Part shown: positions 1-64,000 of the stretch, one piece after another
How the letters are laid out: every line of letters starts with the position of its first letter
Position numbering within the stretch: position 1 is the first letter of the stretch
From: Candidatus Micrarchaeota archaeon
GTDB taxonomy: Archaea; Micrarchaeota; Micrarchaeia; Micrarchaeales; CABMGC01
Assembly (NCBI GenBank): GCA_021850625.1
Contig: JAJZLJ010000023.1
Coordinates: 10,219 to 74,218, forward strand
Reading direction: 5' to 3'
DNA: 64,000 bases
Notes under the pieces: model-generated
The model's database searches: none
What the model saw: only the letters and a program-made list of their open reading frames with translations
Told to the model about the DNA's origin: nothing
Made by a program: the position numbers and the translations under genes

Positions 1-4
1 TACA

Positions 5-1093
5 ATGAATGAAAAAGAGGTTCCAATATCTATAAATCTGGAGCTTAAAACAGAGGACTTAGATTCTAAATATATGTGGTGGCTTTTGAATAACAAACTG
101 GTTGAATTAAAAGAGCAGAAATTTATAGTATGTGGAAAATGCGGGGAAAAAAGGACGTCAACAAGCGATGTGATTTTTTGTAATAACTGCGGGGCAAGGT
201 TGAATCAAACAAAAGCTATAACGATAAATAGTATAAATAAGATTAATTACGAAAAACTTTTAAGTTTAGTTGAAGAATTCTTAGTGAAGAATTTAAAAAC
301 AGAAGTATCATTCGTCAAGCGAAATATGGTTGTTTCGATATCGCATAACGGTAAAGAAATTTTAACTATATTCCCAGAAATTTCAAGCATTGAATTTCTT
401 GTAAGGAAAGACGCAGACCATTGTATAGTAGTATATCTAGATCCTAGAACTAAATATGGTAGTTCCCTATTTAAAAATAGGGCATTTTATGTTGGAAAGT
501 TTATTAGCCTAGAACAGGATAAGCTGGTAGAGTTGTTAAATGCACTTACAGAAAACAACATAAATGAATACGCAAAGGCAGAACGAGAGTTCAATCTTTT
601 TATCCAAAAAATTAGCACTATGAGTAATCAAGATAGAGGAGCAAAATTTGAACTCTTTGTTAAAGATATGCTTGACAGTCTAAAATCTATATTACCAAGT
701 AAACTAGAACACTTAAGGGTCATGCATCCTGATGATTTATACAATTCAAAAATCGTAAACATTGGAGGAGCTGGATATGAGGATTTTAGAGTAATAAACT
801 TATACGAATATCTTAGCGGTATAAAACCTGAAAAATCAGGTGAAGCAAAATGCTATAGTTCTGCGACATTTACTAAGGAGGATTTTGGGGAGGCGTTGAG
901 ACATGCTTTAGAAGATGATATATTAATTGTTGCAGCCACAGATAAGATTGCACCAAGCGTTTGGAATAATGTTATTAATATGAAAAGGCAAAAGGGGTAC
1001 TACAAATATGTAATAATTGATAGGGAATTGTTAATGATTCTGCTCGGCTTCCTTATCGAGAAAAATTCAGAGTTCTTACATTCATATTATTAG
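5..1093 (+). CDS. Zn-ribbon protein with C-terminal PD-(D/E)xK (Mrr-like) endonuclease-type domain; putative nuclease partner of the adjacent R-M gene
   Basis: Double CxxC zinc ribbon (CGKCGEK...FCNNCGARL) near the N-terminus. C-terminal FELFVKDML...GYEDFRV...GEAKCY pattern resembles an Mrr-type nuclease core. Same strand, 51 bp upstream of the type IIG gene. Family call by eye only. Confidence 0.5.
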   Translation: MNEKEVPISINLELKTEDLDSKYMWWLLNNKLVELKEQKFIVCGKCGEKRTSTSDVIFCNNCGARLNQTKAITINSINKINYEKLLSLVEEFLVKNLKTEVSFVKRNMVVSISHNGKEILTIFPEISSIEFLVRKDADHCIVVYLDPRTKYGSSLFKNRAFYVGKFISLEQDKLVELLNALTENNINEYAKAEREFNLFIQKISTMSNQDRGAKFELFVKDMLDSLKSILPSKLEHLRVMHPDDLYNSKIVNIGGAGYEDFRVINLYEYLSGIKPEKSGEAKCYSSATFTKEDFGEALRHALEDDILIVAATDKIAPSVWNNVINMKRQKGYYKYVIIDRELLMILLGFLIEKNSEFLHSYY

Positions 1094-1144
1094 AAAGGGA
1101 AAGCAATTTAAGTTTGAAAGAAGATACATTGGTAGGTAATTATA

Positions 1145-4100
1145 GTGGTTTCTAAATTAGAAATAAGTTTTACAGACAAAGTCTTACTTGCTTTTAAAAA
1201 AATAAATAGCGAGATAACTATAGATTCGCTTGAACATGACTTTAGCCCTAGACTGGCCAAATATCTAATAGAGGGGGTTTTAGGATACAGCGGCTCAGAT
1301 TATACCTTTGAGCGTGGTAGGACTGACATAACTTTATTTGATGAGAATAAGAACAGAGTCGTGGTAATAGAAACGAAGAGACCAAAAGAGAATTTGGACG
1401 CCGAGGAGTGGCGCAAACAAGCTGGAAAGTACGCAGATTCAACAACACATTTTATTGGACTCACTAATGGTTATAGGTTTATCTTGTGGGAAATCAAAGC
1501 CGATGAGAAAACTTTAAAATCCGACATAGATTTTAGAGGTCTAATAAATTCAAAGAAAACTACTGAAACCAAGCTTTCTACAAAGGAGGTCGAACAAATT
1601 CTTTTCTTGAACAACATAACAAAAGAGCAAATATGGAGTGAGTCAAAATACGCTATTTTTGATCCGTATTACGCTAAAATAGACGTAGCAGAAGATGATG
1701 GATTCGATAAGCTTATTGCACAACTTAATTACATTTCAGATGACATATTACGCCAATATACTTATTCTGCGTTTGATGATTATTATGCTAATTATGCTGA
1801 ATACAAACAATCAAAAAATGAGATAGAAGAGATTAAAAAACACAATGGGGATGATAGAAAGCAAGCTTCCAAAGTAGCCACATATGAAATGAAGATAGAG
1901 GGTAAATATAAAAAGTACTCAACATTCTTAGGTTATTATATATGGAAGGCACTTTCAAACAGGCCAGATGATAAAGAAGAAGAAAATAAACAAGTTTTCT
2001 GCAAGGAATCAATCTATGTACTTATTAACAGACTTCTTTTCATAAGAATATGTGAGGATAAAGGACTTATTGGTAAGAGGATAATATCAAATGGAGGAGT
2101 GGAAAAACTGCGTGATTTACTTCACGATGAGGCCTTTCCAGACCCAGACCTCGGCGTATTTAAGCAAATAGTTTTTAACTTTTCATATGATAGAGGAAAT
2201 CACTTATACAATCATTTCTACGAAAAGAACAATCCATTAGATTGGTATGAGAGCGGAGATGGGGAACTTGATAGAGTTCTGAACCGTGTTTTGTGGATTC
2301 TTAATCAATTTAACTTTTCCAAAGTCGATAGGGACATATTAGGTAAAATTTATGAAAAATATCTTCCAAAGGAGGAAAGAAAAAGACTTGGAGAATTTTA
2401 TACGCCTGATGAAATTATTGACTATATATTAGATACCGTTGAATACTTGCCAAATAAAGCAATTGAAGGTAACGATTTGATAGATCCGGCATGTGGGTCT
2501 GGCGGGTTTCTGGTACGGTCATCAAGGAGACTCATAGCTAGATATGCTGTAAAATTTGATAAAGCCACACCTAAAGAAGCACTTGACAATAAAAAATGGA
2601 AAGATGTTCTCGAACGACTTACGCCAAAAGAATGCGAGGAGATAGTAAATGCCGTTGCGCTTCATATACACGGGTTTGATATAAATCCGTTTGCAGTTAA
2701 TATTACTGAAATGAACCTACTTTTCCAAGTAGTAGATCTTTATTTCAAAGCAAATAAGGCAAACAGAACCTTTATTGTGCCTAGATTTCAGATATATGGT
2801 ACGGATTCACTTGAAGTTCCAAACGAACAAGCTAGGATAACTCAATTCTATGATGGCTCCGGAAAGAATATGGCTAAAGATTTGGTTACCATAGAAGAGC
2901 TGAAAAAGAAAAAATATGATTTTGTGGTGGGAAATCCACCATATGTCAAGGTCCAAAATCTTGTATCAATACAAAAGGACTTGCTGGAAAAATCATTCAA
3001 AACTGCAAAAGGCTTGTATGATTTATACACACTGTTTGTTGAATTAGGCATAAACATGCTTAGCAATACGGGAAAGTTTGGATATATAATATCTGACAAA
3101 TTCATACAACGAGGATATGGAGAACCGTTAAAGGAGATCATAGCAAAAGAAACCTCTATAAAAGAAATCATTGATTTTGGCGACACTCCTGTTTTTGAAG
3201 ATGTTACAAATTATCCACTAATCTTAGTGCTTTCTAAACCTAATGACGCTACTACAGAAGCAAAAATAATCAAAATTAAGCAGGCCAAATCTGATATGCT
3301 TAAAGAAATATCAAATATAGACAAAGTAACGGAAAACCAATACATAACAGCAAAATTTATCAAACACGAAGAATTTGTAAAGGACTGGTCTTTTTCTAAT
3401 GAAAGATTAAGGAAAATACTGAATGGTTTAGATGGACTGAAAAAACTTAGTGAACTATGCGAATCCATTCAGGTAGGAATTCAGACCGGAAACGATGAGT
3501 TATTGATATTCAACCAAGAATTTGTTAAAAATGAAATAGACTCTAAATTCCTAAAACCTTATTTAAAAGGCAGAGATGTAAAAAGGTATTCAACACCCGA
3601 ACCTAAAAATTTGGTTTTGTATCCATATATTTTAGATGGCGAAAAGCAAAGACTTATTACAGAATCAGAATTAAAACTAAATCCCAAAGTATACAACTAT
3701 CTAATCGCTCATAAACCAGAACTTCAGAATAGATGGGGTGTAAAGACATACTATGATTTGCCTACTACTAGGTCTATTGAATGGTTTGAAAAAAGAAAGA
3801 TACTGACGCCAGACGTGTCAGCCCAGCCGAACTTTACTATAATTGAAGGTGGGAAATATTTCTCTAAAGGAAGTTGTTATGGTATAGTCCTAAAACAGAA
3901 TAAACTTTATGAATTCGTTTTAGGGATACTGAATTCAAAACTTACCTTTGCTATAATCAAAGAAACCAGCGCACTTTTTTCTGGAGGATACTACCGTTTT
4001 ACAACGGATTTTATGGAGCCACTACCAATTAAACTGCCAATTAATAAAAAAGAGGAAGCCATAGCAGAAAAGATAACAACATTAGTTAAGGAAATTCTAA

Positions 4101-4228
4101 AAATGAAAAAGAAAGACGCAAATTCTGATACTAACGAGCTTGAATGGCAGATAGATAATTTGGTTTATGAATTGTATGGCTTGAATACCGAAGAACGTAA
4201 GCTCATAGAGCAAGCTGTAGCTACATGA
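1145..4228 (+). CDS. Type IIG restriction-modification enzyme (N-terminal PD-ExK nuclease + N6-adenine DNA methyltransferase + TaqI/Eco57I-type C-terminal specificity region)
   Basis: GTG start. RTDITLFD...VVVIETKRP (D..ExK, HsdR-N-like). EFYTPDEI, motif I DPACGSGGFL, motif IV VVGNPPYVKV. C-terminal GGYYRFTTDFMEPLPI. Confidence 0.8.
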   Translation: MVSKLEISFTDKVLLAFKKINSEITIDSLEHDFSPRLAKYLIEGVLGYSGSDYTFERGRTDITLFDENKNRVVVIETKRPKENLDAEEWRKQAGKYADSTTHFIGLTNGYRFILWEIKADEKTLKSDIDFRGLINSKKTTETKLSTKEVEQILFLNNITKEQIWSESKYAIFDPYYAKIDVAEDDGFDKLIAQLNYISDDILRQYTYSAFDDYYANYAEYKQSKNEIEEIKKHNGDDRKQASKVATYEMKIEGKYKKYSTFLGYYIWKALSNRPDDKEEENKQVFCKESIYVLINRLLFIRICEDKGLIGKRIISNGGVEKLRDLLHDEAFPDPDLGVFKQIVFNFSYDRGNHLYNHFYEKNNPLDWYESGDGELDRVLNRVLWILNQFNFSKVDRDILGKIYEKYLPKEERKRLGEFYTPDEIIDYILDTVEYLPNKAIEGNDLIDPACGSGGFLVRSSRRLIARYAVKFDKATPKEALDNKKWKDVLERLTPKECEEIVNAVALHIHGFDINPFAVNITEMNLLFQVVDLYFKANKANRTFIVPRFQIYGTDSLEVPNEQARITQFYDGSGKNMAKDLVTIEELKKKKYDFVVGNPPYVKVQNLVSIQKDLLEKSFKTAKGLYDLYTLFVELGINMLSNTGKFGYIISDKFIQRGYGEPLKEIIAKETSIKEIIDFGDTPVFEDVTNYPLILVLSKPNDATTEAKIIKIKQAKSDMLKEISNIDKVTENQYITAKFIKHEEFVKDWSFSNERLRKILNGLDGLKKLSELCESIQVGIQTGNDELLIFNQEFVKNEIDSKFLKPYLKGRDVKRYSTPEPKNLVLYPYILDGEKQRLITESELKLNPKVYNYLIAHKPELQNRWGVKTYYDLPTTRSIEWFEKRKILTPDVSAQPNFTIIEGGKYFSKGSCYGIVLKQNKLYEFVLGILNSKLTFAIIKETSALFSGGYYRFTTDFMEPLPIKLPINKKEEAIAEKITTLVKEILKMKKKDANSDTNELEWQIDNLVYELYGLNTEERKLIEQAVAT

Positions 4229-4373
4229 TTTCGGGTTCAGATTTATTGCAAAACTGAACAGTGCCTGCTTATATGGCTTGCTTGGGAAAAGCTACTGTTC
4301 AGAAAGCTGGAATTTTTTATGTTTGTTTTGGTGTTTTGAAGGTGCTAGGATGAAACTAGAAAATGACGACAAA

Positions 4374-4433
4374 CTCGGCCAAGGACGCGGGGCTTTCAAT
4401 CCCGCAACCCGGGTTCAAATCCCGGTGGGAGCA
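4374..4433 (+). tRNA. tRNA-Glu(UUC) 3' portion only (D-loop through discriminator); 5' acceptor/D-stem strand missing locally
   Basis: The D-loop ctcggccaa is of the archaeal tRNA-Glu type. Anticodon stem cgggg/tcccg with loop c-t-TTC-a-a. T arm ccggg-ttcaaat-cccgg, then 3' acceptor strand tgggagc + A. A complementary 5' strand (g[ct]t[ct][ct][ct][ag]) is absent within about 150 nt on either side. Confidence 0.55.
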
Positions 4434-4676
4434 GTCATGCGAAGGGGTTATATATAGAAGTCCAAAAAAGTTACCTTTTTCCGATACTCTGTCATTAACC
4501 TAGTATTGCATAATAATAGACAAATAAAAATTGCCACGTTCAATGCAAATTTGAATTTTTCTAATACCATTAAAAATTTTATTTTTTTAATGTCTGATTT
4601 TCGTTGACAAACATTTATGGTATAATATCAAAAAGCTTAAAAGAGAATTAATGTATTAAGATAAGAAAACAAAACA

Positions 4677-5237
4677 TTGAATTTTGGTGGTAATATAAAA
4701 GAAAATAGGCATTTTCATGGCTTCAATTATTATCGTGAGGCTGAAGAACAATTTATAAAAGTGATTGAGGAAAACAGAGAATACTTTAAGGCAGAAGAGG
4801 CAGTGGATTTGGGAGCTGGAGGTGGAACATTTTCAAAACTGCTTAGCAAGTATGTAAGAAAGCTTTACAGCCTCGATGTTTCAGAAGATGCCATTGAGGC
4901 AATGAAAAAGAATCTTGCTGGACTGAAAAATATAGATATAATAAAGAGTGAAGAGACGAAGATGCCCTTCCGCGCTTCTAGTGTAGATCTTGTGTTTACA
5001 GCGAATTCATTCCATGACTTGCCAAAGGGCTACGAGAAGGAGATAAATCGTGTGCTCAAGCACGGGGGCAGGTTCATAGACCTTGATTGGAAAAATGTGC
5101 CAACAGAACATGGCCCTCCTATTAATATAAGGCTTTCAGAGCAAGAGGTAAAGATGAGGCTTGAACCATACAAACTGAAAGAAATCAAAAAAGTGGATAT
5201 TGGCACGCACTACATGGTAATATTTTTAAAGTCATAA
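4677..5237 (+). CDS. Class I SAM-dependent methyltransferase (Methyltransf_11-like)
   Basis: TTG start. Motif I VDLGAGGGTFS, followed by SLDVSEDAI and a LKHGGRFIDLD motif. Confidence 0.7.
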   Translation: MNFGGNIKENRHFHGFNYYREAEEQFIKVIEENREYFKAEEAVDLGAGGGTFSKLLSKYVRKLYSLDVSEDAIEAMKKNLAGLKNIDIIKSEETKMPFRASSVDLVFTANSFHDLPKGYEKEINRVLKHGGRFIDLDWKNVPTEHGPPINIRLSEQEVKMRLEPYKLKEIKKVDIGTHYMVIFLKS

Positions 5238-5366
5238 TTCGGAAGCTACTAAAGACGAAGTTATTTTTGTATTAAACTCTTAGTCCAATATTTTGTCAAT
5301 GAAATCAAATAAATCTAGAAATACCTATCACAAAACTAATATAACCTTTTACCGAGAAAATATTCT

Positions 5367-6560
5367 ATGGATGCCAACGAATCTATGATTTCACAACTAC
5401 TAGTCGAGTTTCAAGATTTTAAAAGTGATAGAAGTATTTCTAATGAGGATCTATTTTCAAAACTCGGCGATACAAAAAGCATCTTTAGATGGAGCGGGCA
5501 GTTTCCAAGTGGGCTTGCTGGAATATTTCTTGACAAGTATTCTAAAAATGGCGACATAATATTAGATCCTTTTGTAGGTAGTGGCACTGTATTATTCGAG
5601 GCAGCTAAACGATCACTAGATTGCATTGGTGTAGACATAAATCCTGCCGCTATAATTCTATCAGAGACAGCAAGATTTTGTAACATTGATTCTGAACAAA
5701 GGAAGGCATATCTAGAAAAACTATATATAATTATTAAAAAAATAACAGATTCCTTTGATAAACAAACAAAAAAAGGCGGTAAATTTACAATAAACGACTA
5801 TTCCTGTATAAAGAACAGGCTTGATTCTATAAAAGACCAAAACCTGCTTAATCTTCTTTTAAATGTTTTAATGCGCATGTCAATATCCGAAGAAAAATAT
5901 ACAATAACCGGACTGATTAAGTCTTTTCAGATACATAGCAAAATAATAGAGGAACTTCCATATAATAGCAAAAGTTACAGAGTTTTTAATTCTGATACAA
6001 GAGAGCTTCCACTGAAAAACAAGAGTATTAATTTAATTATTACTTCTCCTCCGTATCCTGGTGTTTTTGATTATTATAAAAATTATAAAAAAATAATGTA
6101 TCTGATTGGTAGGTCCATCTCTGAAACTTCTAAAAAAGAAATAGGACACGGCAGAGGAACAGGAAATAGAGTTTTAGAATTAATAAATTACGCAAAAGAT
6201 ATGAATAAAGCATTAATAGAGCTGCGCAGGGTTTTGAAAGAAGAAGGTAGGCTTATCTTAATAGTAAACCACGAATCAAAAATAAAAAATGTTAAATTTT
6301 CAAACTCTGAGTTATTATATATCATTGCAGCAGCATCTGGTCTGCAAATGATACTCAAACAAGAACGTTATTTTAAAAATAGGCGTGGAAATGAACTTCA
6401 GGAAGACATACTTCACTTTATTCCTTCAAAAAATAAATTCAAAACATCCAATCTCTATTTCATAGACGCAGTTGCATATTTCCTTGAAAAAGAAATATCT
6501 ATCTCAGATATTCAATCAAGAAAACTCCTTAAAGATGCATTAAATGCTTTCACTGAATAG
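5367..6560 (+). CDS. DNA methyltransferase (N4-C/N6-A type, SPPY catalytic motif), no adjacent endonuclease
   Basis: LDPFVGSGTVLFEAA (FxGxG, SAM binding) at about aa 67 and LIITSPPYPGVFDYY (motif IV) at about aa 226. The order is motif I then motif IV. Confidence 0.7.
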   Translation: MDANESMISQLLVEFQDFKSDRSISNEDLFSKLGDTKSIFRWSGQFPSGLAGIFLDKYSKNGDIILDPFVGSGTVLFEAAKRSLDCIGVDINPAAIILSETARFCNIDSEQRKAYLEKLYIIIKKITDSFDKQTKKGGKFTINDYSCIKNRLDSIKDQNLLNLLLNVLMRMSISEEKYTITGLIKSFQIHSKIIEELPYNSKSYRVFNSDTRELPLKNKSINLIITSPPYPGVFDYYKNYKKIMYLIGRSISETSKKEIGHGRGTGNRVLELINYAKDMNKALIELRRVLKEEGRLILIVNHESKIKNVKFSNSELLYIIAAASGLQMILKQERYFKNRRGNELQEDILHFIPSKNKFKTSNLYFIDAVAYFLEKEISISDIQSRKLLKDALNAFTE

Positions 6561-7713
6561 TTCTTAGCGAATCTCTTATAGCATATCCAAGCTCCTTAAC
6601 ATTTATTTCTTCTTCTGTACCTGCAGATATTCTTACAAAATTAAGATCCGCATTAGGCCATATTGCAGTAAAATCATACCCAAAACTTTCAATGATAACA
6701 CACGCTTCATTTACTATTGGGTTTTTTAATAAATGTTCTGCAACATCAAACTGATTCTTATTCCCTCTAGGCTTAATAAAAAATAAAGGCGCAGCTCCTC
6801 CAGGAAATTTTTTTGAAGCAAACTCAAAATTCTGATGACTTTTTAAATTCGGATATGCTATAGAAAACAACGCACCTTCCCGTTCTGCTTCTGCAGAGAT
6901 AGTTGCCAAAGTCATAGCATTTTTGAATATTTTCTGATTTCTTCGATCTAAATCAAATCTTCCTATTAATCGTTCACTTATCAAATTAGTTTGATAAAGA
7001 TCTGGAACCATACCTGTTTGTTTTCTATACTCTTTAATTTCATTAGCCACTGTAAGGTCTTTTGTATAAGCAAAACCAAAAGATCCTCTGTGTCTTGTAT
7101 AAAACTTAAGCCCACTTTCAACTCCAATGACTCTAAAACCTTCTTTTAAAATTTCCTGTGGAGAAATAAGACCTGCGGCAAGCGTATTATCAAGAATTAT
7201 AAGTGGATTTAGCTTTTTTAGGGATGGTATTTCAAAAAAACGTTCAAGATCTAAAACAGGTATATTTTGGCCATTAGCTACAGTTTCTAAGAAAATTACT
7301 TGCGGTTTGGTTTTTTCTATTAATTCCTGCAAATAGTCTATTGAATAAGACTCTGCTTCTACAGCTATAATACCTCTTTTAGTAAGGGTTTTTCCTATAT
7401 ATTTTTTATTATTTGAATACTCATTGGTTCCATGCATTATTACTGCATCCTTTGTTAAACTCGCATTTTCTATGGCAGCAACCACGGCAGACATACCAAA
7501 AGAAAAAACCATAACTCCTTCAGAATTCAAATCAAACATGTTTGCTACCTTTCTTTCTAATAGTGACAATTCTGTTGTTCCACCTCTAGGGTACTTACTT
7601 TGGGGATGTGATACATCATTACATCTAACTGCTTCTCTAAGTTCTTTTATACTATCAAAAGGCCTAACGTTTATGTACGACGGCGATTCCTTTTTATTTG
7701 CTTCCAATATCAT
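6550..7713 (-). CDS. PLP-dependent enzyme of the Cys/Met-metabolism family (cystathionine gamma-synthase/lyase-like, divergent)
   Basis: Family-like order of YPRGGTTELSLLE, SFGMSAV, ILDNTLA, ESGLKFY (Lys in the S-x-T-K-Y position), AYPNLKSHQN, ESFGYDFTAI. The 3' end overlaps the convergent methylase by 11 bp. Confidence 0.6.
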   Translation of the reverse strand: MILEANKKESPSYINVRPFDSIKELREAVRCNDVSHPQSKYPRGGTTELSLLERKVANMFDLNSEGVMVFSFGMSAVVAAIENASLTKDAVIMHGTNEYSNNKKYIGKTLTKRGIIAVEAESYSIDYLQELIEKTKPQVIFLETVANGQNIPVLDLERFFEIPSLKKLNPLIILDNTLAAGLISPQEILKEGFRVIGVESGLKFYTRHRGSFGFAYTKDLTVANEIKEYRKQTGMVPDLYQTNLISERLIGRFDLDRRNQKIFKNAMTLATISAEAEREGALFSIAYPNLKSHQNFEFASKKFPGGAAPLFFIKPRGNKNQFDVAEHLLKNPIVNEACVIIESFGYDFTAIWPNADLNFVRISAGTEEEINVKELGYAIRDSLRTIQ

Positions 7714-7830
7714 TAAATCACAACAATTCTTCTTTTTTGCCTATATTTAATATTCATTGTCATAAATATTCATATATGAATAAAAAATAGAAAGATTTAT
7801 ATTAAAATACTACAAAATCATTTTGATATA

Positions 7831-8349
7831 ATGTTTCCTGAATTAATCTCAATATCTATCAGAAGAAGAAAGTTAGGCCTTACACAAAAACAACTTTCTA
7901 CCAAAGCCGGAATAAGTCAGTCTTTGTTAACAAAAATAGAGCGCGGCTTAGTAACTCCTAATTATAAAACAGCATGTAATATCTTTGAAATATTAGATGA
8001 AAACGAGTATAAACAAGAAAAAAAACTATCTGACGTAATGCGTCGTAAAGTTATAACACTTAAAAGTTCTGAATATATAGAAAAAGCAGCAGAGATGGCC
8101 AAAAAACACTCAATATCCCAATTTCCCATATTAGAAAATGATAAAATTGTTGGAGCCATAACTACAAATTTACTGGTGGATATTAAAAAACACACACGAA
8201 TAAAAGATATTATGAAAGAGCCATTTCCAACACTTAGTGCTAACACTCCATTAACAATAGCAAGTAATTTGCTAAAGCAGTATCCTGCAATAATTGTTGT
8301 TCAAAATAGTTCTATAATAGGTATAGTAACCGCAGAAGACCTATTATAA
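7831..8349 (+). CDS. XRE-type HTH + CBS-domain transcriptional regulator
   Basis: LGLTQKQLSTKAGISQSLLTKIERG helix-turn-helix, followed by CBS-like repeats (SQFPILENDKIVGAITTNLL; AIIVVQNSSIIGIVTAEDLL). Confidence 0.7.
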   Translation: MFPELISISIRRRKLGLTQKQLSTKAGISQSLLTKIERGLVTPNYKTACNIFEILDENEYKQEKKLSDVMRRKVITLKSSEYIEKAAEMAKKHSISQFPILENDKIVGAITTNLLVDIKKHTRIKDIMKEPFPTLSANTPLTIASNLLKQYPAIIVVQNSSIIGIVTAEDLL

Positions 8350-8436
8350 TCAAAATAATAATAAGAAAAAAAATTCAAAAGTCTTATATAATACTATCTA
8401 TATAACTTATTATAACTTAGTTATAATTGATGCCTA

Positions 8437-9192
8437 ATGTCAGATTTTATAGGAACTATAATCTTTTCCTTTATAATGGGATTTTCAATATACTTGTCAA
8501 TGCCTATTTTATTAAGAAAGAAAACAAACCCCAAAACATTATTGTTGCTTAACGCAATAGCCATAGGCATACTAATTTTTTTAATATCTGATATATTTTC
8601 AGATGTTACTCCTAATCTATATTCTACTACTTCATTGTACGGATACGGTGCAAATATTATTTTAAGTATGGTTTTTGCACTGGCTTTAATTATTGGTTTC
8701 TTTATGCTTTATTTTTTTGAAAAAAGCAGAATAGGAGGAATTACTCCTACAAAAATTTCGTTGATGGTTGCCATAGGCATAGGTCTACAAAATCTAACTG
8801 AAGGTTTGGTATTTGGCTCTTTGTCTATAAACATAGGTTTGTTTTCTGGTGCGGCGTTAGTAGTGTTGTTTGGTTTTATATTACAGAATATAACTGAAGG
8901 TTTTCCTATTGCGGCGCCACTTTTAAAACAAGAAGATAAAAAACCATGGAAAATATTTATACTTCTTTTAATAGGAGGCCTTCCAACTGTCTTCGGCGGA
9001 ATTTTTGGTTATTACTACAGTTCAACAACATTTAACATTTTTTTTGATGGTCTTGCAATAGGAGCAATACTTTATGTTATACTTCCTATGATACGACATC
9101 AATTCAAAGATGCTGATCATATCAAACAAAGATTAGTTTATGTAGGGATATTTGTAGGTTTTATAATAGGATTTCTTGTAAATTTAGTATAA
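8437..9192 (+). CDS. ZIP (ZupT-like) family metal transporter, divergent
   Basis: Polytopic membrane protein with paired GLQNLTEGLVFG and ILQNITEGFPIA motifs in the positions of the ZIP HNxxEG motifs (His replaced by Gln in both). Confidence 0.6.
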   Translation: MSDFIGTIIFSFIMGFSIYLSMPILLRKKTNPKTLLLLNAIAIGILIFLISDIFSDVTPNLYSTTSLYGYGANIILSMVFALALIIGFFMLYFFEKSRIGGITPTKISLMVAIGIGLQNLTEGLVFGSLSINIGLFSGAALVVLFGFILQNITEGFPIAAPLLKQEDKKPWKIFILLLIGGLPTVFGGIFGYYYSSTTFNIFFDGLAIGAILYVILPMIRHQFKDADHIKQRLVYVGIFVGFIIGFLVNLV

Positions 9193-9264
9193 ACAACCAC
9201 TCTTACACTCTTATAAATAATATTTAATATCTTTTTATGTTGAATTTTTACCCAATAGAATTTA

Positions 9265-10293
9265 TTAATGGGAAGATGTCACAAAGTATTCTAGGGCATT
9301 CCATGCTGGTTTAGGTATTAATGTGCTAGAATTCAACAATCCAAAATCAGCACCTGCTCCAGTACCTCCAAGCAACGTATACCAATATATCTTTTTGACA
9401 AAAGAATAAGATGAAAAGAATAGCATTTCTTGATTTAAGAACAATGACTGTTTTTGTTCAGAAAGATTAAGTCCTTGGACCCAATTATTTGAAGGTATTC
9501 CTGTTTCTGTTATCCATACTGGTTTGTTGGTAAGATTTTCATAAAGCATTAATGTAAAGTTGAAGGCTTGTTTTACTGTAATATTTTGATATGCATATTG
9601 CGACAAATTATAGTAAGGTAACGAATACGCATGTATTGAAATTGCATCACAGTACTTATTGGCTCCATAATCCCACACTTGTTTATAAAAAGAATATTCT
9701 ATCTGTACGTCGTTTAAGGGGAAAAGTTCTGCACCGCCAAAACACACTATAGTCGAATTTGGTTCTTCTTTTTTAATTATAGTATAAGCTGATTTTATCA
9801 TATTAAAATAATCAAATGCACTTCCATTTTCATAACCACTCATGAACTCTCCTACGAGCGGTTCATTATATATCTCCCACGAATTAACTTCAGGATAATC
9901 TTTAAGTGCGTTGTAGACACTCGCGTTCCATGTATTAAGCGTCCAATTGCATCCGGATGTACAGCCATTAGCTGAAGGCTGTGCTCCAACTGTCTGATAA
10001 TCGAGTATTCCGAGGTATGTTCCACCATTCTTTGTTATATTTTCTACAAAATTTTCTGTTTTGTTATTTAGTGCTATATCTGTCCTAAAACAAGTAAGTC
10101 CGGATTTTAAAGCAAAATCCATTGCTGTTTTGTTGAGATCCGCATTAACACAAAAACTTTGCGAAAAGTTTTTTGGTATATTCTCAACCAGATGTTGTTG
10201 TACTACAATATTATTTTGATTAAGATAAAAATATACTACAATCAAAAGAATAAATATTGTAAGTGACGTTAATCCTATTAACAATTTTTGCAT
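9265..10293 (-). CDS. Membrane-anchored clan GH-A glycoside hydrolase (GH5/GH39-like TIM barrel)
   Basis: N-terminal TM anchor. SWEIYNEP (acid/base NEP) and VWITETG (nucleophile) motifs. Many N-x-S/T sequons. Confidence 0.6.
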   Translation of the reverse strand: MQKLLIGLTSLTIFILLIVVYFYLNQNNIVVQQHLVENIPKNFSQSFCVNADLNKTAMDFALKSGLTCFRTDIALNNKTENFVENITKNGGTYLGILDYQTVGAQPSANGCTSGCNWTLNTWNASVYNALKDYPEVNSWEIYNEPLVGEFMSGYENGSAFDYFNMIKSAYTIIKKEEPNSTIVCFGGAELFPLNDVQIEYSFYKQVWDYGANKYCDAISIHAYSLPYYNLSQYAYQNITVKQAFNFTLMLYENLTNKPVWITETGIPSNNWVQGLNLSEQKQSLFLNQEMLFFSSYSFVKKIYWYTLLGGTGAGADFGLLNSSTLIPKPAWNALEYFVTSSH

Positions 10294-10605
10294 AACAACC
10301 TACTGCTATTGAATTATGTGATATCTCATATGGTTAAAGCATATTGGCTTCAACAAACCTGGAAGTTTATGGATGTCTTTGTTGAAGGTACTTTTATCGG
10401 TGGTTTCAAGACGACCATAGTTATTACACAACTTGCATTTATATACATTATGGTGGGCTTATATTTCACCTTTGAATGTAATGGCTTTTTCGCCAACGTT
10501 GATAAATCATTTCATCAACAACTATTTCTTAAAAATCAACTTTCATAATTTTGAAAAATTAGATATATTTAAATACTTTGCCTTTCAATTAGGTTTGGTG
10601 AAAAA

Positions 10606-11229
10606 ATGATATTCGTTGACGAAACGAAAAAAGCGATAGATATAATCCTGCTTAAGGATAAAAATCCAAAAGCAATGAGTGTAGGAGAAGCGTTGGTATT
10701 TTATTATAAAGCATCACTGATACCTTTAATACTTGCTGCTATAGTTGGTACTATATTCGGCACTGTGTTAGGCGGAAAACTTGTAACGTTTGCAAGCTTA
10801 TTTTCTCATAGTGCTATCTTAAGTGGATTACTTGGATTGTTAACTACAGGATTAGCAGTACTAGTTATAATATCTGTAATAATTCTATTTTGGATAATAA
10901 TACCTATCGGATTTCTTATTGATGCCATAATATATCATATTTTTGGTAAATTATTGCGACAGTTCAAGCAAGGCTATAATGCAACCTTAAGCGCAACGGT
11001 ATATGCAAGCATGGTCTCTGTAGTGTTATTCTTCCTTTTCGGTATACCTATCTTGGGAGCTTTAATAGGAATAATAGCCAGTGTATGGGGCATGGTTAGT
11101 ACTATTGTATGGCTTGCAAGATTCCAGAAAATAAGTTGGGTAATGTCCTTAGTAGTTATACTTGTTACTTGGATAGTACTCTTCATACTAATATTCTTGA
11201 TTTTTGGAATACTTCTTGGAATAGTATAA
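10606..11229 (+). CDS. Polytopic membrane protein, Yip1-domain-like
   Basis: Five or so hydrophobic helices with a layout resembling the Yip1/DUF1282 family. GGTG-like SD (ggtttggtg) before the ATG. Confidence 0.45.
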   Translation: MIFVDETKKAIDIILLKDKNPKAMSVGEALVFYYKASLIPLILAAIVGTIFGTVLGGKLVTFASLFSHSAILSGLLGLLTTGLAVLVIISVIILFWIIIPIGFLIDAIIYHIFGKLLRQFKQGYNATLSATVYASMVSVVLFFLFGIPILGALIGIIASVWGMVSTIVWLARFQKISWVMSLVVILVTWIVLFILIFLIFGILLGIV

Positions 11230-11333
11230 TTAAATTTATTTTTTCTTTTATTTATTTTTTCTATATTTTAATATATGCTATTAGTCGATTCAAACATAAG
11301 CAATATTATTTTTTAAAGTGCTGTTGACAAAGA

Positions 11334-11341
11334 TTTTTATA
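11334..11341 (+). promoter_or_regulatory. TATA-box-like element (TTTTTATA) for the 11364 gene, leaderless spacing
   Basis: The element is centred about 26 nt upstream of the ATG at 11364 and is preceded by a purine-rich BRE-like caaaga. Confidence 0.4.
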
Positions 11342-11363
11342 CTTACACTTAATAGAGATAAAC

Positions 11364-12380
11364 ATGCAAACTATTGTAAAAGCGTTATTTATTTTGATAC
11401 TTATTATTGTGATATCTAGTATATTTCTATACTTCTACTATTTTAACACCGCTTCTCAAACAACCAGCGCCACACAAGAACAAGCAACCTCTATTATTTA
11501 CAATAGCTTACAGAATACATATCCTTCGGCACAAATAAACATAACCAACGTTACTCCATCTTATTATCAAGGAAATTGGGACATACTTGCAAAAGTTATT
11601 ATTAACTCAACCTCTCCATGTCCCTCATATTTCCTCTATTCGTTTGTTTATCCTAAAAATGGTACAACTTATACTACTGTAAATACTTATACTAACAATT
11701 GCATTATATACGGAAATACAAATAATACTACATCTATAACTTCTGCACCTGCTGCAATAACACAGTCTTATGATCTAAAAATTCCATCAATAATGACCTT
11801 CGTACAGAAATATGGTTATTCATCTGTAGCTGTACACGCTGCCTTTTATAATAAAATAAACTATCAAAATAATACGTATACTGATATTTGGTTTGTCTAT
11901 TATTTTGCTCCTGATAATTCTTCTATTAGTGTGTTGATATCCTCTCTAAATGGAACTGCATACGCTATAAACAGTGCCTCAATACTTGCAAGTGTTTCTT
12001 TAACCCCAGGAATATATAATCTAACCTTTACTCTAGATAATAATCAAACACATATTCTAAAAAGAGATAATATAACCTTTACTGGTCAACAAATAATTGG
12101 TGTTAATAGTAATAATTGTTCTATAATTACGCAGTTGTCTTCGACTAATAATACCAACGAAAGTAATGTCCTAAACAATAATACTACCTATACGATCTGT
12201 AAAATATCCTTTTCCGGATTGGCAGCGTTCACTAATTATAATCTAAGTATAAACGGCACAACACGCGCATATTGCCCTAAAACTTCAATCTGTCCAGATA
12301 TTGATATGTTAATTCATACTTACAAAGTAATAAAAACAAAAAATTATGGAACTACTTCAATAGTTCTATTTAATATATAA
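11364..12380 (+). CDS. Signal-anchored, N/T/S-rich extracellular protein (putative N-glycoprotein), unknown function
   Basis: N-terminal hydrophobic anchor ALFILILIIVISSIFLYFYY. More than a dozen N-x-S/T sequons. Immediately upstream of the pilin-like giant gene. Confidence 0.5.
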   Translation: MQTIVKALFILILIIVISSIFLYFYYFNTASQTTSATQEQATSIIYNSLQNTYPSAQINITNVTPSYYQGNWDILAKVIINSTSPCPSYFLYSFVYPKNGTTYTTVNTYTNNCIIYGNTNNTTSITSAPAAITQSYDLKIPSIMTFVQKYGYSSVAVHAAFYNKINYQNNTYTDIWFVYYFAPDNSSISVLISSLNGTAYAINSASILASVSLTPGIYNLTFTLDNNQTHILKRDNITFTGQQIIGVNSNNCSIITQLSSTNNTNESNVLNNNTTYTICKISFSGLAAFTNYNLSINGTTRAYCPKTSICPDIDMLIHTYKVIKTKNYGTTSIVLFNI

Positions 12381-12397
12381 TTTAAACATGTGAACAA

Positions 12398-14794
12398 ATG
12401 TCTATTAAAAATAAATCCTCTAAAAAACTACATGCTCAAAACGCGATAGAGATGCTTACTACCTACGGCTGGGCTATAATAATAGTAGCAATAGCATTAG
12501 TTATTCTGTATGCGCTGGGGGTATTTAATCCACAAACTTCTACAGGAACTATCTGCGCAATAAATCAGGGTATTCAGTGTTCTAATGTGCTTCTTTCAAC
12601 AGATGGTTTTCTTACATTTACATTATTTCAGAATCAATACAGTTCTATAAATATATCTGCAATAGGGTGTTCTGAAAATTTCTCAAACGAACATTTACAA
12701 AATCTTCCTCCACAAAATCAGATAACTATTCCTGGTGGAAGAGGCCATATTTTTACTGTACAATGTTATAATAAATCCGGAAGTTTTTCTGGCGGTTTAG
12801 GTTCTCAATTAAATGCAACAATATATATAAAATATATAAATAATAATGGCAATTTTCCATATTCTGTTTCTGGTAAACTATTAACTAAAGTATCATACGT
12901 TATTACCTCAACAACATCCTCATCCTCTTCTTCATCATCAACCACGTTCTTATCCTCTTCAAGTTCCTCATCTTCATCCTCATCTACAACATATGTTTCA
13001 TCTTCAAGTTCATCCTCCTCTTCTTCTTCATCATCAACCACGTTCTTATCTTCTTCAAGTTCCTCATCTTCATCCTCATCTACAACATATGTTTCATCTT
13101 CAAGTTCATCCTCATCCTCTTCTTCATCATCAACCACTTTCTTATCCTCTTCAAGTTCCTCATCTTCATCCTCATCTACAACATATGTTTCATCTTCAAG
13201 TTCATCCTCATCCTCTTCTTCATCATCAACCACGTTCTTATCCTCTTCAAGTTCCTCATCTTCATCCTCATCTACAACATATGTTTCATCTTCAAGTTCA
13301 TCCTCATCCTCTTCTTCATCATCAACCACGTTCTTATCCTCCTCAAGTTCCTCATCTACAACATCCTCTTTAACAACAACTACGCCACCACAATCATCTG
13401 CGTTTTCTTCGTATTACAGTTATTCAGATGTACTTCTAGTATGCAATCCTGCAAGCACCGAAAGCATGCAGGTATGTAATTATTTTACAACCGCTAGAGA
13501 AGCACAAGGCTTTAATCCATCATATGTTGTAGATTTAAGCGGCATACCTACCTCGGAAACAGTAAATGACATAGTTACAAACGAAATATTATCACAGGTC
13601 AAAGCAAAGATAACCTCTATAGGACTCGGAAAAATAGATTATATTGTAACTACATACGGCGTTCCATTAATAGATTATCCAGAACCGTCCTGTTCTGGAG
13701 AAGGCGGCGTATCTATAGATGCGTTGTTAGCAAATAATCTTACAGATTTTAATATTTGCAGTGTAATTCCTGGTTATAGTGTATATGCAACCTCTCCTTA
13801 TGGCTTGCCTAGTAATCCATATGCTGGAGCCATCTCTAGTTATACTACACAAAGTGCTCTACAAAATTCTGAATTTTCATATAATAAATATCATATATAC
13901 GAAGTCACAAGGCTTGACGGTCCTACATTAAATAGCATTTATAATCTAATCAAAAATGCTGGCAAAGCAGGAAGCGCCTCAGGATATATTTTGTTTAATC
14001 CCTATACAACCGCTAGCAATATTCAGAACGTTCTGCCTTTTTTTGAAATATCCTATGCAGAACAGTATCTAGAATCGATAAATGTAAAGTATCAAGAAGT
14101 AGATACTAGTTTTGTAACTGGTGTAGGTGGCCTTAGTGGCTATCTTTCTACAGGCTCTAATTGTGGATGTACGGCAGGGCAGAACTCCAGTACATGGAAC
14201 CTCGGTTTTGTACCGGGCGCAGTTGGCGAAACACTTGTTTCTACAAGTGCTAGAACACTTATCCAATATCCATGGACTGGAGGCCAATCACTTATTTCAG
14301 ACCTCGTCATGGACAACATAACTGGGGTTATAGGTGCGGTGAGCGAGCCTTGGTCTAGCGCATTTGATCCTGCTACCTCTTTATTTGATAGCTACTTTAG
14401 CGGTTTTAATCTGGCAGACAGTTTTTATGATGGACAAAGTAACCTCGCGTGGAAAATTACTATAATAGGAGATCCTAAAGCCCATATAACTTCATTAACC
14501 TCTGTTGAATTTACAACCTCCATCTCTCCAACCTCTGTGGTTTTAAATCCTGGACAATCTACAACGTTTACCTCAACAGTTTCGGATATACGTTTTAGCG
14601 AATATGGGTATACTTATCAATGGTATTCGGGGAACTCACCAACCTGTGCCGATGATACTGCAATATCTGGAGCAACATCCTCTACCTATACATATACTGC
14701 TATTTCTCCATATAAAAAATACATCTGTTTAGGCGTTACTGACGGATCTCTTCAAGTAACATTCTCTCCTACAACAAGCATAACTGTTCAGTAA
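12398..14794 (+). CDS. Large surface protein with class III (type IV pilin-like, DUF361-type) signal peptide, poly-Ser tandem repeats, an unknown globular domain and a C-terminal Ig-like domain
   Basis: The N-terminus KKLHAQNAIEMLTTYGWAIIIVAIALVIL matches the archaeal prepilin pattern (basic - A/G-Q - xSxEyL - hydrophobic). aa about 170-325 are S(9-13)TT[FY][LV] repeats. The C-terminus YTYQWYSGNSPTCADDTAISGATSSTYTYT is Ig-like. Confidence 0.65.
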   Translation: MSIKNKSSKKLHAQNAIEMLTTYGWAIIIVAIALVILYALGVFNPQTSTGTICAINQGIQCSNVLLSTDGFLTFTLFQNQYSSINISAIGCSENFSNEHLQNLPPQNQITIPGGRGHIFTVQCYNKSGSFSGGLGSQLNATIYIKYINNNGNFPYSVSGKLLTKVSYVITSTTSSSSSSSSTTFLSSSSSSSSSSSTTYVSSSSSSSSSSSSSTTFLSSSSSSSSSSSTTYVSSSSSSSSSSSSSTTFLSSSSSSSSSSSTTYVSSSSSSSSSSSSSTTFLSSSSSSSSSSSTTYVSSSSSSSSSSSSSTTFLSSSSSSSTTSSLTTTTPPQSSAFSSYYSYSDVLLVCNPASTESMQVCNYFTTAREAQGFNPSYVVDLSGIPTSETVNDIVTNEILSQVKAKITSIGLGKIDYIVTTYGVPLIDYPEPSCSGEGGVSIDALLANNLTDFNICSVIPGYSVYATSPYGLPSNPYAGAISSYTTQSALQNSEFSYNKYHIYEVTRLDGPTLNSIYNLIKNAGKAGSASGYILFNPYTTASNIQNVLPFFEISYAEQYLESINVKYQEVDTSFVTGVGGLSGYLSTGSNCGCTAGQNSSTWNLGFVPGAVGETLVSTSARTLIQYPWTGGQSLISDLVMDNITGVIGAVSEPWSSAFDPATSLFDSYFSGFNLADSFYDGQSNLAWKITIIGDPKAHITSLTSVEFTTSISPTSVVLNPGQSTTFTSTVSDIRFSEYGYTYQWYSGNSPTCADDTAISGATSSTYTYTAISPYKKYICLGVTDGSLQVTFSPTTSITVQ
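12905..13365 (+). repeat. Tandem repeat, 96-bp unit, about 4 full + 2 partial copies, in-frame (32 aa poly-Ser/TTF/TTY unit)
   Basis: The marker accac[gt]tt recurs at 12941, 13037, 13133, 13229 and 13325, an exact 96-bp period. Full copies differ at only 1-4 positions. Confidence 0.9.
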
Positions 14795-14909
14795 GTTTTA
14801 CTATGACTCATTATGTTAATTTTCTTACTGCCAAATACCAACATTAATATATCTTAATATTCAATACATAAGCAGTACAACAAGAACTAATTCTTGTTTA
14901 GGTGTTAAT

Positions 14910-16283
14910 TTGTCAGGATTTGAGGAACTATCCTTAAATGCTGCTTTTGTTGAGATTTTAAAGAGAAATGGTATAATCTCTCCAACAGAGGTTCAGCAGA
15001 AAGCAATACCTCTTTTGCTTTCAGGTAAGGATGTAATTGTAAGGTCGAAAACAGGTAGTGGTAAGACATTAGCTTTTCTAATGCCTACATTAAGCAGAGC
15101 ATACTCTGGTCAAAAAGGAACTACTTTAGTTCTTGCTCCAACAAGGGAGCTAGCGCTTCAGATATCCACAGTGGCAGAAAAACTGAAACCTAAGGGTTTT
15201 GGGATAGCCACTGTATATGGCGGTGCATCAATGAACGTACAGATGGATGCACTTTCAAGAAATCCACGTCTTATAATAGGCACTCCTGGAAGAATAATAG
15301 ATCTTATGAAAAGAAATGCCCTTTATTTATATGAAATAAGTACTGTAGTAATAGACGAAGCAGATACAATGTTAGATATGGGATTCATAGATGATGTTGA
15401 ATACATATTGTCTGAGACTCCAAAGAACAGACAGGCGCTTCTTTTTTCAGCAACAATGCCTGATAAAATAATAAAGATCTCACATAATTATATGCATGAA
15501 CCTATGTTACTTAAGATAGGCGAAGAAGAAGGTTTAACTGTTAAGAAGATTAAACATTTATATTTCATAGCAGATGGCTCAAGGAAGCTTGAGGCTCTTT
15601 TAGCGTATATAAATGAACACAATCCAAAGAAGGCCGTGGTTTTTCTAAAAACAAAACGAGAAGCAAATCTAATATATAGTTTTTTGAGAAAAAATAATTT
15701 AGATGCGATGCTTCTTCACGGCGGTCTTACGCAATCAAAACGAGAACATTCTCTTAATAATTTCAGAAAAGGTGTCCGTTTTCTAATAGCAACCAATGTT
15801 GCTGCACGAGGCATAGATGTAAACGATATAACTGATATCATAAACTTTGATGTGCCTGATGATCCTTTTGTGTATGTACACAGGGTCGGAAGATCAGCAA
15901 GAATGGGAAAGGAAGGAAAGGCGTTTACTATAGTAAATAGGCAGGAAAAGAATATAATTGAGGATATAAAATATGTTGCAAAGATAAATATAGATCTTAT
16001 TAATCTAGATACTTATGCCTATAAGGACATAGTTATGAATTTCTTAAAAGATGAACGCCTAAATCGAGGCCATTTCGACGAGGAAGGTAATGGGCATAGA
16101 CGTTTTGGAGGCGGAAATTATAGAAATAACAGAGGAGGCTTTAGGCACAATGATCGATCTTCAGGAAGCGAAAATACTCGTGGAGACCAAAGACATTACT
16201 CACGTGGAAACAACTTTAGAAGAAAGAGAAACAACGACGATAGAGACAATAACGGCGGAAGAAGATTCAGGCCTTTTAATTAA
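14910..16283 (+). CDS. DEAD-box ATP-dependent RNA helicase with R/G/N-rich C-terminal tail
   Basis: TTG start after aggtg. Motifs SKTGSGKTLAF, PTRELA, VIDEADTMLDMGF, SAT, ARGID, HRVGRSARMG. Tail RRFGGGNYRNNRGGFRHN. Confidence 0.85.
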   Translation: MSGFEELSLNAAFVEILKRNGIISPTEVQQKAIPLLLSGKDVIVRSKTGSGKTLAFLMPTLSRAYSGQKGTTLVLAPTRELALQISTVAEKLKPKGFGIATVYGGASMNVQMDALSRNPRLIIGTPGRIIDLMKRNALYLYEISTVVIDEADTMLDMGFIDDVEYILSETPKNRQALLFSATMPDKIIKISHNYMHEPMLLKIGEEEGLTVKKIKHLYFIADGSRKLEALLAYINEHNPKKAVVFLKTKREANLIYSFLRKNNLDAMLLHGGLTQSKREHSLNNFRKGVRFLIATNVAARGIDVNDITDIINFDVPDDPFVYVHRVGRSARMGKEGKAFTIVNRQEKNIIEDIKYVAKINIDLINLDTYAYKDIVMNFLKDERLNRGHFDEEGNGHRRFGGGNYRNNRGGFRHNDRSSGSENTRGDQRHYSRGNNFRRKRNNDDRDNNGGRRFRPFN

Positions 16284-16384
16284 TTGTAATCTTGGTTAAT
16301 TAAGTGAAAATACGCCCAGTAATGTTAGTTCTATTTATCTAGCGTTATTTCTTAATAACCTTTTTTAATATTTATGATATACTA

Positions 16385-17581
16385 CTAATTTTCTTTAAAA
16401 AGATTCTTTTCTATCATTTCCTTTATTTTTTCAGGCTGATACGATAACTTTATAAGTTTAGTATGTCCTCTAATTCCTTTGCCTGATTCATGACTTATTA
16501 TTATTCCCTGCATCTCTAAATCTGCAATATATCTTCTGTATAATCTTGTTGTTTTTACATCTTTATGTAATGATTCAACAATCGAGTTATATCTGCTATA
16601 AATCTCTCCACTTAAAAGAAAAGAGTCATTATTTTCATCCAGTTTTTTGTATCTGCCTCCGGTTATAGACATTAACGCTATGGCATAAACTATAAGTTTT
16701 TGATGCTCAGGGAGCATTCCTATAACTTCATACGCTATCTCCTCTTCGGCAAACTTTGCAGCTTCAGTAATCTCATTAACTCCTACAGAGCTCTGATTTT
16801 TATTATCTGCTATCTCCCCTGCCTTTGTAATTATTTTTAGGGCAAGTCGTGCATCACCGCTATCCTTCGCAGCTATAGCAGCGGCAAGATTTACACACGC
16901 CGGATCCACCACGTTAGGCTTAAAGCCGCTCGCAACCCTATCCTTAATTATGGCCGCAAGCTCTTCAGAGTTATATGGCGGGAAGACAAACTCGTTTTCA
17001 TAAAGTGTAGAAAGGCTTCTAGGATCTAGAACCTCCTTAAATGAGATTTTATTAGAGACGCCTATTATTGTAACTCCACCTGATTTAATATCGCTATTAG
17101 ATCTTGTAAGCGTATATATAAGATCATCCAAATCCCTTACTATATCTAGTTCATCAAGCACAACAACAAGTATCTTTCCGTCTTCTTCTATCCAGTTTAT
17201 TATCTTTTCATAAATATCTGTTATTCCATAGCCACGTTTTGCATACTGCGGTATATGATCGCTTGCTATTTTACTAAGAACTCTATACCTTGAGTTATAA
17301 ATCCTACAATTTACGTATGTAATCTTTGCCTTAATTATTGGAAGTTCTCTTACCTTATCTACCACGTGCTTTATACAAGAAGTCTTTCCGGTGCCTGTTT
17401 TTCCATAGATAAAAACATTTCTGCCTCTTTCTCCTCTAAGCGAAGGAGTAAGAGACTTTTCTATTTCATTTATCTGTCTTTCCCTAAAGAGCAGATGTTT
17501 AGGAACATAATGTGGAGATAGAACCTCACGGTTTGCAAAAACGGCCGATTCTTTAAAAAGATCTGCAAAGGGCTCCACCAT
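16385..17581 (-). CDS. cdc6: Orc1/Cdc6 replication initiator
   Basis: AAA+ Walker A IYGKTGTGKTS, Walker B VVVLDELD, and a C-terminal winged-helix-like region. The N-terminus has the typical SPHYVPKHLLFRERQI. Confidence 0.9.
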   Translation of the reverse strand: MVEPFADLFKESAVFANREVLSPHYVPKHLLFRERQINEIEKSLTPSLRGERGRNVFIYGKTGTGKTSCIKHVVDKVRELPIIKAKITYVNCRIYNSRYRVLSKIASDHIPQYAKRGYGITDIYEKIINWIEEDGKILVVVLDELDIVRDLDDLIYTLTRSNSDIKSGGVTIIGVSNKISFKEVLDPRSLSTLYENEFVFPPYNSEELAAIIKDRVASGFKPNVVDPACVNLAAAIAAKDSGDARLALKIITKAGEIADNKNQSSVGVNEITEAAKFAEEEIAYEVIGMLPEHQKLIVYAIALMSITGGRYKKLDENNDSFLLSGEIYSRYNSIVESLHKDVKTTRLYRRYIADLEMQGIIISHESGKGIRGHTKLIKLSYQPEKIKEMIEKNLFKEN

Positions 17582-17585
17582 AAAC

Positions 17586-18383
17586 TCAACCTATTATCTG
17601 CTTAACTATCTTAATATACTCCTCTTTTATCTCTTCGTTTTTCATCACAGGCACTATTCCTCTATCACTCATCTCTCCAAAATCAGAATTATTTTTTATA
17701 CTTCCAAGAAAAGGAGCTTCTAGAGCATCGGATACCTCGATTCCTCCTCGCGGATCATTATTAGACATATTTTCTATAACTCCTAATATCGATACGCCAA
17801 GTCTTTTTGCCATCATTCCAGAACGTATTGCATTTATTGCAGGTATGTGCTGAGGCGTTGTTACTATTATAAAGCCTTTCAAATCCAAAAGTTGTATTAT
17901 AGATAATGGTGCATCAGAGGTTCCTGGTGGAAGGTCTATTATTAAATAATCAAGCTCTCCCCACTCTGTATTTTCTAAGAACTCACTTACCATCTTGCCT
18001 ATCATGGGTCCTCTCCAAATTATAGGTTTTTTATTATCATCTACAAACATAGCAGTAGAAAGAATCTTTATACCATCCATATCGAATGGTTTAATTGGAT
18101 ATTCTCCTGAAGCTTCGTATTTTATTCCCAAGAACATGCATACATTTGGGCAATCTATATCTGCATCAAGAAGACCTACTTTATATCCCTTATTTTTAAG
18201 TGTAAATGCTATATTCACCGCGGTTGTTGTTTTTCCAACACCTCCCTTTGCGCTGTATATTCCTATTTTATTTTTTATACCTGCTAATCTTTCCTTTAAT
18301 CTTTTTCTCTGTTCTATTACTTTTAATATTGAAGGATGAGCAACAGTAACCTTAGCGTCGCCTATCTGGGCTTCCTGTGTTAT
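17586..18383 (-). CDS. Mrp/MinD-family P-loop ATPase (lacks the Mrp CxxC motif); start codon uncertain, proposed ATA at 18383
   Basis: Motifs LLDADIDCPN, IIDLPPGTSD, GVIENMS. The frame is open up to 18437. The deviant Walker A KIGIYSAKGGVGKTTTA is encoded at about 18220-18270, upstream of the only canonical start (GTG 18218). GGTG-N5-ATA lies at 18392-18381. Confidence 0.7.
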   Translation of the reverse strand: MTQEAQIGDAKVTVAHPSILKVIEQRKRLKERLAGIKNKIGIYSAKGGVGKTTTAVNIAFTLKNKGYKVGLLDADIDCPNVCMFLGIKYEASGEYPIKPFDMDGIKILSTAMFVDDNKKPIIWRGPMIGKMVSEFLENTEWGELDYLIIDLPPGTSDAPLSIIQLLDLKGFIIVTTPQHIPAINAIRSGMMAKRLGVSILGVIENMSNNDPRGGIEVSDALEAPFLGSIKNNSDFGEMSDRGIVPVMKNEEIKEEYIKIVKQIIG

Positions 18384-18497
18384 TATATCACCAGATATAA
18401 TGTCTCCTTTACTAATATATTGTTTTTGTAATGAAAATTAGAATATGCTATAACATGTATCAACACAACAGGCTGAAAATAAATGCTTAATTGTATT

Positions 18498-18977
18498 TTA
18501 TTCCTTTCTAAACAACTCTGCAAGATGGCTAAAAAAAGAGACACCCATAATACTTATTCCTGATAATATTAACATATCACTCGCTATCTTCACAGTATCA
18601 ATAAAAGTGCCATTTTTAACAGTTTCAGTAAAGGTGTTTACCACTGGGAGCGCGTTTGGACTTGTTCTACTTACAAATGCAGAAGCAATTCCTATTCCTG
18701 CTGGAATTGCTACTCCCCAAAAAAGAGAGCCTATACCCTCTCCAATTGTAATTCCGGTATCTTTACTCTTATAACTATTTTTATTAATATTTACTAATGC
18801 GTTATGAATTATGTTGCTTGCCGTTCCTACTGTAGCAACGCTCAAGCCAGCACACGGTATAATTAACTCTGCGTCAAAGCCTAAATATCTCTTGCTTGCT
18901 ACCGCAACACCTGTCAAAGCAACAGTTCCAATTGCAACTCTTCTATAATTTTTTATAGAAATTGTCATATATTTCAC
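18498..18977 (-). CDS. Hypothetical membrane protein
   Basis: Long ORF with several glycine-rich hydrophobic segments. Stop/start spacing of 2 nt with the upstream ORF suggests an operon. Confidence 0.4.
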   Translation of the reverse strand: MKYMTISIKNYRRVAIGTVALTGVAVASKRYLGFDAELIIPCAGLSVATVGTASNIIHNALVNINKNSYKSKDTGITIGEGIGSLFWGVAIPAGIGIASAFVSRTSPNALPVVNTFTETVKNGTFIDTVKIASDMLILSGISIMGVSFFSHLAELFRKE

Positions 18978-18979
18978 AT

Positions 18980-19357
18980 TTAAACTATATTTTCTAATGC
19001 TTCTTTCACATCCTGTTCATTCAACGATGTTACTCCTACTTGCAAAAGCACCTTTCCTCCTATCATTATTGGTTTTTCATCTTGAACTAAGGTTATATTC
19101 CTCTGGCCGTTTTTCAGATTTTCAGTTAATGGCACTGTCTTATTTGGTGCTATGCTTAATCTAAGCACATCACCTTCAACCTTTGGTTGTGCTATACCTC
19201 TTAATGTTCTTTTTAAGGAATCCTGCACGGCATGCTCTTCTTGCTCATTTCTGAAAACAGAAATTAAAGCCGATTCGGAAAGTGATACGTTTTCCACCCT
19301 TTTAGTAGTTTTATTTGTCAACATTTCCTTACCATATATATTTGTGATTTTTTTCAT
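18980..19357 (-). CDS. Hypothetical protein
   Basis: ORF only; no recognisable motifs. Co-oriented and tightly linked to 18498-18977. Confidence 0.35.
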   Translation of the reverse strand: MKKITNIYGKEMLTNKTTKRVENVSLSESALISVFRNEQEEHAVQDSLKRTLRGIAQPKVEGDVLRLSIAPNKTVPLTENLKNGQRNITLVQDEKPIMIGGKVLLQVGVTSLNEQDVKEALENIV

Positions 19358-19521
19358 ATATATGTCTTACTTTAGCCTCATTTTACAATTTACATTAAAA
19401 ATAATTAAAAAATGCTAAAAAATAGCCAATTCAATATACACGCATTTAAAAGGAAACTATATAAACTTTAATTTTTAATATATAGTGGACTATTTATTTT
19501 TAAATAAAACTAGGTATCTAT

Positions 19522-20217
19522 ATGTATCCAAACGTGCAAGCTTATGACAGAGGTGTGATGTTCAATCCAGACGGCAGATTGTTTCAGGTAGAGTACGCAA
19601 AAGAAGCGGTAAGAAAAGGCGCTACCTCTATAGGTCTCATAGCAAGAGACAGCGTAATTTTCGTTGCGCATAAAAACATAACAGAACCATTAGCAATACC
19701 TTCTACAATTCAAAAGGTATTCAGAATAGATTCACACATAGGAGCAACATACAGTGGAATGGTTGCCGACGGTCTTCATCTAATAGATTTTGCAAGAGGC
19801 CGCGCACAGAACCACAGACTTATTTACGACGATGTCAAGTCTATAGAGGCACTTTCAAGAGAAGCCTCTGCGTACATGATGCAGGCAACACAATACGGCG
19901 GTTTGAGACCATACGCTGTGTCTTTATTGGTGGGAGGGATGGACAACGGTCCAAAACTATTCGAAATAGAGCCAGGCGCATCATTTTTAGGTTATAAAGC
20001 AGACGCAATCGGTTCAGGCAAAAAAATAGCCACAGAGATGTTAATGAAGGAGTATAAAGAAAACATGGCCTTTGATGATGCGGTATCTCTGGGAGTTAAA
20101 ATACTTAAAAAGATAAGCGAAGACAAATTAACAACAGAGAGTATAGATATAGGCAGCATAAGAGAGGAAGATGAATATCAGCTTATGACTGCAGACGAGC
20201 TCAAAAACTACATTTAA
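19522..20217 (+). CDS. psmA: Proteasome subunit alpha
   Basis: YDRGVMFNPDGRLFQVEYA N-terminal signature, and position at the head of the exosome superoperon. Confidence 0.9.
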   Translation: MYPNVQAYDRGVMFNPDGRLFQVEYAKEAVRKGATSIGLIARDSVIFVAHKNITEPLAIPSTIQKVFRIDSHIGATYSGMVADGLHLIDFARGRAQNHRLIYDDVKSIEALSREASAYMMQATQYGGLRPYAVSLLVGGMDNGPKLFEIEPGASFLGYKADAIGSGKKIATEMLMKEYKENMAFDDAVSLGVKILKKISEDKLTTESIDIGSIREEDEYQLMTADELKNYI

Positions 20218-20232
20218 TCTTAATTGATTTTT

Positions 20233-20919
20233 ATGTCTAAGACAGTAGTAGCCAAGTATTCGCATATGGGCGAGGAATTTGAGATTTTTGTAGATTCTGA
20301 TTTGGCTTACGACTACATTACTGGAAAAATAAAGGATCCGATGAAGGTTCTTCAAGCAGAGGAGGTATTCAAAGACGCAAACAAAGGAGAACGACAATCA
20401 CAAGATAAGGTTAAAAAAATATTCAATACTATCGACATATCTCAAATTGCAGATATAATATTAAAAAAAGGACAGGTTCCTATAACAACAGAACAAAGGA
20501 ATAAGCTTATAGAGGAGAAAAGAAAACAGATAATAAATATAATTGCAACTAACTCAATAGATCCAAGAACAAAGGCACCCCACACACCACAAAGAATAGA
20601 AAACGCAATGACAGAAGCAAAAATAAACGTGGATCCATTTAAGGGTGCTAATGAACAGGTCGAAGGGGTTCTTGACAAGATTAATACTAAATTACCTATA
20701 AAATTTGCAACGGTAAAGCTGGAGATCCAAATTCCGGCTGCTTATGCAAATAGATGCTTTGGAACATTGAAGCATTATGGCATGAAGTCAGAAGAGTGGC
20801 TTTCAAATGGCTCTTTAAAAGCAAAGTTGGAGTTTCCGGCTGGGCTAAGAGACGAGGCTTTCGATAAGCTTAACTCATTGACAAAAGGCGAGGTAGAAAT
20901 TAAAATAGAAGAGGCGTAA
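20233..20919 (+). CDS. SBDS-family ribosome maturation protein
   Basis: VVAKYSHMGEEFEIFVD FYSH-domain-like N-terminus and conserved superoperon position. ATG at 20233 preferred over TTG at 20224. Confidence 0.75.
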   Translation: MSKTVVAKYSHMGEEFEIFVDSDLAYDYITGKIKDPMKVLQAEEVFKDANKGERQSQDKVKKIFNTIDISQIADIILKKGQVPITTEQRNKLIEEKRKQIINIIATNSIDPRTKAPHTPQRIENAMTEAKINVDPFKGANEQVEGVLDKINTKLPIKFATVKLEIQIPAAYANRCFGTLKHYGMKSEEWLSNGSLKAKLEFPAGLRDEAFDKLNSLTKGEVEIKIEEA

Positions 20920-20922
20920 TAA

Positions 20923-21567
20923 ATGAGAAAAATAGTTATTCCAGGAGAATTAATAGATGAAAAACCACTTAGAATATTAGATTCTATAGTAGAAAACAAT
21001 AAAACATACTCTACAATAATGGGTTTATACGACGATGAAAAGAAAAGTCTTATTCCTTTAGAAGGATTATGGTATCCTAATAGAGATGATCAGGTTATAG
21101 GTATAATAGAGGAGTCAAAACTTAATACAGAAACAGTAATACTTAACGCTCCATATAAAGGACTTATAATCTCAAAATACTCAGAAGGAAAGATGGCAAG
21201 TGGCGACTTTATAGAAGCGTCTGTAAAGGAGTTGGATAAGACCGGAACTGTAATACTAACAAGACCAAGAACATTAAGAGGCGGAAAGATAATAAAAATA
21301 AAACCTTCAAAGATTAATAGGCTTCTTGGCAAAAACAACACAATGATAAGGCAGATAAGCGAGGGCACAGGCACACGAATAATTCCAGGCCTTAATGGAA
21401 TGATCTGGCTTAATGATGGAAACATAGACCTTGCAATAGATGCAATAAATACAGTATGTAAAGAGGCGCATACTTCTGGTCTAACTGAAAGGATAGGAAA
21501 TATGTTAAAATCTACAAAGTCAACAACCATAATAACCGAAGAAAAGGTAGAAGAAGAGATGATATAA
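20923..21567 (+). CDS. rrp4: Exosome complex RNA-binding protein Rrp4 (S1 + KH)
   Basis: IVIPGELI N-terminus, S1-like YPNRDDQVIGII, and KH-like KPSKINRLLGKNNTMIRQISEGTGTRIIPGLNGMIWL. Confidence 0.8.
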   Translation: MRKIVIPGELIDEKPLRILDSIVENNKTYSTIMGLYDDEKKSLIPLEGLWYPNRDDQVIGIIEESKLNTETVILNAPYKGLIISKYSEGKMASGDFIEASVKELDKTGTVILTRPRTLRGGKIIKIKPSKINRLLGKNNTMIRQISEGTGTRIIPGLNGMIWLNDGNIDLAIDAINTVCKEAHTSGLTERIGNMLKSTKSTTIITEEKVEEEMI

Positions 21568-22301
21568 TGAAAGGAAATATTGAGTTAATAAAAAATGGCA
21601 AAAGACTTGATGGAAGACTTGCCGGAGATTTAAGAGATATAAAAATCAAGACTAATGTAGTAAAGAATGCACAAGGTTCTGCATATATAGAATGGGGCAA
21701 CAACAAAATAATAGCAGCTGTTCATGGGCCTTCAGAGGCTTTGCCAAGACACACTGCCAATCCAAACAAAGCAGTTGTAAAGTGCAGATATATGATGGCA
21801 CCATTTTCATCAAGCGAGGAGCATGGACGCAGCGGAATGAACAGACGAGCAATAGAGATATCAAAGGTAACCGGAGAGGTATTTGAAAATGTCATACTAC
21901 GCGATCAATTTCCAGGAACCGAAATTAATCTTTATATAGAGGTTCTACAAAGCGACGGAGGTACTCGTGCAGCAGGAATAACCTGCGCCGCAGTAGCACT
22001 AGCTGCTTCTGGAATACCAATGCGCGATCTTCCCTACTCTGTTTCAGCAGGAAAGGTGGGAGACACAGTTATACTTGATCTTAATAAAATAGAGGATAAT
22101 TACTCAGATGCAGATATGCCTGTTGCAATTCTTCCACGAAACAACGAGATAGTGCTACTTCAGATGGATGGTTCCTTAACTACAAAACAATACTCAGACG
22201 CAATGGAGCTTATAATTGAATCAGGAAAGAAGATCTCTGCTATTCAGAGAACTGCCTTGCTAGAACCATATGTGGCTTCTGAAAATAAAAATAAAGGTTG
22301 A
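21567..22301 (+). CDS. rrp41: Exosome complex exonuclease Rrp41 (RNase PH-like)
   Basis: RLDGRLAGDLRDIKIKTNVVKNAQGSAYIEWGNNKIIAAVHGP and SDGGTRAAGITCA motifs. Confidence 0.9.
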   Translation: MKGNIELIKNGKRLDGRLAGDLRDIKIKTNVVKNAQGSAYIEWGNNKIIAAVHGPSEALPRHTANPNKAVVKCRYMMAPFSSSEEHGRSGMNRRAIEISKVTGEVFENVILRDQFPGTEINLYIEVLQSDGGTRAAGITCAAVALAASGIPMRDLPYSVSAGKVGDTVILDLNKIEDNYSDADMPVAILPRNNEIVLLQMDGSLTTKQYSDAMELIIESGKKISAIQRTALLEPYVASENKNKG

Positions 22302-22305
22302 GTTT

Positions 22306-23082
22306 ATGCAAATGATAACTAAAGAATATTTAACCGGAAGACTTTCAAAAGGCTTAAGAGATGATAATAGAACACCATTCTCCTACAGAACAATATCAAT
22401 AAGAACCAACGAAATTCCTAATGCAGAGGGCTCTGCCATAGTAGAATTAGGAAATACAAAGGTTCTTGCGGGAATAAAACTTGATGTATCAGAGCCAATG
22501 CGTGATACACCTGAAGATGGAAATATAACTACCTCTGCAGAGCTATTGCCAATGGCAGATGAAAATTATGATATAGGACCTCCAACACCAATCGGAGTTG
22601 AGTTCGCTAGAGTTGTTGATAGAGGAATACGCGCAGCAGGAATACTAGATACCTCTAAATTATTCATAGAAGAAGGAAAGGTATGGAGCGTTTTTATAGA
22701 CCTATACGTGCTTAACAATGATGGAAACATCTTTGATGCAGGTACGCTTGCAGCAATGGCAGCACTCAAAACATGCAGAATGCCTAAATATGAGAACGGT
22801 TTAGTTATAAGAGAAACACAAGAAAGATTAACCACAAACAATATAGTTACATCCTGTACATTCGTAAAGGTTCCAGGAGCTAAAATTATAGATCCGACCT
22901 CTAACGAGGAGGAGCTTGCTGACGCTAGAATAACAATAGCTAATGATTTTGATGTAATTCGCGCAATGCAAAAGGGCATGTCTGGAGCGTTCACGACAAA
23001 GGAAGTTAATGAATTAATAGAAACTACCTTCGATAAATCAAAAGAGCTTGTAAATATACTTAAAAAGAATACCGGTGATTGA
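22306..23082 (+). CDS. rrp42: Exosome complex subunit Rrp42 (RNase PH-like, inactive type)
   Basis: RDDNRTPFSYRTISIRTNEIPNAEGSAIVELGNTKVLAGIK. ATG at 22306, 4 nt after the rrp41 stop, preferred over the overlapping 22270 start. Confidence 0.85.
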   Translation: MQMITKEYLTGRLSKGLRDDNRTPFSYRTISIRTNEIPNAEGSAIVELGNTKVLAGIKLDVSEPMRDTPEDGNITTSAELLPMADENYDIGPPTPIGVEFARVVDRGIRAAGILDTSKLFIEEGKVWSVFIDLYVLNNDGNIFDAGTLAAMAALKTCRMPKYENGLVIRETQERLTTNNIVTSCTFVKVPGAKIIDPTSNEEELADARITIANDFDVIRAMQKGMSGAFTTKEVNELIETTFDKSKELVNILKKNTGD

Positions 23083-23313
23083 TTGGCAAATAAAAGCATA
23101 AGATACGGAGTCAACCTAAGAAAAAGGGAGGCATCTGTAATAAAACAGAAAAATACAAAGTATAAGTGCGATGTATGTGGCAAGGAAGCCGTAAAAAGAG
23201 TTAATGTAGCTATATGGAATTGCAGTTACTGCAACGCCACCTTTGCTGGAGGCGCATATACCTATAAGACCTCAAGCGGAGATACTGCAAAGAAGATACT
23301 CGGAAGAAATTAA
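23083..23313 (+). CDS. rpl37ae: Ribosomal protein L37Ae (eL43)
   Basis: IRYGVNLRKRE plus zinc ribbon YKCDVCGK...WNCSYCNATFAGGAY. TTG start directly after the rrp42 stop. Confidence 0.85.
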   Translation: MANKSIRYGVNLRKREASVIKQKNTKYKCDVCGKEAVKRVNVAIWNCSYCNATFAGGAYTYKTSSGDTAKKILGRN

Positions 23314-23321
23314 ATGATTAT

Positions 23322-23681
23322 ATGGTAAAAATAACCTTTTCTCCAATAACCGAGCTCGTAATACACGAGACAGTAGAGGTTGAAAAGGAGGATCTTCTTC
23401 GTGAAAGGGTTACTCCATCAGGAACAATGCCTCTTTATTGGTGTAATGGGATTCTTTTTAGTTTTTCATCACTACCTATGAGCGAGGAGGTTGTAAAGGA
23501 TTATCTTAACGGTAAGGTTCATTGGCTTGAGATACATTACGCAAAGGAGGAGCGCTACACCCCAATATTATCATTAAGCGAGGAAGAATACAAAACAACT
23601 ATGAATGTAAGAATAATAGATACCTCAAAATCTCAACTTCATAAAGAGCTTACTAAATGGCTAAAAACTATTAAAAAGTGA
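23322..23681 (+). CDS. Hypothetical protein embedded in the exosome superoperon
   Basis: 119-aa ORF between rpl37ae and rpoP, tightly spaced on the same strand. No motif recognised. Confidence 0.4.
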   Translation: MVKITFSPITELVIHETVEVEKEDLLRERVTPSGTMPLYWCNGILFSFSSLPMSEEVVKDYLNGKVHWLEIHYAKEERYTPILSLSEEEYKTTMNVRIIDTSKSQLHKELTKWLKTIKK

Positions 23682-23685
23682 TTAA

Positions 23686-23820
23686 ATGGTATATGTTTGC
23701 ATGCATTGCGGAAAAGAACTCAAAGCACTTGAAAAAAACAGTATTCGTTGCCCTTATTGTGGCTATCGTGTTCTAGTAAAAAAGAGATCTACGCTTGCTA
23801 AAACCGTAAGTACAGATTAA
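23686..23820 (+). CDS. rpoP: DNA-directed RNA polymerase subunit P (Rpo12/RpoP), 44 aa; too short for the supplied ORF track
   Basis: Own translation: MVYVCMHCGKELKALEKNSIRCPYCGYRVLVKKRSTLAKTVSTD. It has the CxxC...CPYCG zinc ribbon with the RVLxKxR tail typical of RpoP. The position after L37Ae is conserved. Confidence 0.75.
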   Translation: MVYVCMHCGKELKALEKNSIRCPYCGYRVLVKKRSTLAKTVSTD

Positions 23821-23871
23821 AAAGAAGAATAAAAAATAAAAGAAAAATATACTCTGAGAAGAGTATAAACT

Positions 23872-24105
23872 TTACTTTCCTGCTACAATATTTTCTGACA
23901 CGCTTTTTACTCTTTTGTAAGCAACACTTCCGGTTCTTAACTCTGTTCTAGGATCAACGCTTCTCAAGAGCTTTTCAGGGTCGTTTATTAAAAGATGTGA
24001 GATACCTCCATCTTCGAAGTTAAGCATAACTCCCTTTACCTCTCCTATAATCCTGCCTTCAGTTGAGATTATCTTTTTTCCATATAACTCAGATATCTTG
24101 ACCAT
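23872..24105 (-). CDS. PRC-barrel domain protein
   Basis: LYGKKIISTEGRIIGEVKGVMLNFEDGGISHLLI matches the PRC-barrel pattern. Confidence 0.6.
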   Translation of the reverse strand: MVKISELYGKKIISTEGRIIGEVKGVMLNFEDGGISHLLINDPEKLLRSVDPRTELRTGSVAYKRVKSVSENIVAGK

Positions 24106-24116
24106 TTTATCACTAT

Positions 24117-24665
24117 TTAAATTCTATTTATTCTTTTAGATGCAAAAATTCTTATTATGTTCTCATTTAATGTTTTAATGAACTTCTCTCTATCTTGCTT
24201 CATTTCTGCCATTTCACTCTCATCAAAAAAGTCCATATGTTCATCTACGAGGCATTCTAAATATCTCTTTGTAAGTGAGTAAGATCTCTGTCCGCAGCTT
24301 TCACACTTGAAAATAGGAAGTACTGGTATCTCGACAATATTCCAAGGTTCAACAAACTCAAGCTCCCTATATAATACCCCTCCGCAGGATCTACATGTTT
24401 TGTTAATGCTTGTTTTTTTCATATCTTTTTTCTCTATTATTTCATAATTATCTCCGAAGTTACTTAAAAGCAGTTCAGGTATTGTGCCTCCCTTTATGTA
24501 TTTTTGTGATATAACACCTTCGTTATAGGAAAATTCACTTACAAGAACTCCTTTATCTGTTCTTTCAAAAATAGAAAATAGCTTCTCATCATTTTTTATG
24601 TAGTTATCTGTTATATACCTGCCCTCGCCTTTTTTATAAAGAAGAAGTTTAGGCATCAGAATCAT
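24117..24665 (-). CDS. Hypothetical zinc-ribbon protein
   Basis: CRSCGG...CESCGQ four-Cys ribbon. Overlaps the histone gene stop by 17 nt, so likely co-transcribed. Confidence 0.4.
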   Translation of the reverse strand: MILMPKLLLYKKGEGRYITDNYIKNDEKLFSIFERTDKGVLVSEFSYNEGVISQKYIKGGTIPELLLSNFGDNYEIIEKKDMKKTSINKTCRSCGGVLYRELEFVEPWNIVEIPVLPIFKCESCGQRSYSLTKRYLECLVDEHMDFFDESEMAEMKQDREKFIKTLNENIIRIFASKRINRI

Positions 24666-24864
24666 TTATTATATACTTTTTAATGTCTTCCCTAGTTACC
24701 TTGCTTCTTCCTTTGTTCTTTGCGTTGTTAACGGCAAATTTAGATATATCGTTGGCTTTTTTTTCAAGTATTTGAGCAAGCTCGTCTGCACCATCCTCGG
24801 TTATTGTAGCCCCGAAGTAACTTTTAACCAGTTTCTTTATAGAACTTTTAGGTATTTTAGCCAT
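24649..24864 (-). CDS. Archaeal histone-fold protein
   Basis: 71 aa. IKKLVKSYFGATITEDGADELAQILEKKANDISKFAVNNAKNKGRSKVTREDIKKYI follows the HMf/CBF-NFY histone-fold pattern. Confidence 0.7.
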   Translation of the reverse strand: MAKIPKSSIKKLVKSYFGATITEDGADELAQILEKKANDISKFAVNNAKNKGRSKVTREDIKKYIINDSDA

Positions 24865-25063
24865 TCAAATCAGCACTCAAGATCTTCATCATTTAATCAG
24901 AAGTATTAAGCTCATCACATATATTATTAAATAGAGAAAATATATATTTATAATTCTTTTTTATTTTTTATTATTATATCTCAAATCTGTTCTTTTTAAT
25001 ACAAATTTTATATATTAATATTTTTGACATTATTAATATAAAACATAACTTCTTTAGAAAGCT

Positions 25064-25071
25064 ATAAATAA
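25064..25071 (+). promoter_or_regulatory. BRE/TATA-like element (gaaagc-TATAAATA) for trxA
   Basis: Located about 35 nt upstream of the ATG at 25102. A GGTG SD-like element lies 5 nt before the ATG. Confidence 0.4.
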
Positions 25072-25101
25072 ACAAAAAACCAAAATATTAGCGGTGTTAA
25101 A

Positions 25102-25416
25102 ATGTTAGATGTAACAGATAAGAGTTTTGAACAAGAAGTTTTAAAATCGAAAACCCCAGTTATTGTTGATTTTTGGGCTCCATGGTGTGGTCCATGCAGA
25201 ATTTTTTCTCCTATAATAGAAGAGGCAGAAAAAGAGTTCCCTGGAAAAGTAAAGTTTGCAAAGTTAAATACAGATGATAATCAGGAAACAGCAGGAAAGT
25301 TTAACATAATGAGCATACCTACTGTTCTTTTGTTTATAAATGGTCAGGTAAAGGCTACCTCTGTAGGTGCTCTTCCAAAAGAAAGCTTCAAGAAATGGAT
25401 TGAGAAAAATATATAA
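25102..25416 (+). CDS. trxA: Thioredoxin
   Basis: DFWAPWCGPCR active site; 104 aa. Confidence 0.9.
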   Translation: MLDVTDKSFEQEVLKSKTPVIVDFWAPWCGPCRIFSPIIEEAEKEFPGKVKFAKLNTDDNQETAGKFNIMSIPTVLLFINGQVKATSVGALPKESFKKWIEKNI

Positions 25417-25425
25417 CTTGATTAA

Positions 25426-26703
25426 ATGGCATCACTTCCAAGAGGAACCTCTGACTTTGCTCCTGAAGATGCAATACTTCTGAAAGAAACAATAGAAAAG
25501 ATAGAGAATATTTATCGCCTCTATGGTTTCTATCCTTTAGAAACTCCTGCGATAGAGCTTATGGAAACGTTGACCTCAAAAGCATACGGTGAGGAAAATT
25601 CTAAAGAATTATTTGTCATAGAAGGCGGAACAGAAGGATTGAGATATGATCTTACTGTTCCTCTTGCAAGATATATATCAATGAATAAAGATACAGTACT
25701 TCCATTCAAGCGTTATCAAATTGGTACGGTATGGAGAATGGACGAGCCGCAGAAAATGCGCTATAGGGAGTTTTTTCAAGCAGACATAGATATAATAGGA
25801 AACGCAGAAATAACCGCAGAGGTCGAACTTATAACAGCTACATGCCGTGCTCTAAATATTATAGATATCAAAAATTTTGATATTTTAATAAATAGCAGGG
25901 TAGTGCTAGGCGGCATTCTTGATTCATTCGGAGTCAAACCAGAACTTCACATCTCTATAATGCGTATAATAGATAAACTTCCAAAGATAGGCAAGGAGGA
26001 AACAAAAAGGCAAATAATAGCAAGTGGCATAACCGATAGTAATGCTACTGAGCTACTAGAGCTTGTACTATCTGATGTGGAAAATGAAGAGAAGCTTGCT
26101 ATCCTTTCAAAGAAGCTAAATGATTGTAAAGCGGAGATTAGCAATCTCTCCAAGCTCATAGAACTACTCAAAAAGCAAGATATAAAAAATAAGATTATAG
26201 TAGATTTATCTCTTGCAAGAGGAATGGATTATTATACTGGTATTATATGGGAGTTTATTGTTACCGAGAATGATAAACGTCTTCCCACAATTGCTTCTGG
26301 CGGTAGATATGATAAATTAATAGGCAATTATCTTAAACGAGATATTCCTGCGGTTGGTTCTTCAATAGGCATAACAAGAGTATTTCCTCTATTAAAAAAT
26401 AAAAAAATAAGAACATATGCCAAAACATATGTGATATATATAGGGAAGGAAAATTCTGAGTATGCACTAGGAATAGCTGATATTTTACGTAAAAATAATA
26501 TATCTACTGACATGAATCTTCTAGAACGGGGGATAACCAAGCAACTTGATTATGCAAATGCATTAAAAATACCCTATGTTTTAATAGCAGGAAATATTGA
26601 AAGAACTGCAAACAAGGTAAAATTACGAGACATGTCTTCTGGCAAAGAAGAATTATTAGATATCAACGAAATAATAACTATTCTAAAAACAAAAAATATG
26701 TGA
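25426..26703 (+). CDS. hisS: Histidine--tRNA ligase
   Basis: PRGTSDFAPEDA, FKRYQIGTVWRMDEPQKMRYREFFQADIDIIG, and GGRYDKL motifs. Confidence 0.9.
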   Translation: MASLPRGTSDFAPEDAILLKETIEKIENIYRLYGFYPLETPAIELMETLTSKAYGEENSKELFVIEGGTEGLRYDLTVPLARYISMNKDTVLPFKRYQIGTVWRMDEPQKMRYREFFQADIDIIGNAEITAEVELITATCRALNIIDIKNFDILINSRVVLGGILDSFGVKPELHISIMRIIDKLPKIGKEETKRQIIASGITDSNATELLELVLSDVENEEKLAILSKKLNDCKAEISNLSKLIELLKKQDIKNKIIVDLSLARGMDYYTGIIWEFIVTENDKRLPTIASGGRYDKLIGNYLKRDIPAVGSSIGITRVFPLLKNKKIRTYAKTYVIYIGKENSEYALGIADILRKNNISTDMNLLERGITKQLDYANALKIPYVLIAGNIERTANKVKLRDMSSGKEELLDINEIITILKTKNM

Positions 26704-26707
26704 TATT

Positions 26708-27217
26708 ATGCCTAAATCAGAGGTAAACGAGGTAACTGAAAAGACCATACATAAAGGTGGTATATTAACAAAGCTTTATTTTGACATGCAAAGCAGCAAT
26801 GAAGCGGAGTTGCAGCCTTTAATGACAGATTTAATTAATAATAAGCTCATGAAATCGGCTGGAGTTGTATACTGCTTTGGTAGTATAGACGAAACTATAA
26901 AATTAGATACGGTATATTCAACAAGCGCAATAGTAACTACCTTATTTACAGATCTTGGCGCCTTGATAAATGCTGTTTTTAATTTTGCTCCTGCAGGCAT
27001 AGAGATTTTAAAACCAGAAAATGAACTTGTTATAAAGACAAATCAGTTACAATCTGTAATGCTCTCTTTATCCGAGATCTCTGTTGACTACTCCAAATAC
27101 ATATTAGAAAGAGTGCTAAAGAAAGAGGAATACGAAAAAGTAATGCTTGATCTAAAGGCTAGAGAAGAGTTAGGTAAAAAATTAATAGGGAAAAAAGAAG
27201 CAGAAGAGAAAAAATAA
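26708..27217 (+). CDS. Hypothetical protein
   Basis: 169-aa ORF 4 nt after hisS; no recognised motif; K/E-rich C-terminal tail. Confidence 0.35.
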   Translation: MPKSEVNEVTEKTIHKGGILTKLYFDMQSSNEAELQPLMTDLINNKLMKSAGVVYCFGSIDETIKLDTVYSTSAIVTTLFTDLGALINAVFNFAPAGIEILKPENELVIKTNQLQSVMLSLSEISVDYSKYILERVLKKEEYEKVMLDLKAREELGKKLIGKKEAEEKK

Positions 27218-27226
27218 TAATATACT

Positions 27227-27312
27227 GCGCCAGTCATCTAGCCTGGTAGGATACGAGCTTCCCAATATCTAGGAATAAGCTCGACGCTCGGGTTCAAATC
27301 CCGACTGGCGCA
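27227..27312 (+). tRNA. tRNA-Gly(CCC) with a 13-nt intron at the canonical 37/38 position
   Basis: Acceptor gcgccag/ctggcgc + A. D arm atct-agcctggta-ggat. Anticodon stem cgagc/gctcg enclosing ttCCCa + 13 extra nt + a. T arm tcggg-ttcaaat-cccga. Confidence 0.85.
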
Positions 27313-27413
27313 TAATTGAATTATAATTTCTTGAAAAAGAATTATTTTCCTAATTAAAAATTCATCTAAAATTATTTATTAATTATTATTTATATTTTAT
27401 TTTTCAACTGTCT

Positions 27414-28256
27414 CTATCCTTTCCTTATTTTTCTTCCAATTGCTTTGGCTACAACCCTTGCATCATCCATAAGCTCTCCGAACTCTTCTATGCTGAGCTG
27501 CTGCTCCTTATCGCTAAGGGCCTTTTCAGGATTATTATGAACCTCTATCTCAAGCATATCTGCTCCGGCAGCTATTGCTGCAAGCGCAAAATCCTTTACA
27601 AACTCTTTTCTTCCTGCAGCATGGCTCGGATCAACTGCTATTGGAAGTCTTGAACTTTCTTTAGCAACTACTATAGCACCAATATCCATAGAAAATCTCG
27701 TAGCATTTTCTATACTTCTCGTACCTCTGTAGCATAGTATTACATTGTCATTTCCATTTGAAAGAATATACTCAGAAGACATAAGCCATTCGTTTACTGT
27801 TGTTCCTAATCCATTTTTCAACAGAACCGGCTTTTTCTGCATTCCTAATTTTTTCAACATGTCAAAATTCTGTGCGTTTCTTGCTCCTACTTGTATTAAA
27901 TCAACTTTTTCTGAGTAAAGCTCTATAAGTTCTGTATTCATAATTTCTGTTACTATCGGCATATTTAATTTTTTACCTACATTTTGAAGTATTTCCAAAC
28001 CTTCAACGCCTAAACCTTGAAAAGAATATGGGGAGGTCCTTGGTTTGAAAGCGCCGCCTCTTAACAAGCTTGCTCCAGCTTTACTAACACCTTTTGCAGT
28101 TTCGAGCATCTGTTCTTTACTTTCAACTGAACATGGGCCTGCAATAATAAGTATTTCATTTCCATGCACTAAACGTTCGCCTATACTAAATCTCTTATCT
28201 GTTTTTTCAAACTCTCTTGAAAATCTATATTTATTTTTATTAATCATAAAAAACAA
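27414..28256 (-). CDS. 3-deoxy-7-phosphoheptulonate (DAHP) synthase, type I-beta
   Basis: [42 protein letters not shown] motifs. Confidence 0.8.
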
Positions 28257-28533
28257 TCTTTTTCAATTCTTTGTGTTTTTCAACAAAATACGTTATGTAT
28301 TCACAATCTGGCTTAACCAAAAGCTTATTCTTTTTTGCGAAATCAAACGCAGCAAAGGCCATTAGTTCAGCAATTCCCCTTCCTCTTTCAGAAGTTGGCA
28401 CAAAGGTGTGATACATACTAATTGTATTTGTTTTTTTATCAATTAAATAGAGCAGCTCTGCTTCTCCAGAAGGGGTAACTATATAAAAACGACCAGGAAC
28501 ATGTACAATGTTCTCCTTAACTATTTTATCCAT
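28240..28533 (-). CDS. Small GNAT-like N-acetyltransferase (YjdJ/PF14542-like)
   Basis: [39 protein letters not shown]. Overlaps the DAHP synthase start by 17 nt. Confidence 0.55.
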
Positions 28534-28593
28534 ACTGTAAATATTACTAACAAATCCTTATAAATACTATTTTGCATATATTACTGTGTTAAA

Positions 28594-29493
28594 ATGGATA
28601 TTCCAAAACTATTAACAGAAAGTTTTAATGATATTATTTCAAACCCAAAGGCACTTTTACCAACATTTTTATTATCTGCAATTATAATAGTTCTAATTGC
28701 TATTACAATTATTTTATTTTATTCGCAGACAATTTTACCATCTATAAATCTTTTTATAAGCGCGCCTACAACTTTTTTTAATGGGCAACAATTTCCGGTA
28801 ATTCTTAAAATATTACTTGAAATAATTTTAGTGTTTACTGTACTGCTATTCTTCATGGGAATCTTGCTTAACGGGATAATTGTTGCCATAGGGAAGCAAC
28901 TCGCGAACAAAGAAAAACTCAACCTTACTATTGCATTTCGTCTTGTAGAAAGCAGATATCTTAAATTACTAGGCGGCGGTTTTCTTTCAATGTTGATAAT
29001 GTTATTGATTTTGGGTTTACCTCTGCTCTTTGTTTTGTTTCTTTTGGTTTCATATCTATCTATTTCTGTTATTTTGTTATCAATGATTATTTTACTAATA
29101 CTTTTCTTATTTTATATAGTTTTTTCAATTTATCTTTATCAAGTGACTGCAGTAATAATAATAGAAAATAAAGGACCAATAGCCGCAATACAGCGAAGTT
29201 TTGAGATAGCATCTAAAAATCGCATTAATATTTTCATACTTCTAGTACTCATTTCATTAATATCTGGATTTACGAGCTTTATAATTGACTTTTTAATTAT
29301 AGTGCCATTTCTTGGAATAGTAATTGGAATAATAATAAATATTTTCATCTCAGTATGGTTTGGGATAATTCCTGCATATTTTTATTATACTATAAATTCA
29401 GTAAAAAAACCTACTGATATCAAAATCAAAAAAACAGCAATTAAAACTCCTGCTAAAACGACAACAAACGGCAAATCACAAAAAAATATCTGA
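28594..29493 (+). CDS. Hypothetical polytopic membrane protein
   Basis: At least 5 long hydrophobic helices and a K/T-rich C-terminal tail. Confidence 0.45.
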   Translation: MDIPKLLTESFNDIISNPKALLPTFLLSAIIIVLIAITIILFYSQTILPSINLFISAPTTFFNGQQFPVILKILLEIILVFTVLLFFMGILLNGIIVAIGKQLANKEKLNLTIAFRLVESRYLKLLGGGFLSMLIMLLILGLPLLFVLFLLVSYLSISVILLSMIILLILFLFYIVFSIYLYQVTAVIIIENKGPIAAIQRSFEIASKNRINIFILLVLISLISGFTSFIIDFLIIVPFLGIVIGIIINIFISVWFGIIPAYFYYTINSVKKPTDIKIKKTAIKTPAKTTTNGKSQKNI

Positions 29494-29517
29494 TCTTTTT
29501 ATTTTTTAATCTCAAAC

Positions 29518-30618
29518 TCAAATAGATTTTCTAAGTATAATATTCTTTATAATCTTCTTCGGACTGTCCATATCTCCATACTCACTCAAAAAAGAGCTCA
29601 TGCCTAAATTATTAAGTAGACGTATGGTAAGACCAAGGCCTTTTTCACTAGAAGTAGAATAAAACCTATTTAATAAGGCATGAACCCTCGTATCAAAAAC
29701 ATATTTTTTTCTATATATCTTCTGATAATCCAAAAGACGCCCAACACCATTCATATATTTATAGACTATCTCTGAAGCAATAATTGCAGCATTTCCTCCA
29801 AAAACGATGCCTCCACCAGTAGAAGGTTTTACCTGTCCTGCTGCGTCTCCTATTAAAATGACACCATTTTTTTCATCTACTATATTTTTTCTGAGTTTCA
29901 TTGGTATTATACTCGCATGTTCACTTAAGAGTTCTGCATTTTCTATAATTTTAGATATCTCTTTTTTCATTATGAATCTTTCAAACGCCATTTTACTGTT
30001 GAATCTTCCAGGATTTATCCCTATACCTACCTCAAGTATTTTTTGTGAGTTTGGGCAGATCCATCCGAAAAGCCCTTTTAATATCTCGCTATCAAAAAAA
30101 AGATCAACGCTTTCAAGGTCTGTTAATTTTTTATTATACTCTGCTTTATATGTTAAAACATAACTTTCAACATTTCCCATCTCAAAATGTCTTGCAACTT
30201 GTGATACTGCTCCATCAGCGCCAACTATTATGCCTCCATCTTTTAAATGATCCAATTCTTCACCATTTATTCTTCTGCCCAATGTTATTTTTACACCTGC
30301 TGACCGCGCTTCTTTAAGTAATATATCATTTAACCTTTCTCTGTCAAGTACATTTGCTATTGGCTTTTTTGCTCGTATTCGCATTATCTCTTTTCCAGCA
30401 TGCAGTCTTGCCCCATACAACGTATTTGTTACTGCCTTCTCATATTTTATTTTTATAGAGTTAAGTCCATTTATTGATATTATTCCAGAAGCGCTTGAAG
30501 GATATCCTGGTCTCTTTTTTTGATCAAAAACCTCTACATCTATCCCTTTCATTGCTAATTCTCTAGCCATTATCAATCCGGCAGTGCCTGCGCCTATTAT
30601 AAAAACCCTTTTTTTCAT
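29518..30618 (-). CDS. Geranylgeranyl reductase family FAD-dependent oxidoreductase
   Basis: VFIIGAGTAGLIMARELAMKGIDVEVFD dinucleotide fold and LIGDAAGQVKPSTGGGI. ATG for MKKRV (30618) preferred; the ORF is open to 30636. Confidence 0.8.
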   Translation of the reverse strand: MKKRVFIIGAGTAGLIMARELAMKGIDVEVFDQKKRPGYPSSASGIISINGLNSIKIKYEKAVTNTLYGARLHAGKEIMRIRAKKPIANVLDRERLNDILLKEARSAGVKITLGRRINGEELDHLKDGGIIVGADGAVSQVARHFEMGNVESYVLTYKAEYNKKLTDLESVDLFFDSEILKGLFGWICPNSQKILEVGIGINPGRFNSKMAFERFIMKKEISKIIENAELLSEHASIIPMKLRKNIVDEKNGVILIGDAAGQVKPSTGGGIVFGGNAAIIASEIVYKYMNGVGRLLDYQKIYRKKYVFDTRVHALLNRFYSTSSEKGLGLTIRLLNNLGMSSFLSEYGDMDSPKKIIKNIILRKSI

Positions 30619-30728
30619 AAACCAAAACCAAAACAAATCTTTATTAATCTTTACTTTAAAATATCTACTATATTTTAGTTTTACAAATTTAATAATTTAT
30701 CTGTTAAATATGGTTTATTGTGGATTAA

Positions 30729-33700
30729 ATGCTTACAGCTTTGATTATAGGTTTTCTTTCAATATTAGTGCCGGGATTTTTTCTTGCATTAGCTCTATTA
30801 CGCAAAACCAAACTTAAACTTTTTGAGATAATTGTAATAGGATTTATCTTTGGATTAATCTTTCCTCCAGCAATGGTCTGGGGAGAAGCATATCTTATAC
30901 CATACTCTCATGCATTTTCATTTTCTGCAGGGCTTTACAACATAAATGTAATATTTCTTACTATAATAGGAATTATTCTATGTATTTGGCAGGGAATAAT
31001 TAACAAAGATCTTTTTTCATTTATTTTTTCCTCAAAGAAAAAAACCGGAGAAAAAATAAATCTTATTAATACAGAACATACTGCTCGTCTTTCAGAGCTT
31101 AGAGATAAATTACGAAGTATGGATGTAGATCTTGCAATTGTAAGGTTGCACCAAAAAGAAGAAGAAGAGCTGGCAAAAAACCAAAGAGCAGAGGTGGCTA
31201 TGTTAAAGGAACGTGGTTCTGGCGCAGAGGAACTTCAGATTGTTCAGGAGTCGCACGTTGAGCAGGAAAAACGTTTATTCAAGGAGCACGAAAGAGAGGA
31301 ACAAGCACTTCTTTCTAATACCGATTCAAAAGCGGCTCCAATATTTTCACTTTCAACAAAGAACATATTAGTATGGACAATCCTTTTGCTTCTTATGCTC
31401 TCAACGTTTGCTACTAGAATAGCAAATATAGGCGTAGCACCAAAGTTCTTCGAGTTCGATCCTTACTTTGATATGGTAAGCACACAATACATTCTTACTT
31501 ATGGATATCAGCCGCTTTATGAGCATGCAGCATGGCCAACGCTTACTAACGGAACAGTTCATAGAATTCAGCCTATAGTTCCTTATCTAGAAGCGTACTG
31601 GTATCAGCTTGCAACAAGCAATACTCAAACTTTAAACAATACGCTTCTTAGCGACGTAAGCAGCTTTTATCCTCCTATAGTCGCAGCGTTATTGGTATTC
31701 GTAATCTTTCTTTTTATATATCAAGAATATGGTGAGATAGCCGGTCTTTTTGCTGCAGGCTTAACCGCATTCATGCCAACATTAATATCAACCTTCATAG
31801 CCGGTGAACAGCTGCTTGAACCTTGGGGCATCTTCACACTATTCTTTTTCTTCGCTACGTATCTTCTTGCGGTAAAATATCCAAAAGAGAAGCGCTATGC
31901 AATACTTGCTGGAATAGCATTTGCATCTACATTCTTAGGGGCTCATTACTACACTGTAGATGCAGGAATACTTGCATTTTATATAGCTGTACAGGGCATT
32001 ATAGATGTATTCAAACAAAAGATTAATCTAGACTTTTACAAGATGAATATTCTTGTAATAATAGTTATAACAATCTTTTATGTAATCTATGCTCCATACG
32101 GAGCCTCGCTTACTAACAGAATTCCTTCTATTATCGGAATACCTACAATAATAGCATTTCCTTTATTTGCATTGATAATTGTGGCTTTATTTGAATTCCT
32201 TCCAAAAATAGCCAAGAAACAGAAATTATTGAAAGAAGTAACTCTCTTTACCTATTTGGGCTGGTTTATTGTTCTATTAATAATAATATCTTTAGTAATA
32301 GTGCTAACTCCTTTAGGAAAACCAGTTATTGATTACATTCAACTGAGCCAGAAATTTACTACTCCATCCTCACCTCTTTTCATGACTGTTCAGGAGTATG
32401 CTCCAACAGGTATTGGATTTAATTTCGGCAGTAACGGTTTTGGACCTATAGGCGCAAGCGTTCTTGGTTTTCCAATAATAATCTGGTTGGTCATTATAGT
32501 TTTTATAATTCTTGAATTAGTATCTGCGTTCTTTACTGAGTCTAAATCAGCAATGTTTTCTATAGCAATAGTGCTTGTTCTTGCAATTGCAGGAATGAGC
32601 GAGGTAAAGTATCTACCTCATTTCGGCGTAGCGTTTATACTTGCAGTAAGTATACTAATTGGTACAATACTACTTTATCTAAATAAAAAAGATAAAAACG
32701 ACTCAGTTGCTATGTTCTTATATCTTATAGAAAGTTTATTCTTAATATTCGCATTTGCAGCTATTTTAGCCCAGTATAGTCTTATAATAGGAACAATACT
32801 AAGCATAATCTTTGGCGTAATAATCTCCTACGTAATACGAAAAATATACAAGACAAAGAGCGGCATCTATCTTTTATACATACTTTTAATTATAATTCTT
32901 ATAGCAGAGTCAGGTGCAATAATACAGGTTGTACAAGCACTTGGAAGCACCTGTACACAGATCTTTAATTCTAATAATGTAATGGGAGCAAATCTCTTTT
33001 GTAACAGTTTGCCGCAGGCATGGATCTCTGCTACGGCTTGGATGTCACAGAATGTAGGACCATATGGTCCTAGAATTCTTTCATGGTGGGACTATGGCGA
33101 TTGGATTAATTGGTTTGGAAACAGCAACGCTGTAATACGCGGAGATAACTCTGTTGCATCATTTGATTACAGAGTAGCAGCAAATTATGTATTAAGTCCT
33201 AACGACTCTTATGGTCCTTCAAAATTGGCTCAACTTATGCAGACAACACAAACTGGTTACGTGTTATTCGATGATCAACTTATACCTAAGTGGGGTGCAC
33301 TTGATTTCCTTGGATGTGTTTATGTAAACGAGACTAGCCAAGCATACGCAACTGCTCAAGGAAAATTATACGGTACAAACTTCGTAACAGGTACCTCACA
33401 ATGTGAGGTTGCTCATGATCCAATAGATGTCAATATTCCTGAAAATCCTTCAGTAAATGATTATTGTTCATTTAAGAACAGCTCTATACAGGCAGTACAG
33501 GTTCTTCTTACTGTTGGTGAAACGGTGCCACAAGGTATTAATGAATCATACTGTATTGCAACTACTGGTTCATCAAATGGTATTTTGCCTTTGTATACTC
33601 CAAATGGAACCAAAACAAATATAGTAATAGATCTGAATAACTCCGATGTAGTGAATGGTTATGTGAGTTATGGTTCTGCTGGAAAATTCCTAAGTGCTAT

Positions 33701-33965
33701 GGCCATATATCTTCCTAATGGTCCTAACGACACAGTCACAGATGCACCTTCATTATTCTATAATTCTAATTACTATCGTGCTTTCTTCCTTGGACATCTG
33801 CCTGGATATACTATGGTTTATCCGGTTGGTGGTTTTAGTGGCATAAACTTTATTAACTCTACAAATGATGTAATTATATACAAACTAAATAACTACACTG
33901 GAGGCTCTCCTGCACATATAACAAAGGCAAGCTACATAACAAACAACTTCTCAGTACCTGGCTAA
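30729..33965 (+). CDS. aglB: Oligosaccharyltransferase AglB/STT3 with an extra N-terminal module (about 205 aa)
   Basis: WWDYGDWINW catalytic motif, FEFDPYFD first-loop motif at about aa 235, and multiple TM helices. aa 1-95 form 3 extra TM helices and aa about 100-205 a charged coiled-coil-like segment. Confidence 0.9.
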   Translation: MLTALIIGFLSILVPGFFLALALLRKTKLKLFEIIVIGFIFGLIFPPAMVWGEAYLIPYSHAFSFSAGLYNINVIFLTIIGIILCIWQGIINKDLFSFIFSSKKKTGEKINLINTEHTARLSELRDKLRSMDVDLAIVRLHQKEEEELAKNQRAEVAMLKERGSGAEELQIVQESHVEQEKRLFKEHEREEQALLSNTDSKAAPIFSLSTKNILVWTILLLLMLSTFATRIANIGVAPKFFEFDPYFDMVSTQYILTYGYQPLYEHAAWPTLTNGTVHRIQPIVPYLEAYWYQLATSNTQTLNNTLLSDVSSFYPPIVAALLVFVIFLFIYQEYGEIAGLFAAGLTAFMPTLISTFIAGEQLLEPWGIFTLFFFFATYLLAVKYPKEKRYAILAGIAFASTFLGAHYYTVDAGILAFYIAVQGIIDVFKQKINLDFYKMNILVIIVITIFYVIYAPYGASLTNRIPSIIGIPTIIAFPLFALIIVALFEFLPKIAKKQKLLKEVTLFTYLGWFIVLLIIISLVIVLTPLGKPVIDYIQLSQKFTTPSSPLFMTVQEYAPTGIGFNFGSNGFGPIGASVLGFPIIIWLVIIVFIILELVSAFFTESKSAMFSIAIVLVLAIAGMSEVKYLPHFGVAFILAVSILIGTILLYLNKKDKNDSVAMFLYLIESLFLIFAFAAILAQYSLIIGTILSIIFGVIISYVIRKIYKTKSGIYLLYILLIIILIAESGAIIQVVQALGSTCTQIFNSNNVMGANLFCNSLPQAWISATAWMSQNVGPYGPRILSWWDYGDWINWFGNSNAVIRGDNSVASFDYRVAANYVLSPNDSYGPSKLAQLMQTTQTGYVLFDDQLIPKWGALDFLGCVYVNETSQAYATAQGKLYGTNFVTGTSQCEVAHDPIDVNIPENPSVNDYCSFKNSSIQAVQVLLTVGETVPQGINESYCIATTGSSNGILPLYTPNGTKTNIVIDLNNSDVVNGYVSYGSAGKFLSAMAIYLPNGPNDTVTDAPSLFYNSNYYRAFFLGHLPGYTMVYPVGGFSGINFINSTNDVIIYKLNNYTGGSPAHITKASYITNNFSVPG

Positions 33966-34461
33966 TAATTAAACGCGCGAGAAATTCAACATCATTTATT
34001 ATGGATGAATGAGAACGAATAAAAAACAACAAATAAGGTATATAAACATAAACTATAATATAGATAACATGAATCTCGCAAGAACATATAACTTAAGGTC
34101 CTCTTTAGAAACAAAAAATCCGTTAGAGATAAATCTACAACTTGCTCTATTAAAAGAATTCTATAATCTGCTTCTTGAAAAGTCAACAAAAACATACAAA
34201 GAAGGCAGACGCGGCATGCGGTTGTACATATATGTAAACACATCAATAAATATACTCTACAAAGCAACTACAATAAAACATATGGGAAGGCACGCCTATG
34301 TGGACATGACCTATGTATTTCAACAGGAATTGAAACGTCGCATTGAAGAACTGAGAATCTATAAAATACATTCTTTTCAGGATGCAGTGATGGCATGAAT
34401 GCAGTGGAATCCCACAGACTTTATTCGTGGGAATATCTCAGAAATAATAATCGACGATAAC

Positions 34462-35604
34462 ATGAAGCTCATAATACTTCAACCATATCTTAATATAAAA
34501 GGGGGAGCTGAGCGTGTAATTCTTGAGATAGCACGCCATTACAATGCAAAAATACTTACTATGGAGTACAATAAAAATACAACATATTCTGAGTTTTCCG
34601 AGTGCGATATACAATTAATAGGCAAAAAAGTTCCTTTATCTGAACTGCTTCCTTACAGGGCTTCACAAGGTCTTAGATATGGATATAACTTCTATAACTT
34701 TAAGATAAAAGAAGAATACGATGTACTTAATTCGCACATCTCGCCAAGCGAGTGGATACGTCATAAAAATACTAATGTATTATGGTACTGTCATACCCCG
34801 CCGCGGGAGGTGTATGATCTATACTCTACAAGAATGAAAAATAGGACTCAAAAAGAAAAGATCCTTTATTCAAGCATGGCACATATTTATCGCCTGATAG
34901 CAAAAAGAACAGTAAAGAAAATAGAGAATATAGCAACCAACAGTAAAAATACCAGTACAAGAATAGAAAAGTATTTTTCAAGAAGTTCAACAATAATCCC
35001 TCCTGGAATCGAATATTCTAATTATGAGAATAAAAGTGATGAACATTTCTTTTTTTATCCATCTCGTTTTATAATAAATAAGCAACAAGATTACGTGATA
35101 AGAGCATTCAAAGTTTTTTGTTCGAAACGCAAAGACAATAAATACTCACTAATTTTAGCAGGTACATTATCTAATGATCCAGAGCATCTTAAATATATGG
35201 AATATCTAAAGACATTATCTAGTGGACTAAGAGTAAAAATATTGACAAATGTAGATGAAGAACGACTACGCAATTTATACAGTACCGCAAGCGCAGTACT
35301 TTTTGCAGCTAAAAATGAGGATTATGGATTAGTTCCTCTTGAGGCAATGGCAAGCTCTAAGCCAATAATAGCATTAAATGATGGAGGACCAACAGAAACA
35401 GTTATAGATGGAAAGACAGGATATCTTATTAATTCAGAACTCGAGATGGCTGAAAAGATGTTTATTCTTTCAAAAAATCCAACATTATCAGAAGCTTTAG
35501 GTAAAGCAGGCAGAAAACATATAATTAAAAATTACTCCTGGAAAAGTTTTTTCAAGAAATTGGATATACTCTTAGAAAAGACAAAAAATAGCAACACTGC
35601 TTAA
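34462..35604 (+). CDS. Glycosyltransferase family 4 (GT-B)
   Basis: MKLIILQPYLNIKGGAERV N-terminus and EDYGLVPLEAMASSKPIIALNDGGPTETVIDGKTGYL. The ORF is open from 34399; ATG at 34462 preferred. Confidence 0.8.
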   Translation: MKLIILQPYLNIKGGAERVILEIARHYNAKILTMEYNKNTTYSEFSECDIQLIGKKVPLSELLPYRASQGLRYGYNFYNFKIKEEYDVLNSHISPSEWIRHKNTNVLWYCHTPPREVYDLYSTRMKNRTQKEKILYSSMAHIYRLIAKRTVKKIENIATNSKNTSTRIEKYFSRSSTIIPPGIEYSNYENKSDEHFFFYPSRFIINKQQDYVIRAFKVFCSKRKDNKYSLILAGTLSNDPEHLKYMEYLKTLSSGLRVKILTNVDEERLRNLYSTASAVLFAAKNEDYGLVPLEAMASSKPIIALNDGGPTETVIDGKTGYLINSELEMAEKMFILSKNPTLSEALGKAGRKHIIKNYSWKSFFKKLDILLEKTKNSNTA

Positions 35605-35936
35605 TCTTTAATTTCAAGAACGTACTTTGATATTACCTTTGCAGCCATTTCAAGAACCTCTTTTATGTTCTTGGTGTTGTTTGAACCTGTGCATATTAAC
35701 TTTCCATTTTTGAACAATATTATTACTGCCTTAGGTTCTTTTATTCTATATATTGCTCCTGGAAACTGTTCTGGTTCATAAGATACCTCTCTTACGTTCT
35801 TAGTAAGGGAAAATAAATCTATATTTGCATGAAGATCCGCACTTACTACTATATTCTGTATTTTTATCTGTGGATTAAGCTTAGGTATCTTTACTACGGC
35901 ATTCTTTACATTTTTAGGTTTTGGCATATAACTCAC
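35601..35936 (-). CDS. tbp: Single-repeat TATA-binding-protein homologue (half TBP, C-terminal-repeat type)
   Basis: PQIKIQNIVVSADLHANIDL...YEPEQFPGAIYRIKEPKAVIILFKNGKLICTGS matches one TBP repeat end to end. 111 aa versus about 180 aa for normal TBP. In-frame stop 12 codons upstream of the GTG. Confidence 0.8.
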   Translation of the reverse strand: MSYMPKPKNVKNAVVKIPKLNPQIKIQNIVVSADLHANIDLFSLTKNVREVSYEPEQFPGAIYRIKEPKAVIILFKNGKLICTGSNNTKNIKEVLEMAAKVISKYVLEIKD

Positions 35937-35956
35937 AATATTATTGTAAGCAAACC

Positions 35957-35967
35957 TTTTTAAATAT
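35957..35967 (-). promoter_or_regulatory. TATA-box-like element (ATATTTAAAAA on minus strand) for the half-TBP gene
   Basis: Centred about 26 nt upstream of the GTG at 35936 (35 nt from the ATG at 35927), inside the 37-bp gap after the preceding gene. Confidence 0.45.
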
Positions 35968-35973
35968 CTCTAC

Positions 35974-37023
35974 TTAAAAATGGTTGTCCTGCTTACTGTT
36001 GTTTCTCTGAACAATCTTATATCCAGCAAAGCCAAATCCTGCCACTGTAACTAAAAATGCACCTACAAGACCATTTGTATTCGATGTTAAACTAGCATTT
36101 TTTATATTATTTACTGAATTTTTTTCAGTATTTATCCCGACTGGCGCATTATCTTTTCGTCTGAGTATTTTAATTGGTGTAGCTACTGCATTTTGATTAT
36201 ATTGTTCTTTCATAACTGCAGCATTTTTCTCGCTTTCTTGTTTTTGTATAGCTGCTATCTTCATTTCATTTTGTCTTTGCTCTTTCTGCAAAGCTAAAAT
36301 GCGCTCTTCAGGCCATGATATGACTTGTTTTGGTGCTGGATATACTGTAGTTTTTGGTATTTGTGTGCTTTGTTGAGAATAATTACCTCCAGTAGCAATA
36401 GCATAATCTTGTTTAAATGCGTTTGAGGTACCGGTATAAGGAACAACAGTATTTCTACTTACTGGTGTACGATATATCCTCTGTTGATTATTGTTATATT
36501 GCGGTGTGTACACAGGGGCATAGTTATATCCTCTTGATTGTGGAGTATATACTGGCGCATAATTATATCCGCTATTTTGCGGTGTGTACACAGGGGCATA
36601 GTTATATCCGCTGTACGGAGAGGTGTATACTGGCGCATAATTATATCCACCATATTGCGGTGTGTATACAGGCGCATAGTTATATCCGCTGTACGGAGAG
36701 GTGTATACTGGCGCATAATTATATCCGGTTTGCGGTGCGTATACGGGAGCATAGTTATATCCATAATATGGATTATAAAAACCACCAACGTGTCGTGCAA
36801 TCTCATAATTTATGCCATTTTCAGCACCTAACGTTGCACCTTGGATTATACCTGCGACTATTGGGTTTATGCGTGCTTGAGCAGGTTTTTCAGAAGGTCT
36901 AGCAATTCCTATGAGAGACGCTGCAACAACAGCAGCAGTTACGACGGTCTTATGTTTTTTTATAAAAGTTAAAGTTGAAGTGTTGTTTTGTTCACTTTCC
37001 TTTTTATATTGTATTTTTTCCAT
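35974..37023 (-). CDS. Double-anchored repeat protein with seven GYNYAPVYTPQ-type units, unknown function
   Basis: N-terminal TM (VVTAAVVAASLIGIA), 7 x 12-13-aa Y/N/P-rich repeats, a Q/N-rich linker, and a C-terminal TM (LVGAFLVTVAGFGFAGY) with a basic tail. ATG at 37023 preferred; the ORF is open to 37095. Confidence 0.55.
   Translation of the reverse strand: MEKIQYKKESEQNNTSTLTFIKKHKTVVTAAVVAASLIGIARPSEKPAQARINPIVAGIIQGATLGAENGINYEIARHVGGFYNPYYGYNYAPVYAPQTGYNYAPVYTSPYSGYNYAPVYTPQYGGYNYAPVYTSPYSGYNYAPVYTPQNSGYNYAPVYTPQSRGYNYAPVYTPQYNNNQQRIYRTPVSRNTVVPYTGTSNAFKQDYAIATGGNYSQQSTQIPKTTVYPAPKQVISWPEERILALQKEQRQNEMKIAAIQKQESEKNAAVMKEQYNQNAVATPIKILRRKDNAPVGINTEKNSVNNIKNASLTSNTNGLVGAFLVTVAGFGFAGYKIVQRNNSKQDNHF
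36499..36770 (-). repeat. Tandem repeat, 39-bp unit (one 36-bp), 7 copies, alternating two sequence variants (78-bp super-unit), in-frame
   Basis: On the plus strand, ttgcggtgtgta[c/t]aca.. units start at 36499, 36577, 36655 and 36730. They alternate with ..gtatactggcgcataattatatcc units. Confidence 0.85.
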
Positions 37024-37254
37024 CCCATTACCAAATAATATATGTATTTTATGATATAAATATATTTGCTTAAATCGATATTGTAATGAACGCAAAGGAA
37101 ACTCGTATGGTTTACGGGCCGAAGGATGTCATATCAATAGTACTTATATCTGCTCTCTTTTAAAGAAACTTTTAAATAGTTTTACAGTGTATACTTATTC
37201 ATAAAATGCTCTTCAAGGAGAGTCTATTTATCATATTAAAAATAGGTGAATGAA

Positions 37255-38901
37255 ATGGCGGAAAATCAATTAGGTGGACAACAGTATTTAATATTGCCGG
37301 AAGGAACCAGCAGGCTTATAGGAAAAGAAGCTCAAAGAACCAACATTGCAGTAGGATATGCGGTAGCTAGTATAGTACGTACTACGCTAGGTCCAAAAGG
37401 AATGGACAAGATGCTAGTAAGCGAGCTTGGTGATATCTCAATAACTAACGACGGAGCTACTATTTTAGAAGAGATGAATGTAGAACATCCAGTTGCAAAG
37501 ATAATGGTTGAGATAGCAAAAACACAGGACAAAGAAGTAGGCGATGGAACTACAACAGCTGTGATAGTTGCAGGAGATTTGCTTAAACATGCAGGAAATC
37601 TGCTTGATCAGGGTATTCCTCCAGCATCGATAATAAAGGGATATGAAATGGCTAGAGATAAGGCCATAGAACTTCTAAACTCAATGTCCGGCTCAATTAG
37701 CATAAGTGATGAAGATAAGCTTGATAGGATAGCTATGATATCAATGGGCTCTAAGAACATAGGTAGCGATAATACTAAGAAGCATCTCGCAAAGCTTGCT
37801 CTGCAAGGACTTAAGCAGGTAGCCATAAAGGAAGGAAATAAAATCTCCATAGACCGTGACTTCATAAAACTAGAGAAGAAAGAAGGCGGAAGTATAGAGG
37901 ACACAAGCTTTATAAATGGCGTTTTGATAGACAAGGAGATAACACATCCTGGAATGCCAAAGCTAATGAAAAACGCAAGCATAGCGCTTCTTGATGTAGC
38001 TCTTGAGATAGAGAAGACAGAGACCGATGCAAGAATAGAGATAACCTCGCCAGAGCAGATGCAGGCCTTTTTAACTCAGGAAGAAAAAATGCTTAAAGAC
38101 ATGGTAGACAAGATAGCAAAAAGCAAAGCAACCGTCGTATTCGTGCAAAAAGGAATAGACGATGTTGCACAGCATTATCTTGCAAAAGCAGGAATAATGG
38201 CAATAAGGAGAGTCAAGAAGAGCGATATGGAAAAGCTTGGAAAGGCAACAGGAGCAAGACTCATAACAAGTCTGGATGATCTATCTGATAAGGATCTAGG
38301 ATTCGCAGGTATGGTAGAGGAACGCAAGATTTCTGGAGAGCAGATGCTTTTCGTAGAGAAGTGCAAGGATCCAAAGAGTGTAACAATATTCATACGTGGC
38401 GGAACAAAGCAGGCTATAGATGAAGTAGAGCGTGCAATGACAGACGTCATAGGGGCACTTTCAAGCGCAGTAGAATCAGGAAGATATGTAACCGGTGGAG
38501 GTAGTATAGAGATGGAGGTATCCATAAAACTGCGAGACTTTGCAACTGATGTAGGCGGCAGAGAACAGCTTGCAATACAAGCCTTTGCCGATTCATTAGA
38601 AATAATTCCAAAAACGCTTGCCGATAGTTCAGGTATGGACCCTATAGATACACTTGTAAGTTTGCGCACTAAGCATAAAAATAAGGATGGCAAAAACTTT
38701 GGAATAGATGTATATAAAAATACAATAGGGGACATGGAAAAGCTTGGAGTTATAGAGCCTCTTAAAGTAAAGATACAGGCAATCTCGAGTTCCACAGAAG
38801 CATCATCCTCTATTCTAAGAATAGATGATATGATAAGCGCAAAGGGCAGATCTCCTGCTGGCGGCGGAATGCCTCCAGGCATGGGTGGAATGGAGGATTA
38901 A
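37255..38901 (+). CDS. ths: Thermosome subunit (group II chaperonin)
   Basis: [32 protein letters not shown] motifs and a [13 protein letters not shown] tail. AGGTGA SD 7 nt before the ATG at 37255 (alternative GTG at 37246). Confidence 0.95.
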
Positions 38902-38934
38902 CCTTATTTCAATAACTATAACATATAGCCAAAT

Positions 38935-38965
38935 GGATGTCTTGCAGGCATCCCTTTTTATTTTT
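38935..38965 (+). terminator. Hairpin + T-tract terminator candidate after the thermosome gene
   Basis: 7-bp stem ggatgtc/ggcatcc with a 5-nt loop (38935-38953), followed by cTTTTTATTTTT. Confidence 0.5.
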
Positions 38966-38994
38966 ATATTTTATATCTTATTTGATGTGTATTT

Positions 38995-39555
38995 ATGCCA
39001 AAACTTATAATTACTGGAACTCCTGGTTCAGGTAAATCCACAATAATCTCAAAACTTAGCGGTAATTTCAAGATAATTAATATAGGCACCGAGATGATGA
39101 AGTACATAACCAACAAATCAATATTAAGAGATGAAATACGCAGTAAGTTGGAGTACAATGAGATCGCTTTGGCTCGAGAAAAGGTCTTTGATGAAATAAA
39201 CAAAACCAAAGGTCCTGTAATAATAGATACACATACCTCAATAAAAAGCGGGAAAAAATTTATACCTGGATTTTCTTCAACAGATCTTCTGTCTCTAAAA
39301 AATACAAAAGCTATAATCTACATAGATGCATTTGCTGTAGACATCCTTTTACGTAGGATAGGCGATCGTACAAGATCAAGAGAGGACGAAACAGCAGAAG
39401 AGATAGAAGAGCATAGAACAGTAAACATAAGTCTCGCAACATATTACTCTGTGCAGCTTGGCGTACCTTTATATATCATAAAAAACAAACAAGATAGACT
39501 AGATGAATGCAGAAGAGATGTTGAAAAAGCAATATCCGATGCACTTTCGAAATAA
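38995..39555 (+). CDS. adkA: Archaeal-type adenylate kinase
   Basis: LIITGTPGSGKSTI P-loop, VIIDTHTSIK, DILLRRIGDRTRSRED, and a conserved position before DUF106/L34e/cmk. Confidence 0.85.
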   Translation: MPKLIITGTPGSGKSTIISKLSGNFKIINIGTEMMKYITNKSILRDEIRSKLEYNEIALAREKVFDEINKTKGPVIIDTHTSIKSGKKFIPGFSSTDLLSLKNTKAIIYIDAFAVDILLRRIGDRTRSREDETAEEIEEHRTVNISLATYYSVQLGVPLYIIKNKQDRLDECRRDVEKAISDALSK

Positions 39556-39568
39556 ATGTGGTAATTTG

Positions 39569-40069
39569 ATGTTAAATATTTTTATAATAGAACTAATCTC
39601 TGCTGGAATAGTTTATGCCATTTTTTCTGTAATTGTACAACGAAAACTTTCTAATATAGATAAAATGTATGAATTAAGGGCCCGCATGAGTCAACATACA
39701 AAAGAATTAATGGAGATGACAAAAACCAACGCTCCGAAAGAAAAAATCTCCGCAAAGCAAAAAGATCTAACAAATACTAGTATGGAAAGCATGAAAAACC
39801 AGATGAAGCCAATGCTTATAGTACTTCCAATATTTGCAGTAGTATACTATTTACTCATACCTACTGTTTTTTCAAACTCTGGAATCTTGATATCAATTTT
39901 AGGTTTCACTCTTAATTATCAGCTTCTCTTTATAGTAGTTACATTTCTCTCTGGAATAGTGCTTTCAATAACCTTTTCAATGCGTGATAGAAAAAGATTA
40001 AAGGATAAATACAACTTTGGTCTTATGCAACCTTCATTTAAAAATCCAGAACAGCAGATGCCGCAGTAA
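39569..40069 (+). CDS. DUF106 (EMC3/TMCO1/YidC-like) membrane protein
   Basis: TM - coiled K/E/M-rich loop (MYELRARMSQHTKELMEMTK...MESMKNQMKPM) - TM-TM layout and conserved synteny. ATG at 39569 preferred over the overlapping 39503 start. Confidence 0.6.
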   Translation: MLNIFIIELISAGIVYAIFSVIVQRKLSNIDKMYELRARMSQHTKELMEMTKTNAPKEKISAKQKDLTNTSMESMKNQMKPMLIVLPIFAVVYYLLIPTVFSNSGILISILGFTLNYQLLFIVVTFLSGIVLSITFSMRDRKRLKDKYNFGLMQPSFKNPEQQMPQ

Positions 40070-40159
40070 AAAAGTCTAAATAACTTTATCGCTATAAATT
40101 ATAGGATTATATAGTAATTTATTAAGTTTATTATGTTTAATATCAAATAAGGTGTTCAA

Positions 40160-40483
40160 GTGCCGAAACCAATGCAAAGATCAAGAAGTCTAAGAAGAAT
40201 ACACAGAGTTACAAAGTCAGGAAGAAAAGTAATACATTATGAAAGGAGAAAAAATAACTTTCCTCACTGTGCTATATGTAAAATTGAGCTAAACGGAATC
40301 TCGCTTAAAAAAACAGGCGGAAAGACTAGACGTTCAAATTCCCGTCTTTTCGGCGGTGTATTATGCTCTGGATGTGCAAGCGAGGTTATTAAGGTAGCAA
40401 GCAGAATAGAACAAGGAGACATGAAGCTTAACGACATAAGTATAAGGCAAAAAGCCTACGTTTTGCAAATGATCTCACACTAA
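40160..40483 (+). CDS. rpl34e: Ribosomal protein L34e (eL34)
   Basis: PKPMQRSRSLRRIHRVTKSGRKVIHYERRK plus CAICK...CSGCA. GTG start after aaggtg. Confidence 0.85.
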   Translation: MPKPMQRSRSLRRIHRVTKSGRKVIHYERRKNNFPHCAICKIELNGISLKKTGGKTRRSNSRLFGGVLCSGCASEVIKVASRIEQGDMKLNDISIRQKAYVLQMISH

Positions 40484-40485
40484 CG

Positions 40486-41058
40486 GTGCTTTTACTGGAA
40501 GCAATAATTATCTCCGGATTTCCTGCATCTGGAAAAACAACAATAGCTGCATTATTGGCAAAGAAACTCAATGTTTCTTCAATAGGCGGAGGAGACATAC
40601 TAAAAGAAATGGCGGCAGAACGCGGCTATATTCCTGGAGGAAATGATTGGTGGGATACTAAAGATGGACTTAAGTTTCTAAAAGAACGAGAGAGAAATTC
40701 AGAGTTTGATAAAGAAGCAGATACAAAAATGGAGAAGAAGATAAGGGATGGAAATATAGTTGTAACAAGCTATACCGCTCCGTGGCTTTTCAATATGGGT
40801 TTTAAGGTATGGTTAGATGCGAGTCATGATAAAAGAACAGAGCGCATGTCAAAACGTGATGGCACAGCTCAAAAGGATACTGCGGAAATAGTAACAAAAC
40901 GTGAAAAAGAGAACCATAAACTTTACATGAGTCTTTATAAGATAGATTTTGGGGTAGACAAGGAGCCATTTGATCTTATATTAAATACTGACAATAAAAC
41001 ACCTGAGGAAATCTCAGAACTTATACTAACTAAATTTAAAGAAAAAAATAAAAATTAG
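40486..41058 (+). CDS. cmk: Archaeal cytidylate kinase
   Basis: IIISGFPASGKTTIA P-loop and conserved synteny between L34e and L14e. Confidence 0.8.
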   Translation: MLLLEAIIISGFPASGKTTIAALLAKKLNVSSIGGGDILKEMAAERGYIPGGNDWWDTKDGLKFLKERERNSEFDKEADTKMEKKIRDGNIVVTSYTAPWLFNMGFKVWLDASHDKRTERMSKRDGTAQKDTAEIVTKREKENHKLYMSLYKIDFGVDKEPFDLILNTDNKTPEEISELILTKFKEKNKN

Positions 41059-41065
41059 TGATCTT

Positions 41066-41317
41066 ATGACATTATTAGAAGAAGGAAGGGTATGTGTGAA
41101 GAGATTGGGAAGAGACGCTGGAGATAAAGCAGTTATAACGAAGGTAATAGACAGGAACTTTGTTATGATAATGAGCCATTCCAGACACAAGCAAAGAAGA
41201 TGCAATGTAAAACACTTAGAGTTTCTCAACGAGAAGATAGACCACAACAACAAGGAGCAGGTAAACTCTCTTCTTGAGATAAGAGAAAGAAAAGAAGCAC
41301 CAAAATCAAAGAAATAA
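41066..41317 (+). CDS. rpl14e: Ribosomal protein L14e (eL14)
   Basis: KOW-like GRVCVKRLGRDAGDKAVITKVID and NVKHLEF. Confidence 0.8.
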   Translation: MTLLEEGRVCVKRLGRDAGDKAVITKVIDRNFVMIMSHSRHKQRRCNVKHLEFLNEKIDHNNKEQVNSLLEIRERKEAPKSKK

Positions 41318-41427
41318 ATAGAATATACCTTGTTAGAAGAGCAAACTGCAGATAACCAGAAAAAAAGTGTGCTTGTTGCAAAGGCGTTTGAATTGGATAT
41401 TAAGCCAGAAGTTTAGGTCTGATTTGT

Positions 41428-41937
41428 ATGAAAGTAATTATTTATATGGCGATAAGTGCTAATGGAATGATAGCTAAAAGCGATGATAATACCAGTTGGA
41501 TTTCAAAAAAGGAATGGTATAATTATATTTTAATTACAAGGAAGGCAGGGAATCTAATTGTTGGTCGTAGAACATACAATATACTCACAAAACAACCAGA
41601 ATTTTCAGAATTCAAAAATGTAAAACTTGTAGTTGTGTCTAAAAATAACAAGCCAAAAATTATAGCATCTAATCATTTTATAGTTTCAAAACCAAAAGAG
41701 GCACTTAAACTCTTGAAGAACTTTAAAGAAGTAATCGTTGCTGGTGGCGGAATTCTAAATAAATCTTTTATAAAAGAAGGTTTAGTTGATGAAATTTACC
41801 TTGATATTGAACCAATTATGCTTGGTAAAGGAATAAGCCTTTTTAGAGAAGAAAACTTTGAAACAAAACTTGAACTACTAAATACCAAAAAAATATCTAA
41901 AAATGAAATCCAATTACATTACAAAATCAAAAAGTAG
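41428..41937 (+). CDS. RibD C-terminal / dihydrofolate-reductase-like domain protein
   Basis: VIIYMAISANGMIAKSDD, LIVGRRTY, VAGGGILNKSFIKEGLVDEIYLDIEPIMLGKG. Confidence 0.6.
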   Translation: MKVIIYMAISANGMIAKSDDNTSWISKKEWYNYILITRKAGNLIVGRRTYNILTKQPEFSEFKNVKLVVVSKNNKPKIIASNHFIVSKPKEALKLLKNFKEVIVAGGGILNKSFIKEGLVDEIYLDIEPIMLGKGISLFREENFETKLELLNTKKISKNEIQLHYKIKK

Positions 41938-42102
41938 CAATATCCCTACCTCGATATTCTAATCTATAAGAATAGACATATTTATTTTGTGTTTGAATTT
42001 GCCCTTTGCTTTCCAATCAGAAAGTTTTTGTGTTATCTTGCCTACAAATTTTGTTTTTATCTTTAATTCTGTGAGCACTCAATCTTTGGGATTATATATA
42101 GA

Positions 42103-42834
42103 CTAAGGATTTTGAACATTTTTTATTATAAAATGGGAGATCAACTCTATTGCTTTATTAAAATCTTCCTTTTTAGTATAACGGTGATCAGCACCCTCGA
42201 TAATCTCTATTTTGCTATTTTTGATATTCTTAGCTAATTCATAGCCTAATTCTATTTCTACATCTACGTCCGCCTTACCATGTACTATTAGGGTTGGTAC
42301 ATTTATGGTTTTAGCTGCCTCAAACCAGCTCTTTGTTTCAAAGTCAGTCTTATAGTTTGTCATGGTTCTAGAAGTTTTGCCCATTCCTGGAGATTTTAGT
42401 GCCATAAATTTTAAGTCCTTAGTCTTTGAAGCTGCAATTACTGCGGCTAAACCACCAAAACTTGACCCCACAATTCCAATATCTTTATACCCATTAGATT
42501 TCAGATAAGAAATTGCACTAAGTATATCATCGACAAATTCAGCAACAGTCCTATCATCAATATCTCCATCACTTTCTCCGTGAGCAAAGAAATCAAAACG
42601 TAATGTAGCAATTCTGTTCTGCGTTAAAACCTTATTTAGAGCTGTATTGGTACTGCTCTCTTTATCAGAATTTAATCCGTGACATAATATCACTATTGGT
42701 AATTTTACTTCTGAAGGATTAGACAATACGCCTGACAGTTTGACCCAATTAGAATCCTTAAATTGTAGTTTATTCTCCATATTTTCATCTTTTTTGTGTT
42801 TTGATTGATTTTCAAAAATAATTTGTTTTATCAT
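42103..42834 (-). CDS. Alpha/beta hydrolase (Ser-Asp-His triad)
   Basis: Nucleophile elbow GIVGSSFGG, HGKADVDV, GADHRY. Confidence 0.7.
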   Translation of the reverse strand: MIKQIIFENQSKHKKDENMENKLQFKDSNWVKLSGVLSNPSEVKLPIVILCHGLNSDKESSTNTALNKVLTQNRIATLRFDFFAHGESDGDIDDRTVAEFVDDILSAISYLKSNGYKDIGIVGSSFGGLAAVIAASKTKDLKFMALKSPGMGKTSRTMTNYKTDFETKSWFEAAKTINVPTLIVHGKADVDVEIELGYELAKNIKNSKIEIIEGADHRYTKKEDFNKAIELISHFIIKNVQNP

Positions 42835-43153
42835 AGTACCATTGAGGTAGCCCTATGCCTTCCCAAGTTTCTACCATATTTAAATTAATGTGTCAAAATA
42901 TATAAAACTGTTCAAAATAGGGGTTCTATATACAACCCAACATTCGATTGGAACAGGTGCAAAAATATACCTCCAAAAAGAGTACATAGGAAAATAAGTA
43001 TACTTAATCGTGACTAATAAGAAGGTTAATTGACGACTTTTGTTCCAGAGTCTGTCTGTTGCAAACATATATATATGTCTTCTTTCATGTTATTGTTGTA
43101 TTTAATTTAGAAAAGTCCATCAGAGTTATTGGTTGGAATATGTCCTGTTATAG

Positions 43154-43549
43154 TTGATTTATATGAAAACAACATCAATTGCTGCGATAATCATTGTAAT
43201 AATAATACTTTTAGTGGCTGCGTATGTGTTATTATCGAATAAAAATCTTTCTAATAATTCTACATTAAATAGTACAACCGGTGCAACTGCGACACCTATA
43301 TCTGCATCAACTTCACCAAAAAGTTCTTCATCATCTAATGCTTTAATCTCTAATCATTCATCAAACACAACTTCTCCACCACCATCACCTCCATCCATAC
43401 CTACAAACACATCAAAAACTAACTCTTCAAAATCATCTTCCAGTACTTCAAAAACTAACTCTTCAACCTCAAACACATTAATCTCTAATCATTCATCAAA
43501 CACAACTCCACCACCATCTCCTCCACCACCACAACAAGTTCCAATATAA
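43154..43549 (+). CDS. Signal-anchored S/T/P-rich (mucin-like) small protein
   Basis: N-terminal TM IAAIIIVIIILLVAAYVLL, then a low-complexity S/T/P/N region with an internal duplication (LISNHSSNTT.PPPSPP twice). Confidence 0.4.
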   Translation: MIYMKTTSIAAIIIVIIILLVAAYVLLSNKNLSNNSTLNSTTGATATPISASTSPKSSSSSNALISNHSSNTTSPPPSPPSIPTNTSKTNSSKSSSSTSKTNSSTSNTLISNHSSNTTPPPSPPPPQQVPI

Positions 43550-43852
43550 CTTCAACTACGTGGCATAGGACTCTAGTTTATCATTTCATACAGATACATT
43601 TTACTGATAGCTTACGCTAATATTTTACATTACCGATATGCATCTCAATATCTGTAGTAATATTTTGGTGACAAGTTCTTTCTTTAGCGTTATTTTGCGT
43701 AAATCTTTTTATTAACAACATGAGCGGGAAATCTACCTCGGTTACAAGTTGAAGATTCTAACCCAACAAGCTTTAATCTTAGGAAATTATTATTTTCTAA
43801 TCCATAAACACACATTTATAAATTGTTTCTGCGTTATTGTTTTGTTGTTTTT

Positions 43853-45184
43853 ATGAACGTTGAGATAACTGACAAAATCAAAAAAATAATCGAACGCGAT
43901 AAAAAAATAATGCTTACTACAACCAGATCTCCGTATCCTTTTGTTCCAGATACTGGTTCTGGAGAGATAATTACTGATATTTCTGGAAATAATTTTATAG
44001 ATTTTTCTAGTTTTATCTCAGTATATAATCTGGGCATAAATGGAAACAAGGAAATACGCAAAGCAATAAAGGAACAAACAGATAAATTAATTCATGGGGC
44101 CTTTACTGATTATTACGCTGAGCCTCCTGTTATTTTTGCTGAAAAACTAATGAGCATGTTTCCCAAAGGCTTTGGGAAACTCTTCTTTTCTAATTCTGGA
44201 ACTGAGGCAAACGAAGCCGCATTGAAATTTTCTAAATTATTTACTAAACGACAGTATGTACTTTCGTTTTACAGCGCATTTCATGGAAGAACAATGGGCT
44301 CTTTAGGGCTTAGTGCATCTAAATCATCGCAGAGGGAATACTTCGGGCCATTTAACTCAAACATACACGTGCCTTATGCCTATTGTTATAGATGCCCATT
44401 TGGAAAGGAGTATCCTTCATGTGGAATGGCATGCGTTGATTATACAAAAAAGAATGTTCTTCAAAAAGAAACAAGTGGAAAGGAAATATCGGCAATTTTC
44501 ATAGAGCCTATACAAGGGGAGGGCGGTTATATAGTGCCACCAAAAGAATTTGTTGTAGAGATTAGAAAGCTTGCAGATGACAACGGAATACTTTTGGTTG
44601 CAGATGAGGTTCAAAGCGGATATATGCGAACAGGAAAATTTTTGGCATTAGATAATTTTAATGTAGAAGCAGATATCTATACAATGGCAAAGTCAATAGC
44701 GTGCGGTCTTCCGATGGGTGTCACTATAACCAGAAGTTCTCTAGGGGATATTCCTGCAGGATCTCATGCTAATACTTTTGGAGGAAATCTTGTTGCTAGC
44801 GCAGCAGCAACTGCCTCTTTAGAATATCTAAAAAAGCATCTTTCTGAAATAAAATCTAACATAGAAACAAGCTCTAAAATAATCATGCATAGACTTAATG
44901 AATTAAAACAAAGATACGAAATAATAGGCGATGTGCGCGGCATAGGCTTAATGATTGGAATAGAGCTTGTCAAAGATAGAAAAACAAAAGAGCCTGCAAT
45001 AGCAGAACGTGAGACTATTCTCAAAAACTGTTTTGAAAATGGTCTTATATTACTTCCAGCTGGCGTCTCGACGATAAGAATAATTCCACCACTTACAATC
45101 TCAAGAAAAACGCTCGAAGATGGTTTAGATATTTTTGAATCAGCAATAATTACTGGCAACAAAAAGCTACATAAATCTACTTAG
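43853..45184 (+). CDS. Class III (omega) aminotransferase, acetylornithine/4-aminobutyrate type
   Basis: FSNSGTEANEAALK, HGRTMG, DEVQSGYMRTGKF, TFGGN. A TATA-like ATTTATAAA lies at 43814-43822, so ATG at 43853 is preferred to TTG at 43823. Confidence 0.85.
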   Translation: MNVEITDKIKKIIERDKKIMLTTTRSPYPFVPDTGSGEIITDISGNNFIDFSSFISVYNLGINGNKEIRKAIKEQTDKLIHGAFTDYYAEPPVIFAEKLMSMFPKGFGKLFFSNSGTEANEAALKFSKLFTKRQYVLSFYSAFHGRTMGSLGLSASKSSQREYFGPFNSNIHVPYAYCYRCPFGKEYPSCGMACVDYTKKNVLQKETSGKEISAIFIEPIQGEGGYIVPPKEFVVEIRKLADDNGILLVADEVQSGYMRTGKFLALDNFNVEADIYTMAKSIACGLPMGVTITRSSLGDIPAGSHANTFGGNLVASAAATASLEYLKKHLSEIKSNIETSSKIIMHRLNELKQRYEIIGDVRGIGLMIGIELVKDRKTKEPAIAERETILKNCFENGLILLPAGVSTIRIIPPLTISRKTLEDGLDIFESAIITGNKKLHKST

Positions 45185-48100
45185 ATTAAACTGCTTTACT
45201 GCATTGCTGTTTATTCCCTCGCCTATAAACAACTCAGCTATCTCTTCTTTAACAAGCCTAAGCCTTTGCTTTATATACGGATCTAAATCATATCTATCCG
45301 CTAAATTTATAGCCATCTCAAGATATTTTTCTATTCCGCCTTTAGATATAGTCAAGAGCAGTTTACCTCCGTCCTTAGTACACTTGCCAGAAAGCGGAAT
45401 GCGCCTATACTTTGCATTGCAGCTTGAGCATCGTAGCACCTGCTTTGAGAATGAATGAAGATTTCCTATAAGATCTGGTATGAAATGGCTTGTTATTACT
45501 CTTCTAGCAGCATCTTTCTTGTTTATGGCATATATTTTATCCATTAATGCAAACTCTGCGTTAACCTTATCCTGCATTGTCTTGAGTTGTGTATACAATG
45601 TTCTTTTTGGCGAGTTAGCTATTGCATTAAATGAGCTGTGATGTGTGAAATAGATCTCCTCTGCTGGCTTATTAGTATTTATCTTATCTACAACCCGTTG
45701 CATCTTTACCTCTGAAGGGCTTGCATAAGAAAAGCTTTTCTCATATAACTCTATAGGATATTGTTCAACTGTTTCCATAGTGTGGACTTCATCATCAACC
45801 TCCTCCACCTTCACATTAACTGTTAATATAAGTGGGGTATCCATAGTTCCGCCTACTGTAACTGGGAGAAATTCCTTGGAGAAGTTTATCAACGCATCAA
45901 GTAGGAGCATAGTTGTATCCTCGTCACCATCACAGTTTCTTCTTCTTGCACATATTGTATATGGGTGTGCAAAACCTACGACAGCGTCAGTAAATCCTAT
46001 TATCCTTCCTAATACTGCGCAAGAGGTATGTGGGGCGAGCGTGATTACCTGTTTGCCTATCATGTCATTTATGCTATTTGCGTTGTAGTATCTCTCCATA
46101 CCATACAACTCTTCAAGCATCTGATCTACAAACCTAGAAACCTTCAGTAGATAGTCTGCACCTCTCCTATTCAATATAACATCTTGGTGTTTAAGCTCTA
46201 CTAATTGTTCCTCACTTACAAGCTCATTGCCTTTGTAATCCTTATCATATCCAAGTTCTTTTAATCGTTGAATACCAACCCCAATTTCTATTGGATAGAA
46301 ATGTGTTATCGGTACATCTGTAGCATCAAAACGTGCAGTACCATCTTTAAAAATATAGACATTATTTCTAGCTCTAAGTATGCCTTTTTCCAAAGGCTCA
46401 ATTATTTTGTCCTTATTAGAAAGTCCCTTCACACCCTTTATTACCTGCGGAAGCTTATTTATCTTTAATTTTCTCATACTGTTGTTTACTACATTAACCA
46501 AATCTATATTTTTCTCTACAAACGCCTCTGTTTTTACATTACATTTACTACAAAGCTTTTCGTTTGTAATGGTATTGCATTTAGGGCACTTTCTTTCTAT
46601 AACTGCGCGCACATTGCAATCATAGCAAAATGGAGTATCTATATTTCTTTTACAAATATTGCATCTGTAATTTGCAATCTCTACATTCAATCCTGATTTG
46701 AATTTTTTAGAATCTAAGGCATACGCTTTTGTTATATTTTTGTCTTTACTTGCATAAGATCCTATTGGAAATAAAACCGTAACTGCAGGTTTCATAAGCC
46801 TCTCCTTTGCTTTTTCCGGCCTGCCTATCCTACCGCCTAAAAAGGTGGATCTCTTCATTATTTTAAATGGCGCAACTGCATTTACTATCTCAAGCACATC
46901 TGTTTTATCAATATATTTATTCAATACTACTGTATCTTCAACTAGTTTTCCTTCAACACCAGCTGCAAAACCTAAAGAAGCTATAAGACTCTGTCCGTAC
47001 TCTTCATCTATTACAATGATCTTCTTTTCCTCGTCAAGTTTGTGTGGTACGGTTAGAAGCTCCAATGTCCTTTTCAACTCGGCAGTGTTATTCAATCTAA
47101 GTTCTTTAAACTCGAATAATGTTTTTTTGTTTTCATTAATCACAGCTGCTATTTGTTTAGCCAGATTAGTAAGTTGAACTATTCCTATACTATTAAACTC
47201 GAAAAGAAACTTTGGATGCAAAGGAAGTTGTTTTTCAACTGAAAGGATATAAAGGCTCTTAAAATCAGTTTTAAACCCGTCTACAAAACCGCTCTTTCGT
47301 AGTTGAAGTTCCCATAATTCTTCGACATAACTGCTTGGTTGTAATGGCGTATTGGTCTTCTTGAAATCCCCATATGTTATTAAAATGTCTCCAAGAGTTA
47401 TTATCTCCTCTACCTCGTTCTTTAAAAGTGTAGCAGTTCCTGCATCATTAATTCTTAACGCCTCACCACTTTTTAATCTTACAAACGGTCCCTCTATACT
47501 ATCAACCGGAAGAGCAACACAGCCCTTTCCAGGCAGCTCTATCTTAAGCTGTGTTCCTATTGCTATGAAATTATCACATATTATCATGGTAGCCGGACTA
47601 AAGCCCTTAGCAGCTATACCGGTAAATCTGCTTCTTCCATATCTCAAGCGTAAGCCTCCATTTGTTCCTGGATACGATATAACTGGTCTTCCTGCAACAA
47701 GTTCCTCTAAGAAAACAGCAACCCCATCATTTTTCTTATCTTTAGGCCCTTTAAGATCTATTTTTACTAGCTTGCTTAACCAAGGCCAGTCAAGCCCTGC
47801 ATTTTTAGTTTCTTCAATCATCTTCTTTGCCTTCTGGGCTATACCTTCACAACTCACCAGAGCCATTCCTCCACGCACTCTATTTGTTATGGGAATTTCT
47901 TTTCCTTCTCTGTTAAGCCTTGTCATATTGGCATGAACACCAACCTCAATTTCTTCAGTAGGTACTCCATCTATACATATTGGGCAGTTTTCAAAAAGCA
48001 TCCTTATATCATCATCAGACGGCCTATATTGCAGCCTTGCACATCTTGTGTGATAAAGCTCAATCTCCTCTACGGTTCTTTCTATATAATCCTTTGTAGG

Positions 48101-48607
48101 TTTGTAAAGTCCTATTCCGAGTATTTTTCTAGCATGATCTGCAAGAGCTACTGAAAGCGCTGCGCTAGTTCCCCCTGCACCTCGTATGGGACCTGCATAC
48201 ATTACTGATAGGTAATCGCTGCCGTCACTATTTTTAAAAATCTCAACCGCGCTTATTCCTTCTGTAGGAGCAACTAGAACTCCCTCTGTAAGTATTGCAG
48301 TTCCAACCCTTACTGCCAGCTCTATTCTTTTTATCTTTTCATATTTATCATAATTCTTATTCGTGCAGATCTCTCCAACTACCTCAAAAGCAAGTCCACT
48401 TCTGCCTTTGACCCCATATTTACTTCTTATTAATTCTGCAATACCTTCAAGACCTATAAGTCCCTCAACTCGTTTTGCCAGATCTGATGCAGGTATTATC
48501 TCTACCTCGGTTGTAGGGTCAAATCCTATACTTCTCGCCTTTTTAGCAACTTCATAACCTTTCTGAAAATCATTAGAAAGCTGCGCGAAGTATTCTTCAA
48601 GATTCAT
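45167..48607 (-). CDS. DNA polymerase II (PolD) large subunit DP2
   Basis: 1146 aa. N-terminus YFAQLSNDFQKGYEVAKKARSIGFDP, multiple Cys-cluster zinc modules (CNICKR..CYDC, CPKCN..CSKC, CSSCNAKYRR). Immediately downstream of DP1. Confidence 0.95.
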   Translation of the reverse strand: MNLEEYFAQLSNDFQKGYEVAKKARSIGFDPTTEVEIIPASDLAKRVEGLIGLEGIAELIRSKYGVKGRSGLAFEVVGEICTNKNYDKYEKIKRIELAVRVGTAILTEGVLVAPTEGISAVEIFKNSDGSDYLSVMYAGPIRGAGGTSAALSVALADHARKILGIGLYKPTKDYIERTVEEIELYHTRCARLQYRPSDDDIRMLFENCPICIDGVPTEEIEVGVHANMTRLNREGKEIPITNRVRGGMALVSCEGIAQKAKKMIEETKNAGLDWPWLSKLVKIDLKGPKDKKNDGVAVFLEELVAGRPVISYPGTNGGLRLRYGRSRFTGIAAKGFSPATMIICDNFIAIGTQLKIELPGKGCVALPVDSIEGPFVRLKSGEALRINDAGTATLLKNEVEEIITLGDILITYGDFKKTNTPLQPSSYVEELWELQLRKSGFVDGFKTDFKSLYILSVEKQLPLHPKFLFEFNSIGIVQLTNLAKQIAAVINENKKTLFEFKELRLNNTAELKRTLELLTVPHKLDEEKKIIVIDEEYGQSLIASLGFAAGVEGKLVEDTVVLNKYIDKTDVLEIVNAVAPFKIMKRSTFLGGRIGRPEKAKERLMKPAVTVLFPIGSYASKDKNITKAYALDSKKFKSGLNVEIANYRCNICKRNIDTPFCYDCNVRAVIERKCPKCNTITNEKLCSKCNVKTEAFVEKNIDLVNVVNNSMRKLKINKLPQVIKGVKGLSNKDKIIEPLEKGILRARNNVYIFKDGTARFDATDVPITHFYPIEIGVGIQRLKELGYDKDYKGNELVSEEQLVELKHQDVILNRRGADYLLKVSRFVDQMLEELYGMERYYNANSINDMIGKQVITLAPHTSCAVLGRIIGFTDAVVGFAHPYTICARRRNCDGDEDTTMLLLDALINFSKEFLPVTVGGTMDTPLILTVNVKVEEVDDEVHTMETVEQYPIELYEKSFSYASPSEVKMQRVVDKINTNKPAEEIYFTHHSSFNAIANSPKRTLYTQLKTMQDKVNAEFALMDKIYAINKKDAARRVITSHFIPDLIGNLHSFSKQVLRCSSCNAKYRRIPLSGKCTKDGGKLLLTISKGGIEKYLEMAINLADRYDLDPYIKQRLRLVKEEIAELFIGEGINSNAVKQFNLSRFM

Positions 48608-48609
48608 AT

Positions 48610-50115
48610 TTAAAACCCGTTGAACTCAATCTCATTCATAATTCCTGTTTTTGTTTCATATACTGGTAATATCGATGGCGTAGGTAAATGCCCTAATTTT
48701 ATTTGATAATTTGTTCTAGCCTGCCAAGTTCCACTATTAATTATACGTGTTCCATGATATTCCGAGATACCATTTTTATGCACATGCCCCATATGCAATA
48801 TATCTGGTACCTCATTCATAACAAGAGGGTCACTTTTTCCAGGATTTATTGGATTATCTCCATAAATTGGAGAAAAGTGTCTTCTTTTAAGTACCTCAAT
48901 CATTGCCGTTTCTGGTTTAAAATAACTACACCCACTTATATTATGTATAACAGAGTCTAGAGAGGTTCCGTGATAAGCAAGGACCTTAATGCCATTTATC
49001 TCAACGGTAGAAGGACTTGTAAGAAAATTTACATTCTCTTTTTTAAAATCGCCTATTATATCATTGCTAAGTATAGGCTGTGGATCAGCCCTTTGTACTG
49101 CATCATGATTTCCAGGTATAACAAAAATTTTTATGTAATCTGGTATCATTTCTATATATCTAAAAAAAGTTGAGTATTGTTTATAAATGTCTAGAATATT
49201 CAACTCCTTATCCTGTTCTGGATATATGCCTATACCATCTACAATGTCTCCTCCAAAAACAATATACTTTACCTTGGCAGCTATATTTTTCTTATACTCT
49301 ACATTTCCGTTAAGCCACTCTATGAATCGCATAAATTCTTTTTCGAGAAAAAGTTTGCTGCCTACATGTATGTCTGAGGTAAATGCTATGGCAAGATCCT
49401 CTTCTGTTTGTTTTATTTGGTGTATTGGCACATCTGGGAATAATATTAAATTTGCTATTACAAACGGAGAAGAAATTCTGCCCTTTATTGCTATTACCTC
49501 ATCTGTAATTATTTTTTTTGCAGATTCAAAAGCGTCTATCAAATCTTTTCTGCCATTTTTTTCAGGTTTTATAAAAAGTATTTTTGCTGCTCCTTCTTCA
49601 TCTTCTATATTAAGCAATATATTTCCTTTTTTAGTTATTATTTTATCATTTACTATTCCTACGACACTAATCTCCTTTCCATTAGTATATTGAGAAATTT
49701 TATCTGTTGTTATTATCATACCTGTATTTCTTCTATATGAGAGTATTTCCTTAAGTTTCCTAAAACGGTCATTAAAGTAACTGGTAAAATCTCCTATACT
49801 AGTTCCTGTCTTTTCAACGCGTGCAACCTTTATTTTATAATTAGCGTCAACTTCCTTAGCTAAAGATTTGAAAGATAACGGCTGTAAAATCTCAACCACA
49901 TCAGGTTTTTTATCGTCTATGGTCTTCATTATCTCTAATAATTTGTTTCTGTCAAGAATCTTTATCCCTTCTATGCCTTCAAAAGCCCCAACAACTTTTG
50001 AGTATATCTCTTCAATCTCGTATTTCTCAATGTCCTTTTCTGTTATATCGTTTGAAATTATAACTATGCCGTTAAGCCTTGAAGCAAGTTCAGTAAGAGT
50101 TCTTAAATTTTCCAT
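48610..50115 (-). CDS. DNA polymerase II (PolD) small subunit DP1 (calcineurin-like phosphoesterase)
   Basis: FTSDIHVGS, FGGDIVDG, PGNHD, YHGTS, HMGHVH motifs with an OB-fold region before them. Confidence 0.9.
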   Translation of the reverse strand: MENLRTLTELASRLNGIVIISNDITEKDIEKYEIEEIYSKVVGAFEGIEGIKILDRNKLLEIMKTIDDKKPDVVEILQPLSFKSLAKEVDANYKIKVARVEKTGTSIGDFTSYFNDRFRKLKEILSYRRNTGMIITTDKISQYTNGKEISVVGIVNDKIITKKGNILLNIEDEEGAAKILFIKPEKNGRKDLIDAFESAKKIITDEVIAIKGRISSPFVIANLILFPDVPIHQIKQTEEDLAIAFTSDIHVGSKLFLEKEFMRFIEWLNGNVEYKKNIAAKVKYIVFGGDIVDGIGIYPEQDKELNILDIYKQYSTFFRYIEMIPDYIKIFVIPGNHDAVQRADPQPILSNDIIGDFKKENVNFLTSPSTVEINGIKVLAYHGTSLDSVIHNISGCSYFKPETAMIEVLKRRHFSPIYGDNPINPGKSDPLVMNEVPDILHMGHVHKNGISEYHGTRIINSGTWQARTNYQIKLGHLPTPSILPVYETKTGIMNEIEFNGF

Positions 50116-50383
50116 TTAAATCAATACGGCAAGCAATAGCACTACATTATCTTCAAATTAATATTTAAAAATTATGTAAAATAAAAGGAGATACTGTGCA
50201 TATCTAATTATCTATTTCTTGTTACGCCACTGAAAGTATACATCTATATAATATGAATATGCTTTAACGCAATTTACATAAAATAAACATTAATTTTTAT
50301 TTAAACGATTTGCCACAAAGAAACCTTGTAACTGTGCTTAGAAATATCTTATTAACCTGCTATATGCTCTGAGTTCTTATCAT

Positions 50384-50656
50384 TTATTGATCTTTAATTG
50401 ATTCAAGCATGCTGAGTATATTCCAAATCACTGTCCTTGCGTATGGTGGTAGATTTATATCGTTGCTTATTTCATCTATCTTATACGTCGCGGTAGATGA
50501 TCTGACCGAATAGCTATCTTCCTTCTTTTCAAGCGCTTTCTTTGCTTCATCTATAGCTGCTTTTACATTTCTAGGAACGCTATTGTCGTTCAAAAGTACC
50601 TCTATTTGTTGTTTTATTTGCGTTATTGATTCCTCAAGATTTTTATCTTCTGCCAT
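50384..50656 (-). CDS. UPF0147-family small protein
   Basis: NSVPRNVKAAIDEAKKAL...IDEISNDINLPPYARTVIWNILSMLE pattern; 90 aa. Confidence 0.55.
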   Translation of the reverse strand: MAEDKNLEESITQIKQQIEVLLNDNSVPRNVKAAIDEAKKALEKKEDSYSVRSSTATYKIDEISNDINLPPYARTVIWNILSMLESIKDQ

Positions 50657-50673
50657 ATCTTCACCTATTAAAA

Positions 50674-50770
50674 CGGGCCCGGCGGGATATTCAAAACTAT
50701 TATTAGTTTTTTTGAACCCGCGGCCATCAGATTAGAAGTCTGCCGCTCTATCCAAGCTGAGCTACGGGCC
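50674..50770 (-). tRNA. tRNA-Arg(UCU) with a 23-nt non-canonical intron in the T-loop
   Basis: Minus-strand read: gggcccg-ta-gctc-agcttggata-gagc-g-gcaga-cuUCUaa-tctga-tggcc-gcggg-[ttcaaa + 23 nt + t]-cccgc-cgggccc-g. The insert contains the hairpin aaaacta-ataa-tagtttt. Confidence 0.8.
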
Positions 50771-50778
50771 CTCCTATA

Positions 50779-51552
50779 TCATACACCAAAGTAATCTTTA
50801 ATAGTTTCTGTTATACTATCGCCTATACTGGTTATATCTTTATTCTTTATTTTTGCTATGTTTTCTATAGTTTTAATCACATCACATGGAGTTTTTCCAA
50901 CAGCAGGAAAATCAGTTTCACATACGATACTTTCAAGATCAACTGCAGCAATAACCCTTTTAAATCTAGAAGATTCTAATGGAGGTATTGATATTAAGTA
51001 GCCGTTTTTTTCAATTCTTTTTGCGTCATCTTCATTCCCTTCAAAGAAATGAAACATAGCACTCTTAACTCCTTTTTCAAAAAGAATACTCTCCACACTC
51101 TTTAACATACCTCTTGAATGTATAACTACTGGAATATTTTGCTTTACTGCAATATCTAGTTGTTTTTCAAAACAAAATCTTTGTTTATCTATCGGTACCC
51201 TATCAATTATTTTAGAGTCAAGTCCTATTTCACCAATACCAATTACATTTTTTTCTAACAGCTGTTGAAGTTTATCTATGTTTTCACAGTCATAAAGTGC
51301 GGCTTCGGGCGATATGCCTATAACCTTTAATACTGATTTATGATCAAGTTCAAGCTCTACTACTTTCCTTGAGCTTTCAAAATCAACAGCAGTGTCAATG
51401 AGTAAGCCTACTTTGCATTCTTTAGCTTCACTCAAGGTCTTTTTGGGATTATCAGACATATATAAATGACAATGCGAATCAGAAAACAAGGCTCTATCTA
51501 AATTATCTAGACCTTTACCTTTGATAGTTGAGTATATCTGTTGATTAATCAT
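50779..51552 (-). CDS. TatD-family metal-dependent hydrolase
   Basis: FSDSHCHL, GEIGLD, VVIHSR, MFHFFEG, ETDFP motifs. ATG at 51552 preferred; the ORF is open to 51642. Confidence 0.75.
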   Translation of the reverse strand: MINQQIYSTIKGKGLDNLDRALFSDSHCHLYMSDNPKKTLSEAKECKVGLLIDTAVDFESSRKVVELELDHKSVLKVIGISPEAALYDCENIDKLQQLLEKNVIGIGEIGLDSKIIDRVPIDKQRFCFEKQLDIAVKQNIPVVIHSRGMLKSVESILFEKGVKSAMFHFFEGNEDDAKRIEKNGYLISIPPLESSRFKRVIAAVDLESIVCETDFPAVGKTPCDVIKTIENIAKIKNKDITSIGDSITETIKDYFGV

Positions 51553-51758
51553 AATTTTCCCATATTTAATTATTATTATTCTATTTATTATTATATTGTG
51601 GTTATATTTTATTGTTATTATCTTTTTTACGACATGAGGCATTATTGGAGCATAAATAACTCAAATAACCCACCTAATTTAATAGTATGGTTTTATATAT
51701 TAAAAAAATCATAATATATGCTACTTAAAAGGTATTATTTATATATGGTGTAAGTTCG

Positions 51759-52856
51759 ATGTCAGCCAGAATTAAAAACAACAATAAACACACAATTATT
51801 ACATATGCTACTTTCTTGATAAGTGTAGTTGCACTTATACTCGCTGTACTTGCGTACACTCATGTTTCGCAGAAGATAATATACTCAAATCAAACAAAAA
51901 TAATTTATATAAATTCTACCAACTCCTCAGCATCACTTAAAACTCTAAATCTTACACATTTCAATGTTACTTCTCAATTAATAAAACCTCAGCAAGAGTT
52001 TCTTCCTGCATATCCGATTATATCTGAAAATCAATCTTTTGGAAATAGGCTTACAAATATAAACAAGCCTCTCAACACAACAGAACTTTCAATAATCAAT
52101 AATGCACCTAACGCTTACTTTGAAATAGCAGGTAATATGCTTATAAATGGCAGTATAGTTAATACCGTATCGGCAAAACCTAATAAGGTGCCACCATTTA
52201 TTGTTAACGGAAAACCAAGCGTAATCTATCTAGGTTCTATAACATGTATTTTTTGCGGAGAAAATAGATGGGCAATGGCACTTGCACTTTCAAGATTTGG
52301 AAACTTTAGCAATCTTTTTGAAGGATATAGCGCTTTACAAGACAGCGACGTGCCTACAATTTACTGGTCACCATCCCATTACAATACCTCAACAGTGGAT
52401 CTAGGATCTTATTACACTAGTAATTATATCAATTTTATAGCTATAGAGGATACCTCTCCAATAACTGGAGGATTTGTAGTCCAACCTATCTTAACAATGC
52501 AGCAAGAAATAAATGCTTCTGGAAATCTTGCTTATATTGATGCGTTTAAATTTATTGAACAGATTAATAATTTTCAAGGAACGCCTTATACTATTTGGGG
52601 TACTGATCAGATTGGTGGAGCAGACGCAATAGATTTTGGCAATACTCCTCCTACATCAAGCGCAAACCTTCCACTTGTAAATATGTCTCATAGACAGGTT
52701 TTACAACAGCTTGCTACGTTTAATGATCAATTCTCTCAAACCGAGTATGCTGCTGCAGATTTGTATGTAGCTATGATATGTAGCGCATTGAATAATACCG
52801 CACCAGTATGTTCATTATCCGCAATTCAAAAGATAGAGACCACAAACAATTATTAA
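51759..52856 (+). CDS. DUF929-like signal-anchored extracellular protein
   Basis: N-terminal TM, then GSITCIFCGENRWAMALALSRFGNF (the C-x-x-C..RW..AL..FG signature I associate with DUF929). Many N-x-S/T sequons. Confidence 0.55.
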   Translation: MSARIKNNNKHTIITYATFLISVVALILAVLAYTHVSQKIIYSNQTKIIYINSTNSSASLKTLNLTHFNVTSQLIKPQQEFLPAYPIISENQSFGNRLTNINKPLNTTELSIINNAPNAYFEIAGNMLINGSIVNTVSAKPNKVPPFIVNGKPSVIYLGSITCIFCGENRWAMALALSRFGNFSNLFEGYSALQDSDVPTIYWSPSHYNTSTVDLGSYYTSNYINFIAIEDTSPITGGFVVQPILTMQQEINASGNLAYIDAFKFIEQINNFQGTPYTIWGTDQIGGADAIDFGNTPPTSSANLPLVNMSHRQVLQQLATFNDQFSQTEYAAADLYVAMICSALNNTAPVCSLSAIQKIETTNNY

Positions 52857-52893
52857 TTAACTTAATTTACATTTTATATTTAAGTGTGATTTT

Positions 52894-53706
52894 ATAACAG
52901 AAAAAATATTATCTAAGGACATAACTTATTCCTCTGGAGGATATGAAATTTCAGCATATCTTACCTATCCCGAAAAAGGAACAAATCCTGCAGTTATATT
53001 AATTCATGATATTTTTGGTCAAAGTAAGCATATGCGTGATGTATCAGCAGATTTGGCAAAAGAAGGTTATGTTGTCCTTACACCTAATTTATACTCTTCA
53101 GAACACTTTTCAAACATACTTACTCCTGAAAATATAAAAGAGGCAATGTCTTTTATGTTTTCTATACCTCTTGGGAAACAACGTGATCCTGATTATCGCA
53201 CTGCAGCTCTAAACAAGTTAGAACCAAAACAAAAAGAAACAATAGTCTCTGTTTTTTCAAAACTAATTGAAAATAGACCTGTAGACGAATTTGTTGATTA
53301 TCTTATCTCTGGAATAGATTATTTATCATCTACGAAATTAACCTCTGGTAAGGTAGGTTGTTGGGGCTTCTGTTTTGGAGGAAATATCTCCGCTAATCTT
53401 GCTTGTACTGGCAAAATTGATGCTGCAGTAATATTCTATGGTGAAAATCCTCCTATAGACAAGATAAAAAATATAAACGGAGCTATTCTCGGAATTTATG
53501 GTGGAGAAGATATGAGAATAAATCAAACACTAGATGTGTTTGTCAAAGAACTCGTATTGACAAAGAAGGAGTTTGATATAAAAGTTTATCCTGGAGTGCA
53601 TCATGCGTTTTTCAATAATACTACTGAAAAAACATACAATAAGGCAGCCGCACAAGATGCATGGACTACTGTATTAACATTTTTTGATAAAAAGCTAAAG
53701 AAATAA
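52894..53706 (+). CDS. Dienelactone hydrolase family protein; start uncertain, proposed ATA at 52894
   Basis: ITYSSGGYEISAYLTYPEKGTNPAVILIHDIFGQSKHMRDVSADLAKEGYVVLTPNLY, GCWGFCFGG, HHAF. The frame is open from 52861. The first canonical start is ATG at 53032, inside the conserved fold. GTG-N5-ATA lies at 52886-52896. Confidence 0.7.
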   Translation: MTEKILSKDITYSSGGYEISAYLTYPEKGTNPAVILIHDIFGQSKHMRDVSADLAKEGYVVLTPNLYSSEHFSNILTPENIKEAMSFMFSIPLGKQRDPDYRTAALNKLEPKQKETIVSVFSKLIENRPVDEFVDYLISGIDYLSSTKLTSGKVGCWGFCFGGNISANLACTGKIDAAVIFYGENPPIDKIKNINGAILGIYGGEDMRINQTLDVFVKELVLTKKEFDIKVYPGVHHAFFNNTTEKTYNKAAAQDAWTTVLTFFDKKLKK

Positions 53707-53765
53707 TTATTAATAAATATTTACAAAACATAAAACATTAAATAACATACTGCTGCTTATTTTTA

Positions 53766-54275
53766 ATGTTTATTATGGAACTGCAATCATCTTTAGAATT
53801 TCTAGATACTTACTCGTGGTTTTTCATAGTAGTTTTAATTCTAGCAGTAGTTCTTTTGGTCTTTTATTTAGTACAAAGCTCACAGAATTCCTATTCTTAT
53901 TGTGCCATAAACTCACAATTTCAATGTAAAAATGCTTCTGTGCTAGTCACATCCTCAGGATCCATACTCTTATTCAAGATACAAAATCTGCTTAGCACAA
54001 CAATAAGTTTTTCAAACGACAGCGTAGAAGCTTTTCCTGAATTCAATAATGTTTCTTACTATGGTTCCTGTCTGCCTACTCACGTAGTTCCAAATCAATA
54101 TACTCTCTGCAGTGTGTTTATAAATAATTATACTCCTTCTGTGGGATCGCAGATAAACTCAAGGTTCAATATCTTTTATGGCATGTGTACAAAATGTACT
54201 GCTGCATCATTTAAAAATTATGTAGTTTCCGGCACTATAACTGTAGACGTATCATCAATTCCACCTCAAAGCTGA
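53766..54275 (+). CDS. Class III signal peptide (type IV pilin-like, DUF361-type) protein
   Basis: The N-terminus MELQSSLEFLDTYSWFFIVVLILAVVLLVF shares QxSxEFLxTYxW + hydrophobic helix with the 12398 protein. The Cys-containing beta-rich remainder carries N-x-S/T sequons. Confidence 0.55.
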   Translation: MFIMELQSSLEFLDTYSWFFIVVLILAVVLLVFYLVQSSQNSYSYCAINSQFQCKNASVLVTSSGSILLFKIQNLLSTTISFSNDSVEAFPEFNNVSYYGSCLPTHVVPNQYTLCSVFINNYTPSVGSQINSRFNIFYGMCTKCTAASFKNYVVSGTITVDVSSIPPQS

Positions 54276-54473
54276 TATTAACATTATGGGTAGGAAACTC
54301 CACATCATTTATGTGTGGTATGAAAACGAACCATACAAATAAGGCACATAGATCTTCTTACCAATGAAAAAATGTATTATTATTTGATTTATTGTAAGCT
54401 TTAGATAATTACTACATATTATTCTATTGAAGCTAATAACTATATTTCTTTCATAGTCATTATTATTGGTATT

Positions 54474-55463
54474 ATGCCGGACAATCGTGTAACTATACAT
54501 AAAAAAATCATAAAAAAACAAAAAATTATAACTTCAAGCAAAACATCAAATAAAACAAAAATTGCCCAAAAAATTTCATATAACGATATAGAAGAATTCA
54601 TAATCTCTGAAATTATAACTCAAAAAATTAAATCTTCAATAAAACTCCCAATAAATACTATTATTTTTAATCTAACCGAATCTATGAAAAAACTCTCTTA
54701 CAAGCAAGGATACTCGATAGGGAGAATTATCTACTTAAACTATGGAGATACCGATAAGTTGCTTGATTTTATTGAAAGCGGTGGAATAGGAAATCTTTTT
54801 TATTATCCATACGGTGATCTTTCTATAATAAAAACCCGTTCATTACCATCAATTAACTGTGGTGCAAACATACATTTTTATGAGGCTGGAATAATGGCCG
54901 GGTACTTCTCCGCATATATGGGTAAAAATCTTAATGTTATAGAAACAAAATGCGTTAATAATGGCGCTTTGGAATGTCAATTCAATGTTTCTTCAAGCCT
55001 AATAGAACCTCAATTCTCTAAAAAATTAATAATATCTCCAGTTTCTCTTATATCGCAAGCACTAAACTCGTTACAGGACAATTCTGTTTGTTCATCTTAT
55101 ACTATATTATCTTTCTTATCTATTTTACAATCAAAAAATATATTACATAGCCTTTCAAAATTATTATTTGTATCTGGGTATGAATTTTCAAATTACTATA
55201 CTTATAAAAATTTTGACGAGGGATTATCAAAAATATCTCAATATATAGGGGTGCAAATACAAAAACAGCCAAAAAACACTAAAGCCAAAAAGTATATATA
55301 CATAAAATACAACAAATACAACTCAATACAGGAGTATGTAACACTTACCTCAAATATTTTCATAGGCTTTATAAAAGGAGTTACAAAAAAAGAAGCGTTG
55401 ATTAACATAAATATTAATAAAGATAGTGTGTATATACTTAAAATTAATCTTGGAAGCACATAA
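54474..55463 (+). CDS. V4R-domain-containing protein
   Basis: NCGANIHFYEAGIMAGYFSAYMGKNLNVIETKCVNNGALECQFNV matches the V4R C..G..G...E.kC...G...C.F pattern. K-rich N-terminus and unknown C-terminal half. Confidence 0.5.
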   Translation: MPDNRVTIHKKIIKKQKIITSSKTSNKTKIAQKISYNDIEEFIISEIITQKIKSSIKLPINTIIFNLTESMKKLSYKQGYSIGRIIYLNYGDTDKLLDFIESGGIGNLFYYPYGDLSIIKTRSLPSINCGANIHFYEAGIMAGYFSAYMGKNLNVIETKCVNNGALECQFNVSSSLIEPQFSKKLIISPVSLISQALNSLQDNSVCSSYTILSFLSILQSKNILHSLSKLLFVSGYEFSNYYTYKNFDEGLSKISQYIGVQIQKQPKNTKAKKYIYIKYNKYNSIQEYVTLTSNIFIGFIKGVTKKEALINININKDSVYILKINLGST

Positions 55464-55478
55464 CCCTTCGGTGGATAA

Positions 55479-56948
55479 ATGAAATTAGAATCATTAGACG
55501 GAATACTTAAACTTATACCATCAATTAAAAAACCGGCACATCCATTATCCTTTAAGGATAAACTTAAGTGGACTGCCATAGTTATAGGTATTTACTTTAC
55601 AATGTTTAGTATACCAGCTTTTGGAGTAAACTCTTCAACACTCAACAGCTCAATCTTCCAAGTAATTAACATTATCTTTGCAGCTAGGATAGGCACTCTT
55701 GTAACTGTAGGAATAGGTCCAATAGTTCTTTCTAGCATTATACTACAAATGCTTCAAGGAACTGGAGCTTTAAATATAGATCTTAATAATCCGGAACAAA
55801 AAAGCAGGCTTCAAGGCATACAAAAAATAGCTGCAATGGTAATAGCGGTAATAGAAGCAGCAATATTCACATCAACAACCATCTCGCTTACAAGCAGTTC
55901 ATTCTTTTTGATAGTGGTGCTACAGCTTGCAATAAGCGCAATAATAATCATATACTTAGACGAGATTATGGTTAAGTATGGCATAACCTCTGGTATAAAT
56001 CTTTTTATAGCCGGAGGGGTTGCATACGCAATAGTTGCTGGTACAGCTTCAATCTTAATCCCTGAAGCACAAACATCAATATTAACTGCAGGCGCCACTG
56101 CAATTCCACAAGCAATTCTTGATTTCGGGCCTTTGTTTTTTGCAATAATAATATTTCTTATAAGTATCTATATTTTAGATATGAAAATAGAACTTCCTTT
56201 GGTATTTAGCCAGTTTCGTGGAGTAGGTGGACGTCTTCCACTTCCATTTCTATATGTCAGTGTACTTCCTGTAATATTAGCAACTTCTCTAACGGTAAGT
56301 CTTGGGGTGTGGCTGCGTATAAGCGCTACCTATAGCGGAGCCGGCACTAGTTTAATACACTTTTTTGCTTATTATACAAATCAATCCAGCACCAGCGGCA
56401 CAAGCGGTGAGGTTCTTAGCGGAGGGCTTGTTTATCTAATGCAGCCACTTAGCTTTTTACCCTATTCTACAAAATATGACGGTGTAGGCGGTTATGGAAA
56501 TTATTTTTATATACTTGCAACCCAAACCTCCCCTCTATATCCTCCGTGGGGCGGAGCTCCACTTTTAATTCCAGAGTGGATTCATTTCTTAATTTACATG
56601 TTTATACTTGTAGGGCTTTGTGTTATTTTTGGTAAATTCTGGGTTGAGATGACTGGACAGAGCGCTAAACATGTTGCCGGTCAGCTTCAAGAAGTAGGCT
56701 GGCAGATTCCAGGCTTCAGGCGTGATCCTAGAATGACCGAGAGCGTACTTCAAAAGTATCTTCCCACTATAACTATTCTTGGCAGCATAGCTGTCGGTCT
56801 TCTTGCTGCGTTTGCAAGTTTAACCGGAGCAATGGGCAACGGAATGGGTATTCTTCTAACAGCAGGAATTATGTATGGAATATACCAGCAGCTAAAGAGT
56901 GAAAATATGATAGAAAGTTATCCGGCATTAGACCGAATACTTTCGTAA
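55479..56948 (+). CDS. secY: Preprotein translocase subunit SecY
   Basis: LSFKDKLKWTAIVIGIYFTMFSIPAFGV, GIGPIVLSSIILQML, a 10-TM layout, and IPGFRRDPR. Confidence 0.9.
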   Translation: MKLESLDGILKLIPSIKKPAHPLSFKDKLKWTAIVIGIYFTMFSIPAFGVNSSTLNSSIFQVINIIFAARIGTLVTVGIGPIVLSSIILQMLQGTGALNIDLNNPEQKSRLQGIQKIAAMVIAVIEAAIFTSTTISLTSSSFFLIVVLQLAISAIIIIYLDEIMVKYGITSGINLFIAGGVAYAIVAGTASILIPEAQTSILTAGATAIPQAILDFGPLFFAIIIFLISIYILDMKIELPLVFSQFRGVGGRLPLPFLYVSVLPVILATSLTVSLGVWLRISATYSGAGTSLIHFFAYYTNQSSTSGTSGEVLSGGLVYLMQPLSFLPYSTKYDGVGGYGNYFYILATQTSPLYPPWGGAPLLIPEWIHFLIYMFILVGLCVIFGKFWVEMTGQSAKHVAGQLQEVGWQIPGFRRDPRMTESVLQKYLPTITILGSIAVGLLAAFASLTGAMGNGMGILLTAGIMYGIYQQLKSENMIESYPALDRILS

Positions 56949-57660
56949 TATGTCATTTTCTATTTTTTATTTTATTATTTTTTATAATTTTTTGAGTAAG
57001 TAATATTATTTCCTGCTAAATAACTTTCTATTAAGTTACATAACTGTCGTAGTTGCGTAAAAGCAATTTATACCTACATTCTCTATTATTATGGGATTTG
57101 TATGGTTTTTAGCAAAACAAGTATTGGGCATACTGTTTATGTGGGCGACAGTGACACTAAATATGAGCAAAATGAGAAACAGAACACTATCAAAGAAAGA
57201 CAGCGATTGCTTTTTGATTTCATGCATACATTAAGAGGTTCAAATCCTGTAAATTTAAGGTTTCCATTAATTTAATTATGTGAAAATAAGAGTTACGGAT
57301 CTATTTTCTTGGATAGCATTTACAAAAAAATCTTTGCTAAAAAAGGAACAGAGTATTTGTCTATAGAAGACGCTGCTACCTTTATTTTAATCTATAATAA
57401 TAGAAATATTTCCAAAAAAACAAAACGAAGTATGAACTCTTTTCTTAGCGTCTCAAAAGATCCATTAATAAATGAATTGAATCTTCCATTATTCAATGCA
57501 ATAACTACAATGCGCAATTAGATCTTGTATACTTATCATGATACATTCAAAACCTACTTTAGTTTTAATAGAAAAGAAATACTAAACTCTTTAATTACTG
57601 TTGTGAAAAGCAGATATTAGATTTAATAGAAAGTCTTTTTAAAACCAACGTTTATATATT

Positions 57661-57855
57661 ATGCGTGATAGTTTGAACTTCAATATATTTTCAAGGCTTA
57701 AGATCTTTTACTCAAACTCAAAGCATGTTATGAGCGTAAGTTATAAGCCAGATGTCGATACCTTCAGGAAGACTATAAAAGTGGTTCTTTTAGGAACTCT
57801 TTTGCTTGGTGCTATAGCCTTTATCATATCCTTAATTATAGGTTTTATAGCTTAG
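57661..57855 (+). CDS. secE: Protein translocase subunit SecE/Sec61-gamma
   Basis: 64 aa. SVSYKPDVDTFRKTIKVVLLGTLLLGAIAFIISLIIGFI matches the KP..eEf + single C-terminal TM pattern. Confidence 0.6.
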   Translation: MRDSLNFNIFSRLKIFYSNSKHVMSVSYKPDVDTFRKTIKVVLLGTLLLGAIAFIISLIIGFIA

Positions 57856-57867
57856 TTTATTGTTTTT

Positions 57868-58656
57868 ATGGAAATAAAAATAGATTTTACTAAATCTGCA
57901 CAGGAAAATGCAACTCAATATTATGAAGCATCTAAAAAATCTAAGCTTAAGGCAGACGGTGCACTTAAATCTGTAGTTGAGCTAAAGAAAAAACTTCAGC
58001 ATGTAGAAGAGGAGAAGGAAAAAAGCAAAACTATTCATACTATAGAAAAAAGAGAATGGTATGAAAAATATAACTGGTTTTTTACAAGTACTGGTCTTCT
58101 TGTAATAGGTGGCAGAAGTGCAGATCAAAACGAAGAACTATACTCAAAGCACTTCGAAGAAAACGATCTTTTTTTCCATGGCGATATCTTTGGAGCATCT
58201 GTAGTTATCTTCAAAGGCGGTACAACTTCAACTTTAGACGAACGTTTGGAGGTTGCACAGTTCTCTGCCTCATTTTCAAAGGCATGGGAAATGGCTCAAA
58301 ATACAGTTGATGTATACTCTGTAAGCAAAGAACAAGTTACAAAAACGAGAAACTATGGATCTTTGGGCAAGGGCAGTTTTGTAATATTGGGTGAGCGTGA
58401 ATGGTACCGCGGAGTACAACTATCTTTATGCGCTTTTATAGAAGAAAAAACACTTCAGAACGGCAGTTCAAAGCGATTCAATATAATTCCAACTCTAACC
58501 TGCAATAAAAAACAAATATCTTCATTCATTTCTATAACTATTGGCAATACAAAAAAATCAGACGCAGCAAAAAAGATTTCTTTTTTACTCAAATATGACA
58601 ATATAGATTACATAATGCAACATCTGCCTCCTGGTTCTTTTTCTATAAAGCAATAA
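57868..58656 (+). CDS. Short NFACT-family protein (NFACT-R/DUF814 domain only; RqcH/Tae2-related)
   Basis: KREWYEKYNWFFTSTGLLVIGGRSADQNEELYSKHFEENDLFFHGDIFGASVVIFK. A coiled-coil N-terminus is present but no NFACT-N domain. Confidence 0.7.
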   Translation: MEIKIDFTKSAQENATQYYEASKKSKLKADGALKSVVELKKKLQHVEEEKEKSKTIHTIEKREWYEKYNWFFTSTGLLVIGGRSADQNEELYSKHFEENDLFFHGDIFGASVVIFKGGTTSTLDERLEVAQFSASFSKAWEMAQNTVDVYSVSKEQVTKTRNYGSLGKGSFVILGEREWYRGVQLSLCAFIEEKTLQNGSSKRFNIIPTLTCNKKQISSFISITIGNTKKSDAAKKISFLLKYDNIDYIMQHLPPGSFSIKQ

Positions 58657-58733
58657 ATTGATTAATACTATTCATACATATTTTGTAAAAAGTAAACCTT
58701 AAATATCAAAAAATATTAATAATATTCGATTAA

Positions 58734-59258
58734 ATGGCATCAAATAACTTAACTTTAACTACTAAGTTTGCAGATGAATACAAATTAACTGAAACTCTTA
58801 AACAACTTCAAACAAGAAGCAAGGTAAACAAAACATTAGATTTAATACGACTAGTTACAATGGGTGACAGAACCGCTGTTTCTGCAACTTGCGATTGCAT
58901 TTATTTATTTTCCAAAAGTACTTTATTAGAACTCGTAGTAGATTCATTTAGAAAAACTGCTGAAAATGAAGGTATAGACGGAGCCACAAGAAAAATAGCA
59001 AGTATAGTTCTTCGTTCAGCAGATCGAAAAAATAAATATGAAAGAAGAAACTTTAAAATTGAAGTACACGAATTCATAAAAGCAAGCAAAAACGATCCGG
59101 TAACTTTTACTCAAATGATAAAGTTGTCTTATCCGGTCATTTTTGAGGAAAACAAGGAAAAAATAAAATCAGTTTTTAACAATATAAGTTTAAAAAAATC
59201 ACAAGCAATAAAGGCAAAAGCAGAAGAGTTCAGTTCAATAGTGCGATCTCAAGTTTAA
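58734..59258 (+). CDS. Hypothetical protein (predicted helical)
   Basis: ORF only; no motif recognised. Confidence 0.35.
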   Translation: MASNNLTLTTKFADEYKLTETLKQLQTRSKVNKTLDLIRLVTMGDRTAVSATCDCIYLFSKSTLLELVVDSFRKTAENEGIDGATRKIASIVLRSADRKNKYERRNFKIEVHEFIKASKNDPVTFTQMIKLSYPVIFEENKEKIKSVFNNISLKKSQAIKAKAEEFSSIVRSQV

Positions 59259-59276
59259 AATTATACTCTTGATTTT

Positions 59277-59786
59277 ATGAAAATTAAAAAAAAATCATTA
59301 AAAGAAATAGAAGCTGTTGAAAGTTGCATCTTAAACTTTTCAGATGATATATCAACAATTAATGAATTATTTTCTCATCTAAAAAAAATAAAACGTTCAA
59401 CACAAAGTTCAGAAGCTGTAATCTTGGTTATAGAAGCTATTAACTCTAATACTAATTCAAAAGACGCACTAAAAACTGCAAAAAAATTTGCAGATATGGC
59501 ACAAGACTCGTATCCATTTAACGCTATAGGTGATTTAGTGCTTTTACTTTCAACAGATCCAAAAACTAAAATTATAAATCAAAAAATCTATAAAAAATTA
59601 TCTTATTTAAGAAGAAAAACAACAAATCCACGTTTTGCAATAGATTTACTTCTTAATTCAGAGGATAAAGAATTAAGAATTCTTATAAACGAGGCATCCT
59701 CAAAATTAGATGAATTTTTTTCTAATATTCCAAAATTCAGAACATCTAAAATAATTTATTTTGCCAAAGAACTTATGAAAAAATAG
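59277..59786 (+). CDS. Hypothetical protein (predicted helical)
   Basis: ORF only; same strand and similar size to the preceding ORF. Confidence 0.35.
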   Translation: MKIKKKSLKEIEAVESCILNFSDDISTINELFSHLKKIKRSTQSSEAVILVIEAINSNTNSKDALKTAKKFADMAQDSYPFNAIGDLVLLLSTDPKTKIINQKIYKKLSYLRRKTTNPRFAIDLLLNSEDKELRILINEASSKLDEFFSNIPKFRTSKIIYFAKELMKK

Positions 59787-59826
59787 CAAGTATTTAATAT
59801 ATTCTTATATAATATGTATTGATGCT

Positions 59827-61194
59827 ATGATCAGAACAAAAATTATTGCTACCTACGGCCCTGCAATATCAGACCCTTTACTTCTTATCGAGGTATTAAA
59901 AGTAGCTGATATAATAAGATTTAATTTTTCACACGGTACTCCAGAAGAGAAATTAGAAGCAAAAGAACAAGTGTTGAAAATAGCCAAAAAATTAAACAAA
60001 GATATAACACTTCTTGCAGATCTTCCTGGGCCTAAAATAAGAGTATCAAAACTTGATAGCGATGTATATATAAAAACAGGTCAAGAAGTAATTTTCTCTC
60101 ATTCAAAATCGGCAAAAGTTGGCGAAATACCAATTGAATTGGATATATTTGACGATATGAAGGTTGGATGCGAAATTTCAATAGGGGATGGCAATCCCAA
60201 ATTAGAGATAATAAAATTAAAAGACAGGAAGATAATCTGCAAAGCACTTCAGGACGGAAAAATAGGCAGTAGAAAGGGAATAAATGTAAAAGGTATTGAA
60301 ATGAGCGCAGAACCTCCTACAAAAGACGATATGAAACTTATCGAGTTTGTAAAAGAGAATGGTTTTGATTATGTTGCTCTTTCCTTCGTTAAATCAAACG
60401 AAAATGTCAAAAAAGCAAGAAAAATATCTGGAGATTTATTTATAATCTCTAAAATAGAAAGAAAAGAGGCTATAGAAGACATAAACTCTATAGTGGCAGT
60501 TTCTGATGGAATAATGATAGCACGAGGAGATATGGCATTGAATATTGACTTCAATGAAGTTCCAATAGTTCAAGATAAAATAATAAAAGCTTGCAGATCT
60601 CAAGGAAAGCCGGTTATAGTTGCAACACAAATGTTAGATAGTATGACAAGAAATCAAAGTCCAACAAGGGCAGAGATGACTGATATTTCAAACGCGGTAA
60701 AGGATGGGGTTGATTGTGTAATGTTGAGCGATGAGACTGCCGCGGGCAAATATCCTGTAGATGCAATAAATGCAATGAAGAGTATAATCAGTTATACACA
60801 AGAAATGATGGATAATTTTCCACAACAAATAACCTCAGTAAATAACACCCATGAAGGAATAGCTTTGGCTGCTGCAGGCATAACACAAACCTGCAAAACT
60901 GATAGTATATTTATGCCGGTAAAGACTGGAAATACCATAAAAATAATCTCTGCATTAAGACCTAAGGCAGATATTATTGCAGTATCTAATTTAGATAAAC
61001 TTAGACGCTCTTTTGGTATGTATTACGGTGTCCGAGGGCTAAACATGGATGGTTTTTCATCAGATGAAGGTATGGTAAATGCAATAAAAAACCATGCAGA
61101 AAAAAACAATATCAATAATTATTTAATTGTGTTTGGAGCTGTAGAAAAAACAGGGCTTTCTGATACTATAAAGTGTTTCTGGAAAGAAAAATAA
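59827..61194 (+). CDS. pyk: Pyruvate kinase
   Basis: RTKIIATYGPA, RFNFSHG, ISKIERKEA, MIARGDMAL, MLDSM, MLSDETAAGKYP. Confidence 0.9.
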   Translation: MIRTKIIATYGPAISDPLLLIEVLKVADIIRFNFSHGTPEEKLEAKEQVLKIAKKLNKDITLLADLPGPKIRVSKLDSDVYIKTGQEVIFSHSKSAKVGEIPIELDIFDDMKVGCEISIGDGNPKLEIIKLKDRKIICKALQDGKIGSRKGINVKGIEMSAEPPTKDDMKLIEFVKENGFDYVALSFVKSNENVKKARKISGDLFIISKIERKEAIEDINSIVAVSDGIMIARGDMALNIDFNEVPIVQDKIIKACRSQGKPVIVATQMLDSMTRNQSPTRAEMTDISNAVKDGVDCVMLSDETAAGKYPVDAINAMKSIISYTQEMMDNFPQQITSVNNTHEGIALAAAGITQTCKTDSIFMPVKTGNTIKIISALRPKADIIAVSNLDKLRRSFGMYYGVRGLNMDGFSSDEGMVNAIKNHAEKNNINNYLIVFGAVEKTGLSDTIKCFWKEK

Positions 61195-61215
61195 AAACAT
61201 TTAAAAATTAAAAAA

Positions 61216-62310
61216 TCAGAAAAAATTAAATCTTTTTTTATCCTGCGTTTTGTTCTCGCGCAGCTCTTTAAACTTTTTAATTTCGGCTTCTTCATCACTT
61301 GAAAGAGACTTCGGTATTTCTACATTTATCGTTATTATTTCATCTCCATAATAATTACTCCCAATTCTTCTAATACCTTTATTTTTTAATCGTATATTGC
61401 TTCCAGGCTGTGTGCCTTGTGATATGTTTACTTCTTTAGGACCATCAAGTGTTGGTACATTTACACTTCCTCCTAAAATAGCTATATAAAACGGAATTTC
61501 AATGTGCGCATGTATATCATCTCCTTCGCGCTCGAAGATCTTATCCTTTGCAACCTGTATCTCAAGATACATATCTCCAGAACCTTCTTTGCTATAATCT
61601 CCCATACCATCAAGCTTAAGGCGCATGCCATCCTTAACTCCTTCCGGTATCTTAATGTCTACCTTTTCGTTTGCCACAATGCCTCCTTTTCCACGGCATT
61701 CCTTGCATTTTTTTTCATAGAAACTTCCTGTTCCTCCACAATCATTACATATAGTTACTGTTTGCATAGCACCAAAAAATGTATTTACAGTTCTACGAAC
61801 CCTTCCGGCTCCTCTACAAATGCTACATTTTACTACTTTGGATCCAGGTTCACCGCCTGTTCCATTACAATGTTTGCATCGTGAAACATGTTTTATCTCT
61901 ATAGTTTTATCGGCCCCTTTAGCAGCCTCAATAAAACTTAGTTTTAAGCCATATGCTATGTCTCCTCCACCCTGCTGGCCACCTGCTCCATAGCTAAATC
62001 TTCCATTCCCGAAATCAACATTGAAGCCCATCTCCTTGAAAATATCATTTATGTTAAAGTTTCTAAAGATATCCTCCTCGCTATACTGTCTATTGAACTG
62101 CTCAGGGCCATAGGAATCATACTGCCTTCTTTTATCTTCATTACTAAGTACAGCATAAGCCTCATTTATCTTCTTAAACTTCTCTTCTGCATCCTTTCCA
62201 CTGTTTCTATCTGGGTGATATTTAAGCGCAAGCTCACGATAAGCTTTTTTTATCTCATCTTGAGTCGCTTTTTTATCTACTCCCAATATTTCGTAGAAGT
62301 CATCGCTCAT
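61216..62310 (-). CDS. dnaJ: Chaperone DnaJ
   Basis: J domain [33 protein letters not shown] and CxxCxGxG repeats ([32 protein letters not shown]). Confidence 0.9.
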
Positions 62311-64000
62311 TTTTCTACCTTATAATCTGCATTTACTGTATCTCCTGAAGTAGGACCTTGTTGATTGTCATCATCTCCTTTGTTTTCTGGATTGGCGCTT
62401 TGTCCAGAATCCTTGTACAAACTTTCTCCAATCTTTTTCAAGACCTCTTCAAGCGCTTCAGATTTACTCTTTATGTTATCTAAATCCTCTTTTTTCAAAG
62501 CATCCTTAAGGGCAGAATTGGCTTTATCTACCTCTTCATATACCTCTTTAGGTATTTTGTCTTTATATTCTTTTAATGTTTTATCTGTATTGTAGGTAAG
62601 CGACTCTGCAGTGTTTTTAGCCTCAACCTTTTCAAAGATTTCTTTATCTTGTTCGGCAAATTGCTCTGCTTCTTTTATCTTCTTTTCTATCTCATCTCTG
62701 CTCATCTTATTCTTTGCCATTACTTGCATTCTCTGTTCCTTTCCAGTTGCTTTATCCTTTGCAGTGACATGTATTATTCCATTTGCATCTATATCGAAGG
62801 TTACCTCTATCTGCGGCATTCCTCTTGGCGCAGGCGCTATTCCAGTAAGTTGAAATCTTCCAAGCTCTACATTATCCTTCGCCATCTTTCGCTCCCCTTG
62901 CAATATATGTATGTCTACTGTAGTTTGATTGTCATCTGCAGTTGTGAAGGTCTGTGACTTCTTTATTGGTATGGTAGTATTTCTTTCTATAAGTGTTGTA
63001 GTAACTCCTCCGTAGGTCTCAAGACCTAACGATAACGGTGTTACATCTAAAAGGACAATATCCTTTACCTCTCCAGTAAGAACTCCTGCCTGTACGGCTG
63101 CTCCAAAAGCAACTGCCTCCATAGGATCAACTCCTCTTTCTATTTTTTTACCAAGAAGTTGTTCTACATATCTTTGCACTATTGGCATTCTAGTAGGACC
63201 TCCTACTAATATAACCTTTTCAATATCTTTAGGGTCTAACTTGGCATCTTTCAAAGCTTGCATAACTGGTTTAGTGGTCTTTTCAACAATCGGAAGAACT
63301 ATCTCCTCAAGCTTTGCCCTTGTCATTGTATATGTGAAATGTATCGGTGCATTTCCAGGACCCATAGTGAGGAAAGGAAGATTTATCTCACTATTAAGTG
63401 TTGTTGATAACTCTATTTTTGCTTTTTCTGCAGCTTCTTTGACTCTTTGCATCGCTTGGCTATCCTTAGTTATATCTACTCCCTTTTTCATAACCTCATC
63501 GGTAAGAAATTTAGTAATTGCATTATCCATATCGGTTCCTCCAAGCTGTGTATCTCCGCTAGTTGATTTTACCTCAAAGACACCCTTTCCAAACTCCATT
63601 ATCGTAACATCTAAGGTTCCTCCACCAAAGTCATAAACCAATATCTTCATGTCTTTTCCAGTTTTATCTACTCCATAAGCTAATGCTGCTGCTGTAGGTT
63701 CATTTACCAGTCTTACAACTTCCAATCCAGCTATCTCGCCAGCATCTTTGGTTGCCTGTCTTTGATTGTCATCGAAGTATGCAGGAACTGTTATAACTGC
63801 CTTTTTGACCTCCTCTCCCAAAAAAGCTTCAGCGTCTGTCTTTATTTTTTGTAATATCATAGCAGAAAGCTCTTGAGGTGTGTACTCCTTTCCAAATACT
63901 TTGTACTTGAAGTTGGTACCCATCTTTCTTTTAAAAGCATTTAATGTGCCATCTGGATTTGCGACAGCCTGCCTTTTTGCTGGTTCACCCATAAGCCGTT
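62307..64000 (-). CDS. dnaK: Chaperone DnaK (Hsp70), N-terminus beyond the window edge
   Basis: [50 protein letters not shown]. The frame is still open at 64000, and 4-bp ATGA overlap with dnaJ. Confidence 0.95.

Follow-up and report, generated by a model that had tools for sequence, protein, structure and literature searches.

Probable AUA initiation at an Mrp-like ATPase gene and at further Shine-Dalgarno-led genes in a clade of Micrarchaeota

In the 64-kb stretch of Micrarchaeota DNA analysed here (the window, from a low-GC genome with about 33% GC), the mRNA of an Mrp-like ATPase is likely to be translated from an AUA codon at 18383-18381. The same mechanism would apply to a dienelactone hydrolase (DLH) gene at the ATA 52894 and probably also to a methyltransferase gene at the ATA 4695. 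In the clade to which the window belongs, ATA would hence serve as a fourth start codon that depends on a Shine-Dalgarno (SD) sequence. An earlier note on this DNA had suggested AUA initiation for the ATPase. Our sequence comparisons support this suggestion by the spacing of the start signal, by the orthologues, by the position at which coding constraint begins and by the further genes. The features discussed are listed in the table.

In the mechanism that we propose, GGUGAU would pair with the 3' end of the 16S rRNA, as at the canonical genes of the genome, and this pairing would place the codon 5 nt past GGUG into the P site. The initiator Met-tRNA with its anticodon CAU would then pair with A and U of the AUA codon, and a C:A mismatch would remain at the third position. 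The full-length ATPase including its P-loop would be made, probably at reduced efficiency. We infer the initiating tRNA, the N-terminal residue and the efficiency, as well as the promoter and the transcription start of the ATPase gene.

Coordinates of the features in the window
Feature	Position	Strand	Remarks
Mrp/NUBPL-like P-loop ATPase, proposed full-length CDS	17586..18383	-	265 codons + TGA; ATA start
Proposed AUA initiation codon	18381..18383	-	in frame, 5 nt past GGTG; invariant in 8 sequences; GTG in L011
SD-like GGTGAT	18387..18392	-	GTG-N5-start rule; 12-mer GGTGATATAATA invariant
Spacer ATA	18384..18386	-	between GGTGAT and the proposed ATA start
Promoter-like block TTACAAAAACAATATATTA (putative BRE/TATA)	18413..18431	-	about 30 nt 5' of the ATA; kept in 8/8 sequences
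Deviant Walker A AKGGVGKTT	18225..18251	-	from the translation; 5' of the first canonical start
GTG start of public gene callers	18216..18218	-	210-aa product without P-loop
orc1/cdc6	16385..17581	-	ORF list; Pfam Cdc6 domains; adjacency kept in relatives
Class I SAM methyltransferase CDS, probable ATA start 4695-4697	4695..5237	+	GGTG 4686-4689; motif scan
Dienelactone hydrolase CDS, proposed ATA start 52894-52896	52894..53706	+	TGTGAT 52885-52890, GTG-N5-ATA

Reading frame and start signal of the ATPase gene

The minus-strand frame of the ATPase is open over 283 codons, bounded by a TAA (18440-18438) on its 5' side and by the TGA (17588-17586) at its end. The first ATG, GTG or TTG in this frame (17586-18437) is the GTG at 18218-18216, which is codon 73, and the Walker A sequence KIGIYSAKGGVGKTTTAVN is encoded 5' of it, at about 18251-18225. 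The family PF10609 (ParA/NUBPL P-loop NTPase) covers residues 54-281 of the stop-to-stop translation with E = 1.6e-68 in Pfam. Frame, translation and Pfam thus agree with the earlier claim that the first canonical start lies 3' of the Walker A motif. The 210-aa protein that begins at this GTG (P0049) is recorded in NCBI and ENA and was found on 7 contigs. The stop codon of the ATPase is followed 4 nt later by the ATG of orc1/cdc6, and the two genes are kept together in every relative examined.

To define the start signal of the genome, GTG was counted for 55 ORFs of the window at each offset of 0 to 22 nt upstream of the first canonical start codon. In 11 of these 55 ORFs, a GTG precedes the start codon by exactly 5 nt, where 0.38 would be expected per offset, and all other offsets combined account for just 3 cases. 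The usual motif at canonical starts is GGTGA/T or TGTGAT; GGTGAT is the complement of AUCACC, with which the archaeal 16S rRNA ends at its 3' side. It had been claimed that canonical genes of the window carry GGTG 5-6 nt before the start, and that GGTG-ATATA-ATA at 18383-18381 has the same spacing. Both statements hold when the GTG-N5 rule is counted over the 55 genes. In a motif scan, this spacing was found at the ATA codons 18383, 52894 and 4695, and at all three sites the start codon is ATA instead of ATG, GTG or TTG. Seven further GTG-N5-ATA sites lie deep within ORFs. Hence, the motif alone is no proof and the argument rests on the comparative data.

The GTG within GGTGAT might itself be used for initiation, on a leaderless mRNA or one with a very short leader. 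This would give a mini-ORF of 2-3 codons whose stop overlaps the ATA, followed by reinitiation or by a +2 slip on AUAUA. Such an overlap is seen in all three genes, namely GTG-ATA-TAA in the ATPase, GTG-ATT-TTA-TAA in the DLH and GTG-GTA-ATA-TAA in the methyltransferase gene. A TATA-like block at an estimated 23-30 nt 5' of GGTG makes a transcription start near the GTG conceivable. However, the overlap arises automatically from GTG-N5 and a second codon starting with A; it is found likewise at canonical ATG-A genes (GGTGAAAAAATGA) and not at ATG-T or ATG-C genes, so that it does not have to be a feature of the mechanism. Moreover, the slip on AUAUA is impossible at the DLH gene, where the sequence is UUAUAA, and even with reinitiation the ribosome would have to accept AUA as a start. 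As a second mechanism would be needed where the ordinary SD rule suffices, we consider initiation at this GTG very unlikely.

Conservation of the start context among relatives

A scan of a genome collection yielded 14 Micrarchaeota orthologues of the ATPase, and a protein search and contig look-ups added more. The window forms a clade of eight distinct sequences together with L023, L024, L025, L001, L002, L003 and L004. Amino acid identity within this clade is 75-94%, while the identity at third codon positions is 0.45-0.65 and thus nearly saturated. The 12-mer GGTGATATAATA is found without any change in all eight sequences, and the frame of 265 codons from the ATA is intact in each of them. 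Only 15 of the 158 codons with an invariant amino acid are also invariant in their nucleotides (9.5%), and the same holds for 3 of the 17 codons that encode Ile throughout. Since nucleotide invariance is this rare, four invariant codons in a row (GGT GAT ATA ATA) would be expected with a probability of about 1e-4 in ordinary coding sequence. Judged by this alignment, the constraint on the 12-mer is that of a signal in the nucleotide sequence.

The clade alignment also locates the beginning of the protein-coding sequence. In the 40 codons 3' of the ATA, the variable columns are distributed over the three codon positions as 8/7/36, compared to 8/12/12 in the 60 nt 5' of the motif. Protein-coding constraint therefore begins right past the ATA and is absent upstream. 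Further upstream, the promoter-like block TTACAAAAACAATATATTA is surrounded by variable sequence without 3-base periodicity in the eight sequences. This block may represent a BRE/TATA promoter element. A similar block, CAAAACAATATAAG, lies at a similar distance 5' of the ATG-started orthologues L005 and L006.

A more distant outgroup sequence, L011, reads GGT GAT ATA GTG and thus has a canonical GTG at the position of the proposed ATA start. The orthologues that are more distant still have an ATG 4-7 nt past GGAGG or AGGTG. An alignment of the ATA column with orthologues had been proposed in the earlier note; its outcome favours AUA initiation, with a canonical codon in L011 and an unchanged GGTGATATAATA in the eight closer sequences. 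Counted from the ATA, 16 residues precede the conserved HPSILKV, compared to 13-17 in the ATG-started orthologues.

Canonical codons in the vicinity differ from one lineage to the next. L025 and L026 carry an in-frame TGA four codons 5' of GGT. In the window, L004, L023 and L024, no canonical codon was found between the promoter-like block and the P-loop. A GTG is present at codon 31 in L001-L003, and in L025 codons 11 or 13 are GTG or ATG; a start at these codons would retain the P-loop. The same codons are GTT, GTA, ATA or ATT in the other sequences, and neither the GTG at codon 31 nor the ATG at codon 13 was accepted as a conserved start. The first downstream canonical codon varies among the orthologues and is codon 31, 73, 82 or 100. 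We also rejected an upstream TTG (codon 2 in L001, L023, L024 and L027, where gene callers took it as the start), which lies in the promoter-like block, is TTA elsewhere, is followed by the TGA in L025 and L026 and stands in sequence without periodicity. Coupling from a 53-aa ORF (18383-18544) that ends at the ATA was discarded as well: this ORF is not conserved, and in L025 a TAA lies four codons before the GTG.

It is highly improbable that the gene is a pseudogene, or that only the truncated product from GTG 18218 is made and the upstream frame is a relic, although public gene callers give exactly this 210-aa product. The 265-codon frame is intact in all eight diverged sequences, and the variation is biased towards third positions across the N-terminal region including the P-loop. 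Moreover, the orthologues do not share GTG 18218 as a start. A P-loop NTPase without Walker A would be non-functional.

Another non-canonical codon in the frame might be used instead of the second ATA. The candidates are the first ATA (18386-18384), the ATA at 18362-18360 that encodes the Ile of AQIGD, and an upstream ATT. The first ATA is likewise invariant. The codon in AQ[I/M]GD is ATG in L025, where it is used by a gene caller (P0048), and the ATT is the start annotated by NCBI for the 276-aa protein P0047, at codon 7 of the L004 ORF. However, this ATT lies inside the promoter-like block in non-periodic sequence and is separated from the gene by the in-frame TGA in L025, and it was rejected as a start. 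The AQIGD codon lacks GTG-N5, and its variation between ATA, ATT and ATG is that of an ordinary Ile/Met codon. Both the spacing rule and the GTG of L011 indicate the second ATA. A start at one of the other codons is thus unlikely, and in most lineages each of them would likewise be an AUH codon outside the canonical set.

We consider the chance negligible that sequencing or assembly turned an ATG into the ATA, or that the lineage has reassigned AUA to Met. Such explanations have a certain prior plausibility for metagenome-assembled genomes. However, besides the NCBI metagenome-assembled genome, four or more independent ENA sample assemblies contain the same sequence, and ATA is also found in 7 other genomes. 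Several independent ENA assemblies cover both the ATPase and the DLH locus, and a sequence identical to the DLH locus is present in GCA_021847825.1. In addition, ATA fills 10 of 11 columns in which Ile is conserved in distant orthologues and none of the conserved Met columns, of which 6 of 7 are ATG. AUA thus encodes Ile at conserved columns, which excludes its reassignment to Met.

Further genes with proposed ATA starts

A second conserved gene with the same pattern had been pointed out, and our data bear this out for the DLH, which lacks a usable canonical start here and in a second genome. In the stop-to-stop ORF (52861-53706), the first ATG is codon 57, yet the Pfam DLH domain covers residues 30-277. 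The start context is TGTG-ATTTT-ATA, and Met-started DLH orthologues align within 2 residues of the ATA 52894. The closest orthologue for which DNA is available (L019, 70% identity) reads TGTGAG-TTT-ATC-ATA, and its first canonical codon is inside the domain. It comes from the assembly GCA_009712145.1, which also carries the ATA-type ATPase gene L024. A metagenome scan with the DLH protein gave no matches.

The methyltransferase gene has the context GGTG-GTAAT-ATA. Its orthologous proteins begin with MKGN..., which aligns to IKEN of the window. At the DNA level, L030 and L031 read ttGGTGgcaat ATG, compared to ttGGTGgtaat ATA in the window, and L032 also has ATG. A TTG without an SD sequence lies in frame at 4677, six codons upstream. 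As this TTG could rescue translation, the case of the methyltransferase is supportive and not decisive.

In a Pfam check of ten other ORFs of the window whose frames stay open far upstream, canonical starts fit in every case. When about 100 kb of related loci were scanned for conserved ORFs without a start, only the Mrp and DLH orthologues were flagged. A DNA-pattern scan for more members of the ATA clade found only L024 again. On this evidence, the ATA-start pattern is gene-specific yet recurrent, with 2-3 of about 58 genes in the 64-kb window. If the methyltransferase is counted, ATA starts would make up 3 of the roughly 58 genes; among the 14 starts that have GTG-N5, they would again number 3.

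A wider reading would be that a family-level clade within the Micrarchaeota (DPANN) has AUA as a regular fourth start codon, maintained by selection and used at SD-led genes with a frequency of several percent. We put this forward as a possibility that we would not yet favour. If it is true, the AUA of the ATPase was kept, and never became AUG, across near-saturated divergence, which would point either to selection for throttled translation or to an altered discrimination of the third base, by aIF1 or by the state of C34 in the initiator tRNA. Public annotation would then also shorten genes of this kind at the N-terminus in a systematic way.

The encoded ATPase, consequences and comparison with known systems

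By its sequence, the ATPase falls among the deviant Walker A ATPases, in their Mrp/NBP35/ApbC-like branch. The Walker A motif with its signature lysine is present as SAKGGVGKTT (KGGxGK[ST]). The Mrp signature/Walker B region (W..LD.L.iD.PPGT.D) is present as WGELDYLIIDLPPGTSDA and aligns to 2ph1. PF10609 is matched with 231 bits against a cut-off of 27.1, while the NCBIfam scores are below the equivalog cut-offs (212.8 compared to 450 for MrpORP and 164.3 compared to 348 for ApbC). The translation confirms the earlier statement that the CxxC motif is missing and that ENMS is followed by NNDPRGG: there is no Cys in ENMSNNDPRGG, and CxxC after ENMS is also absent in the 14 Micrarchaeota orthologue proteins that were read. 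The whole ATPase contains two Cys, both in DADIDCPNVCMF, and alignments to solved Fe-S carrier homologues stop at ENMS. With the Mrp/NBP35/ApbC carriers (PDB 2ph1, 3kb1 and 8zkc; PF10609), the protein shares KGGVGKT, DxD, WGELDYLIIDLPPGTSD and the P-loop fold family. It differs from them in that it lacks CxxC, scores below the NCBIfam cut-offs and is conserved beside orc1/cdc6. These sequence features speak against naming it a bona fide Fe-S carrier.

Gene callers that accept only ATG, GTG and TTG miss the ATA, so that database entries are truncated at the N-terminus. The hydrolase is on public record with 224 instead of 270 aa, and relatives of the ATPase with 252 or 281 aa. Such truncated entries distort functional and metabolic inference for the poorly known DPANN genomes. 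If AUA initiation is true, it would be a comparatively well-supported near-cognate primary start of conserved archaeal genes. Since archaeal start selection uses eukaryote-like factors, these genes may offer a natural system for studying how a third-position mismatch is tolerated by aIF1, aIF2 and the initiator tRNA under a strong SD sequence that fixes the P site.

ATA has been strictly retained over ATG for a long divergence, which suggests selection for the weak start as such. A selected weak start possibly sets the dosage of the ATPase and of the tightly linked orc1/cdc6, and selection for low dosage is one possible explanation for the retained ATA. A simple weak-start model leaves two observations unexplained, namely that the spacer ATA (18386-18384) is strictly invariant and that the ATA start has never changed to ATG in eight lineages.

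Near-cognate AUU starts are found in infC and pcnB of E. coli. The bacterial AUH starts and the ATA starts proposed here share an SD-led gene, a third-base difference from AUG and an expected weaker translation. An autoregulatory logic as in infC is not evident here. ATG and ATA interchange between related genomes also occurs here, in the methyltransferase gene. In contrast to the bacterial cases, the organism is an archaeon, where aIF1, aIF1A and aIF2 select the start instead of IF3, and the ATA of the ATPase is invariant across near-saturated synonymous divergence. ATG-to-ATA variants are known for rsbW of Listeria, and in a Listeria reporter the order of the start codons was ATG > ATA > ATT, which makes ATA a weaker start than ATG (PMC13068326). 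Starts at ATA, ATT and ATC are annotated in bacteria, those at ATA only rarely (Hecht et al., bioRxiv 10.1101/063800).

Mitochondrial AUA initiation uses the same codon, with a CAU-anticodon tRNA at initiation, which would also be the case here. In mitochondria, the initiator/elongator tRNA-Met has a modified C34, AUA is also read as Met in elongation and the mRNAs are mostly leaderless. In the window, by contrast, AUA is Ile in elongation and the SD sequence has a fixed spacing.

Initiation by a Sulfolobus-type GGUGA Shine-Dalgarno sequence in archaea has reportedly been described by Tolstrup and co-workers in 2000 and by Torarinsson and co-workers in 2005. The genes discussed here have the same GGUGA(U), a complement to the 16S 3' end that precedes the start at a short and constant distance. 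To our knowledge, the known starts of this type use AUG, GUG or UUG, whereas the same signal precedes AUA here. Ribosome profiling of Haloferax volcanii gave about 30% near-cognate codons among the putative alternative initiation sites, which were set aside by the authors (PMC7261190). This is a hint that archaeal ribosomes can initiate at near-cognate codons. The sites in Haloferax are alternative or minor ones, whereas the AUA is the only plausible primary start of the conserved genes in the window.

The literature collection searched contained no description of ATA starts for Micrarchaeota or for any other archaea. AUH starts of bacteria and the AUA start of mitochondria were known before; what would be new here is a conserved, SD-dependent AUA as primary start in a DPANN clade.

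Initiation contexts and the upstream block

The methyltransferase is a third candidate for ATA initiation, after the Mrp-like ATPase and the dienelactone hydrolase. In relatives, ATG stands at the position of the window's ATA, within the same context. Gene callers chose TTG 4677, which has no Shine-Dalgarno-like GGTG motif, yielding a 186-aa protein (database record P0164).

Upstream of the ATPase, the TTACAAAAACAATATAWTA block is conserved in the window and in the equivalent region of related loci (L001-L006 and L023-L025). Given its distance from the start codon, transcription would begin near GGTG, and the ATPase mRNA would have a leader of only ~8-10 nt, with the Shine-Dalgarno-like motif at its extreme 5' end. 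The geometry at gene 10573 is similar.

For the ATPase orthologue in the related locus L004 (JBMFWW010000019.1; P0047, 276 aa), NCBI's pipeline annotated a non-canonical ATT start, indicating that it, too, found no canonical one. This ATT falls within the conserved promoter-like block and is probably the wrong choice of non-canonical codon.

Features located in the window
Feature	Position	Strand	Remark
Conserved TTACAAAAACAATATAWTA block	18413-18431	-	~30 nt upstream of ATPase start
Methyltransferase, third candidate ATA start	4677-5237, ATA at 4695	+	GGTG-GTAAT-ATA context
Tandem repeat, 96-nt period	12915-13357, within large ORF 12386-14794	+	staggered blastn self-hits
tRNA-like gene, anticodon TCT (Arg)	50677-50771	-	partial Rfam match
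tRNA-Trp (CCA), 88 nt	27226-27313	+	ARAGORN call

tRNA genes and a tandem repeat

In the TCT tRNA-like gene, the T-loop is apparently interrupted by a ~23-nt insertion, probably a non-canonical archaeal tRNA intron (GGGTTCAAA, bracketed AAAACTAATAATAGTTTTGAAT, ATCCCGCC). The Rfam match covers only 50713-50771, and ARAGORN made no call for this gene. The tRNA-Trp, which probably contains an intron, was not reported by Rfam at the gathering threshold. Copies of the tandem repeat are ~97% identical to one another.

Pairing of the ATPase with orc1/cdc6

In the window (16385-18383, minus strand) and in the related loci L020-L031, orc1/cdc6 always lies directly 3' of the CxxC-less Mrp-like ATPase, 1-4 nt separating stop and start. 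The adjacency is kept in L028 despite a rearranged flanking gene order. This constancy, even with rearranged flanks, suggests that replication or segregation, and not Fe-S delivery, is the process to which the ATPase is functionally linked.
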